Sequence record: MZ475892.1
Reading direction: 5' to 3' (one strand)
Length of the DNA: 64,000 nt
Shown here: positions 1 to 64,000 of the stretch, piece by piece
Numbering within the stretch: position 1 is the stretch's first letter
Layout: every line of letters begins with the position of its first letter
The notes under the pieces: model-generated
The model's database searches: none
What the model was told of the DNA's origin: nothing
Seen by the model: only the letters and a program-made list of their open reading frames with translations
Program-made: the position numbers and the translations under genes

Positions 1-65
1 TCAATCGTATCATCGATGCGTATGTTCCACGATTCCTGGAAGCACCTGTTCTTTGAGGAAATGAA

Positions 66-401
66 ATGAGCATTGAACTTGAAACCCGTGTAATGAACAT
101 GCTGGCAGGTATTAGCCGTCATCTGGTTAAGCTTGGTAAAGGTGATGTGGCTGCCTACCAAGATCGTTTCTTCTTTGAGCATTCATTCAGTACGCTGAAC
201 AAAGAAGACGACGAGACCGATGTGGTCGCTGTGTTGCGTGAAAAGATTGTGGCAGAACTTGCCGTGCGTGATATTGCACTGGCCGAAGATTATCAGCCTG
301 TACTTACCTACAGACCGATGATTCTGCATCCGACAAACGAAGGTGAGTTCGTGTCGATCGTGGTTGGTTTCCCACTTGATGCACCAGTGGTCCTGCCATA
401 A
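66..401 (+). CDS. hypothetical protein
   Basis: 111-aa ORF with GAGG SD; no recognisable motif. Confidence 0.75.
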   Translation: MSIELETRVMNMLAGISRHLVKLGKGDVAAYQDRFFFEHSFSTLNKEDDETDVVAVLREKIVAELAVRDIALAEDYQPVLTYRPMILHPTNEGEFVSIVVGFPLDAPVVLP

Positions 402-404
402 ATT

Positions 405-412
405 CTGTAAAT
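405..412 (+). promoter_or_regulatory. CTGTAAAY putative phage-sigma promoter box
   Basis: CTGTAAAT 33 nt upstream of ATG 446; the motif recurs 31-40 nt upstream of the primase, sigma, SSB and HTH genes. Confidence 0.55.
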
Positions 413-445
413 GATCTTACTTGGTTAACCTGTAGGATATTTGCG

Positions 446-1105
446 ATGGCGAAGTCAGTGAAAGAACGAAAAGCGGTTACGAAGATCGCTAAAACAAAGA
501 AGGGAAAAATTCCTATTCGCATTATCGAGGACACGCGCCCAATAGTCATTTGCCCCGAGATGGAAGACAAACCTCGTCCGTTTCGTTTTCGCGGTCAGTG
601 CCCGATAACAACCTGCCAGTATTGCACACGCGAAACTGCAACTGGCTGCATGTCGTTAGACCGTAAAGAGTCTTCCGACCGTTCTATCTCTAACCGCGAG
701 ATTGCGTACTATAAGCGTAGCCTCTTTCCTGAACTTAAAGAGATGGATCAGAAACAGTTGGACACGACTGTTCGACGGGCACAGACTCGTACCCGTACTG
801 CTATCTGTCTCAATATGTTTATTGCCTCCGTTGATGATTCTGATTCTGATCGTTCATTTCAGTACGTGAAAGGCAGACACCCGTCAGTGGACAATGTGCA
901 TAACTACATGGTTCAAACCTTTACCGACTACAGACCTTGGATGCTCGCCTATCTTGATGATGAGCAGCGCTTCGAAGAACTGGTCGGTAAGATAGCAAAT
1001 TCTGAATTTAATTTAGGTACAGCTCTGCGTCTTACGCCTCGTAAGTATCAGGTGTTCTGCAAAGCTCTAAACGACCTTAAACAATCTGGAGAAACCAATG
1101 AGTGA
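446..1105 (+). CDS. hypothetical protein (Cys-rich N-terminal half)
   Basis: 219-aa ORF; CPITTCQYC motif; overlaps next start. Confidence 0.75.
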   Translation: MAKSVKERKAVTKIAKTKKGKIPIRIIEDTRPIVICPEMEDKPRPFRFRGQCPITTCQYCTRETATGCMSLDRKESSDRSISNREIAYYKRSLFPELKEMDQKQLDTTVRRAQTRTRTAICLNMFIASVDDSDSDRSFQYVKGRHPSVDNVHNYMVQTFTDYRPWMLAYLDDEQRFEELVGKIANSEFNLGTALRLTPRKYQVFCKALNDLKQSGETNE

Positions 1106-2873
1106 TAACTTCATTACTCTTGAGCAATATCGCGCGATGATTGAACGCAACATCCTGACCGAACCCGCGATGTTAGTCAAGAACCAGACTCAGCCACTTG
1201 GGCGAATCATCTTCCAAGCGCTGGGCGACAACATGCAGATGAAGGACATCATTGTTCCTGACTCTCGCAACGCGATTGACCTGACGCAGCAAGCGCCGCT
1301 GTCTAACCTGCTGGCCAGCTCGCAACTCAAGTCGCTGATTCAGCTTCGCCGTCTGGTAATCTTGAATCCGGATGATATGCCTGCACCAGAGCAAGGCATT
1401 AAGAAGCCTACTCTGTCGCAAGAGCCTGTTGCTGGCGCTACCTCGATCGATGGTACTACGATTCCAAACGCGACTGTTATCGTTGAGCAAAACGGTAACG
1501 TCTGGACTGGTACTTCAAACGGTAGCGGTGCTTTCACTGTTGACGTGTCTGGCCTTGCAGAAGGTCCATTCAGCGTAACAGTCACTGCCGACAACTATGC
1601 GCCTTCGCGCTTCACCTACACTGCTGGTCCTCAGCCGTTGCAGCCGTACCCTGAACCTACTATTCATGCAGTCTTCAAAGAGACTCAGGTGACAGGTACT
1701 ACTGTGGCTGACGCGAACATCGTCGTCGAATTCGGCGGCAAGTCGTTCACAGGTCAGGCTACTAACGCCGGGGACTTTACCGTACCAACTGACGCGCTGC
1801 CGTTCGACACCATCGTCGTCAAATTTGTCGCCGAAGGTTATCTGGATGCGCAGCGTAGCGTCAACACTTCATCCGTACCAGGCACTGCTACCATCAGCGA
1901 TCTCAAGTACCTCGTTACTGAAATCAATGGTACTGCAAGCCCTAGCGCTCAAGTCGAAGTGCTGGTGGATGGTCAGTCTAATCAGATCGTTAACGCGAAC
2001 ACCGACGGTCTGTGGACAGCAACCGTGCAGCCTGTCAAAGGCGATGTGAATATTCGCAGTCTGGAAGTTAGCGGCTACGACGAAGCAACCGCCACTGTTA
2101 AGCCGACTACCAACACCATGGGTGCAATCACTATCGATAACGCAGACCAGTTCGGTGAGAACGAAACTGTCGTTACTGGTACTGTTGCAGGTCTGGATGA
2201 GAACGCGACCGACGTTGCTGTGACAGTCACTGTTCAGGCTGGCGTGTACGAAGGTACAGTCAATCTGTCCAACGGTACCTTCCGCGTTGAAGGCATCGAT
2301 GCTAAAGCGGGTGTGGGTTCAAGTGGTGTCGTTGACATTACTTCGGCCTTCTACGAAGAAGCGTCCGAGTCGTTCACGATTCTGGAAGAGTTCTCTGTGC
2401 CGACTGTTACACAAGCACAGGACGGTGATACTTCAATCAAGGGTCAGACCTCAGGGTCTACCACTGTGAAGATCACTATGGGAAGTGAAACGAAGCAAGC
2501 ATCTGCAACACCTCAGGGTGATTTTGAAGTTACTGGCTTCACCAACGTTGCGCCTGGTGCACTCACTATCGAGCTGTCTAAGTCAGGCTATCTGACCAAA
2601 ACTTCTCAAGTGACGCTGGTCGTTCAGGCGTACGGCATTGCTGATGCAGAACCGAAGGTAGATGATACCACGGTGACTGGTCATGCAACGCAAGGTTCTA
2701 CCGTTACCATTACTCAGGGTAGCGTAACTGGTGATGCACAAGCTGATGCGTCTACTGGTGAGTTCTCTGTAACTCTGTCTGGTCCGCTGACGGCAGGTGA
2801 GTTGCAATTCAAGGTGAGCCATGCTAACTACGTGGATTACACCGAAACTCTTACTGTGGCCGCTTCGGCCTAA
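1098..2873 (+). CDS. Ig-like (Big) repeat protein, probable virion decoration/fibre protein
   Basis: about six ~80-aa beta-rich repeats (TxIxGTxxPxAxVxV...AxxxGxFxV) after a ~95-aa N-terminal domain. Confidence 0.8.
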   Translation: MSDNFITLEQYRAMIERNILTEPAMLVKNQTQPLGRIIFQALGDNMQMKDIIVPDSRNAIDLTQQAPLSNLLASSQLKSLIQLRRLVILNPDDMPAPEQGIKKPTLSQEPVAGATSIDGTTIPNATVIVEQNGNVWTGTSNGSGAFTVDVSGLAEGPFSVTVTADNYAPSRFTYTAGPQPLQPYPEPTIHAVFKETQVTGTTVADANIVVEFGGKSFTGQATNAGDFTVPTDALPFDTIVVKFVAEGYLDAQRSVNTSSVPGTATISDLKYLVTEINGTASPSAQVEVLVDGQSNQIVNANTDGLWTATVQPVKGDVNIRSLEVSGYDEATATVKPTTNTMGAITIDNADQFGENETVVTGTVAGLDENATDVAVTVTVQAGVYEGTVNLSNGTFRVEGIDAKAGVGSSGVVDITSAFYEEASESFTILEEFSVPTVTQAQDGDTSIKGQTSGSTTVKITMGSETKQASATPQGDFEVTGFTNVAPGALTIELSKSGYLTKTSQVTLVVQAYGIADAEPKVDDTTVTGHATQGSTVTITQGSVTGDAQADASTGEFSVTLSGPLTAGELQFKVSHANYVDYTETLTVAASA

Positions 2874-2920
2874 TGCAAGGGGCTTCGGCCCCTTAATAAA
2901 ACAATTTCTGGAGAAAGACC

Positions 2921-3595
2921 ATGACAACCAAAGCCGCATCTTCAAGCAAAGTAAAGCCGATTACCCTGAACGCGTACAACGAACGTTACAAAGACGACTC
3001 CGTTGCTTCGCTGTATGTACTGAACCGTACTGAGCCGCGCGGTAACGTAGCATTCTCTGCTGTCAACGATCTGGGCCAGCCTATTGCCGTAGTAGTTCCA
3101 GCTACTTTCATTCCAATCGACCTGACCACTCAGGCGACTAAAGAAAGCCTGATGAAATCTACTCACTTCCGTCGTGCATTGAATCAGCGCCAGCTGGTCA
3201 TTCTTGACAACGAAAGTGCAGAGAACTTCCTGCGCTCCAACCCTTTGGCTAAAACCGAAATGCGCAACCTGAGCCGCATCGACGGTCTGATTGCCAGCGA
3301 TCTGAAAGAGATCGAAGGCTCTGATGATCTGGAAGAAATCGATCTGGGTGGCGGCGGCGGTCGTAAGAAGATTCGCCACTTCGAAGGCGATAACATCTCG
3401 TCTAACCAGTTCGTTAACGCATTCATCTCTCGCGCCGCAGAAGACAGTCAAGAGTCTGATGAGAACCTTGAGCGTGAATTCCTGAACAAAGGTCTGAGCC
3501 TGCCTGTTGAAGAACTGGAGCTGCTGCGCAAGCACATCACCCGTCCTGCAATCGTTGAGCTGATCGTTCAGGCGCTGGACGAAGCCGAAGCGTAA
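2921..3595 (+). CDS. hypothetical protein sharing its N-terminal domain with the Ig-repeat protein
   Basis: 224-aa ORF with GGAG SD; ITL..Y / N.T.P.G / VP....IDLT.QA / R.LVIL motifs shared with 1098..2873. Confidence 0.8.
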   Translation: MTTKAASSSKVKPITLNAYNERYKDDSVASLYVLNRTEPRGNVAFSAVNDLGQPIAVVVPATFIPIDLTTQATKESLMKSTHFRRALNQRQLVILDNESAENFLRSNPLAKTEMRNLSRIDGLIASDLKEIEGSDDLEEIDLGGGGGRKKIRHFEGDNISSNQFVNAFISRAAEDSQESDENLEREFLNKGLSLPVEELELLRKHITRPAIVELIVQALDEAEA

Positions 3596-3616
3596 TCGTT
3601 CAAAAAGCATTTAGAC

Positions 3617-3658
3617 AAAAAAAAATGGGAGGCCCCGAAAGGAGTCTCCCATTTTTGT
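3617..3658. terminator. bidirectional intrinsic terminator
   Basis: A-run, TGGGAGGC..GTCTCCCA stem, T-run, between convergent genes. Confidence 0.85.
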
Positions 3659-3769
3659 TATAGCAACTTATTTTTCTGCTCTGCTCTAATAGCACGTTCT
3701 ATGCGCGTATTGCCTAGATAACGAAAGTAACTAAGACGAATAGTAGTCTGGTGCTCACGTTCACGCAGA

Positions 3770-4867
3770 TCAGCGAGCGTGTGACTTTTGAACCTTCTTC
3801 TTGGCTTTAGCGCCATCTTTCTTTTCCTCTTTTATCGGACGTGCCCAACCCAACTCTTTAGCAGGAACAAAACAGTTCTTGCCGTGAATCTCTCTGAGGA
3901 GTTCTTTGACTTCCTTGATGATCTGCATACTTGCATTATCAGGGTCGAGCTTAATCAGCTTGCCGTCTTCATCGAACTCACGAGGTAATTTGAAATGCTT
4001 AACTTGCAGTGGTGAGTTACGATCAAACTCCGCTTTGATTTTGTTGCGGAGCATCTTACCTGCTGCATCGTTATCTGTCATCGTGTAGACAACGCTGATG
4101 CCTAACATCTCAATCGTTCTGCGTTTCGTTTCACCGAACTGCTCTGCACCCAACACAGCGATTGCTGGAATGCCATACGACAATAGCGCAAGCGCATCAC
4201 GAGGACCTTCAACGATCACAATGTACTTGAGCTTGTATTTCTTCAAACACTCTTTCGCTAACTGCAAGGGGAACAGGCCTTTATCCTTTGCCCAATCACC
4301 TTGCGAGTTTACATAGCTGGTGCCGTTCATCTGCTTTCTCAGATACGCAGCGATACCACCTATGTACTTTGTACCATGCTTGCACGGAAAGAAACAAATG
4401 CTTGTGCCTGTGCGCTGCGCATTCAACAAACCACCAGCAGCACGAACAAGCGCTCCAGGATATCCGCGCCATTCTTCATCGAGTGGCCAGTCAAGATAGC
4501 TGTTACGTCCGAGCGCTTTCATCAACAGACCAACTGACGGGTAAGTACCAATCTTCTGACCTATCTGCTCATACGTTCTGAGCAATGCGCTTAACGAGTT
4601 CGTACCAGCATCTTTAATCGCCCAACCTTTGATCTCTTGGAGCTTCGCGTGCTGTGCTAACTTGTTCCAGCCACCCTTCTCTCCGCAACCAAAACAGTGG
4701 AAGAAACCTAGCGGTATCTCCATGCCCACAGAAGTGTAAATACCACAACTAGGAGTCTTATCACTGTGGAAGGGACAACACACCATGATAGTGTCGCCGT
4801 TATATTTCTTATCGCCGGGTATCTTGCCTATTTCATCAAGAATTATCTGATGGACATCTTCTGCCAT
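3770..4867 (-). CDS. dnaG: DNA primase (CHC2 zinc finger + TOPRIM)
   Basis: CCPFHSDKTPS...FHCFGCGEKG zinc finger; IVEGPRDAL and TDNDAAG TOPRIM motifs; start moved to ATG 4867 (GAGG SD). Confidence 0.92.
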   Translation of the reverse strand: MAEDVHQIILDEIGKIPGDKKYNGDTIMVCCPFHSDKTPSCGIYTSVGMEIPLGFFHCFGCGEKGGWNKLAQHAKLQEIKGWAIKDAGTNSLSALLRTYEQIGQKIGTYPSVGLLMKALGRNSYLDWPLDEEWRGYPGALVRAAGGLLNAQRTGTSICFFPCKHGTKYIGGIAAYLRKQMNGTSYVNSQGDWAKDKGLFPLQLAKECLKKYKLKYIVIVEGPRDALALLSYGIPAIAVLGAEQFGETKRRTIEMLGISVVYTMTDNDAAGKMLRNKIKAEFDRNSPLQVKHFKLPREFDEDGKLIKLDPDNASMQIIKEVKELLREIHGKNCFVPAKELGWARPIKEEKKDGAKAKKKVQKSHAR

Positions 4868-4907
4868 ACCATCCTCTACTTGCTTCGTAATTTGAGCATA
4901 TACGCAC

Positions 4908-4915
4908 ATTTACAG
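4908..4915 (-). promoter_or_regulatory. CTGTAAAY putative promoter box for primase
   Basis: ATTTACAG on + strand, 40 nt upstream of the primase ATG on - strand. Confidence 0.55.
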
Positions 4916-4929
4916 TTTCTGGAGCTATC

Positions 4930-5265
4930 ATGAGCAATCAGCATCGCTACGTTGCATCTGCGCAGCGCCGCTTCTATTCGAAGAACTGGTTGGAGTTTTG
5001 TGATCTTATTCGAGTAGAGCCGCAGAAGATTGGCGCTTTCAACAAACAGGGTGATTTGATTGGTCTCCAGTTGCCTGTTGATTTTGACTACACGACTGCA
5101 ACAAAAAGCCTGCGCCTGATGTACGCTGTCAAGGAAGAAGGTGTCGATATGCGCTGCTACCTGTTTGGTGCTCGCTACTACAAGTTCGTTTTCTTTGAAA
5201 AAACAATTGCCGTAAGCGAGGAAGAATATGAGATCGTTAGCCAACGTTCCAGCGCGAGTCAATGA
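4930..5265 (+). CDS. hypothetical protein
   Basis: 111-aa ORF, GGAG SD. Confidence 0.75.
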   Translation: MSNQHRYVASAQRRFYSKNWLEFCDLIRVEPQKIGAFNKQGDLIGLQLPVDFDYTTATKSLRLMYAVKEEGVDMRCYLFGARYYKFVFFEKTIAVSEEEYEIVSQRSSASQ

Positions 5266-6313
5266 CACACGGAAGCTGTCACGCATCGGTAAGATGATCG
5301 ACGCTGCACTTGACGTTAAGATTCAGGAGAAGCGTTGGCCAAAGAAGCGTGTTAGTCCGTCAATGTTCCCTATCTGTCCGATTCAGGAAACTGCCAAGCT
5401 CATCTATCAGAAACACAACAACGCAATGACGGGTGAGTCTGGTACGCTGCTGAACATCTTTGCGAAAGCAGGTACGGGGATGCACGAAGCGATTCAGAAT
5501 GCTCTGGGTCATAGTGGTCAGATGGTAGGCCACTGGAAGTGCACCAACGAAAAGTGTGAGGAGTACCCGAAGACTAAAGGCAAGATGGTCGATGGCAAAT
5601 ACAAGAAGGGCAAGTACACGCGCACTAAAAGCACGAACAACCGCTGCCCTTGTTGTGATCAGCCGATGGCCTATGCTGAACTCAAGGTGCTGTACAAAAC
5701 TCTCAAGGGTTATGTCGATGGACTCGTTGATAACCTTGACGGCACGTACAGCCTGATCGATTTAAAGTCAACGATGATCACGAAAGCACAGGACGGTACG
5801 TTCTTTGTCAAGTACCATCGCTTCCAAATTGCAACCTATGCCTATCTGCTCAAGAAGCGTTACGGCTATAACATCGTTGACTACACTCTGGTCTATGTGC
5901 CACGCGACAACCCTAAAAAGTTTGTCGAGAAGACCTTTGTGTTTGACGAAGAAGAAGCAAAACGCGCCAAAGACTTTATGATGGTGCAGATACGCGCTTG
6001 GGATGCTGCGGTAAAATCGGCTGCTACTGGCGACCTGATGCCTGCTATCAAACGCAAGCCATGCAAGAGCGCCGAGTATTATTGGGATGAGTTTCACGGC
6101 TACGACACTTGTCCGTTTGTAGATCATTGCTTTATTCAATCACACATGATCGACTTCATGAAGAAGTTAGAACAGCGAATCATGGCTAACCCCGAACTGA
6201 CGTACACGGAAATCATTACGACAGGTCGGAAAACTCAACAACAAGGATTGCTCCCGGACAAGAAACCGAAGTCAGGTCGTCCGAAGCATATCGTAAAAAC
6301 ATTTGAGCTATGA
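5228..6313 (+). CDS. Cas4-like / RecB-family PD-(D/E)xK exonuclease with inserted Zn ribbon
   Basis: SPS...CP, GTGMHEAIQ, GYVDGL, LIDLKS, QIATYAYLL motifs; C-terminal C...CPF..HC; inserted CxxxxC...CPCC. Confidence 0.8.
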   Translation: MRSLANVPARVNDTRKLSRIGKMIDAALDVKIQEKRWPKKRVSPSMFPICPIQETAKLIYQKHNNAMTGESGTLLNIFAKAGTGMHEAIQNALGHSGQMVGHWKCTNEKCEEYPKTKGKMVDGKYKKGKYTRTKSTNNRCPCCDQPMAYAELKVLYKTLKGYVDGLVDNLDGTYSLIDLKSTMITKAQDGTFFVKYHRFQIATYAYLLKKRYGYNIVDYTLVYVPRDNPKKFVEKTFVFDEEEAKRAKDFMMVQIRAWDAAVKSAATGDLMPAIKRKPCKSAEYYWDEFHGYDTCPFVDHCFIQSHMIDFMKKLEQRIMANPELTYTEIITTGRKTQQQGLLPDKKPKSGRPKHIVKTFEL

Positions 6314-6720
6314 GCATCGAAAGAGATTATGAACGTTCTGCGCGAAGACTTAAGGAGTCTGTCCGACGCATGGAACAACTCGGTTATGTTGTTCCCCATT
6401 GCGTTGTTTTAGTTCTGGCCAAGCTGCGGCCACCCAAAGAGGTGGTGTCGAGAAAGTACCTCGTTATTCTGATGTTGTTCAGTCAGACGTGTGAAACGCT
6501 GGGTGCTACCTTGACTATGCGTGAGCAGCTTGTGGTTAAACTGACTATCTTAGGTCGTAAGCATCCAACGCCAGAGATTACGCGCAAGCAACAGCGCATC
6601 GATCAGCTGGTAATATCGCAAGACAAGATCATTGAGAGTAACCTCGATCTGCTTGCGTATCGTTCGGAGATACTGCTGGCAATTCTCAGTGGCGAAGATC
6701 CAAAATCACGATACATTTGA
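6310..6720 (+). CDS. hypothetical protein
   Basis: 136-aa ORF, ATGA overlap with upstream gene. Confidence 0.7.
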   Translation: MSIERDYERSARRLKESVRRMEQLGYVVPHCVVLVLAKLRPPKEVVSRKYLVILMLFSQTCETLGATLTMREQLVVKLTILGRKHPTPEITRKQQRIDQLVISQDKIIESNLDLLAYRSEILLAILSGEDPKSRYI

Positions 6721-6728
6721 GGTAATAT

Positions 6729-7193
6729 ATGACCATCGTTTATATCAGCCTGAGTCAAACGTCTTCGGATAAGAACCGAGACCGTGTCTCAAGCCCTGAG
6801 TCAAACACTGGACGTGTTGACGTGTCTGAATATGCTTCTCTTGAGAAGAAATTGCGCCTCACAGAAGAAGCCAAGGACAAAGAGAAACTTGCACAGAAAG
6901 CTGGTGGCGGGGATTCTGTAAAGAATAAGAAAGCCAAGCCTAAAGCAGATGATGCAGGAGGAGATGATGATGCCAAGGATGATGACGCAAGTTTCGACGA
7001 CTTCGATACTGGAGATGACGATGATGATGCAGATTCCGACGCTTCGAACGGAAAGAAATCTAACAAAGCCAAGGGCGGCAAAGACAAGTCAGAAGAAACT
7101 GACGGCGGAGAACCCTCAAGTGAAGATGGGGATGATTCTGCTGAAGGAGATGATGACGGCTCCGACGACGACTTTGAAGACGAAGACGCCTGA
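6729..7193 (+). CDS. acidic low-complexity protein
   Basis: 154 aa, D/E/G-rich C-terminal two thirds; GAGG SD. Confidence 0.75.
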   Translation: MTIVYISLSQTSSDKNRDRVSSPESNTGRVDVSEYASLEKKLRLTEEAKDKEKLAQKAGGGDSVKNKKAKPKADDAGGDDDAKDDDASFDDFDTGDDDDDADSDASNGKKSNKAKGGKDKSEETDGGEPSSEDGDDSAEGDDDGSDDDFEDEDA

Positions 7194-7209
7194 GGAAGCA
7201 TACGAAGAA

Positions 7210-7668
7210 ATGCGTGACATACTGATTGCTATTCAGTATATGTGTGTCAAGCGCATGGTCTTCCCGATTGTCACTGCCCGCATTGAGCAGAAGAATGGTT
7301 TCTTGGTAATGCACGCCATGCGTTTCAATGTCAGTCCCAAGAAATTCTTCGAAGCCATTAACGAGCGCAACGGTCAGATTAATTGTGTCTGGCTGCTGCG
7401 TGCCTTTACTCGTACTGCAATCAGTTATGGCCTCAAGCCTGTGATCGTCGAGAAGCTGAATGAGTACCAAGCGTTCAGCTCTCGTTTCTTTGATCACTCG
7501 GATGTAGACCTGACGTATCGTCGTCAGTACGATTACCGTGAACTGGCAATTCTGGCAGAGCATCCCAAACCTCGAATTTATACGCTGAATGGAGTTGATT
7601 ACGATGGCGTACAAATCCCAAGCAAAGAAACCCAAGAAGTCGAAAGCCGCGAAAGAAGCGGAAGTTAG
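7210..7668 (+). CDS. hypothetical protein
   Basis: 3' part of track ORF 6949..7668; start codon uncertain. Confidence 0.65.
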   Translation: MRDILIAIQYMCVKRMVFPIVTARIEQKNGFLVMHAMRFNVSPKKFFEAINERNGQINCVWLLRAFTRTAISYGLKPVIVEKLNEYQAFSSRFFDHSDVDLTYRRQYDYRELAILAEHPKPRIYTLNGVDYDGVQIPSKETQEVESRERSGS

Positions 7669-8260
7669 ACAGAAAGCGCACAAGCAAGCGCGTTCGGGTA
7701 AGCTCGGTAAAGCAGTAAAAACAATGAGTGCGGCGTCTGCAAAAAGTCGTCGTATGACCAAAGGCGAGAAGCGTGCTGTAATGCTTACGCCGTTCAAAGC
7801 ACAGGTTGTTCCCCAGCCACCTAAAACTCCTCTGATGGATAAAGGTCTGTCGCTGAATGCTCTCATCAAGTCAACTCCACGACTGATGAAAGAGAATGCG
7901 ATGGAGTGTTATGTGAACTCAGTCAAGCGTGGCAAGACACCGAAAGGTTTGCCTTTCATTCAAGCCAACGTTAGACACAAAGACCCACTGCGTCCTAACA
8001 AGACCGTGCGCATTCATAAGCCGATGATTGTTGGCCTTGATGATCCCTACAAGCCGATTTCAAAGCAGAAGCGCGTGCTGGTCAGTTGTCCGTGTGAGAA
8101 CTTTGTGTTCATGTGGGAATACGCTGATGCCGAACACGGTGCTGCACGTATCATCTACGGTAACGGCGAACCGCCTGACTTCACTAACCCCGGTCGTGCT
8201 CCAGGTCTGTGCAAACACCTGATGGCTTTAGCTGATCAAGTAAAACTGCACGGGGACTAA
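7604..8260 (+). CDS. SWIM zinc-finger protein with basic N-terminus
   Basis: SCPCENF...CKH (CxC-xn-CxH) motif; GGAG SD before ATG 7604. Confidence 0.75.
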   Translation: MAYKSQAKKPKKSKAAKEAEVRQKAHKQARSGKLGKAVKTMSAASAKSRRMTKGEKRAVMLTPFKAQVVPQPPKTPLMDKGLSLNALIKSTPRLMKENAMECYVNSVKRGKTPKGLPFIQANVRHKDPLRPNKTVRIHKPMIVGLDDPYKPISKQKRVLVSCPCENFVFMWEYADAEHGAARIIYGNGEPPDFTNPGRAPGLCKHLMALADQVKLHGD

Positions 8261-8262
8261 GT

Positions 8263-8796
8263 TTGGATATTTTCACCTCTGATACCCACTACGCATCACA
8301 GCGAACTCTGGAGCTTAGTCGTCGTCCATTTGCGAACGTATCTGAAATGGATAGAACAATGCTGGACCGTTGCAATGCTGTAGCAACGCGTGAAGACACG
8401 CTATACCATGTTGGCGACTTCGGTGCTTACGAAATGGTGAAGTACATCAATGCGCCTGTCATTCTGATTTGCGGTAACTACGAAATCAATGACATGCACA
8501 AACAGTTCAACTCGGACTTTGATGCGTTTCGTGATCACCTACGTCGTCTGGGATTCAAAGACGTTATCCGTGATAGTATGGAAGTTGGGGACATGCACCT
8601 CAATCATTATCCTACTAAACGTAGCCGAACGAAATTCAGCCTGTTCGGTCACATTCACGGTTTGCAGATGGTCAAACGCGGAGCACTGAATGTCGGCGTT
8701 GACTGTCACCACTATGCGCCAGTAGATGCTGGTCGCCTTGCGTTCTTCCGTAACGCTATCGAAACGCATTACGACGAAGACGTGTTCGGACCTTAA
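8263..8796 (+). CDS. calcineurin-like metallophosphoesterase
   Basis: SDTH, VGDF, GNYE (GNHD position), NHYP, GHIH motifs; TTG start. Confidence 0.85.
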   Translation: MDIFTSDTHYASQRTLELSRRPFANVSEMDRTMLDRCNAVATREDTLYHVGDFGAYEMVKYINAPVILICGNYEINDMHKQFNSDFDAFRDHLRRLGFKDVIRDSMEVGDMHLNHYPTKRSRTKFSLFGHIHGLQMVKRGALNVGVDCHHYAPVDAGRLAFFRNAIETHYDEDVFGP

Positions 8797-8810
8797 CGGA
8801 GAGTAATGCC

Positions 8811-9080
8811 ATGTTCTTTAAAAATCCTGTTGGCGGTATCATCCCCAACTTTCCTATTCAACATACCATCGTTGATATGGAGCGCAGAGTATCAGAGCTG
8901 TACGGCGAGTTACGCGCTGCTGGCTGCAAAGTCGTTCAGGAGCTCGACTGTCTGTACATCGAAGTTCCGCACGGCGTTAATGTTGACCCAATCATGAAGC
9001 GCCATGAGGATATGTTCACCAGCATCACTTCAAAGCCCGGTCGTCTGAGTCTAGGAGATAAAGATGAAGAAGAAATTTAA
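8811..9080 (+). CDS. hypothetical protein
   Basis: 89-aa ORF with SD. Confidence 0.7.
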   Translation: MFFKNPVGGIIPNFPIQHTIVDMERRVSELYGELRAAGCKVVQELDCLYIEVPHGVNVDPIMKRHEDMFTSITSKPGRLSLGDKDEEEI

Positions 9081-9486
9081 TCCTGATACTCACAGCGTAT
9101 CTCTCCACTTTGGTCCGCATATCGTTCACGGTCATGCGCAGGAGACAGCGTTCGGTGAGGTGATGCAGTCAATGCTGCTACGTGAAATCAGTCGCAGTGC
9201 TCATGAATCATTTAGTAGCCTTGCTGTTGCCGAGCCTGCTCCAACCTTCGAGATTAAGGAGCAAGACGGCAGTTCTATCATTCGTGCTATTGAGCAATGG
9301 CGCCAGATGCTTGCTGATGCTCCTCAGCCCGAAGAGTTTACGCCGTGCAGTATCCCTGATTGGATGCGTCCTAGTTTGCGTGAGAGCGGCATGACTGATG
9401 CGCAGATTGATAGCATTCTGATCATAGGCGTCGAACCTAATCTAGGCGATGCGCCTGGCGTGACATTCAGGACAGTAACCATCTAA
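9064..9486 (+). CDS. hypothetical protein
   Basis: 140-aa ORF, GGAG SD. Confidence 0.7.
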   Translation: MKKKFNPDTHSVSLHFGPHIVHGHAQETAFGEVMQSMLLREISRSAHESFSSLAVAEPAPTFEIKEQDGSSIIRAIEQWRQMLADAPQPEEFTPCSIPDWMRPSLRESGMTDAQIDSILIIGVEPNLGDAPGVTFRTVTI

Positions 9487-9698
9487 TGGCTTGTGCTGGA
9501 TGTGGCCGCCGTAGTTCGAAAATAAGCTACGGCCGTTCTTCTGCTCCTCCGACTGTTGTCGAAGAGGACGATACTCTCAGTGCAGCAAAGTTAACACCTC
9601 AAGGTTGGGTAAGCACTTGTGTTGTGTGCGGCGCTCAATCAACTCCGTCACCATTTGCAGACACGATTCAAAAAACGTGTGACTGCAAACCTCAATGA
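9486..9698 (+). CDS. small Cys-rich (putative Zn-binding) protein
   Basis: CAGC, CVVC, CDC in 70 aa; TAATG overlap. Confidence 0.65.
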   Translation: MACAGCGRRSSKISYGRSSAPPTVVEEDDTLSAAKLTPQGWVSTCVVCGAQSTPSPFADTIQKTCDCKPQ

Positions 9699-9706
9699 GA
9701 TAAGTT

Positions 9707-10408
9707 ATGAACACAGTCTACCTACCGTCTTTGATTGATGCGCTCAACAACTGCCGCTTCTATGCAGCGAACATGATCAACATTCAGTTCAACATGCATC
9801 TTGAGGCATGTCCTCCTGAGCATCCTGAAGTACCAGAAGAAGATCATCAATTGCTGGTGGCTCGTATCGCTCAGGAGTTTGACAACGCTGTGAGTCGCAC
9901 TGACCTGCGCTGGGATGCAAAGCCGCTGATTCATCGCTTCCGCGCACTGCACTCTCAGTATCTTACTGCGGTTGGCGGTGAGTTGCAGTTCGACCGAATC
10001 CCGGAACTGTCTTATCCGATTCCGTTCCCGTTCACTGAGAACACTCCGCCTGATCAAGAGATCGCGCGTCGTCATCTGCGTTACACAGGTGAACAGGTTC
10101 GCGCATATCAGTATATGGTCTGCTTGTCTCGCTACACGCACAAGGAAGAGACGTACTATCTGCCTTCTCCTCCTGACCAGTTTGAGATGCCTGATGTTGA
10201 TGCAGCACTGCCTTTCGATAGCGCACAATCGCAGATCGCTGGTATCTTCCTCGAACACTATCAGCGCGTTGAACCTCCTCGTTATCGTGAGCAGGCGCTC
10301 CTCGAAGAAGTGGGTCGTGAGAAAATGCTGCCTATGATTTCTCAGTGTCGTTTCTGGATCTACAAGGCATTCCCTACAGTTATCGAAAAGGTTGAAACAA
10401 ATGACTGA
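9707..10408 (+). CDS. hypothetical protein
   Basis: 233-aa ORF. Confidence 0.75.
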   Translation: MNTVYLPSLIDALNNCRFYAANMINIQFNMHLEACPPEHPEVPEEDHQLLVARIAQEFDNAVSRTDLRWDAKPLIHRFRALHSQYLTAVGGELQFDRIPELSYPIPFPFTENTPPDQEIARRHLRYTGEQVRAYQYMVCLSRYTHKEETYYLPSPPDQFEMPDVDAALPFDSAQSQIAGIFLEHYQRVEPPRYREQALLEEVGREKMLPMISQCRFWIYKAFPTVIEKVETND

Positions 10409-10922
10409 TGTGGTTGTGTTCGACAAGCAAAGTGAGTGGGAAGACTTCGGCAGTGCAGTCTACGAAGAATTCCGACTGAACGTAATGACGGGCAGTAGCA
10501 GCGCATCTCAGATTCCTTCTGTTGTTGCATCCGAGGATGTGAAGCACGTTCTCAACTATGCCAACAAAGGTCTGGACCAATCGCCTATCGTTGTGCTGGA
10601 CGTTCTTATTCGTGAGATTGATCTGGCCGAAGGTGAATCGCGCAACTATGATGCAGACGGCCTGGATAGCGCTGTGCGTAAGATTGTTGACCTGTATAAA
10701 GCGCGTGCTGCTGACCTCGATTGCCACCTGACAGGTAACTTCCTGAACACCGGTCATCAGGTTGACGGTGCGTTGCTGCGTATCTATCGCAACAGCGACT
10801 GGTCCTGCAAAGGTCATCCAGAAGTTCTCGTCGGTCCTATTGGCATGTATCACTGTGACAAGTGCGGTGAACTGCAAGTGGCCGGAACATTCCACTCAGT
10901 ACCGGAGCAAGCGAATGTCTGA
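10401..10922 (+). CDS. hypothetical protein with C-terminal Zn ribbon
   Basis: CKGH...CDKC motif. Confidence 0.7.
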   Translation: MTDVVVFDKQSEWEDFGSAVYEEFRLNVMTGSSSASQIPSVVASEDVKHVLNYANKGLDQSPIVVLDVLIREIDLAEGESRNYDADGLDSAVRKIVDLYKARAADLDCHLTGNFLNTGHQVDGALLRIYRNSDWSCKGHPEVLVGPIGMYHCDKCGELQVAGTFHSVPEQANV

Positions 10923-11385
10923 TAAAGGCGGTCTGTGGCGTGTCTTCCCTGACTATGACTCGGAAGAGATGATGATCAAACTCAACATGGCTATCGGCGT
11001 TGACCCTGACGATGATGGCGTGCCTGATGAGTTGCATGTTACTCTGGCTTATGACGAAACTAACCCTGACGTCGAGGCAGAAGTGAATCATCCGGGCGAG
11101 TTCTTTGCGACTGTCACAGGTGTTGAGCTGTTTGGTGAAGGTCAAGATAAGATTCTGGTGCTAGTGCTCGAATCGCCTGACCTGTGTGCAGAGCATGATC
11201 GCATTCACGCATGTGGTGCAGCCAAGTTCTCTCACTCTCCGTATCGTCCACACGTTACGCTGTTGAAGCGTGCGAAAGACAGTCAGGTTGAATATCTGAA
11301 TCAGATCATTCAGCATCCAGGGCGTCCACCAATCACCCTGCGCTTCATCGATGAAGATCGCAAGGTGTTGGACAAGCGTAGTTAA
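10915..11385 (+). CDS. 2H phosphoesterase, Acb1 (T4 57B)-like anti-CBASS nuclease candidate
   Basis: two HxT motifs (LHVTLAY, PHVTL) and LVLVLES, matching the T4 57B/Acb1 layout as recalled. Confidence 0.8.
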   Translation: MSDKGGLWRVFPDYDSEEMMIKLNMAIGVDPDDDGVPDELHVTLAYDETNPDVEAEVNHPGEFFATVTGVELFGEGQDKILVLVLESPDLCAEHDRIHACGAAKFSHSPYRPHVTLLKRAKDSQVEYLNQIIQHPGRPPITLRFIDEDRKVLDKRS

Positions 11386-11389
11386 AAAC

Positions 11390-11419
11390 AAGCGGTGGCC
11401 AATGTGCTGCCGCTTTTGT
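11390..11419 (+). terminator. intrinsic terminator
   Basis: AAGCGGTGGC/GCTGCCGCTT stem + TTGT. Confidence 0.75.
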
Positions 11420-11437
11420 CATTCTGGAGGAATTTCG

Positions 11438-11761
11438 ATGGAAATGCTCGTAAGCCTTAGCCACGAGTTGCGTGTCGATGAGCAAGACGCACGCACGGCA
11501 GAAGAAGCACAGCCTCAGCAAAATCCTGATCAAGCACGCGCCCTTGAGCTGCAAGAAAAGAAACGCATCGAAGACACTTATGGTGTTGAAGCCACTGATG
11601 AAGAAATCAAACGTGGCGAAGATGCAGAGGCAGAAAAGAAACAAGCAGAGGAAGAGTCTGCCAAGCCTGAGAAGGTTGAGAATCTCGGTCAGTTTAAGCC
11701 CCGTGAAGATCTGACTGCCTCACAGATACAAGATGAGCACGATAAGCCAATCAATCTGTGA
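11438..11761 (+). CDS. hypothetical charged protein
   Basis: E/Q/K-rich 107 aa; GGAGG SD. Confidence 0.7.
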   Translation: MEMLVSLSHELRVDEQDARTAEEAQPQQNPDQARALELQEKKRIEDTYGVEATDEEIKRGEDAEAEKKQAEEESAKPEKVENLGQFKPREDLTASQIQDEHDKPINL

Positions 11762-11765
11762 AAAT

Positions 11766-11774
11766 CTGTAAATA
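11766..11774 (+). promoter_or_regulatory. CTGTAAATA putative promoter box for the sigma gene
   Basis: motif about 33 nt upstream of ATG 11807. Confidence 0.6.
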
Positions 11775-11806
11775 AGAGTCAAAGCAACTGACAGGTGTAT
11801 TTGACC

Positions 11807-12844
11807 ATGAATAACAAGTCTAACCTGACAGGCGGTCAAATCGAAAGCGTCATGGACACGATGCTTCACGACTGCCTGAGGGAGATTGTTGAGAATACGG
11901 ATATATTCGATGTGCAGCTAACGTACCTGTTGGCTCTCATCACGTCGAACAAAAAGCGTAAGCCCTACAACGCTCAAACCCGTGACCGTGCGATCAGCCT
12001 TCTGATTCGTGCGCTTTCAGTTCCTCGTAATCAGAAAATGATCTACATTCAGGAACTGAAAATGGAACGCAACTTTATCTATGTGTTCCTGGAAAATGTA
12101 ATTAAGCGGTACTACGTTACTTATGTTGATCTCTATCGCGCATTCATTTGCACGCAAGATGAGGTCAAGCGTAAAGCGTATGCGAATCGCCTGAACGTGT
12201 ATGTCAAAATGTTCGGTGCCGATTCCCGCTCCAAACTGTTTGTTGCGCTGTGTCGCTTAAACGATCTTATGCCGCAATTCATGGAATACTTCCATAGCGT
12301 TGTCGGTGACTTCTATCGTCTGAGCAGCAAGCAAACGAAATTTTATATTGATACCAATAAAGGCAAGCTATACGACAGCAAGGACGTGCGTCAAAACTTC
12401 CTGCGCAATATCATTATTGCTATCAATAAGTATGACTCGTCGCGAGGTGCGATAGTCAGCTACGTGAAGTGGTGGATTCTGAACGCTCAAACCTGTAGCA
12501 GCTCCGAGCATGAGTACGGTATTGCTTACACGATACCTCAGACTCAGCGTAAGAAACTCGCAACAGGTGAAGACAACACTTCAATGAATTTCTCGGTTAG
12601 TCTCGATGCTCCAACGTCTGAATCTGATGAAGGGGCGGACGCGTCCTTGCATCAAAAGGTGAGTGACCATCATCACCTTGAAGATCACGTTGACAGCGAA
12701 AGACGTACTGAAAAACTGAGGCTGCTTATTAAGCGCGTTGACCCCTATGGAGTGGCCCGACTGACTATGGACGTCGGAGAGGAGTTCGATAAATTCGAGC
12801 TGGAAAAAATGCAGCGACATATGCAGCTTCAAGGGCTAGCCTAA
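11807..12844 (+). CDS. phage sigma-70-like RNA polymerase sigma factor
   Basis: AINKYDSSRGAIVSYVKWWILNA resembles region 2.3-2.4; SVSLDAP resembles region 3; no evident region 4.2 HTH. Confidence 0.75.
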   Translation: MNNKSNLTGGQIESVMDTMLHDCLREIVENTDIFDVQLTYLLALITSNKKRKPYNAQTRDRAISLLIRALSVPRNQKMIYIQELKMERNFIYVFLENVIKRYYVTYVDLYRAFICTQDEVKRKAYANRLNVYVKMFGADSRSKLFVALCRLNDLMPQFMEYFHSVVGDFYRLSSKQTKFYIDTNKGKLYDSKDVRQNFLRNIIIAINKYDSSRGAIVSYVKWWILNAQTCSSSEHEYGIAYTIPQTQRKKLATGEDNTSMNFSVSLDAPTSESDEGADASLHQKVSDHHHLEDHVDSERRTEKLRLLIKRVDPYGVARLTMDVGEEFDKFELEKMQRHMQLQGLA

Positions 12845-12846
12845 AA

Positions 12847-12855
12847 CTGTAAACA
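12847..12855 (+). promoter_or_regulatory. CTGTAAACA putative promoter box for SSB
   Basis: motif about 37 nt upstream of ATG 12892. Confidence 0.6.
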
Positions 12856-12891
12856 TTGCGTAACAGCAAAACTCAATATTGAGGATATACA

Positions 12892-14142
12892 ATGGGACGT
12901 GGATTTGGTGACATTCAGGACAACAGCAAACGCGATAGCCTTCGCGAGTCCGAAATTTTTGAAATCTTCCCTTTAGCGAAGAAAGCAAACGGCGCGTGGG
13001 TATCGATTCGTCTGTTGGACCTTGACCTGCTTCCAATCAAGAAGCACTGGATTAAGATCATGGGCGGGAAAGATAAAGATAAGGAAATCAAAATCCCGCG
13101 TATGTGCGTCAGCTTCGACCCTGACAATCAGAACAAGCCGCTCAACGGCATGAAGTGTCCGTACTGTGGTATTCAACACGGTAACGATGAGTCGGGTGCA
13201 CCAGCGCAGTATGACTACAAGTGGTACGCGCAAGCAATCATCCGTGATGTGCAGGCCGGTGCTCCTCGCAAAATGCCGAGCATGACTAAGAAAGAACAAA
13301 AGTCAGGCAAGAAAGAAATGGGCAGCGAGTCTTGGACTCCTGTGCAGTGTATTGGTCTGTCGAACTCTCTGGCAAGTAAAATCCAGCAGCTGGGTGAGCG
13401 TAACATTCACACGGTCAAAGATAAGAAAACCGGTAAGAAGTCTAAGCAGGCGTTCCAGGTTAACCATCCGAAGTATGGCTGTGATATTGAAATCAAATAC
13501 AACGCCAAGAAATCTCCGGCTGAACGTTACACCCTCGAACGTGGCGATCATACTCCACTGACGAAAGATGAACAGGCGTATCTGACCTGGGACTTCGACA
13601 ACTGGAACGAAATCTACGACCTGCTGGGTCGTCTGGACGAAGATGCTGCTATGGCAGACTTCAAAAAGATGGACGTTCTCGGCGGTGAGTCTCAAGTCGA
13701 TGGAGACGACGATGAAGACGAAGACGATGATGACGACATGGCGCTCGGTAAGAAAAAGAAAGGCGCCAAAGGCAAAGCGGACAAGAAAAAGCGCCGCTCA
13801 ATGGACGATGATGACGAAGACGACGACGAAGACGATGAAGATGATCGTCCGTCAAAATCTAAGAAGTCCAAGTCCAAGTCGAAGTCTCGTGCTCTGTTAG
13901 ACGACGATGAAGACGACGAAGACGATGACGATGAGCCTAAGAAGAAAAAGAAATCTTCTAAGGACAAGTCGTCCAAGTCGTCTAAAGTGAAATCCAAAAA
14001 GTCTAAGAAGTCAGATGATGACGACGAAGACGACGAAGATGATAAGCCGAAGAAGAAAAAGAAATCCTCTTCGGTGAAGTCGTCGTCTAAGAAAAAGTCT
14101 TCGAAGGACGATGAGCCTAAGAAGAAAAAGAAAAAGAAGTAA
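12892..14142 (+). CDS. T4 gp32-like single-stranded DNA-binding protein with long D/E- and K/S-block tail
   Basis: H...C...CPYC Zn-ligand spacing as in gp32; adjacent to recA; about 150-aa disordered tail. Confidence 0.7.
   Translation: MGRGFGDIQDNSKRDSLRESEIFEIFPLAKKANGAWVSIRLLDLDLLPIKKHWIKIMGGKDKDKEIKIPRMCVSFDPDNQNKPLNGMKCPYCGIQHGNDESGAPAQYDYKWYAQAIIRDVQAGAPRKMPSMTKKEQKSGKKEMGSESWTPVQCIGLSNSLASKIQQLGERNIHTVKDKKTGKKSKQAFQVNHPKYGCDIEIKYNAKKSPAERYTLERGDHTPLTKDEQAYLTWDFDNWNEIYDLLGRLDEDAAMADFKKMDVLGGESQVDGDDDEDEDDDDDMALGKKKKGAKGKADKKKRRSMDDDDEDDDEDDEDDRPSKSKKSKSKSKSRALLDDDEDDEDDDDEPKKKKKSSKDKSSKSSKVKSKKSKKSDDDDEDDEDDKPKKKKKSSSVKSSSKKKSSKDDEPKKKKKKK
13705..14139 (+). repeat. low-complexity GAY/GAR and AAR codon blocks
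   Basis: alternating poly-D/E and poly-K/S blocks; the unit D(D)EPKKKKK recurs. Confidence 0.85.
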
Positions 14143-14150
14143 AATGAATC

Positions 14151-14180
14151 GGGGTGGCTAGCGCCGCCCCTTTCTTTTCT
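14151..14180 (+). terminator. intrinsic terminator
   Basis: GGGGTGGC/GCCGCCCC stem + TTTCTTTT. Confidence 0.85.
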
Positions 14181-14201
14181 CCACTCAGGAATTATCTCTC
14201 A

Positions 14202-16703
14202 ATGGCAAAAGAGAAGAAGGCCAAAGCAAGCAAGAAGGCGAAAGCTGTTGCTTCTGATGACATTGGCGGGACCGTAGTAGAACTGTTTAGTCTGGGTAGC
14301 TACATGGACGACGTCCTCGATGCTATCGAAAAGAAGACGAAAGTTAGTTCCGCTGATGCTGCCCGACATGCTCCTCGTATCTCGACCGGTGTGCTTGCTC
14401 TCGACATGTATCTGGATGGTGGTATCGTGCCTGGCGGCTGGTACACGTTCAGCGGCGGTGAGCAATCATGTAAGTCAACCATGACCATGAGTATCATGGC
14501 CTCTCTTATTCGTCTCAAGTACAGCGGCATTAGCGTTGTGTTTGACTACGAAGGTTCTACCGATGCCGACTACGTTGCTGGTCAGCTCAAAACATTCGGC
14601 GTTAAAGTCGATCCGAAAACTATCTTCGGTGTGCGTGATGAAGAAGGCGGCTGGATCATCAAGCCTACCATTCGCTACTACGCGCCTGACAACGGTGAGC
14701 GCTTCTTCGATTATATGTCGATGCTGCGTCGTCGCCTGCCTGACAAGATCGTTGAGAAAGACGGTTCAGCTTACTACCTCTTCGAGAACACCAAAGAGAA
14801 CTCGAAGAAGCTGGCAGGCAAGTACGATAAGAAGTGGTTCAGTCGTAACAACCAGTTCAAAGTTCCTGCGCCAGATGGCCACATGCAGGCTGCTGTTATC
14901 GTTGACTCATATCCGGCAATGCTGCCTGATCAGGTCGATGACGACGACGGTTCAAAAGCAATGGCTCTGCAAGCGCGTATGTTCTCCGATGGCATCAAAC
15001 GTTTCCGTGGCGGTATGCGCCGTAAGATGATGACTATCGTGGGCGTTAACCAGTTGCGCCAGAAGCCTGCTGTAATGTTCGGCAGCCCTGAATATGAGCC
15101 GGGCGGGGACGCTCTCAAGTTCTATTGCTTCGCTGATGACACGCGCATTCGTACCGACCACGGTGTGTTGACTGCGCCTAAGATTAAAGCGTTGCTGGAC
15201 GAAGGCAAAGAAGTTTGCGTTGAATCGTTCGAAGGCTTCCAGAAGATTAACGGCGCGTGGAAAGTTGAAGACGCTCCTTATCCGATCGAAGTCAATGCTG
15301 GTGGCCATGTGTATATCGGCAGTGCTGAGCATCGCCAGTTCACCTTCATGCATGACACAACCGCAGAAGGTATGCGTGTACTTCGTCCTGAGTGGAACAC
15401 GCTTAGCCAGCTGGCGCAGTACCCTTCTGCGGAAGGTCAGTATGCTGCGATTCGTCTTGCGTCCGTCGAAGAACTCAAGCAGAACACGCCTGATCAATTC
15501 GATACATCAAGCAAGAACATCGAGCTGGTGCTGTCTAACTGTGGTCCTGAGAAGCGTGATATTAATATCCTCTCTCATGACGGCACAACGTACACAATGC
15601 CTGCTGTGCTGATCGACGCCGTTGGTCCTTACGATCACGTTGAAGACTTCGCGCATTACATTCAGGACTTCCTGAACATCGGTATCTATGCGTATGCAGA
15701 CAACTCCGGTATCTGGATTCCTGGTCTGGTTGAAGCTGACCTGCACAACGCTGTTGCACGCGATGCAGACTCTGGTTATCAGGGCGTTGACTTCTACGCT
15801 ACCTCACGTCAGATCAGCTACCAGATGATGGCAGTTATCTCTGATGTGTTCCCAGAGCTGACTCGCTTCGTTCTGGACTTCAACGCTAATCACGCGGAAG
15901 AGCAGGAAGAGCAAGTTTATCTGGCTCCTGGCTTTGACATTGCCGAAGCTATGGACGGCATTCTGCACAAAGAGATCAGCGGCTACGACGACCAGTACGA
16001 TCTGCTGATGCAACAACTGGCCTATGTCGAAGACTGGTTCAGTGTTGATGACCGTCTGCTGCCTGTACCGTTTACGCTGCGTGCGCTTGACAAGCAAGTT
16101 GAGTTCTGGGATGTTAACGTCGATGAAACTTCCGTCGTTATCACCAACAACTTCGTTAGTCATAACAGTGACGTTCGCGTTCGTCTGGCTTCTCGTGCTG
16201 TGCCTGAAGGTTGGCCGAAACTCAAAGACGCGCCTGGCGTTGTCGGTGAGAAGTCTGTTTCTGTTGAAGGCGGTACTGACCGCTATCGCTTCATTGCAGC
16301 CAAGACCATCAAGAACAAGATGGGCGGTATCCCTAACCAGCAGACGTGGTTACGCCTGTGGGAAGCTGACGGTAACGGTGAAGCGCGTGGCTTTGACCCA
16401 GTGTTCGATACATGGCACTATGTCAAAACTCTCGGCCTCGTCAACGGTACGCGCAAGTCATTCAAACTGAAAGCGCCGTGCCCTGTAGCATCCGAAGTTA
16501 AGATGGATTGGGATGACTTCCGTACGCTGATCAACGGTAACAAAGAACAGATTGTTAGCGTGTGCAAAAAGCTGAAAGTCAAACCTGTATCTCTGCGTCT
16601 GTGGGCGTTCAAGTTCGTGCAGTCCCAGAAAGGCAAAGATATGTTGAAAGCGTCGATCAGTAAGTCCGTCAAGAACGTTAACGACGACGAAGACGACGAT
16701 TAA
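14202..16703 (+). CDS. recA: RecA/UvsX recombinase precursor containing an intein
   Basis: RISTGVLALD, GGEQSCKST (Walker A), VIVDS (Walker B), NQLRQK, PGGDALKFY motifs. Confidence 0.92.
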   Translation: MAKEKKAKASKKAKAVASDDIGGTVVELFSLGSYMDDVLDAIEKKTKVSSADAARHAPRISTGVLALDMYLDGGIVPGGWYTFSGGEQSCKSTMTMSIMASLIRLKYSGISVVFDYEGSTDADYVAGQLKTFGVKVDPKTIFGVRDEEGGWIIKPTIRYYAPDNGERFFDYMSMLRRRLPDKIVEKDGSAYYLFENTKENSKKLAGKYDKKWFSRNNQFKVPAPDGHMQAAVIVDSYPAMLPDQVDDDDGSKAMALQARMFSDGIKRFRGGMRRKMMTIVGVNQLRQKPAVMFGSPEYEPGGDALKFYCFADDTRIRTDHGVLTAPKIKALLDEGKEVCVESFEGFQKINGAWKVEDAPYPIEVNAGGHVYIGSAEHRQFTFMHDTTAEGMRVLRPEWNTLSQLAQYPSAEGQYAAIRLASVEELKQNTPDQFDTSSKNIELVLSNCGPEKRDINILSHDGTTYTMPAVLIDAVGPYDHVEDFAHYIQDFLNIGIYAYADNSGIWIPGLVEADLHNAVARDADSGYQGVDFYATSRQISYQMMAVISDVFPELTRFVLDFNANHAEEQEEQVYLAPGFDIAEAMDGILHKEISGYDDQYDLLMQQLAYVEDWFSVDDRLLPVPFTLRALDKQVEFWDVNVDETSVVITNNFVSHNSDVRVRLASRAVPEGWPKLKDAPGVVGEKSVSVEGGTDRYRFIAAKTIKNKMGGIPNQQTWLRLWEADGNGEARGFDPVFDTWHYVKTLGLVNGTRKSFKLKAPCPVASEVKMDWDDFRTLINGNKEQIVSVCKKLKVKPVSLRLWAFKFVQSQKGKDMLKASISKSVKNVNDDEDDD
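15126..16166 (+). mobile_element. intein (347 aa) in RecA with degenerate LAGLIDADG remnant
   Basis: starts Cys (CFADDTRI) after ALKFY; block B SAEH; block F/G FWDVNVDETSVVITNNFVSHN followed by Ser+1; AVLIDAVG motif. Confidence 0.9.
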
Positions 16704-16747
16704 TTAACTCGCGGTCCTTCAGGGCCGCCCTATATCTGGAGAAAGAA

Positions 16748-17131
16748 ATGCGTACTCTGATTCATACCGCAGACGTAACCAATCTGTCTGTGCTGGAACT
16801 GGAAGAAGGCTCTGTAGCAAAGCCTGTTACTCCAAGTCTGATTTCTGATCTCAAAGAGCTGTTATCTCGTGAAAACCTGAGCCAGAACATTCGCCACGTT
16901 GTGTTCATCTCTGCTGACCAGGTCGGCGTATTCACCGAAGCTGAGATGATCAACTACTTCGACCCAATCGAGCAGGTGTCTGAAATCAACGCAGGCAATA
17001 TCGGTACTGTGCTGGCTATGCAGGTTATTCGTGTCGATGACAAGACTAATCTGATCGCAGTGGCTGGTGTCACTGATGTGGAAGAAGGCGTTACTATCAA
17101 CGAGTTCAACGCATCGCCTGTAAATCTGTAA
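16748..17131 (+). CDS. hypothetical protein
   Basis: 127-aa ORF, GGAG SD. Confidence 0.75.
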   Translation: MRTLIHTADVTNLSVLELEEGSVAKPVTPSLISDLKELLSRENLSQNIRHVVFISADQVGVFTEAEMINYFDPIEQVSEINAGNIGTVLAMQVIRVDDKTNLIAVAGVTDVEEGVTINEFNASPVNL

Positions 17132-17134
17132 ATA
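17118..17134 (+). promoter_or_regulatory. tandem CTGTAAAT-CTGTAAATA boxes
   Basis: two abutting motif copies at the end of 16748..17131. Confidence 0.5.
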
Positions 17135-17201
17135 AAACAAGTGAGGGCAATCGTGTCCTCACTTAACTCACTCTGATAGGGCATTGACCCGGGAGATAAA
17201 C

Positions 17202-17924
17202 ATGACAATCAAATTTGTCGAAGTACCGAACGTTAGTATGTTCGAGGGTCTGGTGCATGGCGCCAACCGACACGCACAAAACACCAACATCGGTGGCAAG
17301 GCTCGTTACGCATTCTACGTGGATGTGACAGAAGCTGCGGCCGAAGCTGCACTGTATTCAATGTTGCGCAAGAAGGCACACGCAGATGTTAGAGCTGTGG
17401 GCTACTCTGTTTCTCATACTGTGCGCGGTATGACTCAACCCAAAGAGATTCCTGTTTTCTTGTCCGACAACTTGTCGCACATATCATTGGATTCTTTGAA
17501 ACAAAATTTAGGTGAGTTGCTTCGCGCGCTATGCCGTTCGGCAGCCAGCTCTGATAGCAACATCATTCTGTATTACCAGAAGGACATGGCTTTCATCAAA
17601 AGCAAAATGTTCGATTGGGTTCTTGAAAGCAAACTGAGCAGACCTTCAAAAGTAGACTGCGAACTGTATGTTCGTTCCTCAAATATCGATCTTAACGTCC
17701 TACTTAATATCGTTAGAGATCACGATTACATTGGTCACTTTGCATCTAACATACCACAAGAGATTACAATAGGCTCTGATGCGAGTGCCATAGATGCGGT
17801 CAAGTTATACGACACGGCCGACTTACTGGCTGCTCAAGGTCGCAAAGTGCATCTGTGCAATGACATTTATCGCAAAGCGTTGTCTATCTCCTTTGCCGAC
17901 GGTATTCCGCGTAATCAACTGTAA
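17202..17924 (+). CDS. hypothetical protein
   Basis: 240-aa ORF, GGAG SD. Confidence 0.75.
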   Translation: MTIKFVEVPNVSMFEGLVHGANRHAQNTNIGGKARYAFYVDVTEAAAEAALYSMLRKKAHADVRAVGYSVSHTVRGMTQPKEIPVFLSDNLSHISLDSLKQNLGELLRALCRSAASSDSNIILYYQKDMAFIKSKMFDWVLESKLSRPSKVDCELYVRSSNIDLNVLLNIVRDHDYIGHFASNIPQEITIGSDASAIDAVKLYDTADLLAAQGRKVHLCNDIYRKALSISFADGIPRNQL

Positions 17925-17967
17925 CCAAACACATTGCTGTGTGTAGTCTTTGGCCAAACTTAGGCTC

Positions 17968-17997
17968 GGGAGTCCAGGACGGGCTCCCATTTTTATT
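17968..17997 (+). terminator. intrinsic terminator
   Basis: GGGAGTCC/GGGCTCCC stem + ATTTTTATTT. Confidence 0.8.
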
Positions 17998-18011
17998 TCG
18001 GAGACAGAACA

Positions 18012-19076
18012 ATGACCGACATTAGAAGCAAAACAGCCTACGAATATCTGCACGACACCTATCTTGAAAACAATTTCTTTGTTGGCGTTCCTCGATCTAA
18101 ACTCACGGCAAAGTTTCAAGAGTACCTGAAGACAACTAACGGTAGGCTGCATCGTCATGGTCTTCCTCTCGCTGACTTTATGACGTGGGCCAACATGCGT
18201 CCTGAGATCAAAAAGGGCGAACAGCAATTTGATGCCGCTATGAGACTGCACAAACTTTCCTTTGATGCAGCCACCGTGTACACACAATTCGTATGGTCGT
18301 TTACCAAAGGTGTGTTCAAGATCGATCAAGAGATATGGAAGCATCTTGCAGAAGGTGAGCCACCCAAGATACTGCCTTCTGATACGCTCAAGCGTTTGCC
18401 TAACTGGTCACAGTGGTTAGATACATCGCTGAGAATGGTGCGCCACGATAGCGCCAGTGACACGCTGTTTGCTTTGACCACTGAAGGCTTCTGGTCAACT
18501 TACCTGTGCTATGATCATCAAAACAGAACGCACATGTTCCTCGTAGCGCCTACCGTTATGCAAATAGGCAAAGAGAGTTTCATCGCAACCACTCTGGTTA
18601 TGTTTGACATAACAAAAGACCATGAGATGGAAGACAACATGGATTGGCAAATCACTGCCACATCAACTGACGGTCAAACTTCCGTGCGCTTTACGAAAGA
18701 GCATGAAATATACGGCAAGATACTTGACGGTTTGGTTAGTGCTTGGATTGATTCTGCTGTCAATGCGTTGTTGTTCGTCGCTTCATCCGTTGATAACGTT
18801 TATAAAGGAGGTGTAAAGGGAATCGTCCCCCGCAAACAAGGTAAGACGTTCAAAGTTCTACCGATACGTGACGTGCGTGTATGGCATGTAGGTTCAGAGT
18901 TGCTTAACGAGATACGCCAGTATGAATCTGATGTAGCCTCAGAGAGTTCTCAGAATCGTCGTGCTCACATTCGTCGTGGTCATTATCATAACTACTGGTA
19001 TGGCCCACGTGATGGTGAACGTGTACTAAAGGCCAAATGGCTTCCGCCGTGTGTCGTTCGAGGCACCGCAGAGTAA
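18012..19076 (+). CDS. AcrVA2/FinQ-family protein
   Basis: W..TKGVFKID.EI, LKRLPNWSQWLD, GFWSTY and C-terminal RAHIRRGHYHNYWYG...KWLPP are colinear with AcrVA2 motifs as recalled (WRNTLGIYQLDEEI, LNLPDWCVYVD, GFWAIY, PHIRRGHWHGYWQG...RWQP). Confidence 0.75.
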   Translation: MTDIRSKTAYEYLHDTYLENNFFVGVPRSKLTAKFQEYLKTTNGRLHRHGLPLADFMTWANMRPEIKKGEQQFDAAMRLHKLSFDAATVYTQFVWSFTKGVFKIDQEIWKHLAEGEPPKILPSDTLKRLPNWSQWLDTSLRMVRHDSASDTLFALTTEGFWSTYLCYDHQNRTHMFLVAPTVMQIGKESFIATTLVMFDITKDHEMEDNMDWQITATSTDGQTSVRFTKEHEIYGKILDGLVSAWIDSAVNALLFVASSVDNVYKGGVKGIVPRKQGKTFKVLPIRDVRVWHVGSELLNEIRQYESDVASESSQNRRAHIRRGHYHNYWYGPRDGERVLKAKWLPPCVVRGTAE

Positions 19077-19125
19077 TCACAATCAACCGTATCTTCCATA
19101 AAGGCGTTTAGCCTAGGAGAATCTT

Positions 19126-19884
19126 ATGTCAAGAGTACAAACGTTGTTCATCCCTGAAGTTGAACGTTTTGAAGCGTATGTTAAGTCGTTGCTGCACATG
19201 GCACGCACGCTAGATAACAGCGGTCGTCAATATAACCGCACGAAACATGTAGTCGTCGTCGGCTCAACAACCCGCACAGTCGAAGCCTACGTCAAAACAA
19301 CAATCGGCTCTAACACAGTTCCAGATGGCGTTTTCTGCCTCGGACTGAACCAAGCGCCTGACCTTTATAAGAAATATGACTTCGGCTCGGCTCATGTTGT
19401 ACTGATGTTCGATCTGATGTATACGTCGGAGAGTGCAATCCAATCACTCGCCCACAGACTGTTTGATATTATCCTGACACTCAAGCAGCGCCCAGAAGAC
19501 AGAGAACTGAAAAACCTTCCGATACATATCGTCGGCCAGAACTGGAAGGTGTGGGACGCTATGATGGAGTCCGGCGCAGGCAACGCAGCAAACTACGAAT
19601 GCTATTCTAAGGGATTGCAGTTTGCGCCCAATCAAACTTTCGAAACAGCCTCATGCATCACGTTTGATCAGCTACTCACGCAGGACCCGAACACTTACGC
19701 CAAGCACGACATTTCGATTGGCCGAGAGTTCACCGTGATTGATCATGCTACGCTGATTCAAAAACTCCATAACATCAAATGGGTGTTGCAGTCAGGCCAG
19801 ACACAACACAAACTCATCCTCGACCACGCGTTTCAGCGCATTTTGTTCGAGCAATATCTCTGCTATGAGTTTCAGGGTCTTTAA
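19126..19884 (+). CDS. hypothetical protein
   Basis: 252-aa ORF, AGGAG SD. Confidence 0.75.
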   Translation: MSRVQTLFIPEVERFEAYVKSLLHMARTLDNSGRQYNRTKHVVVVGSTTRTVEAYVKTTIGSNTVPDGVFCLGLNQAPDLYKKYDFGSAHVVLMFDLMYTSESAIQSLAHRLFDIILTLKQRPEDRELKNLPIHIVGQNWKVWDAMMESGAGNAANYECYSKGLQFAPNQTFETASCITFDQLLTQDPNTYAKHDISIGREFTVIDHATLIQKLHNIKWVLQSGQTQHKLILDHAFQRILFEQYLCYEFQGL

Positions 19885-20009
19885 GAATAATCTTAGTCCG
19901 CTAACTAATTTAAAAACGTTGGCAAGTAGTGCTGACGTCTAGTTATCGGAGACATAACGTGTACGAACGTAGCCTCGTGCGATTGAAGTACCACGCCAGA
20001 GCACACCTC

Positions 20010-20018
20010 TGGTATAAT
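20010..20018 (+). promoter_or_regulatory. extended -10 promoter TGGTATAAT
   Basis: TGn+TATAAT in a 400-bp intergenic region. Confidence 0.55.
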
Positions 20019-20024
20019 AATACA

Positions 20025-20265
20025 GAACACGCTTGCAGTGAGCGGAAGGCTACTAATGTGCAATGTGAACAGTTCTTGGAAGCAACCAAGAACTGTCGCT
20101 CTGTGCAGGAGTCGCCTAGTGTTGTTTCTTTCTACTCAGGAGCCGAGCTTGTTGGTCAAGCAATATGGCAGCATGATGCAGACAGTGACAGCACACTTCA
20201 ATTCCGGCTTCTACTTGCGTAACATCCTAAAGGGCTTTCAGATACCTCTGGCGGCCCTTTATCAT
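20025..20265 (+). ncRNA. candidate structured ncRNA / long 5' leader
   Basis: rod 20047-20117 with perfect 11-bp core, multibranch domain 20138-20212, hairpin 20229-20260; no convincing ORF. Confidence 0.5.
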
Positions 20266-20286
20266 TTCAATACACGGAGAAAGCCA

Positions 20287-20553
20287 ATGTCTGTTCAGAT
20301 TCAACTGTCCGAGAAAAACCTCGACGATATTATGCAGCACTCCACCAGCCGCATCAGCCTGTCTGAGTTGAATGCGCGTCTGGCGCAAGATGAAATCATC
20401 ATGCAGGACGTTCCACCAGCACGTCCTGCAGGCGCTGGTGTGCCTATCACTGTCGTGCGTGATATTGTTGACCGCTATCTGGAGCTGATTCGCAATCCAG
20501 GTCCGATTGACGGTCAATGGCAGCCGCAAGAATACGCTATCGTGCAATACTGA
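20287..20553 (+). CDS. hypothetical protein
   Basis: 88-aa ORF with GGAG SD (3' part of track ORF 20038..20553). Confidence 0.7.
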   Translation: MSVQIQLSEKNLDDIMQHSTSRISLSELNARLAQDEIIMQDVPPARPAGAGVPITVVRDIVDRYLELIRNPGPIDGQWQPQEYAIVQY

Positions 20554-20557
20554 TCTC

Positions 20558-20588
20558 ATGGGTGCCTTAGGGCGCCCATATTCGTTTA
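20558..20588 (+). terminator. probable intrinsic terminator
   Basis: ATGGGTGCC/GGCGCCCAT stem + ATTCGTTT. Confidence 0.6.
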
Positions 20589-20627
20589 TATGCTAATTTC
20601 TACCTACATTCAACTAGGAGAGACAGC

Positions 20628-21287
20628 ATGAAAATATTCGTTTCGCTGTCGGCCCCACAAAAACAAAAAGAACCGCCGATTGTAACTGAATCTGATCAAA
20701 AGAATCCTCGCGTAAACGATAACAGCAAACTCGGTCAAGTGTTTGATGTGTTCGTGCTCCAGCAAATGTCCTATCTCGATATGAAAGAGATTCGTGGCTC
20801 TGCTGGTCCAAAGTACGCGCAGGTTATTGCCGACTGGCTTAACAGCCAACGCAGTATCGACAATAAGTTCCGTGTGTCTAAGCGCAGTAAGATCTCTATT
20901 GCTGTCAAGAACACTCAACAGCTTGCCGCTCGCTATACGGACATTTACCTGTTGAGTCCTGAGAGCAATAAAGAGCGTTCGTGGTTGCTTAAAGGCGAAG
21001 GCCCACAAGGCAACAACAAGACGATTGAGATTGGTCGTAATCTCTTATTAGACGTCCTATATGCTTCTGCTCTGACGTTGCTTGGTGCACACCTCGTAAC
21101 AGAAGAATGGCCAGGCAACAGCACGTATGATCAAGTGTTGTTTGAAATGGACAAGCGAAGCAAACGTGGTAAAAGGATTGGTAAGCGCTACCCACGCATT
21201 GCCAAAGAAAATGAAAACACACTAATCACGATGATGCAGGACGGGTTGTCTATTGCAGAAATCACCGATTGGGTTCTGAAACAGTAA
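20628..21287 (+). CDS. hypothetical protein
   Basis: 219-aa ORF, AGGAG SD. Confidence 0.75.
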   Translation: MKIFVSLSAPQKQKEPPIVTESDQKNPRVNDNSKLGQVFDVFVLQQMSYLDMKEIRGSAGPKYAQVIADWLNSQRSIDNKFRVSKRSKISIAVKNTQQLAARYTDIYLLSPESNKERSWLLKGEGPQGNNKTIEIGRNLLLDVLYASALTLLGAHLVTEEWPGNSTYDQVLFEMDKRSKRGKRIGKRYPRIAKENENTLITMMQDGLSIAEITDWVLKQ

Positions 21288-21296
21288 GAGGAATCT

Positions 21297-22109
21297 ATGT
21301 CACTCGTAAAACTTCAAGGCGTCCCGTCCTTGTCCGCGCCTACCAAGGCCCAGAAAGATGCAGCTATATATATGTTTGGCTCTAAAGGCCATTCTATCGT
21401 TGCTGTGTTGGATAAATTCAGTCGTGCCGAAGAAGTGCGTGCACCGCATCTCGATGGTCTATTGAAGCTGATGAAGGAAGGCGAAGATGATGAGATCATC
21501 AAATTCGTTTCATCTGCTGCTGGTAAGAAAGCTCTGGCTAACGCGAAAGCATTCGCCGTTGCAAAGACACTGACAGCAAGCATCAAAGCGCTTAAACTGA
21601 TTCGCGTTCCAATGAAGTGGATCGACGGTCACTCGGATGTTGCTGCTGCACGCAACGAAGAAACCAAAGAGATTCGCGCACGCAAGACTGCTGGCAATCG
21701 TCCTGAGAAGCCTATCAAGCTCGATAACCCGCAAGCGCCTGCACCTGTTACTCCTAAGGCCAAGCCTGTTCACATCCCGTCTGGCAAGTCTGCTGATACG
21801 CTGGTGGATGAGATGGGTGATATTCCTGCGCGTAAGATCTCAGGCAAGAGTATGCAACAGCGTGAGGAATATTTGAATGCTCTGGGCTTCGTTATCCAGC
21901 GCAATATTCCGCGTGCAAAAGTCAACGTCTCGGCTGACAGCGTTATGGTAACTAAAGGCTCCAAGATTTATACCATTGCACTGACGCCACAAGCGTGGAC
22001 GCTGCAAGAAGGTGTGACTAAGAAGCCTAAGCGCATCGGCACAACGTTCGACGTTGTTGCTATACTGTCTGCGATTGATCCTTCGTTCGCTTCGGTCCTG
22101 ATGAAGTAA
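21297..22109 (+). CDS. hypothetical basic protein
   Basis: 270-aa K/A-rich ORF, GAGG SD. Confidence 0.75.
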   Translation: MSLVKLQGVPSLSAPTKAQKDAAIYMFGSKGHSIVAVLDKFSRAEEVRAPHLDGLLKLMKEGEDDEIIKFVSSAAGKKALANAKAFAVAKTLTASIKALKLIRVPMKWIDGHSDVAAARNEETKEIRARKTAGNRPEKPIKLDNPQAPAPVTPKAKPVHIPSGKSADTLVDEMGDIPARKISGKSMQQREEYLNALGFVIQRNIPRAKVNVSADSVMVTKGSKIYTIALTPQAWTLQEGVTKKPKRIGTTFDVVAILSAIDPSFASVLMK

Positions 22110-22113
22110 CAAC

Positions 22114-22143
22114 AAAAGGGTGGCCTAAGGGTCGCCCTTTTTC
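22114..22143 (+). terminator. intrinsic terminator
   Basis: AAAAGGGTGGCC/GGTCGCCCTTTT. Confidence 0.85.
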
Positions 22144-22364
22144 GATCTATTTGCGTGCCAATCGTAAATAACCTTTCCTCTGCGTTGCCTCTTCTACTCC
22201 TGCCTCGACGCCCACACGCTGCATACTCATTCCATTTGTCTCTACTAACTCTGGCTCTAACTCAAAACTTGCCTCAGTTTCCTGCTAACCTGATCGCTAA
22301 TTCCTATCTGCAAGCCAAGTTCTTGCATACGCAAATTTGCTATTAGGTTAAGAGGAATATTCCC

Positions 22365-24203
22365 ATGATTGAAGTAAACTGTTTCGCAGATTTACGCACT
22401 ACCGCTCCAGCAAAGGCTGGCGACATGGCGTTACTGAAACGTTACTATGACAAAGACAGTTCGTTTCGTGGGGGCGGCTACTTCATCGGCTTTCCGCAGA
22501 CAAAAGATCTGCCCGCAGATGATGGTGGCATCACGGCAGTAGATGCAAACAAAAGTTTCTTCTGGAAGCGTGTTGTGAATGACCCAGAAGAGATTAACCT
22601 GTTCCACTTTGGTGGTCGCTGCGACGGTAAGACAGATGACAGTGACGCGTTCCTGCGTAACTTCATGTGGACGTGCAAGTCTTCTGATGGCAACGATACT
22701 ATCGGTGTGCGCTTCCCAACAGGCACAACGTTGATCAACCCTATCGATCTTACTCACTTGGGTGAGATACCTGTGTTCGCTATCTATGGTGACACACGTT
22801 CTGATAAGGGCTGGCGTCCTCGTGTCAAGCTGATCAGTAACCAAGGCGAAGCTACTGTATTCAAGTTCAATGCACGCCGCACTATTGTTCGTGGCCTGAA
22901 CTGGAACGGTCAGTGCTATCCTGTGAAGGACGGCAAGAAGGTAGACGTGTCCACGATCGTGGGTGCTGTCATGCCTGAGCAGCGTTCGAACAATCAGATC
23001 TTCCTTGAGAACATCTGTACGATGGGTCAGTACATTGGCATACAGTGCTTCCGTGCTGAGAGCAACGGCGGATCTGCATTGAAGTTCCAAGACACCATCG
23101 ATACTTCTATCACAGAGATCTACGGCAGCAAGAGCTATGGTGCTGTGATTGAAGCCAAGTGGTCGAACACAGTGCAGGCAGGTTGGAACCACTCTACTGC
23201 TGTGCGCTTAGAGAACGGTAACTTCCAGTACGGCTACGGCCCTGCTGTGTTAGACATGCCGCGTATGACTCAGGCGTTCATGAAGAACGTCTGGATTGAG
23301 CACACGCGATTCCCAGGTAATATGAACGATGGTCAATGGGTGCTTGAAGGTAACTCGATTGAGAGTTCTGACAACCCACTCAATCTGGCTAACACTCGTT
23401 GTGTGATCAACGGCTACTACTTCCAAGGCGTTGGTACAATGAACTTGGAACGTGCGTCAAGCCCTGACAACTGGCTGAGTGGCTACGAGCGCGGCAACAT
23501 TCGTACTGAGACGTACGGTATCATCATGACCGATTCCTGCTTCCGCGCAGGATACTACACGGGCTATAAGATTACCAACAATACAGATCAGGACAAATGG
23601 TTCTATCTGGGCAGCTACTCATTCCCGAAAGTGAATCAAGTGTGGCAGATTGAACTGCTGGGTACTGCACCAAACGTTGTGCCTAACACGAAGCTGCAAC
23701 AGCCTACGCAGATGGACGGCATGGGTCGTCGTGTTATCACAATGCAACGCTGCATCTCACCGCAGAAGAAAGTGTATGCCGATATGCACATGGAAGGAAC
23801 GGACGCAATCGCCGATGTTGTGTACCAGCGCCTGTGGGAAGACTACGGCAAGGTGTGGGTTAAGCTGAAAGCCAACAGTGGCGATACTATCTTCAACCTG
23901 ACCACCACTGGTCCAACTCGTTTCGAAGCAGGTGTTTGTACATTGTTCAGCGACGGTCCAATTGAATGCGTGGATCCCGTTCTGACCGAGATGACAACCA
24001 GTGTCGAAAAGAATCAGAAGGACTATGCGCGACCTCAGGCTCGTTTCAGTTTGCACAATGGCCTTGCAGGTGTAGGCGCAAACGAGCAGGGTCTCATCAC
24101 TATTCAAACCAAAGACGCTACAGCACCGAAAGATACCACTAAGCCTGCTGGCTATGTGAGTGTCAATATCAACGGTGTTGATCGTCTCTTGCCTTACTAC
24201 TAA
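22365..24203 (+). CDS. amsF: AmsF/WceF-like exopolysaccharide-modifying protein (tailspike-like beta-helix)
   Basis: N-terminus EVNCFADLRTT...LKRYYDKDSSFRGGG matches my recollection of Erwinia AmsF; beta-helix-like composition; phage-fibre-like C-terminus. Confidence 0.7.
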   Translation: MIEVNCFADLRTTAPAKAGDMALLKRYYDKDSSFRGGGYFIGFPQTKDLPADDGGITAVDANKSFFWKRVVNDPEEINLFHFGGRCDGKTDDSDAFLRNFMWTCKSSDGNDTIGVRFPTGTTLINPIDLTHLGEIPVFAIYGDTRSDKGWRPRVKLISNQGEATVFKFNARRTIVRGLNWNGQCYPVKDGKKVDVSTIVGAVMPEQRSNNQIFLENICTMGQYIGIQCFRAESNGGSALKFQDTIDTSITEIYGSKSYGAVIEAKWSNTVQAGWNHSTAVRLENGNFQYGYGPAVLDMPRMTQAFMKNVWIEHTRFPGNMNDGQWVLEGNSIESSDNPLNLANTRCVINGYYFQGVGTMNLERASSPDNWLSGYERGNIRTETYGIIMTDSCFRAGYYTGYKITNNTDQDKWFYLGSYSFPKVNQVWQIELLGTAPNVVPNTKLQQPTQMDGMGRRVITMQRCISPQKKVYADMHMEGTDAIADVVYQRLWEDYGKVWVKLKANSGDTIFNLTTTGPTRFEAGVCTLFSDGPIECVDPVLTEMTTSVEKNQKDYARPQARFSLHNGLAGVGANEQGLITIQTKDATAPKDTTKPAGYVSVNINGVDRLLPYY

Positions 24204-24208
24204 CAGAC

Positions 24209-24227
24209 GAGGGGCGCAATGCCCCTC
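24209..24227 (+). terminator. GC-rich hairpin after amsF-like gene
   Basis: GAGGGGC/GCCCCTC stem; no U-tract. Confidence 0.45.
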
Positions 24228-24297
24228 AACTAAGTCAAATCTCTGTACTCTCCCTAACTCAAATAAGATACGCCGCACAGCGTACTAAGCACTAATA

Positions 24298-24342
24298 AGG
24301 TCAAAATGACCATTCTCTGCTATATGCTGCCTATGCTATAAT
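24298..24342 (+). promoter_or_regulatory. early promoter (WGG..AAAT class)
   Basis: AGGTCAAAAT; 33 nt from hexamer to TATAAT; TGC extended -10. Confidence 0.75.
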
Positions 24343-24388
24343 AGTTGCGAGCGCATTGCTCAATACAATCATGCTGAGGAGCATAACA

Positions 24389-24730
24389 ATGAACGCATCT
24401 ACTTTCGATTTCTCTATCATCTGCACCGAGAGCTTCAACATTAACGAGCTGAACAAAATCGCCGTTGAGCTGAACAAGCTGATCACCAACTCGCAGATCA
24501 AAATTGAAGCCGTAGAGATTGATGATGAAGGCGCCGAGTGTATTCTTCTGGCTGTCGGTCTTGATGAAGACGGCGAAGAGACTGGCGACAACGGCTACTC
24601 CCTGCATCTGGACAACGGCGACTATCAGATCGTATATCTCGGCGTGCCGCATCCTGACTTCGATAAGCACGAACTTGCGACCAGCGACTTTGAGTTGTTC
24701 ATCAAATCAGTGAACGGCCTTGAGTTCTAA
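24389..24730 (+). CDS. small acidic protein
   Basis: 113 aa, about 24 D/E vs 5 K/R; GAGGAG SD. Confidence 0.8.
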   Translation: MNASTFDFSIICTESFNINELNKIAVELNKLITNSQIKIEAVEIDDEGAECILLAVGLDEDGEETGDNGYSLHLDNGDYQIVYLGVPHPDFDKHELATSDFELFIKSVNGLEF

Positions 24731-24750
24731 TCACTAATCTGGAGTCTAGT

Positions 24751-25104
24751 ATGCGCCCTAACGCCGCAGCACATCTCGCCGCATCTCTTGCCTTGTTTGC
24801 GAAACGTAACCGTAGAGCAAAATTCACTATCTCTACAAAATCGATAATTCAAGCGACTGATATGGGGACTGGTGCCTATATACCTGATCTATTCATTATG
24901 CAATTAGACCTAGAGTTGCGTCTACGTGGTTACATCCTGATTAAACAGGAGGAGACAAACTACATGATAATGAAAGCTAGACCCCGCAATCATGGCCTTC
25001 GCATTTCTTCAAATCATATAGATGAATATATGAACCTGCCCCTTGAGGTAGTCGATCTTCAACTCTCTGAGGCGTTGGACACAGAAGACACAGAAGAAGA
25101 CTAA
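24751..25104 (+). CDS. hypothetical protein
   Basis: 117-aa ORF, GGAG SD. Confidence 0.7.
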   Translation: MRPNAAAHLAASLALFAKRNRRAKFTISTKSIIQATDMGTGAYIPDLFIMQLDLELRLRGYILIKQEETNYMIMKARPRNHGLRISSNHIDEYMNLPLEVVDLQLSEALDTEDTEED

Positions 25105-25112
25105 CACTAATC

Positions 25113-25156
25113 TGGCAGAAATCGCCGTTGTGTTTAGACGCTCAACGGCATACTAT
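25113..25156 (+). promoter_or_regulatory. early promoter (WGG..AAAT class)
   Basis: TGGCAGAAAT; 32 nt to TACTAT; GCCGTTG/CAACGGC inverted repeat in spacer. Confidence 0.7.
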
Positions 25157-25205
25157 TATGTCTCTAGCGCAATGACGCGCTACAACAACGAAAGAGAGAA
25201 ACAAC

Positions 25206-25460
25206 ATGAGCGAAGACGTTAAAGTAACAATCGATTTAGTAGCTGACTTTGTATCACGCACCGAAGTTGTGTTTGAAGACGGTCAATCATCTAATGACTG
25301 GCTCGCGCCGTATGATCTGCGCCTGAACGTAACTGAGCCTCAAGGGCCGAACGGCTACCCCGAAGTTGAAATCGTCGGCCAGCGCGATAACGTCTTGCGC
25401 TTCTTTGATGAGCAGATGCCTGACAGCGACATTACAGAAGACTCGCTTGAATCTGCCTAA
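25206..25460 (+). CDS. small acidic protein
   Basis: 84 aa, about 20 D/E vs 5 K/R. Confidence 0.8.
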   Translation: MSEDVKVTIDLVADFVSRTEVVFEDGQSSNDWLAPYDLRLNVTEPQGPNGYPEVEIVGQRDNVLRFFDEQMPDSDITEDSLESA

Positions 25461-25475
25461 GCAACAAACAACACT

Positions 25476-25503
25476 GTGGCGTTACGGCACCACTTTTCTA
25501 TTT
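25476..25503 (+). terminator. probable intrinsic terminator
   Basis: GTGG..CCAC imperfect stem + TTTTCTATTT. Confidence 0.5.
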
Positions 25504-25519
25504 CTGATCTGAGGTCAAT

Positions 25520-26059
25520 ATGAAACAAAAATTCTTATTCTTGCGCATGAGCCGACACGAGCTGAATCAGCATTTGTTTTTACTTCGTGGCATGAGCCGT
25601 GAGCGTCTTGAATCATTTACTGGCATTATCGCCGTTGTCAAAGACGATACGACGATGGCGAACATCGATGATACTGACCTGTATTATTTCAGCGAAGTAA
25701 CAGCCGAAGAGACAACATCAGAGACGCAACAAACCTGGTGGAACCTGATTCATTACTACGACAATCAGATTGCTATCGGCTCACTCCCACGTATAGAGCC
25801 GCTGCTGCCTGACGATTTAGTTGAGCGCATCAAAACAACTCGCAGCAATCGCTTCTACTACGAGTTCGATACGCAAATGCCAGAAGTGTTGGCCACTGTT
25901 GATCTTGACCTACACTTCTTGCCGTCTGCCGCTCAGCCTCGTGTGAAGAAGCCTAAAGAAGAACAGCCAGAAGTTAATCCCCTGGCCGCATACACAGTCG
26001 AACAACTGTGTGCCGAACTGCGTACTCGCCTGAGTGCAAAAATCACTATCGAATTTTAA
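25520..26059 (+). CDS. hypothetical protein
   Basis: 179-aa ORF, GAGG SD. Confidence 0.75.
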   Translation: MKQKFLFLRMSRHELNQHLFLLRGMSRERLESFTGIIAVVKDDTTMANIDDTDLYYFSEVTAEETTSETQQTWWNLIHYYDNQIAIGSLPRIEPLLPDDLVERIKTTRSNRFYYEFDTQMPEVLATVDLDLHFLPSAAQPRVKKPKEEQPEVNPLAAYTVEQLCAELRTRLSAKITIEF

Positions 26060-26076
26060 TCAACTAGCACAGGGAC

Positions 26077-26706
26077 GTGCCTCTAACTGAGATCAAAACT
26101 ATGTTCACCAAAGCATTCTTCTTCAAAACTAACTACTCTGTATTGGCCGAAGGTGAGTTCGCGCTGCCTGTTGACTCACTGACCTCTCTCGTCAACTCGC
26201 GTATTTTCATCTGCATCACAGAAGACAACCTGCGCTTCGCACTGACCAACATCACTGTGCAGCCGATTCGCAATGGCTTCTTGCGCGTTGGCTTCGAGCC
26301 GAAGACTGACGTGAATGCAATCACTACTCCAATCATCACGCCTAAAACGATGTGGAGCGAATATGATTTTGATGCGTGCAGTGTTGAAAACATCCCGTCA
26401 TTCAATATCAGTACGCATGAAGACAAGAACAACGAACAACTGATTGCACTGTCATATGACCTTCGTATGGCTCTCATGCATTATCGTGAAGGCATGTACT
26501 GCGTGACCGACATCGTTTTGCGCCTGCATGAGCATGGCATCTTTGTCGTAGATATTGATCAGAATCTCAAGGTTGCTCTCTCGCCTATCGCCGTGCTTAG
26601 CGAACGACCTACACATGCGGTCAGTCTGAGTAAAGACAACGGTGTGCTGTCTCGCATTGATGACTTCGAACTGCCTGATCTCGCCAAACTGATCGTCCTA
26701 CTGTAA
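26077..26706 (+). CDS. hypothetical protein
   Basis: 209-aa ORF; start GTG 26077 or ATG 26101. Confidence 0.7.
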   Translation: MPLTEIKTMFTKAFFFKTNYSVLAEGEFALPVDSLTSLVNSRIFICITEDNLRFALTNITVQPIRNGFLRVGFEPKTDVNAITTPIITPKTMWSEYDFDACSVENIPSFNISTHEDKNNEQLIALSYDLRMALMHYREGMYCVTDIVLRLHEHGIFVVDIDQNLKVALSPIAVLSERPTHAVSLSKDNGVLSRIDDFELPDLAKLIVLL

Positions 26707-26718
26707 ACAAACAACTCT

Positions 26719-26748
26719 AGCCTCGCATCGTGCGGGGCTTTCTGCTTT
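26719..26748 (+). terminator. probable intrinsic terminator
   Basis: AGCCTCGCA/TGCGGGGCT stem + TTCTGCTTT. Confidence 0.65.
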
Positions 26749-26758
26749 GGAGAATACC

Positions 26759-27019
26759 ATGTATCAATATGACCGCGATGAATTGAATGATCTGCCGCTT
26801 GACGTGCTGCATAGCGAAGCTGAAAAGCGTGGCTTGCTCGCTGACCTGGACGACGATGATGATTGTCCTGACCGTGCAGTGCTGGTGGGCATGATCATTG
26901 ATGATCAGAACGAGCGCAATGCCGAAGACGAAGAGGAAGAGCAGCGCCGTCAGATGCAAGATGACGCTGACGATCACCGTCGCATGTTAGACGAACGCGA
27001 CGGCTCAGACGACTGCTAA
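26759..27019 (+). CDS. small acidic protein with HeH/Rho-N-like helix pair
   Basis: ELNDLPLDVLHSEAEKRGL...DRAVLVGMII; acidic tail. Confidence 0.7.
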   Translation: MYQYDRDELNDLPLDVLHSEAEKRGLLADLDDDDDCPDRAVLVGMIIDDQNERNAEDEEEEQRRQMQDDADDHRRMLDERDGSDDC

Positions 27020-27020
27020 C

Positions 27021-27359
27021 ATGCTATACTCTGGGCAGCAATACGATACACTCAGTCCTGACCAGTTGAATGAGTGTTTCAATCTGATTGAAAGTTGCAT
27101 GGTGGCCTCTGGCTGCCGTGGCTTTCAGATAGTGTTATCACCATCTGGTCATGGCGATTGTCGTAGCGTCGTCCACATTCAGCACCCACAGTATGCAGGT
27201 CACATTGAGTTCCCCTCAGTTGACCGTGATACTTTTCGTGTAACACTCGTCGCAACACGCGGTTGCTATGACAGCCGCACAGTGTTCGTACCAAATTCAG
27301 ATACAGCCTATTCAGTGATAGGTCTGTATCTCTCAAACTTTATAGGGGCTACAAAATGA
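27021..27359 (+). CDS. hypothetical protein
   Basis: 112-aa ORF. Confidence 0.65.
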   Translation: MLYSGQQYDTLSPDQLNECFNLIESCMVASGCRGFQIVLSPSGHGDCRSVVHIQHPQYAGHIEFPSVDRDTFRVTLVATRGCYDSRTVFVPNSDTAYSVIGLYLSNFIGATK

Positions 27360-27700
27360 AACGCCGCGTTATTCGTATCGATCAGTCAGAGTTCAACGGT
27401 GAAGCGCTTGTCTTCCCACCATCATTCAACATCACCGGCATTGACGTTGTGGTGCTTGTGACCGTGAAGCACGAAGATTTCGGTGGCTTGAAGTTTCAAG
27501 ATACCTATCGTGTGAACGAACTACGTGTAAGCGAACATACAAATCCCCTGCGTCAGGAGATTGAGATCGTAGAGTACAGCAAACTGCCGAACGATGAAGC
27601 AATCTTCACACGACTACTCGACGTTGATTATTTCGACGACGACATTGCAGAGCGTGACCTGCGTCTGTACGATGCACCGACCACAATCGTCACTGCGTAA
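27356..27700 (+). CDS. hypothetical protein
   Basis: 114-aa ORF, ATGA overlap. Confidence 0.7.
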   Translation: MKRRVIRIDQSEFNGEALVFPPSFNITGIDVVVLVTVKHEDFGGLKFQDTYRVNELRVSEHTNPLRQEIEIVEYSKLPNDEAIFTRLLDVDYFDDDIAERDLRLYDAPTTIVTA

Positions 27701-27708
27701 TAATCTTT

Positions 27709-27740
27709 AGGGCTGCCATCTTGGTGGCCCTTTTTGTTTT
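27709..27740 (+). terminator. intrinsic terminator
   Basis: AGGGCTGCCA/TGGTGGCCCT stem + TTTTGTTTT; CTGTAAAC follows at 27741. Confidence 0.8.
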
Positions 27741-27807
27741 CTGTAAACTACACGCACAATCCCAACAATGCGAGAACGCACAGATGCCAAAGCGCCGCTT
27801 TTATTTG

Positions 27808-28158
27808 ATGTTCTTTATCAGTCAGGCAGAACTCGACGCCAAGACTTTCTATCAACACAACATGCGCATCCTGACAACGATACGCCGCACACGCTGCATC
27901 TTCCTTGTGGTAAGAGAGACTGGTGAAGTCTATGTGCCAGGCAGCGCCGTGTATCAGTCTGCAATCGAAGAAGATCTAACGCAGATGGTCTTTGACGATC
28001 TGCACAAGGCCACCGAGTCTGTGAATGCGGTTGAGTCCTTTGCTCAAGCCATCGCAGTAAACAAAAACGATAAGACAGTTCGCTACTGCGGCCGCAATCC
28101 AGAGGTGAGTGTCGTCTTCTTTGATCGCATGTTCACGAAAGTGGAGGTTCATATATGA
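27808..28158 (+). CDS. hypothetical protein
   Basis: 3' part of track ORF 27721..28158; start uncertain. Confidence 0.6.
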   Translation: MFFISQAELDAKTFYQHNMRILTTIRRTRCIFLVVRETGEVYVPGSAVYQSAIEEDLTQMVFDDLHKATESVNAVESFAQAIAVNKNDKTVRYCGRNPEVSVVFFDRMFTKVEVHI

Positions 28159-28430
28159 GTTACGATCCGCCTAAGCCAACTACGTCTCTTGGCGCTTCTC
28201 TTGCTTCGCGTTGTGCTCACTCCACCAGAGAGAAAGCGAATAAGACGCGCAAGAAATACCCCGCGACAAAGACTGTGGTTGCTACACTGACCGCACCTAT
28301 GCACGCTGCTGTGCAACGTCTCGCTAACAGTCGTGGCCTGTCTATTCAGAAGTGTCTGGTGCGTATGCTTGAAGCCGAGTTGGCGAAAGAGGGTATCACT
28401 TACGCTAAAGAACAGGACGAAGACGAATGA
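28155..28430 (+). CDS. putative ribbon-helix-helix DNA-binding protein
   Basis: VVATLTAPMHAAVQRLANSRGLSIQKCLVRML fits the RHH pattern; basic N-terminus. Confidence 0.55.
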   Translation: MSYDPPKPTTSLGASLASRCAHSTREKANKTRKKYPATKTVVATLTAPMHAAVQRLANSRGLSIQKCLVRMLEAELAKEGITYAKEQDEDE

Positions 28431-29062
28431 AACGTTTAGGTACAGTCATGGCGTTAGGTCTAAAAGACAAAGCGCCAAAGAACACTGACCTCGACATTAC
28501 GCCCGTTTCGAAAGATTCAGAATGGGGCTCTTTGAGTCCCTTTCACTTGGGGCCGTGTCGAAGCGCAGATGGTATTATGTTCCACAACTTCGAAAACCTC
28601 TGGCAGTATAGCAAGGTCTACGAAGAACATTTGGAGAACACAAACCTCATCCTCGCTGGAGAGATAAACGCTGATTGGTATCAGTGGCATCTTAAAGGTG
28701 CAAGATCAAAACAGGCGCATCGCTATCCTATGGGAAAAGGCCAGAAGGCTTTATTCTCCAAATGGGGCGACTTGCGCCTTTCGTACATTCCCGCACGTAA
28801 ACAGATCTATGTTCCAGGCTATGCCGAGCTACTTCTGCCTCAAAAGAAATTCAAACAACTCCTCAAGCAATACAAGGCCGGTGCCAACATAATCGTCAGG
28901 GACTACGACACCTACGATCTGCTGAAAGCATATCCCAATTCTAATCGCATGTGGCTTGATGCTCTCAACAACCCAAACGCCAAGTTCGGTCACAGTTTCG
29001 TGATCGCCCTTGCTCTCATACTGCACGACAGACCTCTATGGTACAATCAATGGGTGATATAA
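28427..29062 (+). CDS. DUF6939-like protein (probable NADAR-fold ADP-ribose hydrolase)
   Basis: DIT..S...W..LSPF, ENLWQYSKVY, LSYIPARKQIYVPGY, IVRDYDT, KFGHSFVI motifs. Confidence 0.6.
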   Translation: MKRLGTVMALGLKDKAPKNTDLDITPVSKDSEWGSLSPFHLGPCRSADGIMFHNFENLWQYSKVYEEHLENTNLILAGEINADWYQWHLKGARSKQAHRYPMGKGQKALFSKWGDLRLSYIPARKQIYVPGYAELLLPQKKFKQLLKQYKAGANIIVRDYDTYDLLKAYPNSNRMWLDALNNPNAKFGHSFVIALALILHDRPLWYNQWVI

Positions 29063-29361
29063 TCTACGAATGGGTCCACGACCTTGAAGGTAACGAAAGT
29101 CAGAATCTGCCTATCTTGCCTCCAGACATTTATGCGTATGTGCGCGATGCCGTCACTGGCGCACGTACTCCAATCAACTTTGAAGGACGCACCGAGTTAC
29201 AGCGTCAAGACAAGAAAGTCATAGGCGTTGTCTATTGGTCTAATCGAGCTAATCTGATTTCATGGACGGGCGTCGAGCGCTTTCGTTTTACGCTGTATGT
29301 AGTACGCGCCTCACGTAAGTCAAATGAGCAACAGGAGGAAGCTCAAGTCTGCACTAATTAG
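29050..29361 (+). CDS. hypothetical protein
   Basis: 103-aa ORF. Confidence 0.6.
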   Translation: MGDIIYEWVHDLEGNESQNLPILPPDIYAYVRDAVTGARTPINFEGRTELQRQDKKVIGVVYWSNRANLISWTGVERFRFTLYVVRASRKSNEQQEEAQVCTN

Positions 29362-29403
29362 GCTGAAATAGCTATCGCGCATAATACGCTCCTGTGCTAT
29401 ACT
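29360..29403 (+). promoter_or_regulatory. early promoter (WGG..AAAT class)
   Basis: AGGCTGAAAT; 32 nt to TATACT; TGC extended -10. Confidence 0.7.
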
Positions 29404-29448
29404 CATAGACGAAGCAACACATAATCTATTCACGCTAAGGAGCGTATT

Positions 29449-29880
29449 ATGACTATCAACAAGTTTGACTTTCAAACACTGACTACCCCAGAACAATGGT
29501 CTTCCGCTGCTTGGGGTTTCTATCGTGACTTCGCAGATCGTTTGCGTGATACTATCGGCCGCGATGATCTTTACTTCGACATTGAAGTTGATGGTGGCAG
29601 CGATAGCGACCAAGTTGCCGAAGAGATGGTCGATGATGGTGTGATTCATTTACTCATCTCGTACAAAAACGAAGATGAAGATTTCATTAACGCCAAAGGC
29701 GTCTGGCTGTTCCAAGTCACTTACCCAACAGAAAGTGATATTGACGGTGAGTGGTCTAACCGCTTCGTGGTAGATGTGCAGACTGTTGATATGGAAATCT
29801 TAGAGCTGGTGGACTTTGATAACGGCCACCCACGTTTGCTTGAAGATATTGCAGCGCGTGTTAATCACTGGTTAGTGTAA
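29449..29880 (+). CDS. acidic hypothetical protein
   Basis: 143 aa, D/E-rich; AAGGAG SD. Confidence 0.8.
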   Translation: MTINKFDFQTLTTPEQWSSAAWGFYRDFADRLRDTIGRDDLYFDIEVDGGSDSDQVAEEMVDDGVIHLLISYKNEDEDFINAKGVWLFQVTYPTESDIDGEWSNRFVVDVQTVDMEILELVDFDNGHPRLLEDIAARVNHWLV

Positions 29881-29925
29881 TTGCTTGCGGGTCTTTTACG
29901 AAGGGCCCGTCGTCAACAACACAAA

Positions 29926-30327
29926 CCTGTTCTGAGGAGAACAACATGTCATCATCTACTGAATTTCATTTCATCTTTCCAGAGTCAACCACTCTTATCG
30001 TTACTGTGGGTAACGGCATCGTCCCTGAGTATATGGGCATCCCTGCTAATCAAGAAACCCACCTGACGGGTGAGACTGCATTCAACTTTATGCAGAACTC
30101 TAACATCGTGGGCGTTATGAATCGTTTTGATCAGTCGCTTCTCAATCTGCTTATTGATCGCCATGAGCAGAACGAAGAAGAGGAGAGTGCGCTGCGCCAA
30201 GCACACATGCAGAAGCACACGAAGAACTTCGGCGTGTATCTGCTGATTAAACATCACCGCTAAGATTTGTGAAGGGCATTCGTTGCTGAGTGCTCTTTGA
30301 AAATCAACCCTGTTCTGAGGAGAACAA
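29926..30327 (+). repeat. 19-bp direct repeat CCTGTTCTGAGGAGAACAA (29926-29944, 30309-30327)
   Basis: identical RBS-containing segments in front of two consecutive genes. Confidence 0.85.
29946..30263 (+). CDS. hypothetical protein
   Basis: 105-aa ORF, GAGGAG SD. Confidence 0.75.
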   Translation: MSSSTEFHFIFPESTTLIVTVGNGIVPEYMGIPANQETHLTGETAFNFMQNSNIVGVMNRFDQSLLNLLIDRHEQNEEEESALRQAHMQKHTKNFGVYLLIKHHR

Positions 30328-30328
30328 T

Positions 30329-30739
30329 ATGAAACATCCACAACCTGGCTCTGTATACACCCTGCGTGAAATGCTGACTGAACTGAGTCTGCGCGACACG
30401 CCGAATCTCGGCTTCACTCCTGTTTCTGTGCGCTATCCAGAAACGAAGGAGATTCGCCAGCAGACGATTCAGGATTCGCATCTGACAGAAGAAGAAATGC
30501 TCGCTCTTCCGGGCTGGGCAGAAACGAAGTGGCGCTACATTCGTGAAACCCACGAGTGGATCCCTGTGTTCGTCGCTGTTGACAATGCAGAGATTGAAGC
30601 GCTGTGTGTTATCGAACCCTACACGGACCGCTACTTCCGTAATGAGGGTATCATGCACGTTTACCCACGCGGCGTTGAGCGCGCACAGCATAAAGCGTAT
30701 GACCCAGAAACGCACGGCACACTGGTTAAAGTGGCCTAA
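30329..30739 (+). CDS. hypothetical protein
   Basis: 136-aa ORF, GAGGAG SD. Confidence 0.75.
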   Translation: MKHPQPGSVYTLREMLTELSLRDTPNLGFTPVSVRYPETKEIRQQTIQDSHLTEEEMLALPGWAETKWRYIRETHEWIPVFVAVDNAEIEALCVIEPYTDRYFRNEGIMHVYPRGVERAQHKAYDPETHGTLVKVA

Positions 30740-30753
30740 GCACAAACTACCTC

Positions 30754-30778
30754 AAGCGGCTTACGGGCCGCTTTTCTT
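30754..30778 (+). terminator. intrinsic terminator
   Basis: AAGCGGCT/GGCCGCTT stem + TTCTT. Confidence 0.75.
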
Positions 30779-30796
30779 AAACATCAGGAGTCTATC

Positions 30797-31318
30797 ATGA
30801 AAACCACCGACGTAGTTCATATCGCTCATCACCTCATGACCCATCTCGCATCGGCTCGTCTCATCAGTGCATTGACTTTCATCGGTCAGGACGCTGTGCG
30901 TTTCAAAGTTGGTTCGCAGACGTTTGACGTTCGTGGGCGTCACCCAAGCTTCATCGTCCATCAAGTTGAGGGTGGCTGCTTGTGTGCAGACGCAGACTCT
31001 GCCGAGATCGAAGCGCAGTTGAACGGTGACCCAATATCGAGTATGCGTGATCAACTGCCGCATCCTGAGAACGTGCAATCTGCTATCATCGATCACGTCA
31101 ACTCCATGCCGGACAAAGACGTGCAGAACTTTAGCGAGCATCAGGGTGGCCCAGACATGGACACGATGTTTGAGCAGCGTCTGTGGTTGAAGAACTGGTT
31201 GATTAGTCGTTCAATCGTACTCGCCGACATGCTCGACATTGTTGCGTTTCTTGAAGGCACTGAGCGCCGTAACTCACTGGCTATGGCAATTGAACTCAAC
31301 AAAGGGAAACGCGCATGA
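30797..31318 (+). CDS. hypothetical protein
   Basis: 173-aa ORF, AGGAG SD. Confidence 0.75.
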   Translation: MKTTDVVHIAHHLMTHLASARLISALTFIGQDAVRFKVGSQTFDVRGRHPSFIVHQVEGGCLCADADSAEIEAQLNGDPISSMRDQLPHPENVQSAIIDHVNSMPDKDVQNFSEHQGGPDMDTMFEQRLWLKNWLISRSIVLADMLDIVAFLEGTERRNSLAMAIELNKGKRA

Positions 31319-31815
31319 ACTTTGTACGCAGACTTAAAGCAATCGACCAGTTGCCGTTAATCACTGGTCAGTATTACAATGCGCAGGCCATGGCAGAACA
31401 ATCAGCATTCGGCTCGTGTGCGTTTCACATAACTGATCGTGTGGAGCTCGACGGCATCTCGATGTATATCCGCTTCCGTACTAATCAGCAACGTCTGTGG
31501 ATGCATCCTGTTTTGATACTCGCATCAATCGACATTGAACATCAGGGCTGCGGTATCTTCACTGAGCTTCTCGCAGAAGCCCAACGCGTATGTCGTGAGA
31601 ACAAGTGGGTGCTGCAAATTGAGAACGTGCTTGAGCAACGCTTCCGCCGTTTCCTGTTTGATCGTTCGTTCGAAACTATCGGCGTCGATAAAGATTGTGC
31701 GCACGGTAGCATGTTCTGGTTCTTTGATGAGAAGATCAAAGAGAACGCAACGCAGTTCCAAGCGATGGAAGAAAACATCCGAGAACGCGCCGCTGCACAG
31801 AAGGCAACAACATGA
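31315..31815 (+). CDS. putative GNAT-family acetyltransferase
   Basis: LASIDIEHQGCGIFTELL (motif A, QxxG), IENV...RFRRFL. Confidence 0.6.
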   Translation: MNFVRRLKAIDQLPLITGQYYNAQAMAEQSAFGSCAFHITDRVELDGISMYIRFRTNQQRLWMHPVLILASIDIEHQGCGIFTELLAEAQRVCRENKWVLQIENVLEQRFRRFLFDRSFETIGVDKDCAHGSMFWFFDEKIKENATQFQAMEENIRERAAAQKATT

Positions 31816-32279
31816 ACATTCCATGGTACATGATGTTTGTTATCGGCTGTGTGCCTCTTTTCTTCTGCTACGTGACTATGCCGTGGTTTCGTGCTGCTGT
31901 CAAAAGACGGTTGCTGTTTAAACCTCGTGACTACGATTCGGTGCAGGAGATCTTAGACACAGGCATCCCGCCTGAGATCTCTATCGAATGCTTGCAGGCT
32001 AGCTATCGCAGCAACATGCCTGCCAAGTACGCACAACACATCGACTTCTATCCGCACAAGGAAGGCATCGTGTGTTGTCGCATGAAGTACGACGAGCAAT
32101 TCCCAATCGCTCGTATATTTAATGGTGTACTCGTCGCAAACATCGGACTGCTTGCTCTTCCTAGCAAAAAGATGCCGCGCATCACCATTAACTATTCCAC
32201 TTATCAGGTCACGGACTTTGATAGTGATAATGAGTACCTGCACATTTATCTTCAACATAAGGAAGGCAAGCATGAATAA
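31812..32279 (+). CDS. hypothetical protein with N-terminal TM helix
   Basis: hydrophobic residues 4-25. Confidence 0.7.
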   Translation: MNIPWYMMFVIGCVPLFFCYVTMPWFRAAVKRRLLFKPRDYDSVQEILDTGIPPEISIECLQASYRSNMPAKYAQHIDFYPHKEGIVCCRMKYDEQFPIARIFNGVLVANIGLLALPSKKMPRITINYSTYQVTDFDSDNEYLHIYLQHKEGKHE

Positions 32280-33324
32280 CGAATCTGCAATGATCGACGA
32301 AGACGTTCTCGAATGGCTCGAAGACCTGACCCGTCATAAGTTGCTGGACGTGATTGGCTTAATCAACAATCTGATTTTCGTCCATCGTCCTGTTCTCGAT
32401 CTGCCGACACTCGGTACGGACGAAGATGTAGCAGCACTGTCGCACGCTGACCTGACAACGTTGTTCCGTCTGGTTGCACCTGAATGCTCTGTCGATACAA
32501 ACACGCTGAGCAATCTACAACTGCTTGGGCTTATGCTCAATCAGAAAGGCGTTGTTGTGTTCTCTCTGCCAAACAACAACAGCCCTATTCTAACTGCCCG
32601 TACATTCAACGTGCCTAATAAGCCGCAGCGCTTGAACCCAGCTTCATCTAAGGGTGAGATTGCTACTGCTGTTAGCGCGTGGCTATTCGGACTGTTCCCG
32701 CTTGAGCTACGTTCTGATCAAAACGACATGCCGCGTGAGAACGGCCTGTACCTTGCCAAAGACGAGCATGAGCAGATTCGTTTCGGGCGTTTGTTCCGTA
32801 ACGGCGCAGAAGGTGATGGCTGGACTTTCTGCGAAAGCTATTCTGATGCTACAGCTACTTACTGGCATCACAGCGATTCTCCTGTGGACGACGAACTGCC
32901 TATGAGTTTGCTGCATAGCTGGCTGCAAGTCTCTGCAACCACTTCACCAAACGAAGTGCATAACGAAAACGTCAGTGTGCTGGTAACTGACTCGCAGCGC
33001 ATCTTTGCTTTCCTGCGCAGTCTGAGCCAACACGTTAAAGCTGAGCTGGTGGCCAACTTTGATGGCGTGCTTAACTCGACACATACCAGTGTCGAATCTA
33101 TCGGGCGTCTGACGCGTGCCGACTGGACAGCCGCTGCCGTAGCAGTAGCAGATGATAAAGACATGAAGGACGGACTTGGCTCATGGGAAGAGCACAGCGC
33201 GTGGGATTGTTTCGTGGCTACGTTGCAAAGTCTACGCTTCAATTTTGATACACGGGAATTCGACCCGATGTATGACTATGGGAAACACGACAATGAGACC
33301 GATATTGATCGAGGAGACGAATAA
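32272..33324 (+). CDS. hypothetical protein
   Basis: 350-aa ORF from ATG 32272. Confidence 0.75.
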   Translation: MNNESAMIDEDVLEWLEDLTRHKLLDVIGLINNLIFVHRPVLDLPTLGTDEDVAALSHADLTTLFRLVAPECSVDTNTLSNLQLLGLMLNQKGVVVFSLPNNNSPILTARTFNVPNKPQRLNPASSKGEIATAVSAWLFGLFPLELRSDQNDMPRENGLYLAKDEHEQIRFGRLFRNGAEGDGWTFCESYSDATATYWHHSDSPVDDELPMSLLHSWLQVSATTSPNEVHNENVSVLVTDSQRIFAFLRSLSQHVKAELVANFDGVLNSTHTSVESIGRLTRADWTAAAVAVADDKDMKDGLGSWEEHSAWDCFVATLQSLRFNFDTREFDPMYDYGKHDNETDIDRGDE

Positions 33325-33331
33325 GCTAAGG

Positions 33332-33511
33332 ATGGCCTACGCACTGACTGCAATATTTCTATCTTGGCTTGAGCTGAGCATTGCAGTTCGGTATCTCGAC
33401 TATACACAGATTTTTGATGCGCTGATCATTCTGGTTAGCGGTGTGAATCTGGTGATTGCTTTTATCTCGTCACTTGATGAGGTAGACCATATCTTTTCGT
33501 GGGAAGATTAA
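33332..33511 (+). CDS. small membrane protein
   Basis: 59 aa, two hydrophobic segments. Confidence 0.55.
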   Translation: MAYALTAIFLSWLELSIAVRYLDYTQIFDALIILVSGVNLVIAFISSLDEVDHIFSWED

Positions 33512-33512
33512 A

Positions 33513-33719
33513 ATGAAAGACATTGTGCTACACACAGCCCTTTTATTGACCATGATCGTTGTTAGCTTTTTGACTCTCCACTATATTCGTTTCCTGAGTC
33601 TGGGCTACTATATGCTGATCACTATGACAGCATTCGTACTGGCAGTCTATGCGTGCAAGAGTCTCGCAACTGCTGTCACTAAAAATCGTTTTAACAAAGT
33701 GAGAATCAATCGTGGCTAA
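33513..33719 (+). CDS. small membrane protein
   Basis: 68 aa, two hydrophobic segments, basic C-terminus. Confidence 0.6.
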   Translation: MKDIVLHTALLLTMIVVSFLTLHYIRFLSLGYYMLITMTAFVLAVYACKSLATAVTKNRFNKVRINRG

Positions 33720-34257
33720 ATCTTTCGGTGTGTATCTGACGTTCATTCTGCGCCATCGACCGCAAGACATTGGCATTGCAATGGACACCCAAGGCTGGGT
33801 ATCAGTTCCAGACTTGCTCGAACGTGCTCAATACAAGAAGCAGCCAATCACGTTAGAGATGTTGCGCGAAGAAGTTGCTACTGACGGTAAGGGCCGCTTC
33901 CAGTTCAACGCTGCCCACTCTCGCATTCGTTGTGTGCAGGGACATTCAGTTGAGCATGTGATTCTTAACCTAAAGCCGTATACGAATCACAATGACCCGC
34001 TGTATCACGGAACGGCCAGCAAGAACGTTGCGTCTATTCTTGCGCAGGGAATTCTTCGCGGTAAACGTAAACACGTCCACATCGCAACCAACACCGCTAC
34101 TGCTAAGCAAGTTGGTCAGCGTCACGGTGAACCTGTTGTGTTTGAGATCGACACGTATGCCATGATCGTTGCTGGCTATAAGTTCGAACAAGCCGAGAAC
34201 GGTGTGATTCTTACCGAGCACGTTCCATCCCGATATCTAAGGTTGGTAGAGTTATGA
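33712..34257 (+). CDS. kptA: RNA 2'-phosphotransferase (KptA/Tpt1)
   Basis: ILRH.P..IG...D.QGWV, KGRFQ, IRCVQGHS, LYHGT, KRKHVH, GQRHGEPVV motifs. Confidence 0.92.
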   Translation: MAKSFGVYLTFILRHRPQDIGIAMDTQGWVSVPDLLERAQYKKQPITLEMLREEVATDGKGRFQFNAAHSRIRCVQGHSVEHVILNLKPYTNHNDPLYHGTASKNVASILAQGILRGKRKHVHIATNTATAKQVGQRHGEPVVFEIDTYAMIVAGYKFEQAENGVILTEHVPSRYLRLVEL

Positions 34258-34661
34258 CTGAACAACGAATGAGTTATTGCGGTTCACGTTACATCCGTAC
34301 ATCTTCTGGCAGGTGGTATTTGCTTTTCGAACGAGCCGCCTGCTTGTGCATCAATCGTCATGGTACCCAGTACTGGCGAGCAGGTACGCAAGTGTGGAAG
34401 GATGTGTCTCTCTCAACTCGCGCCACTTTGGAGAACGAGTTTATCAGTCGTACCCGCAAAGATTTCAGGGAGTCGAAGTCTGCGTACAACAGATGGGGCA
34501 AGGTGATTCGTACACTCATTCTAGGTGCAGGCACTAACGAGCATCTCCACGATTTAGCGTCGATTCTTGAGGCGCTGAGACAGACGCATATAGGGCGCAA
34601 GCAACAGCAACTGCGCACTACATTGGATGAAATAGCTATTCAGTCGAGAACTACCCTGTGA
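34254..34661 (+). CDS. hypothetical protein
   Basis: 135-aa ORF, ATGA overlap. Confidence 0.7.
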   Translation: MTEQRMSYCGSRYIRTSSGRWYLLFERAACLCINRHGTQYWRAGTQVWKDVSLSTRATLENEFISRTRKDFRESKSAYNRWGKVIRTLILGAGTNEHLHDLASILEALRQTHIGRKQQQLRTTLDEIAIQSRTTL

Positions 34662-34667
34662 TATAAT
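34624..34667 (+). promoter_or_regulatory. early promoter (WGG..AAAT class)
   Basis: TGGATGAAAT; 32 nt to TATAAT; TGA extended -10. Confidence 0.75.
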
Positions 34668-34718
34668 AGCAGCGAACGCTAAACAGTCTCGTTTAGCTAC
34701 TTACATGAGGATATGTAT

Positions 34719-34820
34719 ATGATTAACAACTACTGCCCGTTTCGCGCTGTGATGTACCACGCTTCAATCATCCTTCTCGCCATTTGCTCTGGCGTTGTTT
34801 TAGCCCACGCACATTTCTGA
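34719..34820 (+). CDS. 33-aa peptide MINNYCPFRAVMYHASIILLAICSGVVLAHAHF (below ORF-track cutoff)
   Basis: GAGG SD 8 nt upstream; its TGA overlaps the TCTGAGGAG RBS of the radical SAM gene. Confidence 0.6.
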   Translation: MINNYCPFRAVMYHASIILLAICSGVVLAHAHF

Positions 34821-34831
34821 GGAGAATAATC

Positions 34832-35971
34832 ATGATGCGTAACTTCACGGCAATCCTGCCAGTAACCTGTAATGCCGATTGTTCATTCTGCCCTGAGAAA
34901 GAAATGGAGCAGAAAGCTACGAACCGCCAGTGGCTGACTAATCTCATTGCGCAGATTAATGACCATGCCGGTGAGTTCGACCACGTTTCAATCTCTGGTG
35001 GTGAACCTACGCTCAAGCCAAAGTTCCTGTTTGAAGTGATCGATGCGATTCGCACTCAAACGGATATCGATAAAGTTGGACTCACGTCAAATGGTCGCTT
35101 CCTGAATAAGCAAGACAGCATCTTCCAGTTCCTTGATCTGAACACAGACGACATGCTGGAAAGCAAGCTGTCCCATCTGAATATCAGCCGTCATTCATTC
35201 GACGATGCCAAGAACAACGAGATCATGAAAGTGCGTTACACGTACACGCTTGATGACCTCGTGAAGTTTAGACGTCAACTCGGCACAAAGCTGAGCTTCC
35301 ACATTAACTTTGTTATCAACGAGCACAACATCGATAACATTGAGTGGGAGTTTGCACAGGCTAATCGATTCATGATGGAGAACCCGTGGATCGATGTAGT
35401 GTTCCGCGTTGACTACGCAAACGAAAAGCTGAATCGTCGTCTGCGTCGTTACGGCCTGTCTGTGCAAGCGTGGCGTGATGCAACTCGCGGCTCTATTCGT
35501 GATGAACGCATAGCGCGTGAGAATCTGAAAAAGAAACCCAAACTTGTTCAGTTGTTCGACGGTGTATTCAGTGGTACAACACAGGACAATGACGGTACAT
35601 TTACCGATGCGTGTCCAAGCTGTTTCGTGCATCGCAGCCAGAAGATTCATAACAACCATGCGTGGCTCAAAGCATCCTCGTTCGAACCGAACGTAGACGA
35701 AGAGGAATACACTGAGTACGTGTTCCACATGGACGGTGAGCTTTACTACGACTGGTCGCGTGCCGAGCCTGTGCCTGACGTAGAGAAGAAACCACGCAAA
35801 CACAAAGCCATTCGCATTGTCCAGAAAAAAGCGGAAGAAGATGATATGGATGAAGACATGCCTGCATCTTCTCGTATGGGTTGTCAGTATAGAACTGTCG
35901 GATGTTCTTACGGTGAATCAGAATCTGCTGGTGGCTGTTCATTTAGATCTCCTGGCAGCTGTAGCTTTTAA
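34832..35971 (+). CDS. radical SAM enzyme with Cys-repeat C-terminal tail
   Basis: CNADCSFC (CxxxCxxC), ISGGEPTL, LTSNG, NISRH motifs; tail with 4 x (G/S)C(S/Q)(Y/F). Confidence 0.88.
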   Translation: MMRNFTAILPVTCNADCSFCPEKEMEQKATNRQWLTNLIAQINDHAGEFDHVSISGGEPTLKPKFLFEVIDAIRTQTDIDKVGLTSNGRFLNKQDSIFQFLDLNTDDMLESKLSHLNISRHSFDDAKNNEIMKVRYTYTLDDLVKFRRQLGTKLSFHINFVINEHNIDNIEWEFAQANRFMMENPWIDVVFRVDYANEKLNRRLRRYGLSVQAWRDATRGSIRDERIARENLKKKPKLVQLFDGVFSGTTQDNDGTFTDACPSCFVHRSQKIHNNHAWLKASSFEPNVDEEEYTEYVFHMDGELYYDWSRAEPVPDVEKKPRKHKAIRIVQKKAEEDDMDEDMPASSRMGCQYRTVGCSYGESESAGGCSFRSPGSCSF

Positions 35972-35984
35972 TTAAGGAAAGATT

Positions 35985-36221
35985 ATGTCAGACCCAAAAC
36001 CAAAACCAGAAGTAACAAAAGCTGATCTCCAACATCTGCTGCACGTAGCAGGTGCGTATGAAGGCAACGACCGCCATCGCTGGTACGCAATGTTCATCGT
36101 GCTCAAACTGAAACGTCAGATGGACGGTCAGAACCTGCCGCGCTCTTGTGCCAACATTACGCATGAGAGCCAAGACTACGAGATCGAAGAGGCTTGCTAC
36201 AAGCTGGGGTATTTATCATGA
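35985..36221 (+). CDS. hypothetical protein
   Basis: 78-aa ORF, AAGGA SD. Confidence 0.7.
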   Translation: MSDPKPKPEVTKADLQHLLHVAGAYEGNDRHRWYAMFIVLKLKRQMDGQNLPRSCANITHESQDYEIEEACYKLGYLS

Positions 36222-36583
36222 AAGAGCGCCGTAACTACTACTGGGATAGCCCGTTCTATTACGGGTTGATACTCTGGCGTAAGCGTATGCGCAATGTCGT
36301 GCTGTTTCTGATTGCTATCTTAATCTATCATGGCACGCACGCACCTGTAGTTGAGAACATGTGGATGTGGACAGGCACTATCTTCGGCATTCTCTTTCTC
36401 GTCTGCTATATCAAGATGTGGGAATACGAGCGCATGATTCTCGAAGCTATGGGGCCGCTGAATAATAACTGCGTTATCGGTGCTCTTAACTTTGAGAGTC
36501 TTGAGCGCCGCCATGCTGTTTGGTATCGGAAGAAATTTAAATCCGAACCACCTAAGACTAACACGTATTCGAGGGAAAACTAA
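36218..36583 (+). CDS. membrane protein
   Basis: two hydrophobic helices. Confidence 0.7.
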   Translation: MKERRNYYWDSPFYYGLILWRKRMRNVVLFLIAILIYHGTHAPVVENMWMWTGTIFGILFLVCYIKMWEYERMILEAMGPLNNNCVIGALNFESLERRHAVWYRKKFKSEPPKTNTYSREN

Positions 36584-36945
36584 TGCCACGTATGTTCACA
36601 CAGACTCATCGCAACAAATATAAACTGACCGAAGCTGATGCAGACTATCACGGTGATGCCTGCGAAGCTGTCTACCTTGAAGGTATGGAGTTACTCAAAG
36701 AGCTTCACTATCTGAAAGGGCTTCTGCATGATCGTCACATTGCAGAAAAGCCGATGCCCATTCCTCCTGAGTCTAAGCGTTGGTCAAAGTGGATGGCTTG
36801 CACGAAAATGTCCCAGCTTGATGTGCGCTCCACTGACCGTCTGCGCAAGCGCTATCGTCGTGTCATGGAAGAACTCAAGATTGCCCGCGTGTCTTATACG
36901 TTGCTTCACACAGCGCGACATGCACCGGCGGTTGAGGTTAAGTAA
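36583..36945 (+). CDS. hypothetical protein
   Basis: 120-aa ORF, TAATG overlap. Confidence 0.7.
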   Translation: MPRMFTQTHRNKYKLTEADADYHGDACEAVYLEGMELLKELHYLKGLLHDRHIAEKPMPIPPESKRWSKWMACTKMSQLDVRSTDRLRKRYRRVMEELKIARVSYTLLHTARHAPAVEVK

Positions 36946-37226
36946 TGCAGTTTACTTCAAAAGAAGAAATAGACGAAACGTATGCAATGGTTGTTCATGC
37001 CATGCTGGCCGCCCTTGTGCCTGACGATACTCGCACAAAAGACCAACGCGTTCTCGACTACGTGGCGAAGCACTTAGCGCCCAATAACATTTTTGACAGG
37101 GATCTGTTTAGCATTTCATTTGAACATCGGTTCAAGTTTCAAACAACACACAGGATGATGCGCAATGCTAAAGTGAGCGGCGCACCTTTTCTATATCTAA
37201 AGCAGGCTCATAGCCTAAAGAATTGA
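36945..37226 (+). CDS. hypothetical protein
   Basis: 93-aa ORF, TAATG overlap. Confidence 0.7.
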   Translation: MQFTSKEEIDETYAMVVHAMLAALVPDDTRTKDQRVLDYVAKHLAPNNIFDRDLFSISFEHRFKFQTTHRMMRNAKVSGAPFLYLKQAHSLKN

Positions 37227-37236
37227 GGTTAGTATC

Positions 37237-37500
37237 ATGGCAGTAGGTTTCGCCAAAGATGATGACGTGTCCAATACCGTCGAAACAAACGTGCTGAATG
37301 AAATCGACCGCGCTCGTTCTGAGTTGCGTGGCGCTGGTAGTTCGCACTGTATCAACCCTGACTGTGGTGCAGAGATTCCACTCATGCGCCGTGTAGCAAT
37401 GCCGAACGCTCGCTACTGCGTTAGCTGTCAAGCTCACCATGATGGTACGCCTGCTGTTGGCTACAATCGTCGTGGCTCCAAAGACTCTCAACTGAGGTAG
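37237..37500 (+). CDS. ybiI: DksA/TraR C4 zinc-finger protein, YbiI-like
   Basis: C...CGAEIP..RR.A.P.ARYCVSCQ and terminal GYNRRGSKDSQLR as in enterobacterial YbiI. Confidence 0.85.
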   Translation: MAVGFAKDDDVSNTVETNVLNEIDRARSELRGAGSSHCINPDCGAEIPLMRRVAMPNARYCVSCQAHHDGTPAVGYNRRGSKDSQLR

Positions 37501-37502
37501 TT

Positions 37503-37634
37503 ATGTGCGACAACAATGAAGTACCTTGTGTGCGATGCACTAAGCCCACACCTGTTGTTGATTTGGGTGGGCCGTACGGTGATTTGTGTGATGACTGCGT
37601 AACGCTGATGCGTGAAGAACAGGAGGAAGAATGA
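37503..37634 (+). CDS. 43-aa CxxC..CxxC peptide (below ORF-track cutoff)
   Basis: MCDNNEVPCVRCTKP...LCDDCVTLMREEQEEE; GAGG SD; stop overlaps next ATG. Confidence 0.6.
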   Translation: MCDNNEVPCVRCTKPTPVVDLGGPYGDLCDDCVTLMREEQEEE

Positions 37635-37813
37635 AACTGTCCGAATCTGAGTTAGAGTCTTTGCGCTTTCGTATGCGTCTGCGTGAGCAACCCAAGCCGA
37701 TGCCTGACACGCACAAAATGCCAGACAAGAAGTTTGACAGTCATAAGCTGGACAAGTCCACTGATATGACGCTCGGCGATGTTCGCCACCACTTCCCTCC
37801 AAAAGGAAATTGA
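37631..37813 (+). CDS. hypothetical protein
   Basis: 60-aa ORF, AGGAGG SD. Confidence 0.6.
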   Translation: MKLSESELESLRFRMRLREQPKPMPDTHKMPDKKFDSHKLDKSTDMTLGDVRHHFPPKGN

Positions 37814-37814
37814 A

Positions 37815-38147
37815 ATGGAAGAGATTCTTGATATTGACAGCAAGATGTATGCTGTTTATGACGGTCACGTTGTTACCAACTATCATCATGAAGGTAGCGG
37901 CGTGATGTACATCGAAGACAGCTTCTGGCTCAGCTTGAATCTGCGCGACGATCTTTTCCCTGCGCCACCAACTCGTTTGGCGCATTACAAAAACATACAC
38001 ACGCGTTCTATTGATCGCGTTCGTGTTAGCACCATTCAAGATATACGCGAATCCTTGTATAAGGTTCGTCACTATATTCGTTGGTTCGAGTATATCTCCG
38101 AAGATAAGCTGCAAGGCTTGCAGCACCTGTTCCGCGAACCGGATTAA
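37815..38147 (+). CDS. hypothetical protein
   Basis: 110-aa ORF. Confidence 0.65.
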   Translation: MEEILDIDSKMYAVYDGHVVTNYHHEGSGVMYIEDSFWLSLNLRDDLFPAPPTRLAHYKNIHTRSIDRVRVSTIQDIRESLYKVRHYIRWFEYISEDKLQGLQHLFREPD

Positions 38148-38205
38148 AGGTAACGCTCATGTGTCTGCTAGTCAATTCCCTCAAGGACGAGGGTACGATG
38201 CGTAT

Positions 38206-38213
38206 CTGTAAAC
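38206..38213 (+). promoter_or_regulatory. CTGTAAAC putative promoter box
   Basis: 31 nt upstream of ATG 38245. Confidence 0.5.
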
Positions 38214-38244
38214 GTATACAACAACCCAACTAAAGGTAGCGATC

Positions 38245-38610
38245 ATGATTTCTCGAATCAGTAATCTCCTCTTTGCCGAATCAATGTCCGTTGAGCAGTT
38301 AGCGCAGGCATTGCGTATTGAAAACTTCAACGCGACTGTTCGTGGTGAGTTCAAGTTGGTTGCTGGCACTAACTCCAGTGGCTATATCACTTCTGCACTG
38401 TCAAGTCCTGTCGAAGTGCTGCGCGACCTGAAAGGCGTTCAGACTTTGAAAGATGCAGGCTTCTCTGACCCTGACATTGCACTCGCTCTCGGCATCGACC
38501 GTTTGCGTCTCAAGAAAGTTTATAACGAGGCACGCAAGAGCAAAAAGAAGCCTGTTGAGCCAGCTCCAGTGCAGCGTACCTCTAAAGCAATTTCACTCGA
38601 CGATCTGTAA
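38245..38610 (+). CDS. putative helix-turn-helix DNA-binding protein
   Basis: LKDAGFSDPDIALALGIDRLRLKKVY HTH-like; second SVEQLAQALRI motif. Confidence 0.55.
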   Translation: MISRISNLLFAESMSVEQLAQALRIENFNATVRGEFKLVAGTNSSGYITSALSSPVEVLRDLKGVQTLKDAGFSDPDIALALGIDRLRLKKVYNEARKSKKKPVEPAPVQRTSKAISLDDL

Positions 38611-38620
38611 GGAAACAATC

Positions 38621-39325
38621 ATGACAAGTAAATTTGAAAAGTCGGATGCATCTACTCGCCGCGCCGAACTGCTGGTACTGATGTGTGAGATCTACACGTC
38701 GCTGCGTGACCAGTCGTTGTCTGAGTCAGAGACAAAAGCCTTTGCGTTGTTCAAAGACATTATGGATTTGGCTGACGTGCGTACCGTCGATGCCGTGTTT
38801 TCTGAAATCGAACACGAACTGGACCCTAAAGTTGAAGGTCTGCTGAATTATGTCCACAGAACGTTTATGCTGCATGACACTCTGTGCAAAGCTGAGGCAG
38901 AAGCCGCAGCAAAACTCAAAGCTGAGGAGGCGCGTGAGCATGTACGCAAACACACGTACAAGCCTCCTGTGGAAAAGCTCATTAGTAAAGAGCAGATCAC
39001 CGAACTGTGTGCAGGCTTGACTGCATACGTTGAGCGCGAAGACGTTCGACCTAAAGTCAACGTCGATCTTATTGATGATATCCTCGAATCATTGGATAAG
39101 AACTACACGTTCATCGACACGCTCGATCTGTCCAATCATCTTGAAGGTGAAGATCTGAAAACTGCCGTCAAGCTGATTGAAGACGCAGTGACTGAAAGCC
39201 ACCAACCATTGAAAGAAATCATGGACACTATCTGGTGCCACATGGCTAAACGCGATTTGCCTGCCGTTGACTTCTTTGACCGATACGGCAATGCCGAAGA
39301 TGAGAACTATGCACTTGCACCTTAA
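38621..39325 (+). CDS. hypothetical protein
   Basis: 234-aa ORF, AAGGA SD. Confidence 0.75.
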   Translation: MTSKFEKSDASTRRAELLVLMCEIYTSLRDQSLSESETKAFALFKDIMDLADVRTVDAVFSEIEHELDPKVEGLLNYVHRTFMLHDTLCKAEAEAAAKLKAEEAREHVRKHTYKPPVEKLISKEQITELCAGLTAYVEREDVRPKVNVDLIDDILESLDKNYTFIDTLDLSNHLEGEDLKTAVKLIEDAVTESHQPLKEIMDTIWCHMAKRDLPAVDFFDRYGNAEDENYALAP

Positions 39326-39506
39326 ACGTTATTGGCGGGCACTCATTGTGTTGCTCGTCGTTTTCATCATTAGTTGTTTGCTGCCCATTCTTGAAGTGCG
39401 CAACCCAACACTGACTCTTATCGTGGTCGTGATTGTTGCCTGCTACTTCATTGCAGTCTGGGCATACAAACCTGTTAAAGCAATTAAGGAAGAGTTGGAT
39501 GACTAG
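39309..39506 (+). CDS. small membrane protein
   Basis: 65 aa, two TM helices. Confidence 0.6.
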   Translation: MHLHLKRYWRALIVLLVVFIISCLLPILEVRNPTLTLIVVVIVACYFIAVWAYKPVKAIKEELDD

Positions 39507-40056
39507 TCGTAAGAACGAAGTCAAGTTGACTGACGCTGAGGTAGCCGCAGGCGCACGGCAGATACTTGAGATGCTAGTTAGTATGCGTCTCAGTGCGCAT
39601 CATCAGGATGTCGGCTATGAAACGCTGTACACCGATTCTTTGGGTGAGACGCAGGGCGGTTGGTATGTAGCATTCGACAGCTTGAGCCGTACTCGACTCA
39701 AAGAATCCAAAGCTGTATCGTGGCGCAACGTTGGCATGGTCTCTGGTGATTCACTCGAAGATGTTCTCACAACGCTGCGAACGCTCCGCCGTGATATGTC
39801 CAATCGTGTACATGCGCCCACACCAGAAGAGCGTGAGCGTGTACTCAACTTGCGTGATAGCAACATACGCAACGCACTGACTAAGTTCCACAAGGGTGAG
39901 TCGCTGTCTGACGGTGAACTCAACCTGAGCATTAAGCATTTTCAGTCGTTAGAGAATGCGCTTCGCGTAGATGAGTTGTTGCAACTTGCAGCACCCTACA
40001 TTACTCAGAATCTCAACGTGCTCTTAGGATATAAAGAAGCACGCCGCCGCAAATAA
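39499..40056 (+). CDS. hypothetical protein
   Basis: 185-aa ORF. Confidence 0.7.
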   Translation: MTSRKNEVKLTDAEVAAGARQILEMLVSMRLSAHHQDVGYETLYTDSLGETQGGWYVAFDSLSRTRLKESKAVSWRNVGMVSGDSLEDVLTTLRTLRRDMSNRVHAPTPEERERVLNLRDSNIRNALTKFHKGESLSDGELNLSIKHFQSLENALRVDELLQLAAPYITQNLNVLLGYKEARRRK

Positions 40057-40061
40057 CAATC

Positions 40062-40092
40062 GGGAGATCCCTAACAAGGGGTTTCCCTTTTT
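40062..40092 (+). terminator. intrinsic terminator
   Basis: GGGAGATCCC/GGGGTTTCCC stem + TTTTT. Confidence 0.8.
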
Positions 40093-40112
40093 GCATTTCT
40101 GGAGCAAATTTT

Positions 40113-41093
40113 ATGCGTTTTGGTTTCGCCTGTAAACTGCTTGATGACAACGGTAAGCAACCGTACACGAACAAGAGCCTGAGCTATGCTCATTTCTCCA
40201 AGCTGTCTCAGACAGAGCAGCAAGAAAAGCTGGTGCTTGTCGTCACACACAATCTGACCTCGTTACTTGAGATGATCAGACACGTTGGTCGTCTGCGTGC
40301 AGACTTGCGCATGTTTCGAATCACAAGCGAGCTACTTCCGCTGTTCACGCACCCGATGGTCACACGCATGTATCTCCAAACACACATGACCAAACTGACT
40401 GACACGATGTTGGCAACGTGTGGTGCAGCGGCTAGACGTCTTGGTGTTCGACTGTCATTCCACCCTGGTCAGTTTACCGTGCTTGCGTCTGACCGACCCG
40501 ACGTTATGCTTAACTCGATTAATGAAATGGAGTATCACGCCTACTGTGCGCAGGCTATGGGCTACGGTCGTAAGTTCCAAGATTTCAAAATCAACATTCA
40601 TCTGAGTGGTCGTCGTGGTGCCGCAGGTTTCAGAGACGCCTACTCTCGTCTAAGCGATCATTGCCGCAAGATGATCACGGTAGAGAATGACGAGTACACT
40701 TCCTCGATCGAGGATTGTCTTGAGCTTGCCGACATTTGTCCTGTTGTTCTCGACATTCACCATCACTGGGTAATGACTAACGAATACATTCAGCCGACCG
40801 ATGATCGTGTTCAACGTGTCATTGACTCGTGGCGAGGCGTTCGCCCTGTTGCGCATTACTCTGTGTCACGCCCAGAGTTCATACCGTCTACGGGTCTGCC
40901 TGATCAGAACAAGCTAGAAGCAAAGTCTGCCTCGCTGCGTGCTCATTCTGACTACTACCACAACGACAGCGTAAACGAGTGGGCCCTCAGCTTCGAGCAA
41001 TTCGACCTGATGTGCGAGTCTAAAGCGAAGAATCTAGCACGCACGAAACTAGCCCTTTTTAAGGGCAACTCTGCACAAATATGGTCAAAATAA
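40113..41093 (+). CDS. uvsE: UV-damage endonuclease (UvsE/UVDE)
   Basis: RFGFAC, FRITS.LLP, RLSFHPGQFTVLAS, INIH, VENDE, LDIHHH motifs. Confidence 0.92.
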   Translation: MRFGFACKLLDDNGKQPYTNKSLSYAHFSKLSQTEQQEKLVLVVTHNLTSLLEMIRHVGRLRADLRMFRITSELLPLFTHPMVTRMYLQTHMTKLTDTMLATCGAAARRLGVRLSFHPGQFTVLASDRPDVMLNSINEMEYHAYCAQAMGYGRKFQDFKINIHLSGRRGAAGFRDAYSRLSDHCRKMITVENDEYTSSIEDCLELADICPVVLDIHHHWVMTNEYIQPTDDRVQRVIDSWRGVRPVAHYSVSRPEFIPSTGLPDQNKLEAKSASLRAHSDYYHNDSVNEWALSFEQFDLMCESKAKNLARTKLALFKGNSAQIWSK

Positions 41094-41126
41094 GGCTTGT
41101 TTTAGAAGGTGCCCCTATGATACACT
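41082..41126 (+). promoter_or_regulatory. early promoter (WGG..AAAT class)
   Basis: AAATATGGTCAAAAT; 33 nt to TACACT; TGA extended -10. Confidence 0.75.
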
Positions 41127-41177
41127 GATTACGAGCACTGTATGCTCGTTTCTACTGATTCAAGAGGATAAGACAAT

Positions 41178-41474
41178 ATGTTCATTACAACTCTAAACGC
41201 AAACACTGCGAAACCTGCACCGAAGTCTATTAACCACATGAACCTCGACCTTGCACCTTCTGGTCGCATTTCTTGTGTCTGGCCTGGCGCACTCGATGTT
41301 CCTGCGAACATCAAACGTTTCTGCCGTGCTTGTGAAATCATTACCGACCTTGACCCATGTATGCGTCTTCGTTTCAAAGGTCGTCGCTCTGACGTTCTGG
41401 CGCTCATCACCAAGATCGCTCCTGACAACCCTGACCTCGCAGCGCGAATTGCGGGCACTATCACTGAGGCTTAA
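41178..41474 (+). CDS. hypothetical protein
   Basis: 98-aa ORF, GAGG SD. Confidence 0.75.
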   Translation: MFITTLNANTAKPAPKSINHMNLDLAPSGRISCVWPGALDVPANIKRFCRACEIITDLDPCMRLRFKGRRSDVLALITKIAPDNPDLAARIAGTITEA

Positions 41475-41475
41475 A

Positions 41476-41739
41476 ATGAAAATCCCCTGTCTGAATGCTG
41501 TGTATGGTATTACGAACACCAATACTCCACTCGTGGATAAACGCGGCTTTCGTTGTGTTGAATCGAAATATGTTGACGGAACGGAGGTTAGATTACAACG
41601 ACAAGCCCATGACATTCATGAACGTGTGGTAGTGGCCTACGACCAGTATGGTCGTGCAGTGTATGGAACACTGACTCCGCCCGCATCGTTCGAAGTGCGT
41701 GACAGCAAGGAAAGCGACCAATATAACAAGGCGCCCTAG
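41476..41739 (+). CDS. hypothetical protein
   Basis: 87-aa ORF. Confidence 0.6.
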   Translation: MKIPCLNAVYGITNTNTPLVDKRGFRCVESKYVDGTEVRLQRQAHDIHERVVVAYDQYGRAVYGTLTPPASFEVRDSKESDQYNKAP

Positions 41740-41817
41740 CAAGCTCACAACGAAGCCATAGAATGAATACTAAGAAGTCTAACAATTCATGCGCTGACCT
41801 ACTCGTGGGGTGTCAAA

Positions 41818-42195
41818 ATGATCGTAGTATGTAACTCTTCAAAGGAATTTTCTGTTGAACGTTTGAAACACGGGGACGCATTTGTATTCGGCAAGACGCG
41901 AATGCTTCTGCGAGCGGACTATCTGATACTAACAGATAAGCACAATGCTTTTTACGTGGTTCGCAAATCTGATGTTGTTTGGGCTCCCGAATTAACTGGC
42001 GCTACGCACATGATTAAGATCAGGGCGTATGCCCAGATTAAGCCGTTCGAACTCCATGCAGCATGTCCACAGTTCAATGGTCGTGTTTACGGGACAATCG
42101 CTTTCCGTAACCCACACTTTGAACATAGAATGAATACACTTCGTTATAGTGAGACAATCTTTGGAGGTCAACATGGCACGGTATCATGTGTTTAG
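41818..42195 (+). CDS. hypothetical protein
   Basis: 125-aa ORF. Confidence 0.65.
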   Translation: MIVVCNSSKEFSVERLKHGDAFVFGKTRMLLRADYLILTDKHNAFYVVRKSDVVWAPELTGATHMIKIRAYAQIKPFELHAACPQFNGRVYGTIAFRNPHFEHRMNTLRYSETIFGGQHGTVSCV

Positions 42196-42421
42196 TGCAG
42201 AAAGCAAATACTACGGCGAAGCATACGAGGGAACGCACTTAAAAGCGATTGACCTCGGGTACCCAGTTACCCACGCCGAGTTTAAAAATTTCGAGAGCGC
42301 TAAGGAATGCGCAGATAAGTTACATGAGGTTTGCGATATGGGCTGGATTGTATACAACGCTTTTTCAGAAGTATCTGTATACGACAGTCGCACTATTGAA
42401 GGTGAGTCTGTAAATAACTAA
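42173..42421 (+). CDS. hypothetical protein
   Basis: 82-aa ORF, GGAGG SD. Confidence 0.7.
   Translation: MARYHVFSAESKYYGEAYEGTHLKAIDLGYPVTHAEFKNFESAKECADKLHEVCDMGWIVYNAFSEVSVYDSRTIEGESVNN
42408..42416 (+). promoter_or_regulatory. CTGTAAATA putative promoter box
   Basis: 76 nt upstream of ATG 42493, with a hairpin in between. Confidence 0.5.
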
Positions 42422-42492
42422 CAGACGACCTTGCATCTTCCGTGTGATGCTTACGGGCGTCACGCACATTCACTGTGATAATGAGGTTCAAA

Positions 42493-43008
42493 ATGAAATA
42501 CGCTTCAATCGTTCTTGCTACTCTGCTTGCCACTTCTTTCGCTGCGTCTGCCGCTAACTATAAAGCACCAGCGCCTGTTAAGGGTATGCAGTCTAGCGGT
42601 ATGCACATCGATGATCAACTGGACGATAGCTGCCAGACCAAACTGTCTCAAGCCATCGACTTGCGCGACTCTGTTGTTGACTTCACTGTTAGTCGCAATC
42701 AGATTGATACTGTGGCCGCTTGGCCGCTTGTGTGTTCCCCAACAGTCGAAGCAAAGACTGTTAGTGTTGAGCGTATGGGTTCTGACCTGACGATCACTTA
42801 CGTTAACAACGACGACACCCTGCACCCGCTGACTCTGACCTTGCAGCGTGTTGAATCTGAATCCGAAGATGACGCACCCGCGTATCAGATCGTCCAAGTA
42901 GGCGACATGAGCGCAATGGGTTATCAAGAGCAGGCTGACGTTAAAGACTGGCTGCTGGACTGTTACGCTGCTACGTTGCAGACCGGCATTCCACTGAGCA
43001 TGAACTAA
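42493..43008 (+). CDS. exported/periplasmic protein
   Basis: Sec signal peptide MKYASIVLATLLATSFAASA|A. Confidence 0.75.
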   Translation: MKYASIVLATLLATSFAASAANYKAPAPVKGMQSSGMHIDDQLDDSCQTKLSQAIDLRDSVVDFTVSRNQIDTVAAWPLVCSPTVEAKTVSVERMGSDLTITYVNNDDTLHPLTLTLQRVESESEDDAPAYQIVQVGDMSAMGYQEQADVKDWLLDCYAATLQTGIPLSMN

Positions 43009-43286
43009 TGCAGCACCGTCGTAAAGTAAAGGCCGAGTCAAAGCAACGTTCAATACCCGAAGACTGGCCTGTATTCAAAGACATGTTGCTGACGTTGCGC
43101 ATCGCTGTACTCACGGACGAGAAGCCTCACGCTAAACTGCGTGCGCTTGCTCTCCAATGGTATACAGATGGGAAGTATCGTAACCCTGTCTGTGATTCTG
43201 TTCTGCTTAGGTTAACCGCTGAGAAACGACCTAAGCAAACTCTTGATCAATTGATCACTCTCTATAACTTTCTTGAGGAAGAATAA
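43008..43286 (+). CDS. hypothetical protein
   Basis: 92-aa ORF, TAATG overlap. Confidence 0.7.
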   Translation: MQHRRKVKAESKQRSIPEDWPVFKDMLLTLRIAVLTDEKPHAKLRALALQWYTDGKYRNPVCDSVLLRLTAEKRPKQTLDQLITLYNFLEEE

Positions 43287-43288
43287 AA

Positions 43289-44509
43289 ATGGCTATCATT
43301 TCCGCAGAAGAACAAGCGCGTCTGGATTCACTTGCTGCTATCGTAGCTAAGATGTGGGCACAAGGCGGCCCTGCTGTGCGTGATGCTCTGCGTTACGTTG
43401 CTAACCAAATGCTGAGCGACGAGCACTCATTCCTGTACGAAGAAGTGCCTGGCGTAACGCCTGACATTGAATCTGTCTACCACCATCTGAGCGATTTGCC
43501 ACTGACGGGTATGACCCGCATCGTGCGCAATCCTGACTTGATCAGCTCGCTTGAAGATCTGATGAACAAAAACGAGCGTGAGATCTTCGGCTCTGCCGTG
43601 CGTAACAGCGCGTACACTATGTTCAAACTTTTACCCCAGAATGACAACGCTGTGTTCTGCCATCCAGGTAAAGGTGCTACCTCTCGCACCCAGCCGCGTC
43701 AGGTCGCTGAAAGACTGCATCGTGGTTTAAGCTACATGTTGTCCGTGCACGGTCTGGACTCGTATATCAAAAAGTCTGACAATCAAATTCGCTCTTACGG
43801 ACATACGCGCTTAGCCTCTCTGGTAATCGCAGTCGCAGTCAAAGGCGAACGCAGTGTTGCTACTCGCATCGTACCTCTGTGGTGTATGGACAAGCACACG
43901 GAAGAGGTGGGCACGATTGAACTTGATCAGGATATCCCGAACGATAAACCTGCTTACTCAACTGAGGTAGAAACTGATATCCAAGTTTGGCCGAAGTTTG
44001 AAGCAAAACAACTTAGAGATATCCTGCTCAAGCATGGGAATTATATCGAGTCTAAGCTGCGCGGCATGGACCGCGAAGAATTAGATGATACCTATGAAGC
44101 CTTCGTTGATGCGTACCTTAACAATACTCACGACGAGGGTGATGAAGACGAAGATGATGAGTGGGACGAAGAAGAGGATGAAGACGAAGAAGATGCCTTC
44201 TGTACTGAAATCCCTTCGCGCCTAGCTCTACCTATCGAACTGCCTATTGTTAATCTCGAACGTCCGAAGTTAGACGTTCGCCCAGGCATGCGTTTGAAGA
44301 CCAAAAAGCCTAGACAGTCTCATATTCAGAATATTCTGATTGATCCAGTTTGGCACGCAGTTGACCCACAAGACGAGAACAATATTCATTATTTCAGTGT
44401 GTCTATTGTTGCCCGTGATACTGTCGGTCATAAGGCTATTTCAGCTTCGCCGCTTGAAGCACTGACTATCTCCAACGTGCTGATGCAGATCGCTGAAACT
44501 AACACTTAA
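43289..44509 (+). CDS. hypothetical protein with internal acidic tract
   Basis: 406-aa ORF. Confidence 0.8.
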   Translation: MAIISAEEQARLDSLAAIVAKMWAQGGPAVRDALRYVANQMLSDEHSFLYEEVPGVTPDIESVYHHLSDLPLTGMTRIVRNPDLISSLEDLMNKNEREIFGSAVRNSAYTMFKLLPQNDNAVFCHPGKGATSRTQPRQVAERLHRGLSYMLSVHGLDSYIKKSDNQIRSYGHTRLASLVIAVAVKGERSVATRIVPLWCMDKHTEEVGTIELDQDIPNDKPAYSTEVETDIQVWPKFEAKQLRDILLKHGNYIESKLRGMDREELDDTYEAFVDAYLNNTHDEGDEDEDDEWDEEEDEDEEDAFCTEIPSRLALPIELPIVNLERPKLDVRPGMRLKTKKPRQSHIQNILIDPVWHAVDPQDENNIHYFSVSIVARDTVGHKAISASPLEALTISNVLMQIAETNT

Positions 44510-44510
44510 C

Positions 44511-44554
44511 TGGACAAAACAGCGCTTCTTAACGAGGCGCTTTTCTGCTATAAT
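44511..44554 (+). promoter_or_regulatory. early promoter (WGG..AAAT class) overlapping a terminator hairpin
   Basis: TGGACAAAAC; 32 nt to TATAAT; AGCGCTTC/GAGGCGCT + TTTCT in spacer. Confidence 0.75.
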
Positions 44555-44620
44555 AGCAGCTAGAGCATAAGCTCTCACGTTTGCATCTACTATACGTTAA
44601 ATACGGGAACCTCACATATT

Positions 44621-44923
44621 ATGGCACGTAACATTTCACGCAAGAAAGCGCTCGACCTGATGGCAAAAACTTACAACGAAAAACATCCAGAGTATTTGCC
44701 GCGCCTCATGAAAGAGGACATGAATGCGAAAGACCTGTTCGAATTCCGTGAAGATGTTGTAGCTCAAATTCAGGCAGGTTTGAATCCTGCGAAAGTTGTT
44801 GATGATATGATCGACAACGCAATACGCGTCACCACGATGCGCCGCCGTATGAGCAATGATTATAATCCGAAACTCTCCGACGTTCTTACCGATGAACTGC
44901 GTGAGGAACTTCGTAAACTCTAA
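44621..44923 (+). CDS. hypothetical protein
   Basis: 100-aa ORF. Confidence 0.75.
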   Translation: MARNISRKKALDLMAKTYNEKHPEYLPRLMKEDMNAKDLFEFREDVVAQIQAGLNPAKVVDDMIDNAIRVTTMRRRMSNDYNPKLSDVLTDELREELRKL

Positions 44924-44932
44924 GGAATAAAA

Positions 44933-45493
44933 ATGAAAAACTACGGTTACTTCTTTATCCTGAATCACATCGCACTCGCCGTAGATAGCGCCAGCAAGGA
45001 AGCTGGCTTTAAAGATTTGGTTGAGCTGGACATGTTCAACCGCGCTTCTGTTTTAGTTGTAGCTGACGCCGAGCCAAGGGGACGTCAGATTGCAAACGAT
45101 TTGACCGCCGCACTTTATCCACGAGCGGCTGATTGTGTGCCAACAGTTGAGCAACGCATGATGTTAGTGCAAGCTCTGCATGATGCCGAAATCGAAAAGA
45201 TTCTTGGCAACATCCGCTTCTTCGTACCGCACGCTCACACGCGAGAAGATTTGATTTCGCGTTTCGGCTTTTACGTGGAGAACGATCAGCCTGCGCTGTT
45301 TATGCCGTACTACATGCGAAAGCATATTCTTAGTGATACCGCTGTGTTCTGCGAGGGGCGTCTGACTTCATTCAGAGACGCTTGCTCTAACGGAACTGTC
45401 ACTGAGAACATCCGCGACTACGGCCTATTGACTGCGCAAGCGTACGGAAAAGACAACGTGCCTGAAATGTATCAGGACCTGCCTTTGTTTTAA
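44933..45493 (+). CDS. hypothetical protein
   Basis: 186-aa ORF, AAGGA SD. Confidence 0.75.
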   Translation: MKNYGYFFILNHIALAVDSASKEAGFKDLVELDMFNRASVLVVADAEPRGRQIANDLTAALYPRAADCVPTVEQRMMLVQALHDAEIEKILGNIRFFVPHAHTREDLISRFGFYVENDQPALFMPYYMRKHILSDTAVFCEGRLTSFRDACSNGTVTENIRDYGLLTAQAYGKDNVPEMYQDLPLF

Positions 45494-45504
45494 GGAGACA
45501 CCTC

Positions 45505-45972
45505 ATGGGTGTAGTTAACGGTATCAGTTCAACTAAGTTCCCGCGTCGAGGGCGGGACGAAGGTCTGACAGTCATTCTTCGTCGTCGCTGGGGATTGTAC
45601 CCAGCTACTATCGTTCGTCAAGACCATGGCGAACCCAACAACACGATTCATCGCATCGAGGCTAAAGCGCTACCCAAGCGCTTCTTTGATGGCAGTCATG
45701 AACTCTATGTTGCTGAGTATTATCAAACGAACTTCCCTAAAGACACTCCCATCTGCGCTGCTGGTGAAGTTGAAGGTCTGTTCGTTGAGATTGTATTCGA
45801 CCATGACGTTCGCAACAAATGCGAAGGCATCTGTGTGACTGATCGCGGTATGCAGAAAATCTTTTTGATCACGACAGGTCAACACGAAGGTCGTTACGTC
45901 ACTGAGGCCGAGTGTGATTACAAAGTCAAACCTAAACTTGTAAAGGATAATAGAGATGACAGTAACATCTGA
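45505..45972 (+). CDS. hypothetical protein
   Basis: 155-aa ORF, AAGGAG SD. Confidence 0.75.
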   Translation: MGVVNGISSTKFPRRGRDEGLTVILRRRWGLYPATIVRQDHGEPNNTIHRIEAKALPKRFFDGSHELYVAEYYQTNFPKDTPICAAGEVEGLFVEIVFDHDVRNKCEGICVTDRGMQKIFLITTGQHEGRYVTEAECDYKVKPKLVKDNRDDSNI

Positions 45973-46261
45973 ACACTCAACAACATCTAGCTGCAAGCGT
46001 GCGACTACCGGTCTGGGTCGTTTGACTAGCGGTGACCAGTTCTTCCTGTCGCTGGCCATCACTGGTTCTAAGACAGGAGAAGATGCGGGCTTCATTGATT
46101 CCGTTCGTGATCTGCACAAGCACATCGCTGCGTTTGCAGCAAAGCATGAGGTTACGCAAGTGACCGCGTTTCTTGGACATAACGTTATGTCCGACGCCGA
46201 GTACACGTTAGAGTTCAACGTGTCTCAAGTATTCACACTCAAAAAAGAAAGGACGTATTAA
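45956..46261 (+). CDS. hypothetical protein
   Basis: 101-aa ORF. Confidence 0.7.
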   Translation: MTVTSEHSTTSSCKRATTGLGRLTSGDQFFLSLAITGSKTGEDAGFIDSVRDLHKHIAAFAAKHEVTQVTAFLGHNVMSDAEYTLEFNVSQVFTLKKERTY

Positions 46262-46806
46262 TGGAATTTCAAATTAAGCCAGACTTGCAGACCTACCCAA
46301 ATTTCATTCTGCCTAAGCGTGGCTCTGCTCAGGCGGCGGGCCTCGATCTGTTCGCGCAGGAAGATATGATCTTCACTGAAACTACTGAGCTGTTTAATCT
46401 TGGCTTCCGCGCTGCTGTACCTGAAGGCTACGTTGCCTTAATCGTACCGCGCTCTGGCTTGGGTGCTAAGTTCAACATGCAACTGTCAAACACGATGGGC
46501 GTTATTGATAGTGACTATCGTGGTGATTGGATGGCAGCGTTCCATCTGGGCGGTAAAGGCACGCAAGCTGATACACTGCCGCCATATGGTCAGTATCAGA
46601 AAGAGTTCTATCATCACGGCAGTGAGTTGTGGGAAAAAGCGAATCAAAACGAAGCGCCTATGCTTCTAGTTCCTAAAGGTGATGCGTTTGCGCAGGTGCT
46701 GTTCTTTGAAGTACCGTTGATGCAAGTGACTCTGGTCGACGAGCTGCCTGAAACAGAGCGTGGTGAGGGTGGCTTCGGTTCTACCACGAAGTCGCAAAGT
46801 GCCTGA
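46261..46806 (+). CDS. dut: trimeric dUTPase with insertion between motifs III and IV
   Basis: AAGLDL, PRSGLG, GVIDSDYRG, FAQVLF, RGEGGFGST motifs I-V. Confidence 0.95.
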   Translation: MEFQIKPDLQTYPNFILPKRGSAQAAGLDLFAQEDMIFTETTELFNLGFRAAVPEGYVALIVPRSGLGAKFNMQLSNTMGVIDSDYRGDWMAAFHLGGKGTQADTLPPYGQYQKEFYHHGSELWEKANQNEAPMLLVPKGDAFAQVLFFEVPLMQVTLVDELPETERGEGGFGSTTKSQSA

Positions 46807-47014
46807 TTACCTTATCTTCATCTTGATCGCCTACTACATTGTAGGCTTCATGCAGTTTATGCGTGAAGTGTTCAGTTCTAAACTGAGTGAGAGCGAACGC
46901 TTGGCTGTCATTAAAGAAGATGAGGACACTCCAACGTCCGTAGTTTGGGCGCAGGCATTTAAGCTGATGTTATACGTTCTGTTCATTCACATACCGATGT
47001 GGATATTCAGATAA
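46799..47014 (+). CDS. small membrane protein
   Basis: GTG start, two hydrophobic helices. Confidence 0.6.
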   Translation: MPDYLIFILIAYYIVGFMQFMREVFSSKLSESERLAVIKEDEDTPTSVVWAQAFKLMLYVLFIHIPMWIFR

Positions 47015-47025
47015 CGTCAATCGTT

Positions 47026-47049
47026 AGGTCCTTGCGGGGACCTATTTTA
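47026..47049 (+). terminator. intrinsic terminator
   Basis: AGGTCCT/GGGGACCT stem + ATTTT. Confidence 0.65.
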
Positions 47050-47065
47050 TCGTAATATAAACACT

Positions 47066-47386
47066 ATGAGCAAAAAGAAACCGCAGTACATTCTGCCTCG
47101 TGAGCGTCCTACGCGCTTGCCAAATCTGCGTGCTTATCTGATGCATCTGGCACGCAACCCAAACAAACATCGTGCCGTCCTTGAGGTGCATTGCAATGCA
47201 GCGCTGGCCCAGTTGCGTAAAGATCGTTTATTTCTTGGCAGACTGTTTGCTCATAAGGTGTATACGAAGTCGAGCAAGGTCGCATACACAATAGTATGGA
47301 TTGACCCGTACAACTACGATTGCCTTGTTCTAAATCATATAAAAAGGAGAGTAGAGTTTAAAAACCTTTACGGCCTGATTCTTTGA
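47066..47386 (+). CDS. basic hypothetical protein
   Basis: 106-aa K/R-rich ORF. Confidence 0.65.
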   Translation: MSKKKPQYILPRERPTRLPNLRAYLMHLARNPNKHRAVLEVHCNAALAQLRKDRLFLGRLFAHKVYTKSSKVAYTIVWIDPYNYDCLVLNHIKRRVEFKNLYGLIL

Positions 47387-47419
47387 TTAGGTCCTAGCGC
47401 CTTCACACTAGGAGACAGA

Positions 47420-48100
47420 ATGACTATTCTTATTTCTAACCGCACCGACGAGGTGATTCGCCAACTCAACGTAGCTATCTGGTCAAGCGTTCTATTCGGA
47501 CTCATTGTACTTGCATCAATTCTGGTGCAGCCGAATGCAACAGCCAGCGTCTCTACGGGCCCTGATAATGTTATCGATATGTCCTCAACAACTTCACTCG
47601 ATCCCTCCAATCGTGTGGCAAGAGAATACAAGGAGATTGCAAAGACGCTAGTTGTGCAAGACGAGCGAAGGCCCTCACGTTCTGTTACGAGAGAGCGCCT
47701 CCGACAATTGTACTCGCATCTACCGCACCCCAATGATTTAGGCAGGCAGATTGATTTGGCCGCTGCAAAGTATGCAGTGGACGCAAAGCTGATTCTTTCC
47801 ATTTGCGTTTCCGAGTCGCATCTTCGTGCTAAAGTCAGAAACAAGTCTGGTGCAACAGGCATCTGCCAAGTCATGGCTAAGATGCATGGGCATTCAGCAA
47901 AAGACCTCCTCGATTATCGTATCAACATTGATGCGGCAACGAAGATAATTGCAGATCTTAATAAACAGTGTCGTGGTCGTACTGCTTGTGTTATTCAAGC
48001 GTACAACACAGGCTGGGGAGCATATTCGAAGGGTGCCCGTGCACCGCAATACTTGGCTAAAGTTAGATCAGAGATGCGCAAGCACCCATCATCATCCTAA
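47420..48100 (+). CDS. membrane-anchored lytic transglycosylase (SLT domain)
   Basis: SES catalytic Glu, SGATGICQVM, NI.AA...I, AYNTG motifs; N-terminal TM helix. Confidence 0.85.
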   Translation: MTILISNRTDEVIRQLNVAIWSSVLFGLIVLASILVQPNATASVSTGPDNVIDMSSTTSLDPSNRVAREYKEIAKTLVVQDERRPSRSVTRERLRQLYSHLPHPNDLGRQIDLAAAKYAVDAKLILSICVSESHLRAKVRNKSGATGICQVMAKMHGHSAKDLLDYRINIDAATKIIADLNKQCRGRTACVIQAYNTGWGAYSKGARAPQYLAKVRSEMRKHPSSS

Positions 48101-48113
48101 AGAGGACATAATA

Positions 48114-48767
48114 ATGAGCACCGCCAACATCGCAGACTTGTACAAAATGCAGTTCCAGATTCTCAAACCACTTTCGCCTCGCCAAGAGTACGCACTGATT
48201 GTGCTACATGCTTCCGCGACCGAAGATGACGTTCGTGGTCTGGCCGAAGTTGTTGTTCGTGATTACCCGCACGTTGCGCGTCTGTATGATGCGTTTGCTG
48301 CTGCGACTGAGTACGGTGATAACTCTGTACCGTTCATCATTCCAGTATCAAATAGTGAGCACGTCACCGAAGAGATTTACGCTATCGTTGATCACTCACT
48401 CGTCGTTGCGCCAAGTCTGCGCCAACTTTTGGAGCAAGCCCTTGAGCGTGTTCAATACATGCCAGAGACTGCTGACGAAAGACGTTTCGTAATTGAACGC
48501 GAACCCCTGACTATGGGCTGGTTCATTGATTGTGTCCTTGACGCGTACAACTGTGGTCAACTGCCTATGGCTATTCGTCCATCGAAAGCGCAACAACAAA
48601 TGCGTAACGAAAACCTGCTGTCGTTCAATCAGCTCCGTGATGCTGATATGTTCAGTGGCGAGATCGACTACACGCAAGCCTTACAGCCAAGTATGCAAGC
48701 GCGTCACATTGCAGCTAAGCTGATCGCACGTCTGCAAAACAGCAAGCGTGCCGTAACTGTTAACTAA
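48114..48767 (+). CDS. hypothetical protein
   Basis: 217-aa ORF, GAGG SD. Confidence 0.75.
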   Translation: MSTANIADLYKMQFQILKPLSPRQEYALIVLHASATEDDVRGLAEVVVRDYPHVARLYDAFAAATEYGDNSVPFIIPVSNSEHVTEEIYAIVDHSLVVAPSLRQLLEQALERVQYMPETADERRFVIEREPLTMGWFIDCVLDAYNCGQLPMAIRPSKAQQQMRNENLLSFNQLRDADMFSGEIDYTQALQPSMQARHIAAKLIARLQNSKRAVTVN

Positions 48768-48773
48768 CAACTC

Positions 48774-48805
48774 GGGAGACCTTAACTGGTTTCCCGTTTT
48801 ACTTT
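48774..48805 (+). terminator. intrinsic terminator
   Basis: GGGAGACC/GGTTTCCC stem + GTTTTACTTT. Confidence 0.75.
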
Positions 48806-48831
48806 CTCGCTGAATTTTTAAGGAAATTCCA

Positions 48832-49977
48832 ATGACTAATTCATCTCTGCCTTTCGTTTCTTGGTTCGAACGTGACAACTATTTTGATGACATGCTTGAG
48901 CGCCTCGATCTCAAACGTCTCTGGGGCTATGTTGAAAAGAACAACGTGGTCAACAAGACTAAATACAATCTGCCTAACCTCACTGCCTACCACACTACCG
49001 AGCACATGAAAGAAGTTGCGTGCATCGCGTCCTCCCTACTGCACCGCGAGTCGAACCACGACTGGCAGATTCGTCTGATGGAATATCCGTTAGTCGTCGC
49101 GTGCCTTTTCCACGATATGAATCACAGTCTGGGTAAATATACTGATGACGTGAACATCAACCATGCGCTCGTTGCGTTTAATGACTATCTTAATAGCAAA
49201 GATGAGAATCAGGGCAACGACAAGCTGCTGTTTGAATATCGCGATCAGATCTGTGCGCTGATTCGTTGCACCCAATTCCCGTTCCATGACTCACGCAAGC
49301 CAACTAACCTGATGGAGCGCTGCATTCGTGATGCGGATATTCTATACGGCCTGCAGGATGACGCAATGCCTGCTGTTGTGATTGGTCTACTGGATGAAGT
49401 GAACGTTCGTTTGGCTCCAGAAAGCAAATACTCCACCGCACAGTGGGTGGCAGGTCGCATTGAGTTCCTGTTGTCCTGTGAGATGTTCACCGAAACTGCT
49501 AACAAAATCTTCTGTGATGCTCTCAGCACCAACAGTCCAAACTATCACGGAAATGTGCTGCAATCTTTCCTTGAGATGAAAGTGCGGCTGATCGATGTTC
49601 GTGCAGGTAAGTTACGTGGTGGCGATGTTATCTGGACAGACACAGAGAACGACTCAACCTATCGTCCACGCCAAATCAGAAACATCGGCAACGAAGCGCT
49701 GCCAGACGTTAACGTGTATTTTACTGACGGTCAGGCTTGCGGCTATCGTAGCGGGGAGACCGTTCAGTTGCTGCCTAATACAGAGATGGTAAAGCTCGAA
49801 GACATTGTAGTTGGCGACATTATTCTTGAGCCTGCACAGGGTGAAGTGAAGCGCGATCTACATCGCATCGTAAACATCGCTAACGCCGGCCTGCACGAGA
49901 GCGTGCTTTATCTCGAAAATGGCGGTGTGTTTACGTCAGCGCCCAAAGGCCGTGTCTGTCGTGTAGTCAGCAAATAA
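48832..49977 (+). CDS. HD-superfamily phosphohydrolase with two C-terminal SH3/KOW-like repeats
   Basis: YHTTEH, ACLFHDMNHS, NLMERCIRDADIL; repeats VRAGKLRGGDVI / VKLEDIVVGDII. Confidence 0.8.
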   Translation: MTNSSLPFVSWFERDNYFDDMLERLDLKRLWGYVEKNNVVNKTKYNLPNLTAYHTTEHMKEVACIASSLLHRESNHDWQIRLMEYPLVVACLFHDMNHSLGKYTDDVNINHALVAFNDYLNSKDENQGNDKLLFEYRDQICALIRCTQFPFHDSRKPTNLMERCIRDADILYGLQDDAMPAVVIGLLDEVNVRLAPESKYSTAQWVAGRIEFLLSCEMFTETANKIFCDALSTNSPNYHGNVLQSFLEMKVRLIDVRAGKLRGGDVIWTDTENDSTYRPRQIRNIGNEALPDVNVYFTDGQACGYRSGETVQLLPNTEMVKLEDIVVGDIILEPAQGEVKRDLHRIVNIANAGLHESVLYLENGGVFTSAPKGRVCRVVSK

Positions 49978-49978
49978 C

Positions 49979-50022
49979 TGGACGAAATAAGGCTACTCTG
50001 CTTAGGCTGCTTATGCTATAAT
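49979..50022 (+). promoter_or_regulatory. early promoter (WGG..AAAT class)
   Basis: TGGACGAAAT; 32 nt to TATAAT; TGC extended -10. Confidence 0.75.
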
Positions 50023-50064
50023 ATGCGTGAGCAGTCATTTATCATATTCTCAAGGGAGAAACGT

Positions 50065-50739
50065 ATGTACAGATCATTCAATCCAGATATGACAGGCAAG
50101 TTTTTCGTAATCGAACACAGCTTTAAAATTCAAAACATCTTTTGGATGGGCTTCAAAACGATTGATGGCAGAGAAATCATTTTGCCTATTCCTGCACGTG
50201 ACGCACAGAGTGGTTATCGTGTTGGCCGAGAAGCGGCCTTCCCTGTAATTCGCTCCAACATTAATACGAACGCTGACCCAGATTCAGACGTCTTGTTCGA
50301 ACATACGGTAGGCATCTTGCATATGCGAGCACGCCGTTTCGAAACTCAGATCATGACGCGCACTGCCGTCTCTTATACTGGCTTGCTGCCTGACCTCCGT
50401 ATGGCAAAAGAGGGCGAGCGCTATGTTACGCCTCTTAATTCGTTTGAAGGTCCTCTTATTCCTGCACTGAGTCGTCGTCTTACTCATTTCTGCGAAGAAA
50501 CGCCGATGCTGCACAGTTCTTTCCTTGAGACGTTCTCTGACGAAGAGTGGTCGAAACTGAAAGCCGCACCTGTATCAATCAATGATTGGCATAGTGTTTC
50601 TAACTCTATTCGTGAGGGTAAGCTAAAGCCTACAGTTAATATCCCAGACTTCTATCTGTCTACCCGTAAAGAAGATACGACAATACCGTCAGACGTTATC
50701 GAATATTACGCCGAAGCTAACGCACGAGGTGACATATAG
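50065..50739 (+). CDS. hypothetical protein
   Basis: 224-aa ORF, GGGAG SD. Confidence 0.75.
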   Translation: MYRSFNPDMTGKFFVIEHSFKIQNIFWMGFKTIDGREIILPIPARDAQSGYRVGREAAFPVIRSNINTNADPDSDVLFEHTVGILHMRARRFETQIMTRTAVSYTGLLPDLRMAKEGERYVTPLNSFEGPLIPALSRRLTHFCEETPMLHSSFLETFSDEEWSKLKAAPVSINDWHSVSNSIREGKLKPTVNIPDFYLSTRKEDTTIPSDVIEYYAEANARGDI

Positions 50740-50972
50740 TGAGCAACGTCATACATCAAACGTCCGAGACTGTCTTCTACGTTCTTGGTGCTGTAACCCT
50801 TCTTGCTCACCTTGTGGGCTTCGTTAAGAATTGGCTCAAGATTCATGAGATGCGCCAGAAGCGCCGCGATAAACTCGCAAAAGCTAAAACTCCGCACGAA
50901 AAGATGCAACGCCGTCTGGGTAAAGCTCGGCGCGATGCTCTGCTTTATAAACCTCGCAAAGTAAGGAATTGA
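50739..50972 (+). CDS. small membrane protein with basic tail
   Basis: GTG start; one TM helix. Confidence 0.65.
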   Translation: MSNVIHQTSETVFYVLGAVTLLAHLVGFVKNWLKIHEMRQKRRDKLAKAKTPHEKMQRRLGKARRDALLYKPRKVRN

Positions 50973-50974
50973 TT

Positions 50975-51277
50975 ATGTCTTCTGATTTACGCCGCAAGCT
51001 CATGGCTGTGCTTGACAAGATGTTTGAGCACAAGTCTGAAAACAATCTCGCAGACGACACGGCCTACTCCGTACCTCGTTCTGAGTTCTCTATGATTGCA
51101 CCTGAGAGTGCTGCTGAGAAATGCGCGGTCATTACAGAGATTCTGCGTGATGGCCACATCATCAATCTGTACGGTCCGTATGCGGTTACTGTTAGTCGTG
51201 ACAGTGAAGGCCAACAGGTGTTTGTGTTCGTCCGCGTCCCAGACTATCAAGACATTGTTGCTGTGGAGAAACTGTGA
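50975..51277 (+). CDS. hypothetical protein
   Basis: 100-aa ORF. Confidence 0.7.
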   Translation: MSSDLRRKLMAVLDKMFEHKSENNLADDTAYSVPRSEFSMIAPESAAEKCAVITEILRDGHIINLYGPYAVTVSRDSEGQQVFVFVRVPDYQDIVAVEKL

Positions 51278-51825
51278 TGGAACAGATCGACATGTTCTAC
51301 CAAGATCAGCCTCAGCAAACAACAACGCGTGCTGAATACTATAACCCGCACATCTCAGAAGAAGATCGTCTTCGCCAGTGGCGCTATGTGCAAGCTGCAT
51401 TCGGTGGCGGGCCTGCAGGTAGTCCTATTCGTGTTGAGAAGATGCCGAAAGACATTACCAACATTCATGAGTTCATCATTGTGCCTAACGAGAAACAGCG
51501 TAAGGAAATGAATGAACTCATGGGAGATCCCCAAGACCCGTCCGACCAGAAGTATCTGACGATGCTGTACACGTACACGACAAAAGTCGGTATGATGGTA
51601 CGCTCGTTCCAAGAGCTGGCTGAACGTGGTGGCCCTATGGGTTGTCTCAACGTGTTCACTACAACGAACATCTATGAGTCTCGCCTGCTTGTGTTCTGGA
51701 ATAAGAACCCTCTCGAAGATCAAGAGGAGTACACACAGTGGCTTGACCACATTCGCGGAAACTTCAACAAGAAGTCCCGACGCTTCTATGAGATTTCCTC
51801 AGAGCGTGAACTTTACTCAGCATAA
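51277..51825 (+). CDS. hypothetical protein
   Basis: 182-aa ORF. Confidence 0.75.
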   Translation: MEQIDMFYQDQPQQTTTRAEYYNPHISEEDRLRQWRYVQAAFGGGPAGSPIRVEKMPKDITNIHEFIIVPNEKQRKEMNELMGDPQDPSDQKYLTMLYTYTTKVGMMVRSFQELAERGGPMGCLNVFTTTNIYESRLLVFWNKNPLEDQEEYTQWLDHIRGNFNKKSRRFYEISSERELYSA

Positions 51826-51862
51826 TTCATTTTGGCCTTGCGGGGCCAATTAGGAGAACATC

Positions 51863-53254
51863 ATGATTTTCGATCTGCGCAAAAGTTTGGCCATGGTTCG
51901 TACCGTAATCGATGACCAAGTAATCTATAACTTCTACAACATGATTGGCCGCGATATGCAACTGCCCGGTACTACTCTCAAAGAGATTATCGACGTGCAG
52001 CGTAAGGGCGAACTGTGCACCAACATCATGTGGGGTACTCAGAAGATGGAGTATCGCACACTCAGATTCGATGAGCGTGGTGATCTTCTCTTAGACGTGA
52101 CCGTTGGTCCGCATTGCTACGCACGGCTCTCTTACGATCAGATTGAACACTATGGGCGCAAAGAGTTTAAGGCTATTAACTGCATCGAGATCGATAGCTA
52201 CCTCGCCCGTGACATTAGAGCGCATCTTCGCGCAGTGGGCCAAACTGAGCCTAAGCTCGAATGGTATGACAACGTGTCGGATGATGAACTGAAGGACGCT
52301 CTACTTTCAGTTGGTCACATGGGACCTCTGGCTTATGAAGGTAAATCTCGTAACCAGTTAGAGGACATGTTTGAGAAATTCCAGCGTAAGCACGATGCAG
52401 AATACAAGTACACGCACGCGCATATTGGCTTAGACCCAGACGAAAAGCTGCCTGCTGATTTGTATGAAGATGAGGCACGCTCAATCACTCGTCGTTCTTT
52501 TGCTCCTCAGAAGACTGTCGATATGATGATCACTGAGATCTCAAACGTGATGCGCATGTTCGATATCTGGGATTCAGCGCCGACATCCGAGACGCATGAG
52601 TGGTCAATGCAGGAGGCGTACATGGCCTTCTATAACAGCTTAGTGATTGATAGCGATGGCAGCCGTCTGCGTGAACTGAAAGATAATCCACAGTTCGCTA
52701 TCAACTTCATCTACGGCATGGCGGCAGACCTGAATTGGATTCACATCAACGAGATGACCGAAGACTATCGTGGCTCGGTTGTGAATCGCATCCTGCAGGA
52801 GATTGCTGTTGAGATCAGCACCTCTGATGATTACTGCACGACGGAGCACGGCATCGCTCTTATTAAGAAAGAAGAAGAGACAGAAGAAGAGGAGGAGGAT
52901 GCTTCTGAGCCCGTCTCCATCGAAAAGAAAAAGAAGAAAGGCTTCCCGGATATTCGCTCAGTAGAAGAGGTGAACTATGACGCACTGCATATCATCGAGA
53001 TTACATACAAACTGCCCAAGCAGCCTAAGCTGCGCACTAAGCTAGACGTACTGCAATCTCGTGAGTGCTATCTTGAGCACTTCTTCGGTTGTTTGAAAGA
53101 AAATGATTGGCATAGATTAGACAATATCACTAATCTTGACCTGCGCCGTATTGTTGGTGCTGTTACTAAATCTAATGGTGGTAGATTCAGCCACAACGCC
53201 CTGTTAAACATAATTAAACGTGCAGCTAAGAAACTGGCTGCCACTGAGTTCTAA
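51863..53254 (+). CDS. hypothetical protein with HeH-like module and acidic/basic linker
   Basis: 463-aa ORF, AGGAG SD; VSDDELKDALLSVG...KSRNQLEDMF. Confidence 0.8.
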   Translation: MIFDLRKSLAMVRTVIDDQVIYNFYNMIGRDMQLPGTTLKEIIDVQRKGELCTNIMWGTQKMEYRTLRFDERGDLLLDVTVGPHCYARLSYDQIEHYGRKEFKAINCIEIDSYLARDIRAHLRAVGQTEPKLEWYDNVSDDELKDALLSVGHMGPLAYEGKSRNQLEDMFEKFQRKHDAEYKYTHAHIGLDPDEKLPADLYEDEARSITRRSFAPQKTVDMMITEISNVMRMFDIWDSAPTSETHEWSMQEAYMAFYNSLVIDSDGSRLRELKDNPQFAINFIYGMAADLNWIHINEMTEDYRGSVVNRILQEIAVEISTSDDYCTTEHGIALIKKEEETEEEEEDASEPVSIEKKKKKGFPDIRSVEEVNYDALHIIEITYKLPKQPKLRTKLDVLQSRECYLEHFFGCLKENDWHRLDNITNLDLRRIVGAVTKSNGGRFSHNALLNIIKRAAKKLAATEF

Positions 53255-53287
53255 CCGCTATTATACCTAACATTGTAGGGAACCAAA

Positions 53288-53710
53288 ATGAATTTCAATC
53301 CAAACATCATTGTTGTTGATCGTGTTGTTGTCATGGCCACCAAAGAGACCACAGACAAGTGGGCTGTTGCTGCAAAGCAAGATCGTGACAACGCACAGTT
53401 CGGTATGGCTTTATTGCACGCGGAGCTTCAACGCAAAATCAGTAGCACGCTGCGTAACGCCAACCCTGAATCGATGTTCCGTCCAGAGATATTCTGGGCG
53501 GACTACGGCCCGCTCTCCGTTAGCGGCTTCATGTATATTGAGAGCAGTGCGGACGAAGAAGTGTTGAATCAGGCAGATGACCGCGATTACCTGTGCCATC
53601 TTGAAGCGATCAAAAACATCGCCGCATCTATGGGACACACCGTTGTTATTCAGCGTGTGAAAGCCCAGTTCCCTATTGTTGATACTCGCGTACCTGTTGC
53701 TTATGCCTAA
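53288..53710 (+). CDS. hypothetical protein
   Basis: 140-aa ORF. Confidence 0.75.
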   Translation: MNFNPNIIVVDRVVVMATKETTDKWAVAAKQDRDNAQFGMALLHAELQRKISSTLRNANPESMFRPEIFWADYGPLSVSGFMYIESSADEEVLNQADDRDYLCHLEAIKNIAASMGHTVVIQRVKAQFPIVDTRVPVAYA

Positions 53711-53720
53711 GAGGTGACCT

Positions 53721-54017
53721 ATGTCTGAACAAACTCAATTGCCTGGCCAAGTCGTTATCGTTTGTGTTATGCAGGAATCTGATTCTTTCATGGGTCAGAA
53801 GTTTGATGGCTATGTGTACTTGCTTAATCCAGAACACAAAGAGATGTTTGAACGTCACCTGCAGGCGCACAAAAGTCGTGAGAACTATTCACACATTATC
53901 AGCCACGCTAATCACTATATAACTAGCACGGGCTTCGATGCGCTTCATGCTGCTATACGCAAAGATGCAAACAGACCCTGGCTGTGGTCAGATACTGATT
54001 ACACGATAACTGCATAA
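53721..54017 (+). CDS. hypothetical protein
   Basis: 98-aa ORF, GAGGTG SD. Confidence 0.75.
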   Translation: MSEQTQLPGQVVIVCVMQESDSFMGQKFDGYVYLLNPEHKEMFERHLQAHKSRENYSHIISHANHYITSTGFDALHAAIRKDANRPWLWSDTDYTITA

Positions 54018-54020
54018 ATC

Positions 54021-54064
54021 TGGACAAAATAGAGGTAGCTAGAAAAAGCTGCCCCTGATATACT
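54021..54064 (+). promoter_or_regulatory. early promoter (WGG..AAAT class)
   Basis: AAATCTGGACAAAAT; 32 nt to TATACT; TGA extended -10. Confidence 0.8.
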
Positions 54065-54098
54065 AAAAGCGTAGCTTGTGCTGCGCTTTTTTACTTTC
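54065..54098 (+). terminator. intrinsic terminator directly after the promoter -10
   Basis: AAAAGCGTAGC/GCTGCGCTTTT + TTACTTT. Confidence 0.65.
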
Positions 54099-54117
54099 TG
54101 TCTGAGGAGACAACAAA

Positions 54118-54573
54118 ATGAAACCAATCAAAGCAACTGAGGCTGATAAAGCGCTTCAAAACGAATGTATGGACGCTGTTGCTCAGTGTATTATCCTGAA
54201 CACACCCGACTGGCGCGATGTAGCGATTGCAGGTTTGCGCCTGTATCTGGTTGCAGCAAAGATGAGCGGCGCGGAAATCCCGTGTATGCAATTCGAACAT
54301 AACGGCAAGCCGTGCCGTTTGTCGTTCAAGATGAACCTTGTTGATGAAGGCGAAGAGTTCACTCCGAACGAAGTGAACCAAGCGCACCAGCAAGAAATGA
54401 TCGAATGCATTCTTGCTAAGACCGAAGCGCTCGGCGGTTACAGTTACTTTGATTTGTTCGTTTGCTCAGGCCGCCTATTTATGATTGGCTTCGACGGTAT
54501 GGCCGACACCGTTCCTGCTCTGATGTTCCGCTCAGACAAAAAGAACTACCGCGTTAACTTGATCAACGGATAA
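54118..54573 (+). CDS. hypothetical protein
   Basis: 151-aa ORF, GAGGAG SD. Confidence 0.75.
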   Translation: MKPIKATEADKALQNECMDAVAQCIILNTPDWRDVAIAGLRLYLVAAKMSGAEIPCMQFEHNGKPCRLSFKMNLVDEGEEFTPNEVNQAHQQEMIECILAKTEALGGYSYFDLFVCSGRLFMIGFDGMADTVPALMFRSDKKNYRVNLING

Positions 54574-54576
54574 GCT

Positions 54577-54759
54577 GTGAAGACCACCAACGACCTGATT
54601 AAAGAATTAAAGCAACATCGTGTTATCATCATTGAAGAACACGACAAGCATATTCTGCCTGACCTGACATTCGCCCTGAGTTGCTTATGCATCGATCATA
54701 CTAAGCGTGTGGTCGAAACAAAGCGTAGTGCTCAGGCAACCAAAATCAAACTCGCATGA
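54577..54759 (+). CDS. hypothetical protein
   Basis: 60-aa ORF, GTG start. Confidence 0.55.
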   Translation: MKTTNDLIKELKQHRVIIIEEHDKHILPDLTFALSCLCIDHTKRVVETKRSAQATKIKLA

Positions 54760-54766
54760 GGTTACT

Positions 54767-55204
54767 ATGAAATTTGATCAAGCACCAACGAAAGCACAAC
54801 TCGTGCTGCTGGCCCTCGCTCTCGAATCCGTTCTCCTCTCTATGGAGAAAACGTTTATCAACCGTAATCTGCTGGAGCAGTTACTTGCGAAGTACGGCAT
54901 CTCGTTTAACGATCTGAAAGAGTTGCGAGAGTACGGCGAAAAGCATTCCGCCATCGGTACCAGCGTTGCTCAAGTTATGGAGATAGCTGCCTTGCATGTG
55001 GCTCATCTGAAAACAGAACCTGTGCCTGAATACAGTCAAGACGACCTTGATCTAATTCGCGTAGAATACGAGCCAATCGATACGTCTGTCCTACGCCAGG
55101 GCGCTGTGAATGATGGGGTTATCACAGTGCAGCAAGCAGCCACTTTTGAGCGCGATCAGATACTGACTGCTATTCTTGAGTACCGACTGCGCTCAGAAGC
55201 ATAA
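54767..55204 (+). CDS. hypothetical protein
   Basis: 145-aa ORF, GAGG SD. Confidence 0.75.
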   Translation: MKFDQAPTKAQLVLLALALESVLLSMEKTFINRNLLEQLLAKYGISFNDLKELREYGEKHSAIGTSVAQVMEIAALHVAHLKTEPVPEYSQDDLDLIRVEYEPIDTSVLRQGAVNDGVITVQQAATFERDQILTAILEYRLRSEA

Positions 55205-55207
55205 ATC

Positions 55208-55251
55208 TGGACAAAATCGTGGTTGTAGCAAAAACCGTCCTATGTTATAAT
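55208..55251 (+). promoter_or_regulatory. early promoter (WGG..AAAT class)
   Basis: AAATCTGGACAAAAT; 32 nt to TATAAT; TGT extended -10; TTGTAG at -35. Confidence 0.8.
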
Positions 55252-55287
55252 AGAGATGTAGCGTAGACGTGAGGTATGCGCTATAAA

Positions 55288-55378
55288 TTGAATGACGCGT
55301 TTTTGCTTGACTGTAAGGTAGCGGTATCTTACAGTCCTTTTTCAAGTGGCTTCGAAGTTTGAGGCTTCTTGCGAAAGG
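55288..55378 (+). ncRNA. two-hairpin structured RNA element, copy A
   Basis: stem1 GACTGTAAG/CTTACAGTC (55309-55336) abutting stem2 (55337-55378); homologous to copy B. Confidence 0.6.
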
Positions 55379-55460
55379 TCAAATGTACCTTTGAGCGTTT
55401 TCGGATTTACGCGGTTTTCACCGACTGCGCTCTCACTTTAAACCGCAAAGGAAATACATC

Positions 55461-56282
55461 ATGCCAGAAGCACGCAAACCTCGCCCAGCTGATCGTTTCG
55501 CTAAAGCCCGTGCAGAGAAAAACTCACCGGAGCGTCAAGATGCGGCAGCCCAGCGCACGTATAAAGACACTCCGCCTAAATCTGTTCAGGTGAAACTTGA
55601 TGCTGTGGCAGCTTCTAAGAAGAAAGTTTCTCGCGGCCCCAAGGCCTCTCGTCCACGTCAGTCGCCTGCTGTTGACGCAGCACCAAAGCCTCGCATTCGT
55701 GATGAGGAACGTGTGTACAATCTCGTACACATGATTCTCTCTGCGTGGAAAGCCGATGCAGAAAACGCGGCAGCAAGTGTGGGAATCATTAAAGTGTCTC
55801 GTCGTAAGATTGAGGGTGCGTTACGCGATCTCAAGAATACGCGCTTCACTAAAATCCCAGGCTTAATCAATGACGTGCTTGTCTACAATGAACTGGTAGC
55901 TGAGTTCGGACAGTGGGTGTACGTCGAGCACGACAGTCCTGATTGGATTTTTGTGCGCCTGCCTGAAAACAGCACGCCTGTGATTCGCGCTGACATTAGC
56001 TATGCCAAGACGGGTGAAACTTCCACGTCTGTTTCGACTTCTAGTGAAGTTCTGCTGAAAGATCTTAGCGAAGACGAAGAAGATGAGATCCCCGAGAATG
56101 TCGAGTACGACGATGCGGACGAGACTGACGAAGACGAAGAGGAGCCGTATGACTACAGCGCTTGGTCTCTGCGTGACCTGCAGGAGTATGCGAAGCGCTA
56201 TGACTTCTTGCAGCCCGACACTGAGGGGTTCGATGATCGCGAGAAGTTGATAGCAGCCATCGAGCTGGGGGAACAGCACTAA
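55461..56282 (+). CDS. protein with basic N-terminus, acidic linker and C-terminal HeH-like module
   Basis: 273-aa ORF; YSAWSLRDLQEYAKRY...DREKLIAAI. Confidence 0.8.
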   Translation: MPEARKPRPADRFAKARAEKNSPERQDAAAQRTYKDTPPKSVQVKLDAVAASKKKVSRGPKASRPRQSPAVDAAPKPRIRDEERVYNLVHMILSAWKADAENAAASVGIIKVSRRKIEGALRDLKNTRFTKIPGLINDVLVYNELVAEFGQWVYVEHDSPDWIFVRLPENSTPVIRADISYAKTGETSTSVSTSSEVLLKDLSEDEEDEIPENVEYDDADETDEDEEEPYDYSAWSLRDLQEYAKRYDFLQPDTEGFDDREKLIAAIELGEQH

Positions 56283-56291
56283 GCACAAATA

Positions 56292-56336
56292 TGGACAAAA
56301 TAGTGGTAGCATCTAAAGCATGACCTGTGCTACACT
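56292..56336 (+). promoter_or_regulatory. early promoter (WGG..AAAT class) with no ORF before the next promoter
   Basis: AAATATGGACAAAAT; 33 nt to TACACT; TGC extended -10. Confidence 0.75.
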
Positions 56337-56341
56337 ATAGA

Positions 56342-56460
56342 TCGAATGCCTTGTAGTTTTTTGACTGTGAGTTACTTTCCGGCTCACAGTCCTTTTTAAA
56401 GTGCTCTCCCAAGAACGCTTTAAAAAGCACAGACTGCCTGCGCTTTTGATAGACAGCATA
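56342..56460 (+). ncRNA. two-hairpin structured RNA, copy B (stand-alone sRNA candidate)
   Basis: stem1 GACTGTGAG/CTCACAGTC (56363-56391) abutting stem2 CTTTTTAAAGTG/CGCTTTAAAAAG (56392-56427). Confidence 0.65.
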
Positions 56461-56464
56461 AATC

Positions 56465-56508
56465 TGGACAAAATCATGGTTGTATCAGAATGCTGCCTGT
56501 CATACACT
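56465..56508 (+). promoter_or_regulatory. early promoter (WGG..AAAT class)
   Basis: AAATCTGGACAAAAT; 32 nt to TACACT; TTGTAT at -35. Confidence 0.75.
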
Positions 56509-56569
56509 TTAATGAGTCGAGCAATAGTGCTCGCAACAAACTAAATCCCAATACTGAGGAGTATTACAC

Positions 56570-58162
56570 ATGGCACGTTTCGAAACTAACACTAACCTGG
56601 TTGGCAAAACTATCGTCCTGCTGAACGGCACCAAAGCGAAGATTGAAGACGCTATCGTTTCTGGCTACAAAGTGAAAGGCCAGACCAAGCGCATCGCAAC
56701 CCGTGACGTTATCAAAGAGGGTGCGCACTTTAAAGAAATCGAGCGCACGCCGCTGAGCCAGCTGGAAGATACTGGTGAAGGTTATGTGAAGTTGAAAGAA
56801 GCCAAAGCTGCTTCTAAGAAAGCGCCTGCGAAAGACGCTAAAGCTACTGGCAAAAAAGCTGCGGCAAAAGACAAGCCTGCTAAGACCAGCAAAAAAGCTG
56901 CCGCTAAAGATAAGCCAGCGAAAGAGCAAGAGCCGAAAGTTCGCCGTAAGTCTGCGAAAGAGCAGGGCAACGATTATCAGGAACTCGCGCAGGCTATCAT
57001 CAAAGGCGGTCGCCGTGCAGCGCCAGTTGAAATTGACAGCGTAGACGAAGCGCTGACCGATGCAATCGCTAAGCGTCTGACCGCTGTTGTCGAATCGTCT
57101 GAGATTGCGAAACTCGCCGCTGATAACAAAACGCCGATCGCTAACGCACTGACCGTAACTTACGGTGCTGAGTTTGCGACTGATGCAAACGTTGTGCAGA
57201 TTACGCTGAACCTGCAATACGCTAAGCCGACTGCTGTTGAGTCTGCCGCTCCTACTCTGGAGAATGCCGAAGCAATCGCAATGCGTGCTGCTAAAATGGC
57301 CGCGCCGAAAGTGAGCGCTAAACTCAAGAAGGCAGTGCGTGAAGCATTCGATATTGAAACAGACCTTGAGCTGGGTACTGTGATTATGTCAGGCGATGAT
57401 CAATTCGCTTACTACGGCGAAAGCGCGAAGCACGCTGGCAAAGCGCTGCTGTATGTTGTCGAAACTGACAAGTTCAAATCTGTCTTGGCCTCTACTCTGA
57501 CCGACTACGAACTGCCTGCTGATGAAGAAGCTGAGGCAGAAGAAGAGGAGGAAGAAGAAGAAGAGGAGGAAGAAGAACCCGCTGATGACTTCGACGACGA
57601 AGAGGAAGAAGATGCGGACGATGCAGATGATGCCGACGATGCTGATGGCGACGACGACGAATTCCAGTACGTTGCTGTAGGCGATGAACACTTTGCTCTG
57701 GTCAACAAAAAGATCACAGCCAAGTATCACGATGCACTGGCTGAGCAATTCGGCGTTAGCACCGAAGCGCTGGTCCCAGGCTTAGTGTTGACCAACGGCG
57801 AGATCACTTTCGCTTATCTGGGCAACGATAGCAAAGGCGGCCTGCTCGTTATCGACCTCGACGACGATGCGGACGAAGACGACAACGTTCTGGTCTACCC
57901 GAAAGCCGACGTTAAATCTCTGACCGACTTCTCTCCTGTGCTGGGTGATGCAGATGAAGAAGACGCAGACGATGCAGAAGAGACCGACGAAGAAGACGAA
58001 GATCAGGACGACGACTTCGAATTTGACGATGCGCCGACTGCCGACCTCGAAGATCTGTCCGACGATGAGCTGCGTGACCGCGCTGTTGAGATGGGCCTGA
58101 CCACTGTACGCAAAGCTGACAAAATGAACGCCAAGCAACTGCGTGCGCTGCTGTCTGAATAA
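56570..58162 (+). CDS. modular protein: N-domain, K/A-rich H1-like linker, duplicated beta-domain, acidic tracts, C-terminal HeH-like module
   Basis: 530-aa ORF, GAGGAG SD; paralogous to 58238..59524. Confidence 0.85.
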   Translation: MARFETNTNLVGKTIVLLNGTKAKIEDAIVSGYKVKGQTKRIATRDVIKEGAHFKEIERTPLSQLEDTGEGYVKLKEAKAASKKAPAKDAKATGKKAAAKDKPAKTSKKAAAKDKPAKEQEPKVRRKSAKEQGNDYQELAQAIIKGGRRAAPVEIDSVDEALTDAIAKRLTAVVESSEIAKLAADNKTPIANALTVTYGAEFATDANVVQITLNLQYAKPTAVESAAPTLENAEAIAMRAAKMAAPKVSAKLKKAVREAFDIETDLELGTVIMSGDDQFAYYGESAKHAGKALLYVVETDKFKSVLASTLTDYELPADEEAEAEEEEEEEEEEEEEPADDFDDEEEEDADDADDADDADGDDDEFQYVAVGDEHFALVNKKITAKYHDALAEQFGVSTEALVPGLVLTNGEITFAYLGNDSKGGLLVIDLDDDADEDDNVLVYPKADVKSLTDFSPVLGDADEEDADDAEETDEEDEDQDDDFEFDDAPTADLEDLSDDELRDRAVEMGLTTVRKADKMNAKQLRALLSE

Positions 58163-58237
58163 GTAACCTGTAGTTCTGAATACATGCGGCTCGAAAGGGC
58201 CGCACACTGACAACAAAGTTGATTGAGGAATCACATT

Positions 58238-59524
58238 ATGTCAAACGCAAACAAAATTCTGCTTAACGCTCGTGTACGCCGCTTAGACGGTACTGTTACT
58301 TACATCAACAAAGTGAATGCTAACGGTTATAGCACCGATGCGAAAGGCCCGCAGATTCCTGTCAAGCGCATTGTGTTTGCAGGCAAGATGCTGAAAGAGA
58401 TTGAACAGCCCTTTGAGAAAGGCGAGCACGTCATTGTGCAGGGCGTTGCAGTGAAGCTGAACAAGCGCCAGCAACGTGAGCTTGCTGATGGCACTCTCGA
58501 TGAGAAAGCGCTGCGTCCTGAGTTCGGTAAGCTGGCAGTGATTGACCCTGATACAGGCAAAGCAACTGACGGCAAGAAAGTGAAGCCAACCAAGTCTGAT
58601 GCTAAAGCCCCGAAAGCTGGCGCGAAAGCAAGTCTGAAAGCAACGCGTGAGCACAACAAAGAGCCGAAGCGCAGTCGCAAACAGCACAAAGCTGAAACGA
58701 ACGATCTCAAAGACAGTCTGGACATTATCGACGAACGCAAATCACCGAAAGCGTCTCTGATTGAACGTCTGGATGCAGCAATCGCCGAAGCGAAAACGAA
58801 AGCACGCCGTAAGCTGTTAGCCGAAACGTTCGACATGGACTGGGCTGATATTAAAAAGCATGGCGGTGCAGGTATCGTTAAGCAGCACGGCCGCAAGAAC
58901 GCCCAGAAGTTTATTGATCGTCAGACAGTGCAGGTCGATAGCACAACGTTCATCAAACAAATGCCAGCGCCGCTCAAGCGTCTTATTCAGGACACTGAGT
59001 TGCGTCTCAATCAAAAGCAGATTGAGCAAGTGCTTGGTGCGCTGGGGCTTGATACGCAATTCTACGCAGTCGCCGTGCAGGAGCTGCTGGGCAAACTCAA
59101 ACTGTCCATAGGCGGTCGCGTGATCGAAGGCGAAGTTGTTCGAAAGGAGAACACGCCGAAGCCAAAAAGGTTCGTACACGCTGAGGCGCTATATGCAGAC
59201 AAGAAAGAAGCGAAACGCCGCGTAAGCAAAATGAAATATGCGCTGCTGATTCCGCCTACGAAAGGTCTGCCTGCGTTACGCATCCATCAGGCAGAGGCAA
59301 AGCAGTCACTCGCCGTTCTGCTGCACCTGAAGCCTGGGAACATCAAGCGTGGTCTGCTTGCGTATGACAACAAAGGCCGTGAGTATATGTATGTCGCTTG
59401 CGATATGACGGGCCCTGTGTTCATCGATAAAGATAGCAACGAACTGGCGTTCACGTATGCCAATCTGATCGATAACTTCAAACTCAAAGCGCAGCCTGTG
59501 TCTGAACTGGACGTGGCCGTATGA
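58238..59524 (+). CDS. basic paralog of the upstream acidic modular protein
   Basis: 428-aa ORF; shares N- and C-terminal domains with 56570..58162. Confidence 0.8.
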   Translation: MSNANKILLNARVRRLDGTVTYINKVNANGYSTDAKGPQIPVKRIVFAGKMLKEIEQPFEKGEHVIVQGVAVKLNKRQQRELADGTLDEKALRPEFGKLAVIDPDTGKATDGKKVKPTKSDAKAPKAGAKASLKATREHNKEPKRSRKQHKAETNDLKDSLDIIDERKSPKASLIERLDAAIAEAKTKARRKLLAETFDMDWADIKKHGGAGIVKQHGRKNAQKFIDRQTVQVDSTTFIKQMPAPLKRLIQDTELRLNQKQIEQVLGALGLDTQFYAVAVQELLGKLKLSIGGRVIEGEVVRKENTPKPKRFVHAEALYADKKEAKRRVSKMKYALLIPPTKGLPALRIHQAEAKQSLAVLLHLKPGNIKRGLLAYDNKGREYMYVACDMTGPVFIDKDSNELAFTYANLIDNFKLKAQPVSELDVAV

Positions 59525-59907
59525 GAACTGAAATCATCGTAGCGGGAGTTCTCTCTCAACTTTACACGCGGCTGATTACGGCCGCTATAATGAAAGCGCA
59601 TGTGTATTACTCAGACCTTGCGCCGGTGGTATTCGGTGTGCAGCTTACCAAAGTCGGTAAGTCGCAGTATCAAGCGCTGTGGGATTTAGTAGCGCTGACG
59701 ATGCAGATGGACCACGCACACGGCCGACCGCCTGTTGCTGCTCTGTATGTGTCTCGCGCTAATGCATCAAAACGACCGCCGCAAGCATTCTTCGCTGAAT
59801 ACGAGCGGCTAACTGGTAAGCGACTCAATGACGACGACTGGGAAGAGTTAGTCGATGAAGTATGGGCAGCTTACTCTCCACCAGAAATCTGTCAGGAGCC
59901 GACATGA
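59521..59907 (+). CDS. hypothetical protein
   Basis: 128-aa ORF, ATGA overlap. Confidence 0.7.
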   Translation: MRTEIIVAGVLSQLYTRLITAAIMKAHVYYSDLAPVVFGVQLTKVGKSQYQALWDLVALTMQMDHAHGRPPVAALYVSRANASKRPPQAFFAEYERLTGKRLNDDDWEELVDEVWAAYSPPEICQEPT

Positions 59908-60362
59908 AGAAGTTGAAAGCCGTAAAGGTTAAAATTAGCCGCGGTGGTTATAAGCCTTCTTCTAAGGAAGAGGCAAAGAAGCTGGTGGCAGAGTTTCTGC
60001 TCGGCACCATCGGCATTAGCCCAACGCAAGTCAGTCAACAACTGCTGTTGAATATCACGAACTACAACTATTTGACCTCTGTTGCGTATTCTGGACGTTC
60101 TACAGATTACAGCCAGGCGGCAGCGCACAAAACTGTAAAAGAACTAAATGAATTTTGTCGAAAGCATAAAATTCAACTGGGCTTGCTAATTATGCCCCAC
60201 ACGTCGGCGTCTGAATATGATGGTGACGTAATTGTTGCAATCCCGTGGGAGCATGTTAAGAACAATCCGCAAATCCAGTCTGCCGTTAATTCTCTGTTTG
60301 AATCGGTTGAAGCAGACGGCTACCCACAGTATGTGACTGATGCTAAAACAGTAGAGGGATAA
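59904..60362 (+). CDS. hypothetical protein
   Basis: 152-aa ORF, AGGAG SD. Confidence 0.75.
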   Translation: MKKLKAVKVKISRGGYKPSSKEEAKKLVAEFLLGTIGISPTQVSQQLLLNITNYNYLTSVAYSGRSTDYSQAAAHKTVKELNEFCRKHKIQLGLLIMPHTSASEYDGDVIVAIPWEHVKNNPQIQSAVNSLFESVEADGYPQYVTDAKTVEG

Positions 60363-60363
60363 G

Positions 60364-61644
60364 ATGTTCTACGACTATGTATTCAACTTCGACGAGCGCC
60401 AGACGCTACTGTCGTTAGCGGAATCCAAGTATCTTCTTAAACGGGACATTCCCGAGTATCTTAAAAAGTCCAAACACGCAATTGAGATTCGTCACACTGT
60501 GACCAATCGTGGACGCGAGCGCCGCTCAGGAACAATAACAACTCCTATCGTGCCGCGTATTCACACCCGTGATGTTATGCGCTTGCTTGATGATATTCGT
60601 GACAACGCGACTTACAGCTCCTGCCAAAGTCTCGCTGAACTGTTTGAATTGGGCTTGGGCGTTCCGCGCCAGAAAGATATTGCTACTTACCTTCATGCTT
60701 ATTCGCGTGAGCACGATAAGAAAGGTATCGGTATCAAGTATATCCGCAAGCTGGTGGTTGATTATCATCGTAAGCACCGTCGTAGTATGGCGGGCAGTCG
60801 CTGGTTAATGCCTGCTGCTTACACGGCCAATCTGCTGAACATGCAGAACTTCATTCATCTGAAAGAAGACGGCTACAAGGGTAAAGTCAAAACGCCAGAC
60901 GGCATCCCTGTAGTCTTGATTTACCAGAGCACTGAATACGCGACTGGCGAGTTTACTCTGTGTGACGCATTCATGATTAGTCCGATGGGATATCCAATGC
61001 CGTTCGCACAGATTGCGCTGCGTCCCGAGTTCAAGGCTGTGCCTAAAACGTTTTGCTCCCAAGCTCTGCGTGGCAAAGGCATGTACTCAATGGTTCTCGG
61101 TATGATTTACTGGGAGAAAGGTGATTCAGTCGAATTGACACGCGAAGTCATGGAGATTGATGACAACCAGTATCTCACGTTGCTCGATGATGAACGTTAT
61201 GCTGACCGCCGCTCTGATGAATATTCAGCGATGCTGGTCAAGCGTGAAGAGTTCCGTCGCAATCGTGACAAGTGGCAGTCAGTGATTGATAAGTACGGCC
61301 AGACAGTTCGAACCCTCAAGCCTGAGATTAGCGCTCGTCTTGATCGTGCTCGTCAGTTCTTCTACGACCGCTCCGAGTTCCTGAAAGAGTTCGAGTCTCA
61401 GGAGAAGCGTGAGAACACCCGCGCATCAAAACGTTTTGCTGTAGCGTCTGCGATGTTTGCTGCGATTGACTGTGGGACAATTGCTGATCGTCAGACCTAC
61501 CTTGCAGTGAGCACAAAGATTGATAAAGTGCATGACATTCTCGGTAAGTGGGGATTCAACACTGTAAAATCTGTTAATGCTAGTTTGAAGAAGTCTCTTT
61601 TAACCTATGACGAATCAGGCGTATCTCGCGTCTGGTCACTATAA
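60364..61644 (+). CDS. hypothetical protein (single Sel1-like segment)
   Basis: 426-aa ORF; CQSLAELFELGLGVPRQKDIA. Confidence 0.75.
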   Translation: MFYDYVFNFDERQTLLSLAESKYLLKRDIPEYLKKSKHAIEIRHTVTNRGRERRSGTITTPIVPRIHTRDVMRLLDDIRDNATYSSCQSLAELFELGLGVPRQKDIATYLHAYSREHDKKGIGIKYIRKLVVDYHRKHRRSMAGSRWLMPAAYTANLLNMQNFIHLKEDGYKGKVKTPDGIPVVLIYQSTEYATGEFTLCDAFMISPMGYPMPFAQIALRPEFKAVPKTFCSQALRGKGMYSMVLGMIYWEKGDSVELTREVMEIDDNQYLTLLDDERYADRRSDEYSAMLVKREEFRRNRDKWQSVIDKYGQTVRTLKPEISARLDRARQFFYDRSEFLKEFESQEKRENTRASKRFAVASAMFAAIDCGTIADRQTYLAVSTKIDKVHDILGKWGFNTVKSVNASLKKSLLTYDESGVSRVWSL

Positions 61645-61665
61645 CCCTTATCTGAGGAGATAAAC

Positions 61666-63999
61666 ATGTCCGAGAACAATCAAAGCGGAGCTACTCGCTT
61701 CGGCACAGAAGTGCAGGCCGGCATCGCAGAAGCGCAACGCCGTGCTAACTCTGCTGAGAGTGGCAAGCTGAACAAATGCACGATCATCGTGCTGACTTCG
61801 ATTGACGCCAACCAGCGTTACTCTTATCTGTCCGCAGACGAACAACTGCGCGAAGAACTGGTGCGTGGTAAAGTAATCAATCGTCTGCCTGACCTGTTAG
61901 AGCGTGCTGGTGGTAATACCGCTGCTGACAATAACAGCGCGTTCCACATCCTGCACCCAAACAACGGCGTGCCTACCTCGATCGATGCTCGTATCAAAGT
62001 GGGCGAAGGCAATGCGGTCATTCTGTCATATACTGTAAACAAAGCAGTGACAGAGATGCACGGTAGCTTATCGCTTGCTCTGTTTGCATCTGGCGCCGAA
62101 GACTTAAATGATCTGGCCGCTGATTTCGGTATTCACGCAATTGCGATTGTTGAAGAATCGAAAGCCGCTGAGTTCATCAAAGGACTTGAAGCTCAGGTGG
62201 AAGCGTTGAATATTGTAAATCTCACTAGCATTGATGATTCTAACGATTCGTTAGACCTGCCAGTGATTGACTTCGCTGCATTAGCGGGCAATCCTACAAC
62301 AGTGCTTACGGGTGCTGTGCGTACCTTCATCATGCAATCAATCAGCGGCGAAGTCTTCGCTGCAATCCCTAATAACGGAGAACTGAACGTGAAAAACGAT
62401 AACGTGGCTCAGCCTGCTGACCTGGAAGAAGACTTCGACAACAATGATGAGATTGTTGATCAGAACGGCGGTGAAGGCGAAGTTACTGGCGAAGAGCTGC
62501 TGGGCTACAAAGCAGAAAATCTTTCGCTCGACCAAATGCGTAGTGCGCTTGAAGCGATCAACTACGACCTGTCTGAAATGACGGAAGAAGCAATCCGTGA
62601 AGCGTTCGAAACTGAACAGAACCTTTACCTGGGTGGCGGCGATGACGAATCTTCCGAAGAAGAGGAAGATGAAGACGCCGCTGATGTTGACAGCGACGAA
62701 GAAGAAGAGGAAGAAGACGAGGAGTTCGATGCTCCTGCGTATCTGGCTCAAGCGCTCGCTGCTGAAAACTTTAGCCGTAGCGATCTGAAACTGCTGGTCA
62801 AGTCGCAAGACCTGAAAGTGATGAAGAACGACACTCCTGAAACTCTGGTGCAGAAGCTGCTGGACCTGGTGCAGGACGCATCGTCTGATGAAGTGTTCGA
62901 ACTGATCACTGTGTTCGTTGAACTGCTGGACGAGCACGGCGTTGAGTGTGACGCGCTGCGTGCTACCATCGCTGAGGACGAAAGCGATGAAGACGAAGAA
63001 GAGGACGGCGAAGACGAAGACGCCGATGAAGATGGCGACGACGAAGAAGAGGAAGATGAAGAGGAGTCTGATGAAGACGAATCTGAAACCGAATCTGATG
63101 ACGAAACCGAAACTCTGTCTGTGGCTGACGTTACCGATCCTCTCGATTACTTCCGCTTCAACGGTGGTGACCTGACTGCCGAGCAGCGTATTGCTGCTGT
63201 CGAATCGATGGGTACAAGCACTGTTGGTCTGAACATTGTTCAGGTCATGAAAGCGTTCAACGAAATCCGCTCACAGTCTAACCTGATCGATATTGCCGCT
63301 GATGAAGCCGACTCTGCGCTGTACGATATGCTGACTGCGCTGCCGTACTCAACGCTGCTGAGCTTCGCTCAAGAGATTGAGCTGGACATTGATGGCGATG
63401 AGTCTGCCGAAGATCTCGTCACTCTGCTGATGGACGAATCTACTGCCGACAGCGATACGCTGAAAGCGTTGGCGTATGTGTTCGAAACCTACGGCGGCCT
63501 GGGTGTTGAAGCAGATGATATCCTGCTGATGGACTGGCATGAAGCGCTGGCGCTGGTTATTCCTGTGTATGCATCGTCAGACGAAGTTGAGTCCGATGCA
63601 GAAGACGAAGACGAAGACGTTATCGCTGATGAAGATTCGTCTAACGCTAACCTGAAGTTCCTGAAATCTGTTGACGTCAACAACCCTGTCGGCCCGATGC
63701 TCGAAGTTGATATGGACCGCACTCTGGTTATCAACTACACCTTCACTGACGGTAACACCTACCGCGATGTGCAAGATGAGCTGGCTGATATCGGTGGCGT
63801 TAACTACCGCTTCCCGTTCAATCTGGGCAAAGCTGGTAAAGCAAACAAGAGCAGCGCACCTGGTAGCCTGATTGCTCCTGCTGAACATCTGATCGCAATG
63901 TTAGACCGCGCCGGTACTACTCGCTTCTTAGCTGACCCGAACACCTTCGATGTTGGTGTGTGGGCAGAATCTCTGGAGCGTATGCTGAACGCAGAAATC
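61666..63999 (+). CDS. large, extremely acidic protein (partial, runs off window; absent from ORF track)
   Basis: GAGGAG SD + ATG 61666; frame open for 778 codons to the window end (MSENNQSGATRFG...MLNAEI); D/E tracts alternate with helical modules. Confidence 0.85.
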   Translation, partial: MSENNQSGATRFGTEVQAGIAEAQRRANSAESGKLNKCTIIVLTSIDANQRYSYLSADEQLREELVRGKVINRLPDLLERAGGNTAADNNSAFHILHPNNGVPTSIDARIKVGEGNAVILSYTVNKAVTEMHGSLSLALFASGAEDLNDLAADFGIHAIAIVEESKAAEFIKGLEAQVEALNIVNLTSIDDSNDSLDLPVIDFAALAGNPTTVLTGAVRTFIMQSISGEVFAAIPNNGELNVKNDNVAQPADLEEDFDNNDEIVDQNGGEGEVTGEELLGYKAENLSLDQMRSALEAINYDLSEMTEEAIREAFETEQNLYLGGGDDESSEEEEDEDAADVDSDEEEEEEDEEFDAPAYLAQALAAENFSRSDLKLLVKSQDLKVMKNDTPETLVQKLLDLVQDASSDEVFELITVFVELLDEHGVECDALRATIAEDESDEDEEEDGEDEDADEDGDDEEEEDEEESDEDESETESDDETETLSVADVTDPLDYFRFNGGDLTAEQRIAAVESMGTSTVGLNIVQVMKAFNEIRSQSNLIDIAADEADSALYDMLTALPYSTLLSFAQEIELDIDGDESAEDLVTLLMDESTADSDTLKALAYVFETYGGLGVEADDILLMDWHEALALVIPVYASSDEVESDAEDEDEDVIADEDSSNANLKFLKSVDVNNPVGPMLEVDMDRTLVINYTFTDGNTYRDVQDELADIGGVNYRFPFNLGKAGKANKSSAPGSLIAPAEHLIAMLDRAGTTRFLADPNTFDVGVWAESLERMLNAEI

Positions 64000-64000
64000 G

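Follow-up and report, generated by a model that had tools for sequence, protein, structure and literature searches.

A MoaA-like radical SAM family of phages predicted to work with a short terminal Cys-pair peptide, fused to the enzyme or encoded beside it

Class I and class II RNR carry a disordered, Gly/Ser-rich C-terminus whose C-x4-C motif shuttles into a buried radical active site; in E. coli NrdA this tail has the form ...C-x4-C-x2-end. Borosins (OphMA-like) carry their own core peptide at the C-terminus of the enzyme, with split versions in other lineages. Sacti- and ranthipeptide synthases (CteB/SCIFF, SkfB, CrpC/CrpA) have a Cys-rich peptide or protein as partner, its gene lying next to theirs, and binding of a substrate Cys to the auxiliary cluster, as in CteB, is an established theme. 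In MoaA, a disordered C-terminal tail enters the active site and triggers SAM cleavage; this tail is active in trans as an 11-mer and is modelled by AF2 with a pLDDT below 70 (PMC12625886).

Few kinds of "hypothetical" accessory gene are commoner in large phages than those for radical SAM enzymes, and hardly any of these has been given a function. One such gene lies at 34832-35971 (+; 379 codons plus TAA) in the window, that is, the whole stretch of 64,000 nucleotides that we analysed from sequence record MZ475892.1. The window matches the 264-kb Erwinia amylovora jumbo phage pEa_SNUABM_34 at 100%, and the product, here called P0001, is entered in GenBank for this Erwinia phage, with 100% identity, as an unannotated "hypothetical protein". 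All features given below by window position lie on the + strand. Translation likely starts at the ATG at 34832 rather than at an upstream TTG: a Shine-Dalgarno sequence, GAGGAG, can be read directly from the sequence at 34819-34824, 7 nt 5′ of this ATG. The TAA stop codon (35969-35971) directly follows the last Phe. A promoter and terminator scan gave no signal above background. As a stand-in for the whole genome we used the tiled record of a 98%-identical phage, in which this is the only radical SAM gene.

Likeness to MoaA extends over the radical SAM cluster, a C-terminal beta-sheet domain with C-x2-C and a hairpin Gly at +9, and a C-terminal tail that is disordered and in which the last residues appear to matter. 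The differences are these: the MoaA tail ends in Y-I-G-G (Gly-Gly), whereas P0001 ends in ...GSCSF and its relatives in Cys or C-G-x; the third auxiliary-cluster Cys, present in MoaA, is absent from the family; the linkers of the family are long and hypervariable, and its terminal module may be N-terminal or on another protein; and the family is found almost entirely on phage contigs.

The catalytic core of P0001 is that of a radical SAM enzyme. The sequence CNADCSFC (34868-34891) provides the CxxxCxxC for the [4Fe-4S] cluster (C13, C17 and C20), invariant in our two alignments of relatives, A1 (39 sequences down to 26% identity) and A2, which together reach about 25% identity. The match to Pfam PF04055 (Radical_SAM), at 44.4 bits, exceeds the cut-off of 29.5, which places the protein in the superfamily, and an SGGEP motif and a partial TIM-barrel fold are present. 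The AF2 model of P0001, for which 39 homologues were used, gives pLDDT above 90 over most of residues 1-320 (34832-35791), a confidently folded MoaA/viperin-like core, and shows disorder from about residue 322 onwards. Foldseek with this model returned viperin, MoaA, SkfB, SuiB and EpeE. For the model of a relative, P0067, the best structural match was S. aureus MoaA (1tv7_A; Z 17.4, rmsd 3.8 over 249 residues), residues 1-270 being aligned to residues 9-307 of the chain, a span that includes the MoaA auxiliary-cluster region; viperin, GDGT-MAS and SuiB came within about 1 Z unit of MoaA in the same scan. On these models the core of the family is predicted to adopt a MoaA-like fold.

No described function could be assigned by profile. 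The top NCBIfam matches of P0001 were HxsC, prokaryotic viperin and MoaA, each far under its cut-off (HxsC TIGR03977, 53.9 versus 267.9; viperin NF038283, 51.3 versus 180; MoaA equivalogs TIGR02666 and NF001199, 44.4 bits versus 284 and 44.9 versus 231), as were the glycyl-radical activases (PFLA, 28.3 versus 231.75; NrdG, 31.4 versus 131). PHROGs labels the protein just "radical SAM domain-containing protein", a structure search among viral models returned generic radical SAM names only, and no family member matched a curated family other than generic radical SAM. RRE-type Pfam matches were likewise not found in P0001 or its family members, a domain type that is often missed. The C-terminal domain was less accessible to sequence comparison: hhalign and HMM alignments to MoaA end at about residue 190, short of this domain, phmmer with residues 195-325 found no match among PDB sequences, and the ESM Atlas gave sub-threshold leads only (Mob_synth_C, 0.83; SPASM, 0.82).

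The folded C-terminal domain of the family contains two Cys only, those of an invariant CPxC. In P0001 this is C-P-S-C (C261 and C264; 35612-35623), unchanged throughout A1 and A2 and placed by the AF2 model at the turn of a beta hairpin with strands 257-261 and 264-268. The turn is predicted to have metal-knuckle geometry, not that of a thioredoxin-type redox CxxC. E. coli MoaA has CATC-x13-C, with the third ligand at +14, and shares with the family the pattern C-x2-C-x8-G, in which the Gly at +9 lies in the hairpin turn; a third Cys 8-20 residues after CPxC was absent from 199 of 212 family members. Judged from the structural span and the local pattern, CPxC appears to correspond to the first two ligands of the MoaA auxiliary [4Fe-4S] cluster, with the third missing, and it presumably binds metal. 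The view of the preliminary description that the tail is not a canonical SPASM or twitch domain is borne out, in that none of 64 family members matches SPASM (PF13186), even at E≤1, and Mob_synth_C is likewise without a match.

Beyond the core, a disordered, charged linker (residues 309-349; 35756-35878; pLDDT below 50) runs from a basic part, EKKPRKHKAIRIVQKK, into the acidic AEEDDMDEDM. It leads into four Cys units in the translated sequence, G-C351-Q-Y (35879-35890), G-C358-S-Y (35900-35911), G-C369-S-F (35933-35944) and, at the chain end, S-C377-S-F (35957-35968). The tail therefore reads ...QKKAEEDDMDEDMPASSRM-GCQY-RTV-GCSY-GESESAG-GCSF-RSPG-SCSF-stop. Both this sequence and the spacing C-x6-C-x10-C-x7-C had been given in the preliminary description and are exact in the translation of 34832-35971 (+); its starting point for the tail feature, 35822, is the codon of Q331, and its end point, 35971, falls in the TAA. 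From the proteome of the near-identical phage, the expectation is 0.048 C-x-aromatic units in every 30 aa, giving P(≥4) of about 2e-7, and of 665 open frames in that phage only the one encoding P0001 has four such units; a chance origin of the four units is therefore excluded. No tandem repeat was found at the DNA level in the tail region. AF2 leaves the tail undocked (pLDDT below 50 in P0001, 59-76 in the short-tailed P0067), which is uninformative, because the functional tail of MoaA is also modelled with low confidence.

To our reading of the literature, in which no description of the family or its tail was found, these enzymes form a previously undescribed, MoaA-like phage radical SAM family. 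A word-indexed search gave 68 relatives, nearly all on phage-sized contigs, and a profile search of 1.84 billion representatives gave 243 clusters (50% identity) at E<1e-30. About 240 clusters share the MoaA/viperin-like core, the invariant CPxC and a Gly/Ser-rich end motif with two or more Cys; CxxxCxxC, CPxC and the terminal Cys, at least two in number, are the only Cys conserved family-wide. Two of the four tail Cys of P0001, C358 and C377, are each kept in at least 90% of the 39 A1 relatives, and of 178 members with a tail, about 90% have 0-2 residues after their last Cys. Among 129 representatives (50% identity), 60 have two tail Cys, 19 have three, 20 have four, 11 have five and 15 have six or more; a single Cys occurs in one and none in three. 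The number ranges from 2 to 10 and is odd in 27% of representatives, with a spacing of mostly 3-10 residues. The linker before the first tail Cys measures 11-106 aa, is hypervariable in length and sequence, and may be basic, acidic or coiled-coil. We take the tail to be a family trait and no quirk of pEa_SNUABM_34. Lack of conservation, which had been named beforehand as part of what would refute the reading of the tail, does not apply, because the tail is the family-defining feature.

The residues around the Cys differ between lineages. An aromatic residue after the Cys, noted in advance as (Y/F), holds for P0001 and the enterobacterial jumbo-phage clade, to which it is specific. Units in this clade read [GS][SGR]-C-[GS]-[FY], with the aromatic residue closing most chains; other lineages have [GS][GS]-C-G, their chains ending in ...GC, ...CG or ...CGx. 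Many clade members also have an extra N-terminal domain of about 95 aa (MKKIKHTFRLTDLV...) before the core (residues 1-95 of P0008, P0011, P0012, P0019, P0021, P0025, P0028 and P0035; loci L007-L021), of which tblastn found no remnant upstream of P0001 (E>2).

About 15% of representatives end directly after the folded core. We looked up 13 such tail-less relatives and left out two (L005 and L092), whose contigs were too short. In 10 of the 11 informative cases the motif was found elsewhere, either at the end of a small protein (65-217 aa) whose gene adjoins that of the enzyme or lies one gene away, or at the N-terminus of the enzyme itself. Seven partners carry it at their C-terminus: L001 (79 aa; ...GGCRSGGCY..RCGGGGGRC), L004 (...GTCGFTGC), L034 (65 aa; ...VGCGSGGCGH..SCGSGGC), L086 (101 aa; ...SGCTRSTRCG), L087 (82 aa; ...SGCGRNNSSGCGGGC), L088 (78 aa; ...SNCGRGGDGHC) and L093 (114 aa). 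The partners at L002 (217 aa) and L003 (MCGSTSGCGSPY...) carry it at their N-terminus, and at L089 it lies at the enzyme's own N-terminus; no Cys-pair partner was found at the L091 locus. As background, 1.2% of all ORFs of 40 aa or more at the retrieved loci carry the same motif at an end. The cores gave a tree in which split and fused forms intermingle and an N-fused form is sister to a C-fused form; at least 2-3 changes are required by well-supported branches and 6-7 by parsimony, in a topology that is only indicative because it was computed with FastTree. The relocation of the motif in 10 of 11 cases, together with the interspersion of the forms on the tree, argues that the Cys pair is a separable, obligate and portable partner. 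Among the loci compared, the Cys-pair module is also the one constant partner of the enzyme; neither a protease nor an exporter nor any other gene was conserved beside it. We therefore propose, from the pattern of fusion and separation, that these enzymes always work with a short terminal Cys-pair peptide, whether fused or encoded adjacently. A detachable terminal Cys pair, apparently indispensable to the enzyme, would then be the diagnostic feature of this 243-cluster phage family, and the naturally split pairs could serve biochemists as ready two-component systems.

As to what the pair does, we tentatively favour, with slightly less than even confidence, docking of a tail thiolate pair at CPxC, where it would complete or cap an auxiliary Fe-S (or Fe/Zn) site as ligand or gate. 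The flexible linker would let the chain end swing into the active site, as the disordered tail of MoaA does, and two tail thiolates together with CPxC would make up a four-Cys auxiliary Fe-S (or Fe/Zn) site. The enzyme would be competent, or gated, only with the tail engaged, and surplus Cys units, of which pEa_SNUABM_34 illustrates the case with its four, would provide spare or alternative pairs. Docking of pair with pair is suggested because CPxC supplies two Cys, the third ligand is missing, the partner brings at least two Cys, and the MoaA tail offers a precedent. The consensus [GS][GS]-C-G would also be a typical metal-knuckle context. We infer both docking of the tail and a ligand role for the pair. 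Once docked, the pair may simply stay a ligand or gate, which is the version we prefer, although taken by itself it is possible rather than probable; its subsequent chemical modification takes the smaller part of what we grant to docking and is unlikely. Counting against docking, the Cys spacing, the number of Cys and the linker length are far looser than is usual for cluster ligands, and ligands supplied by a long disordered arm or a separate small protein would be unusual; we know of no described case in which cluster ligands come from a mobile arm or a separate subunit. Completion of an auxiliary cluster in this way, if true, would extend the recently solved tail-gating mechanism of MoaA.

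The tail, or the adjacent small protein, could instead be a fused, RiPP-like core that is modified at or near its Cys by its own enzyme, with the charged or helical linker as a built-in leader; this is a doubtful but serious alternative. The chemistry might be a sactionine- or ranthionine-type thioether, Cys oxidation or a C-terminal reaction. A small Cys-bearing peptide gene beside the enzyme, a RiPP-type feature, is found in 10 of the 11 split loci, the peptide being fused in the window, and these small ORFs are hypervariable with conserved Cys, as in precursor/maturase pairs. The units are repeated 2-10 times with only the Cys and its nearest neighbours conserved, and near relatives change the spacers and keep every C-x-[YF] unit. 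Structural neighbours of the P0001 and P0067 models include the peptide-modifying SkfB, SuiB, CteB and EpeE. Fused and split enzyme-core architectures are familiar from borosins, although these belong to the SAM N-methyltransferases instead of the radical SAM enzymes and have their product freed by a dedicated protease. Cross-linking of Cys-rich proteins by a radical SAM enzyme, as in CrpC/CrpA (PMC13692751), also speaks for this reading.

Several observations weigh against it. Neither a SPASM/twitch domain nor an RRE was detected, in which the family differs from the sacti- and ranthipeptide synthases, as it does in the usual fusion of the peptide and in the minimum of two Cys in a Gly/Ser context. 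A thioether needs one Cys, yet two is the minimum here, a single Cys occurring in 1 of 129 representatives. In about 85% of members the product would stay joined to a used-up enzyme of 35 kDa, whose neighbourhood offers no conserved protease or exporter, and the available acceptor residues are mostly Gly or Ser. The preliminary description had suggested a multi-core precursor fused to its own maturase or, alternatively, an unusual auxiliary Fe-S or metal site, and both appear compatible with the sequence data. The module can be encoded separately beside the enzyme, as the precursor of a maturase or an accessory subunit would be; the multi-core part of the former proposal fares less well, since the conserved unit is a Cys pair and the aromatic residue is confined to one clade. 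Variation in repeat number among homologues, which had been put forward as a check, is indeed seen, but two is the mode (60 of 129), which does not fit a simple multi-core arrangement. It is thus conceivable, if rather unlikely, that this is the first radical SAM family to carry its own substrate, the Cys-pair peptide being threaded into the active site and transformed; the product might, with the same reservation, be for example a thioether- or thio-derived cofactor or cross-link. Were the peptide the enzyme's own substrate, hundreds of phage lineages would make a self-matured, peptide-derived group during infection, and the arrangement would amount to a new self-modifying, RiPP-like architecture.

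A redox or sulfur relay arm is improbable, more so than a self-modified peptide. In such a scheme the terminal dithiol would swing in and deliver two reducing equivalents or persulfide sulfur to CPxC or to the substrate (nucleotide or RNA), to be recharged by host thioredoxin/glutaredoxin or cysteine desulfurase. The disordered, Gly/Ser-rich C-x4-7-C with its last Cys 0-2 residues from the end resembles RNR tails, the two-Cys rule holds, and the nearest folds, MoaA and viperin, act on NTP ribose. The enzyme fold, however, is different from that of RNR, an active-site disulfide in the P0001 family is a candidate only, and CPxC occupies a beta-hairpin turn, whereas thiol-disulfide oxidoreductases have their Cys pair at the N-terminus of a helix. 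We know of no radical SAM enzyme with such a dithiol relay. Were it real, it would link radical SAM and RNR logic.

Frequent RNA-repair and nucleotide neighbours also favour a relay arm. In the window, a Tpt1/KptA RNA 2′-phosphotransferase gene (33712-34257; Pfam 1.6e-44) lies upstream of the P0001 gene, with a 135-aa ORF (34254-34661) between the two. The order Tpt1(KptA), 135-aa ORF, radical SAM gene is that of the Erwinia/Dickeya clade, KptA being present at 16 of 20 loci. Elsewhere the neighbours are Thg1 with phosphatases (L087), RNA ligase with NeuB and a CMP-transferase (L089), a PP-loop ATPase (L032) and, in other lineages, RecT/YqaJ or a DNA methylase with PhoH. This recurring RNA-repair neighbourhood hints at a nucleic-acid substrate, but the associations are loose and lineage-dependent, which counts against the relay.

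A tail without a catalytic part, whether a Zn-binding, oligomerisation or DNA-binding appendage (for packaging or localisation) or a glycyl-radical-like motif, is very improbable: linkers are often Lys-rich or coiled-coil, some relatives lie within head or tail gene modules, and the "RCGY" ends of relatives recall the glycyl-radical signature R-V-[CS]-G-Y, but a non-catalytic appendage would not persist as a separate adjacent gene in 10 of 11 tail-less lineages, and this pattern of relocation, with the lack of a Gly at the critical position in P0001, makes both forms unlikely. For P0001 a glycyl-radical motif was rejected outright, its units (CQY, CSY, CSF and CSF) being without Gly, the Arg in a different register, and the PFLA score of 28.3 standing against 231.75.

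The gene contexts of two split forms concern the partner rather than the enzyme. At the P0187 locus (JGI 3300072015, T4-like), a 74-aa partner and a tail-less radical SAM gene stand in a run with portal, prohead protease and scaffold genes, in the order portal, prohead protease, partner, enzyme, scaffold, and at L002 the partner and enzyme directly precede the tail sheath and tube genes. From these contexts, the partner may be a virion or assembly protein in some lineages.

Other small genes around P0001 were also considered. A terminator-like hairpin (34778-34794) overlaps the hydrophobic 35-aa ORF (34713-34820) that separates a TGnTATAAT-like box (about 34661-34670) from the P0001 gene. A conserved precursor peptide is an unlikely role for this ORF, which outside the window occurs only in the 98%-identical phage, in no other clade member, and is without the family motif. 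The small-gene run downstream includes an 87-aa DksA/TraR-type C4 zinc-finger protein (37237-37500; Pfam 2.2e-10). Further away, the near-identical phage encodes a 1397-aa protein (phrog_29316; L101:6262-10452 (-), equal to G002:C1:120259-124452), which is possibly a trans partner of the radical SAM enzyme, or else unrelated. It ends in ...WTWAQVTVC(D/E)xxCGSMSC(A/S)ARGY(L/M)SGG-stop, where three Cys and Y-x-S-G-G recall the Cys-pair motif and the ...SYIGG of MoaA. Its last ~60 residues or so are near-invariant in 19 same-clade homologues, in a region that is about 40% identical overall.

Follow-up and report, generated by a model that had tools for sequence, protein, structure and literature searches.

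The window analysed here, the whole 64-kb stretch of DNA, comes from the Erwinia jumbo phage pEa_SNUABM_34 (100% identity to MZ475892) and contains a gene for a 273-aa protein that is flanked by two intergenic gaps, the second of which leads to a gene for a 530-aa protein (Table 1). Each gap carries one copy of a two-hairpin module, referred to as copy A and copy B, and both copies are real and lie where a sequence-only reading of this DNA had placed them. The 273-aa protein has 57 homologues, all of which are unnamed, and belongs to no Pfam or PHROG family. Its AlphaFold2 model has a mean pLDDT of 70.8, and a Foldseek search of the PDB returned no match with an E value below 0.3, the weak top matches being winged-helix domains.

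Table 1. Features of the two intergenic gaps and of the genes beside them, numbered from the first letter of the window.
Feature	Position	Strand	Sequence, energy or other evidence
P_A early promoter cassette	55203..55251	+	TGGACAAAAT 55208-55217; TG + TATAAT 55243-55251
P0 hairpin at the inferred transcript 5' end	55258..55284	+	minimum-energy fold
Lead-in common to copies A and B	55288..55308	+	repeat family D3
P2 = stem 1, copy A	55309..55336	+	GACTGTAAG/CTTACAGTC; -15.0 kcal/mol, z -6.0; terminator-like score
C + TTTTT tract, copy A	55337..55342	+	directly 3' of P2; doubles as 5' base of P3
P3 = stem 2, copy A	55337..55377	+	-19.1 kcal/mol, z -3.4
P4, 6-bp hairpin with 7-nt loop	55374..55392	+	100% paired; 2 pairs with double changes
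P5 long hairpin, abuts P4	55393..55432	+	5 of 13 pairs change on both sides
Possible pseudoknot	55411..55446	+	P5 loop GCGGTTT (55411-55417) with AAACCGC (55440-55446), just 5' of the Shine-Dalgarno
Shine-Dalgarno AGGA (55449-55452) and start codon (55461-55463)	55449..55463	+	sequence; 25-leader alignment
273-aa gene	55461..56282	+	basic N-terminus, conserved core, acidic stretch, variable C-terminus
P_B early promoter cassette	56287..56336	+	TGGACAAAAT 56292-56301; TACACT 56331-56336
Stem 1, copy B (P2-type)	56363..56391	+	GACTGTGAG/CTCACAGTC; -14.9 kcal/mol, z -5.1; terminator-like; model match
C + TTTTT (T-run 56393-56397) and stem 2 (P3-type), copy B	56392..56427	+	-13.0 kcal/mol, z -5.4
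P_C early promoter cassette of the 530-aa gene (start 56570)	56460..56508	+	TGGACAAAAT 56465-56474; TACACT 56503-56508

Both copies are preceded by a repeated sigma70-like cassette, which bears out the earlier statement that each starts with an early promoter. The cassette holds an exact 10-mer, found at 55208, 56292, 54021 and 56465 with a -10-like hexamer 28-29 nt downstream, and seven cassettes on the + strand between 41082 and 56465 have this 10-mer or a one-mismatch variant of it at the same distance of 28-29 nt. The cassette motif gives 12 matches where 4.8 are expected, and the repeats correspond to families D1 and D2. Judged from the position of these elements, transcription would begin near 55258 from P_A and near 56343 from P_B. 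P_C is kept in every relative examined, and the cassette at 54021 is the only one arranged with a terminator over its inferred start site (54021-54090).

The gapless 27-nt lead-in that the two copies had been said to share is present, with 19 of the 27 positions identical by our own count; with a repeat tool the similarity reaches over 40 nt (73% identity, 55281-55320 vs 56335-56374), and a second block is detected at 90% identity (55328-55348 vs 56383-56403). Stem 1 of copy A has 9 conserved pairs, and 12 pairs with a 4-nt loop in pEa_SNUABM_34, and between copies A and B it differs by a single A-T to G-C double change, as the claim of a compensatory change had it. The stem-1 hairpin pattern is matched twice in the window against 0.00 times expected from 100 shuffles. 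For stem 2 the earlier count of 12 + 3 pairs holds in copy B, where 12 pairs are topped by 3 upper pairs, and in copy A about 16 of 18 positions pair, G-U pairs included and with two mismatches. In each copy stem 1 is a stable G+C-containing hairpin with a T-run within 0-2 nt, being directly followed by C + TTTTT, and is flagged by an intrinsic-terminator scan. The sequence-only reading had not remarked on this terminator-like tract. Hairpin and T-run are present together in all 25 distinct leaders that were aligned, with the C + TTTTT nearly invariant, and the stem-1 energies (-13.5 to -19.1 kcal/mol) match that of the canonical terminator at 54065-54090 (-15.6).

As an independent test, a covariance model of stem 1 and stem 2 was built from 22 relatives, from which the window and its close relative S13 were left out. 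On the + strand of the 64-kb window the model recovered only copy A (51.8 bits, E 2e-10) and copy B (48.8 bits, E 1e-9); the next match scores 10.3 bits and there are no further copies. A CCTTTTT..AAG motif at 41054, considered as another copy, forms a different small hairpin. The module had also been called apparently unnamed, and in keeping with this neither copy, nor the leaders of three relatives, matches any Rfam 15 family at E values up to 10.

Copy A forms the front portion of a leader of about 200 nt that would extend from 55258, the predicted start, up to the start codon (55461) and that ends at the Shine-Dalgarno, much as had been described. At the predicted transcript 5' end, relatives have a hairpin of different sequence in the same place as P0, with double changes in 3 of 4 counted pairs. 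Downstream of the module, the 5' strand of P4 overlaps the 3' base of P3 such that P3 and P4 compete. The P4 loop is TTCGATA, as in a tRNA T-loop, in 23 of the 25 leaders and CAAATGT in the window, while the loop-closing pair varies between G-C, U-A, G-U and A-U. This replacement belongs to the lineage of the window, six of the seven other phages of the group being identical to the window and pEa_SNUABM_13 not. The P5 loop may form a pseudoknot beside the Shine-Dalgarno, where the seven complementary positions are invariant in the 25 leaders save for a single change that keeps a G-U pair; these columns, like those of the anti-Shine-Dalgarno pairings, are too constant to covary. Whole leaders fold with z-scores of -3.8 to -4.8. 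The fold in which P4 is enforced is the minimum-energy fold in 8 of 12 leaders tested, whereas enforcing a pairing that sequesters the Shine-Dalgarno costs 2.9-6.8 kcal/mol above the minimum in 10 of the 12. Other arrangements were tried and rejected. Stem 2 lengthened by two pairs into stem 1 is broken in the L022 group, a pairing between lead-in and Shine-Dalgarno is predicted in many leaders and is absent in the 2910A-type and SRR290-type, so is not general, and small ORFs in the leader are ruled out by loop indels of 1-4 nt that break any frame. An exact 13-mer of the leader recurs where the upstream ORF ends.

In 44 phage records found by blastn the leader is present a single time per genome, ahead of the same downstream gene, and these searches with the leader gave no matches outside the clade formed by Alexandravirus, Yoloswagvirus and Rivsvirus. 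Contigs from IMG/VR, Logan, ENA and NCBI carry it too, in every case ahead of a homologue of the 273-aa gene, and it is more conserved than much of the surrounding coding DNA. A gapped pattern of the 3' domain matched one genome contig and two metagenome contigs, all of the same phage clade; the genome contig is a MAG and probably phage DNA. Across the 25 distinct leaders 93.6% of cells pair, compared with 32-54% when the partners are slid, and double-sided changes are seen in 22 pairs where shuffles give 9.9, a number of 22 being reached in 0 of 500 shuffles. Covarying pairs make up 9 of 9 in stem 1, 6 of 13 in stem 2, 2 of 6 in P4 and 5 of 13 in P5. With P4 in place 13 pairs of stem 2 are counted, of which four vary on one side only, many such cells being G-U. 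In pEa_SNUABM_5, Yoloswag and other contigs the sequence of stem 1 is wholly different, and the same C and T-run always follows it. The claim that structure is conserved over sequence is thus upheld by strong covariation on the + strand, and since many of the pairs are G-U, which the opposite strand would have as A-C mismatches, it is the + strand RNA that is under constraint.

What kind of RNA, then, stands at the head of this gene? The reading that we somewhat favour is that of a terminator or attenuator-type module inside a cis-acting leader, a module that has been duplicated and shuffled among repeated early-promoter cassettes. The leader would be a highly folded 5' RNA of a conserved early gene in the Alexandravirus/Yoloswagvirus/Rivsvirus clade of Erwinia and Dickeya jumbo phages, and the module itself is made up of a stable hairpin whose sequence is free, C + UUUUU, and a second hairpin that uses the U-run as its 5' strand. 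Stem 1 and the U-run may act as an intrinsic terminator or attenuator, insulating adjacent early transcription units and limiting read-through from the strong host-type early promoters. In copy A transcripts that read through, the remainder of the leader would control how accessible the ribosome-binding site is, by means of stem 2, the T-arm-like hairpin that competes with the stem-2 base, the long hairpin and possibly the pseudoknot. Four segments could pair in alternative ways in the style of a classical attenuator: the first is UCCUUUUU, after stem 1, the second AAAAAGG(G/U), a putative mimic of the ribosome-binding site, and the third and fourth (C/A)CCUUUG and the real CAAAGGA. The likeness of copies A and B would be explained because modules and promoter cassettes duplicate and recombine within these genomes. 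As the literature searched held no transcript-level study of the Alexandravirus/Yoloswagvirus group, we infer start sites, termination and the leader itself from the DNA.

The arrangement can be compared with the PeSL (promoter-early stem-loop) cassettes known from T4-type phages (PMC2839356, PMC4122927). As in those, the cassettes are repeated and intergenic, lie among small genes of unknown function and join a stable stem-loop of the terminator or attenuator kind to a strong sigma70-like early promoter with an A/T-rich part upstream; close relatives differ in their copies in a manner that may reflect recombination, and at 54021-54090 the terminator overlaps the inferred start site. However, the PeSL stem-loop sits between the -35 and -10 boxes or over the -10 box (PMC2839356, PMC4122927), whereas stem 1 of copy A begins about 52 nt, and that of copy B about 20 nt, past the inferred start. 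The phage copies moreover have a second hairpin, copy A runs on into a long conserved leader, and there is no sequence similarity. The module resembles intrinsic terminators in its free-sequence hairpin and U-run, and trp-type attenuators in its overlapping alternative helices (stem-2 base against P4, P4 3' strand against Shine-Dalgarno). It differs from the latter in that no antiterminator competing with stem 1 was found and the leader has no leader peptide, and in that the switch proposed here would act on translation and not on termination.

Some observations run against this reading. The transcript of each promoter reaches stem 1 early (at about +52 in A and +20 in B), and an efficient terminator at that point would abort the promoter's own transcripts, which is wasteful unless read-through is regulated. 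The T-run has five T's only, and copy B is missing altogether from the Alexandraviruses. Simple termination leaves unexplained why stem 2 accompanies stem 1 even at gene ends, and the reading does not explain the T-loop-like hairpin loop.

Copy B, the shorter paralogue of the first module of the leader, occupies the next intergenic gap and consists of stem 1, T-run and stem 2, with no P4, P5 or pseudoknot after them. The most serious alternative, which we nevertheless regard as unlikely, starts from this copy: P_B would drive one or more discrete trans-acting RNAs serving as regulator, decoy or antitoxin mimic, of about 55 nt if they end at the T-run and longer in other genera, and copy A could yield a similar RNA through early termination. 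P_B is indeed a full promoter cassette, there is no conserved ORF between P_B and P_C in three genera, and a terminator-like hairpin follows the inferred start, so that copy B combines a promoter, such a hairpin and the lack of an ORF, with a predicted product of about 55 nt. A promoter-headed, hairpin-rich and ORF-less interval is also kept in the group of the window, in Yoloswag and in pEa_SNUABM_5, the latter two having a similar order of hairpin, T-run and hairpin between two promoters. ORFs of 43-44 aa at the B locus of Yoloswag and pEa_SNUABM_5 were rejected as genes, for they continue across the promoter that follows and are missing from the window. Against a dedicated RNA gene, B-locus sequences align poorly between genera except for the hairpin bases and T-run, the Alexandraviruses lack copy B, and no candidate target or partner was identified. 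The module is found, too, directly after stop codons with no promoter in front of it. In Yoloswag it follows a stop codon and precedes a promoter (L018 1094-1182, 50.4 bits), and in L028 (517-590) it again follows a stop codon with no promoter before it, an arrangement more in line with transcript punctuation than with a dedicated RNA gene. The stand-alone small RNA of about 115 nt that had been proposed at B is supported neither by these promoter-less modules nor by its 3' end, since no terminator-like signal lies near 56458, the sole such signal being stem 1 with its T-run some 55 nt from the inferred start; copy B is not proven to be a stand-alone small RNA. Genera differ in whether they have copy B and in whether further ORFs stand between the cassettes. 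The idea that the copy B tail is left over from the 3' strand of P5, or from the end of the upstream ORF, was rejected, as the local alignments score no higher than shuffles, of which 69 and 125 of 500, respectively, reach the score.

A bolder combination, on which we would place little weight, is that the leader represents a new class of phage riboregulator and the B locus a genuine promoter-driven non-coding RNA, across three jumbo-phage genera. The leader would then be a four-segment translational switch. Its 'on' helix would be the T-loop hairpin, which a small ligand, or a host or phage factor that binds tRNA, would stabilise, and its ribosome-binding site would be locked in the 'off' state by the pseudoknot.

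It is less probable still that the module is chiefly a site of RNA processing, in which RNase III would cut the A/U-rich stem 2, possibly stacked on stem 1, or in which the T-arm-like hairpin would direct a tRNA-processing enzyme. Upstream and downstream mRNAs would be separated and protective hairpins left at the new ends, an outcome that is compatible with the terminator and leader reading. The early mRNA of T7 has RNase III processing hairpins in intergenic positions, and the phage module is likewise intergenic, has an internal irregularity, conserved within a stem 2 of 15-18 pairs, and belongs to early genes of a phage transcribed by the host polymerase. Stem 2 is, however, shorter than the T7 hairpins and falls short of two helical turns. 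As to the second variant, the 23 leaders with TTCGATA, together with one G-to-A change that keeps a purine at the tRNA purine position, speak for recognition as a T-arm, but the loop-closing pair varies, unlike that of tRNA, and an acceptor-like closing stem is not conserved, its pairing failing in pEa_SNUABM_5, Yoloswag and the L022 group, so that a minimal RNase P substrate is not evident.

The put element of HK022 is a double hairpin of about 65 nt that lets polymerase read through terminators (PMC8632103), and compared by description (PMC8632103) the phage module is a double hairpin of similar size, downstream of early promoters and in two copies per genome. On this analogy the nascent hairpins, which abut over some 70-80 nt, would bind the transcribing host RNA polymerase so that terminators further along no longer stop it. 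We hold this to be improbable. Stem 1 with its T-run, for which put offers no parallel, looks like a terminator itself, and promoter-less copies occur at gene ends, upstream of promoters. The function of HK022 put depends on specific features, but stem 1 has no conserved sequence, and blastn matches of the leader are confined to its own clade.

That the region is a tRNA gene or a decayed one scarcely deserves credence. ARAGORN calls a 95-nt tRNA-Glu(ttc) in the copy A region of pEa_SNUABM_13, the GenBank record of which annotates the same, and P4 with its 5-6-bp stem and 7-nt loop does resemble a T-arm, which accounts for the tRNA-Glu annotation in that one record. Yet ARAGORN finds no tRNA in the window or in six other relatives, and the Rfam tRNA model has no match up to E = 10. 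In the window's lineage the loop has been replaced, and there is no conserved cloverleaf. A 7-bp acceptor closing stem can pair in some genomes but fails in the same leaders as above, its 3' strand covarying instead with P5 (pair 184/223), and covariation backs the 9-bp stem 1 and a 13-17-bp stem 2 and not a 4-bp D arm and a 5-bp anticodon arm. Equally hard to credit is an element that works as DNA only, be it an operator palindrome, an internal sigma70 promoter or a recombination site: the stem 2 arms are nearly palindromic, the model also scores on the - strand (27 bits), such repeats could act as recombination points and TTGACT-N17-TACAGT lies within copy A, but relatives do not keep these promoter-like hexamers, G-U is frequent among the conserved pairs and would be A-C on the opposite strand, and pairing is kept while the stem sequences vary freely.

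The RNA element at this locus is previously undescribed, yet of an ordinary type of phage gene-control RNA. To our knowledge, conserved regulatory RNAs supported by covariation have rarely been described in jumbo phages, and the leader gives transcript mapping and structure probing a defined target. Two database annotations look spurious, the tRNA-Glu of one record and the protein-coding gene that another record places over the leader. Should the module be a terminator that is shuffled together with promoter cassettes, the idea of PeSL mobile cassettes would extend beyond the T4-type phages.

The two double hairpins claimed by the sequence-only reading of pEa_SNUABM_34, with a compensatory change in stem 1, are present as copies A and B; the stem-1 pattern gives 2 matches in the window against 0.00 expected, and a single A-T to G-C double change separates the copies. 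The shared lead-in is recovered as a direct repeat of 40 nt at 73% identity, a further repeat of 21 nt (90%) covering the 3' strand of stem 1 and the start of stem 2, which folds at -19.1 kcal/mol in A and -13.0 kcal/mol in B. Directly 3' of both stem-1 hairpins stands C followed by TTTTT, a feature that reading had passed over, and both hairpins score as intrinsic-terminator-like. The promoter proposed ahead of each copy corresponds to a repeated cassette (predicted, with inferred start sites), in which the 10-mer TGGACAAAAT is followed after 28-29 nt in every case by a -10-like hexamer, with TG just 5' of the hexamer in most. The position of the 10-mer relative to the putative promoter would suit an UP-like element, the promoter being of the host sigma70 type.

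Features of the window and of related phages, with the helices of the leader
Feature	Position	Description
Stem 1, copy A	55309-55336
Stem 1, copy B	56363-56391
10-mer, exact	54021, 55208, 56292, 56465
10-mer, one mismatch	41082, 44511, 49979
Cassette at 54021	54012-54100	terminator hairpin at 54065-54090, then TTTTTT
Upstream ORF	54707-55204
Shared 13-mer	55182-55194 = 55420-55432
Shared 20-mer	55142-55161, 55387-55406
273-aa gene	55461-56282
Hairpin just after P_C	56518-56533	CGAGC...GCTCG
Shine-Dalgarno hairpin	56550-56565	AATACT GAGG AGTATT, 6 bp
P0		hairpin at inferred 5' end of leader
P2		stem 1; T-run comes next
P3		stem 2
P4		6-bp hairpin, 7-nt loop; 5' strand overlaps 3' base of P3
P5		long hairpin adjoining P4
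Candidate pseudoknot		P5 loop with seven bases just 5' of Shine-Dalgarno sequence
Annotated tRNA-Glu(ttc), pEa_SNUABM_13 (L001)	L001 3155-3249 (MZ475891.1 241695-241789) = window 55304-55398	95 nt
gp311 (YOLOSWAG_310), Yoloswag (L018)	L018 1458-1655	65-aa CDS
B-locus stem-1-type hairpins, pEa_SNUABM_5 (L030) and Yoloswag	L030 1503-1560, L018 2833-2860

As proposed, copy A heads a larger leader, and relatives are organised in the same way ahead of the homologous gene. The region matches Erwinia phage pEa_SNUABM_34 (MZ475892, 264 kb) at 100% identity, and seven other phages are 97-100% identical over it; in about 19 more records (Alexandravirus and relatives) the match is confined to the middle of the downstream gene, at 76-79%. 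Every gene of the region is short, lies on the + strand and lacks a named function. The leader was located by blastn with the Alexandra leader in 44 records, at one place each (42 from Erwinia phages and 2 from Dickeya phages, Yoloswag and pEa_SNUABM_5 among them). Further copies came from one genome scan and one metagenome scan, from IMG/VR contigs and from contigs that code for a homologue of the 273-aa protein, one of them a 266-kb contig from a Salmonella assembly. The alignments covered 18 and, once extended, 25 distinct leaders. The 14-kb contig JAVWLC010000023.1, labelled Raoultibacter sp. MAG, holds the whole leader of this phage clade together with its promoter cassette, although it was binned into an actinobacterial MAG, and is probably a mis-binned phage contig. 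No Rfam family was found for any part of either copy or the leader, in keeping with the supposition that the element is unnamed. The 273-aa gene looks modular in the alignment of its homologues (A3), which have in common an N-terminal motif and a core of about 100 aa, and which also have a variable basic linker and, after an acidic stretch, at least two unrelated C-terminal modules or none. In the structural model the core is predicted with confidence and weakly resembles a winged helix; no structural match was significant.

A covariance model of P2 and P3, built from 22 relatives with the window and pEa_SNUABM_13 left out, matches copy A at 51.8 bits and copy B at 48.8 bits, with no other hit on the + strand of the window. 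P4, P5 and the pseudoknot are absent from copy B, and Alexandraviruses have no copy B, its place being occupied by a plain hairpin and the promoter of P_C, the early cassette before a 530-aa gene. At the B locus of Yoloswag and pEa_SNUABM_5 there follow in order a promoter-like cassette, a P3-like hairpin, a P2-like hairpin, a T-run, another P3-like hairpin and P_C; the P2-like hairpin keeps the outer bases of the window (GACTG...CAGTC), and its interior covaries. A conserved stretch (ATGTCCGATGA..TACGCG), which the window lacks, is common to the loops of the stem-1-type hairpins in these two phages. The suggestion that copy B is a stand-alone short RNA agrees with the lack of a conserved ORF at the B locus of the window, Yoloswag and pEa_SNUABM_5, but the module is also found without a promoter. 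In Yoloswag one lies right after the gp310 stop, before a promoter and with none preceding it (50.4 bits), a second being inside the leader (36.9 bits), and in another relative's contig (L028) one lies right after another gene's stop (27.7 bits). Placement at promoterless sites argues that the double hairpin is, as judged from sequence, a reusable intergenic unit and not a single-purpose gene. An RNA processing site and a put-like antiterminator (PMC8632103) are rival accounts of the module. No terminator-like signal other than the B hairpin with its T-run lies between the 273-aa gene and the one that follows it.

Copy A could also be taken for a tRNA gene, as GenBank annotates it in pEa_SNUABM_13, where ARAGORN reproduces the tRNA-Glu call because P4 resembles a T-arm: there, and in 23 of the 25 leaders overall, a G/C-closed stem carries the loop TTCGATA. 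ARAGORN finds no tRNA in the window or six other relatives, and the candidate acceptor stem is not conserved, its 3' strand covarying with P5, so the annotation is very likely a false positive. P4 is treated instead as a T-loop-like hairpin with a putative partner, and pEa_SNUABM_13 retains the T-loop form. The window itself has CAAATGT as the loop, closed by a compensating T-A pair, and six other phages of its group do not differ from it at P4; one shows a single mismatch somewhere in the 173 nt compared.

Conservation of structure over sequence, as originally suggested, is borne out by the 25 leaders, in which 93.6% of cells are paired, against 32-54% when partners are slid by 1-3 columns. 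Pairs changed on both sides number 22 of 48 against 9.9 in shuffles (0/500 reach 22), and the covariation score is 0.220 against 0.122, shuffle controls that overstate significance because the leader sequences are related; counts on the 18-sequence alignment agree. The slid-partner control is stronger evidence than the shuffles, as is stem 1, which has a wholly different sequence in pEa_SNUABM_5, Yoloswag and two other relatives' contigs (L029, L032), always adjoined by the same C/T-run. All 9 pairs of P2 covary, P4 has G-C, A-U, U-A and G-U variants at two positions, and P5 has five covarying pairs, its first pair changing from G-C to A-U in pEa_SNUABM_13. The pseudoknot columns are invariant apart from one change that keeps G-U, and the pairing is offered as a conjecture. 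A DNA-only element is disfavoured by the many G-U pairs among the helices, which point to the + strand RNA, rather than duplex DNA, as the molecule under constraint.

Yoloswag gp311 is annotated across the conserved leader, overlapping the next gene's start; here the pattern of covariation, with indels in the loops, indicates a structured RNA and not a coding sequence. The leader, in its P4/P5 part, shares with the upstream ORF, at the 3' end of the latter, one exact 13-mer (ACCGACTGCGCTC) and one 20-mer at 75% identity; the score is above all 500 shuffles and points to an ancient duplication of the leader unit. Upstream of the 530-aa gene, a hairpin with the Shine-Dalgarno sequence in its loop is invariant in the window, Yoloswag and pEa_SNUABM_5 and unchanged in the Alexandravirus sequences fetched. 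The hairpin just after P_C covaries, becoming GACGC/GCGTC or TTGAGC/GCTCAA in relatives, and it seems that early transcripts of this kind generally have a hairpin at the 5' end.

The nearest described system is PeSL of T4-type phages, a promoter/terminator cassette (PMC2839356; PMC4122927), which likewise comprises repeated early-promoter and stem-loop cassettes travelling with small genes. The present element differs in its second hairpin, its long leader and its hairpin position, the point on which assignment to PeSL failed. The cassette at 54021 does have the PeSL-type arrangement, its terminator hairpin (-15.6 kcal/mol) starting immediately 3' of the -10-like hexamer; transcripts arriving from upstream would be stopped by it, the cassette's own RNA lacking the full 5' arm.

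Classically, an intrinsic terminator is recognised by a hairpin of free sequence ahead of an invariant T-run. Because P2 and its T-run have this signature, and stem 1 matches in energy the canonical terminator of the cassette at 54021, they are read as a terminator or attenuator. Alternative pairings would join UCCUUUUU to AAAAAGG(G/U) at the P3 base, AAAGG(G/U) to (C/A)CCUUU in P4, and CCUUUG to the real CAAAGG. On folding, the P4-enforced fold is the minimum-energy fold in 8 of 12 leaders, and enforcing the sequestering pairing costs 2.9-6.8 kcal/mol above the minimum in 10 of 12; for the window, the minimum coincides with the sequestering fold. Four alternatively pairing segments would give an attenuator-like logic on the ribosome-binding site, and we infer that such a switch may operate at copy A, where read-through RNA would carry P3-P5. 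P2 with its T-run would punctuate the early transcription units of these phages.
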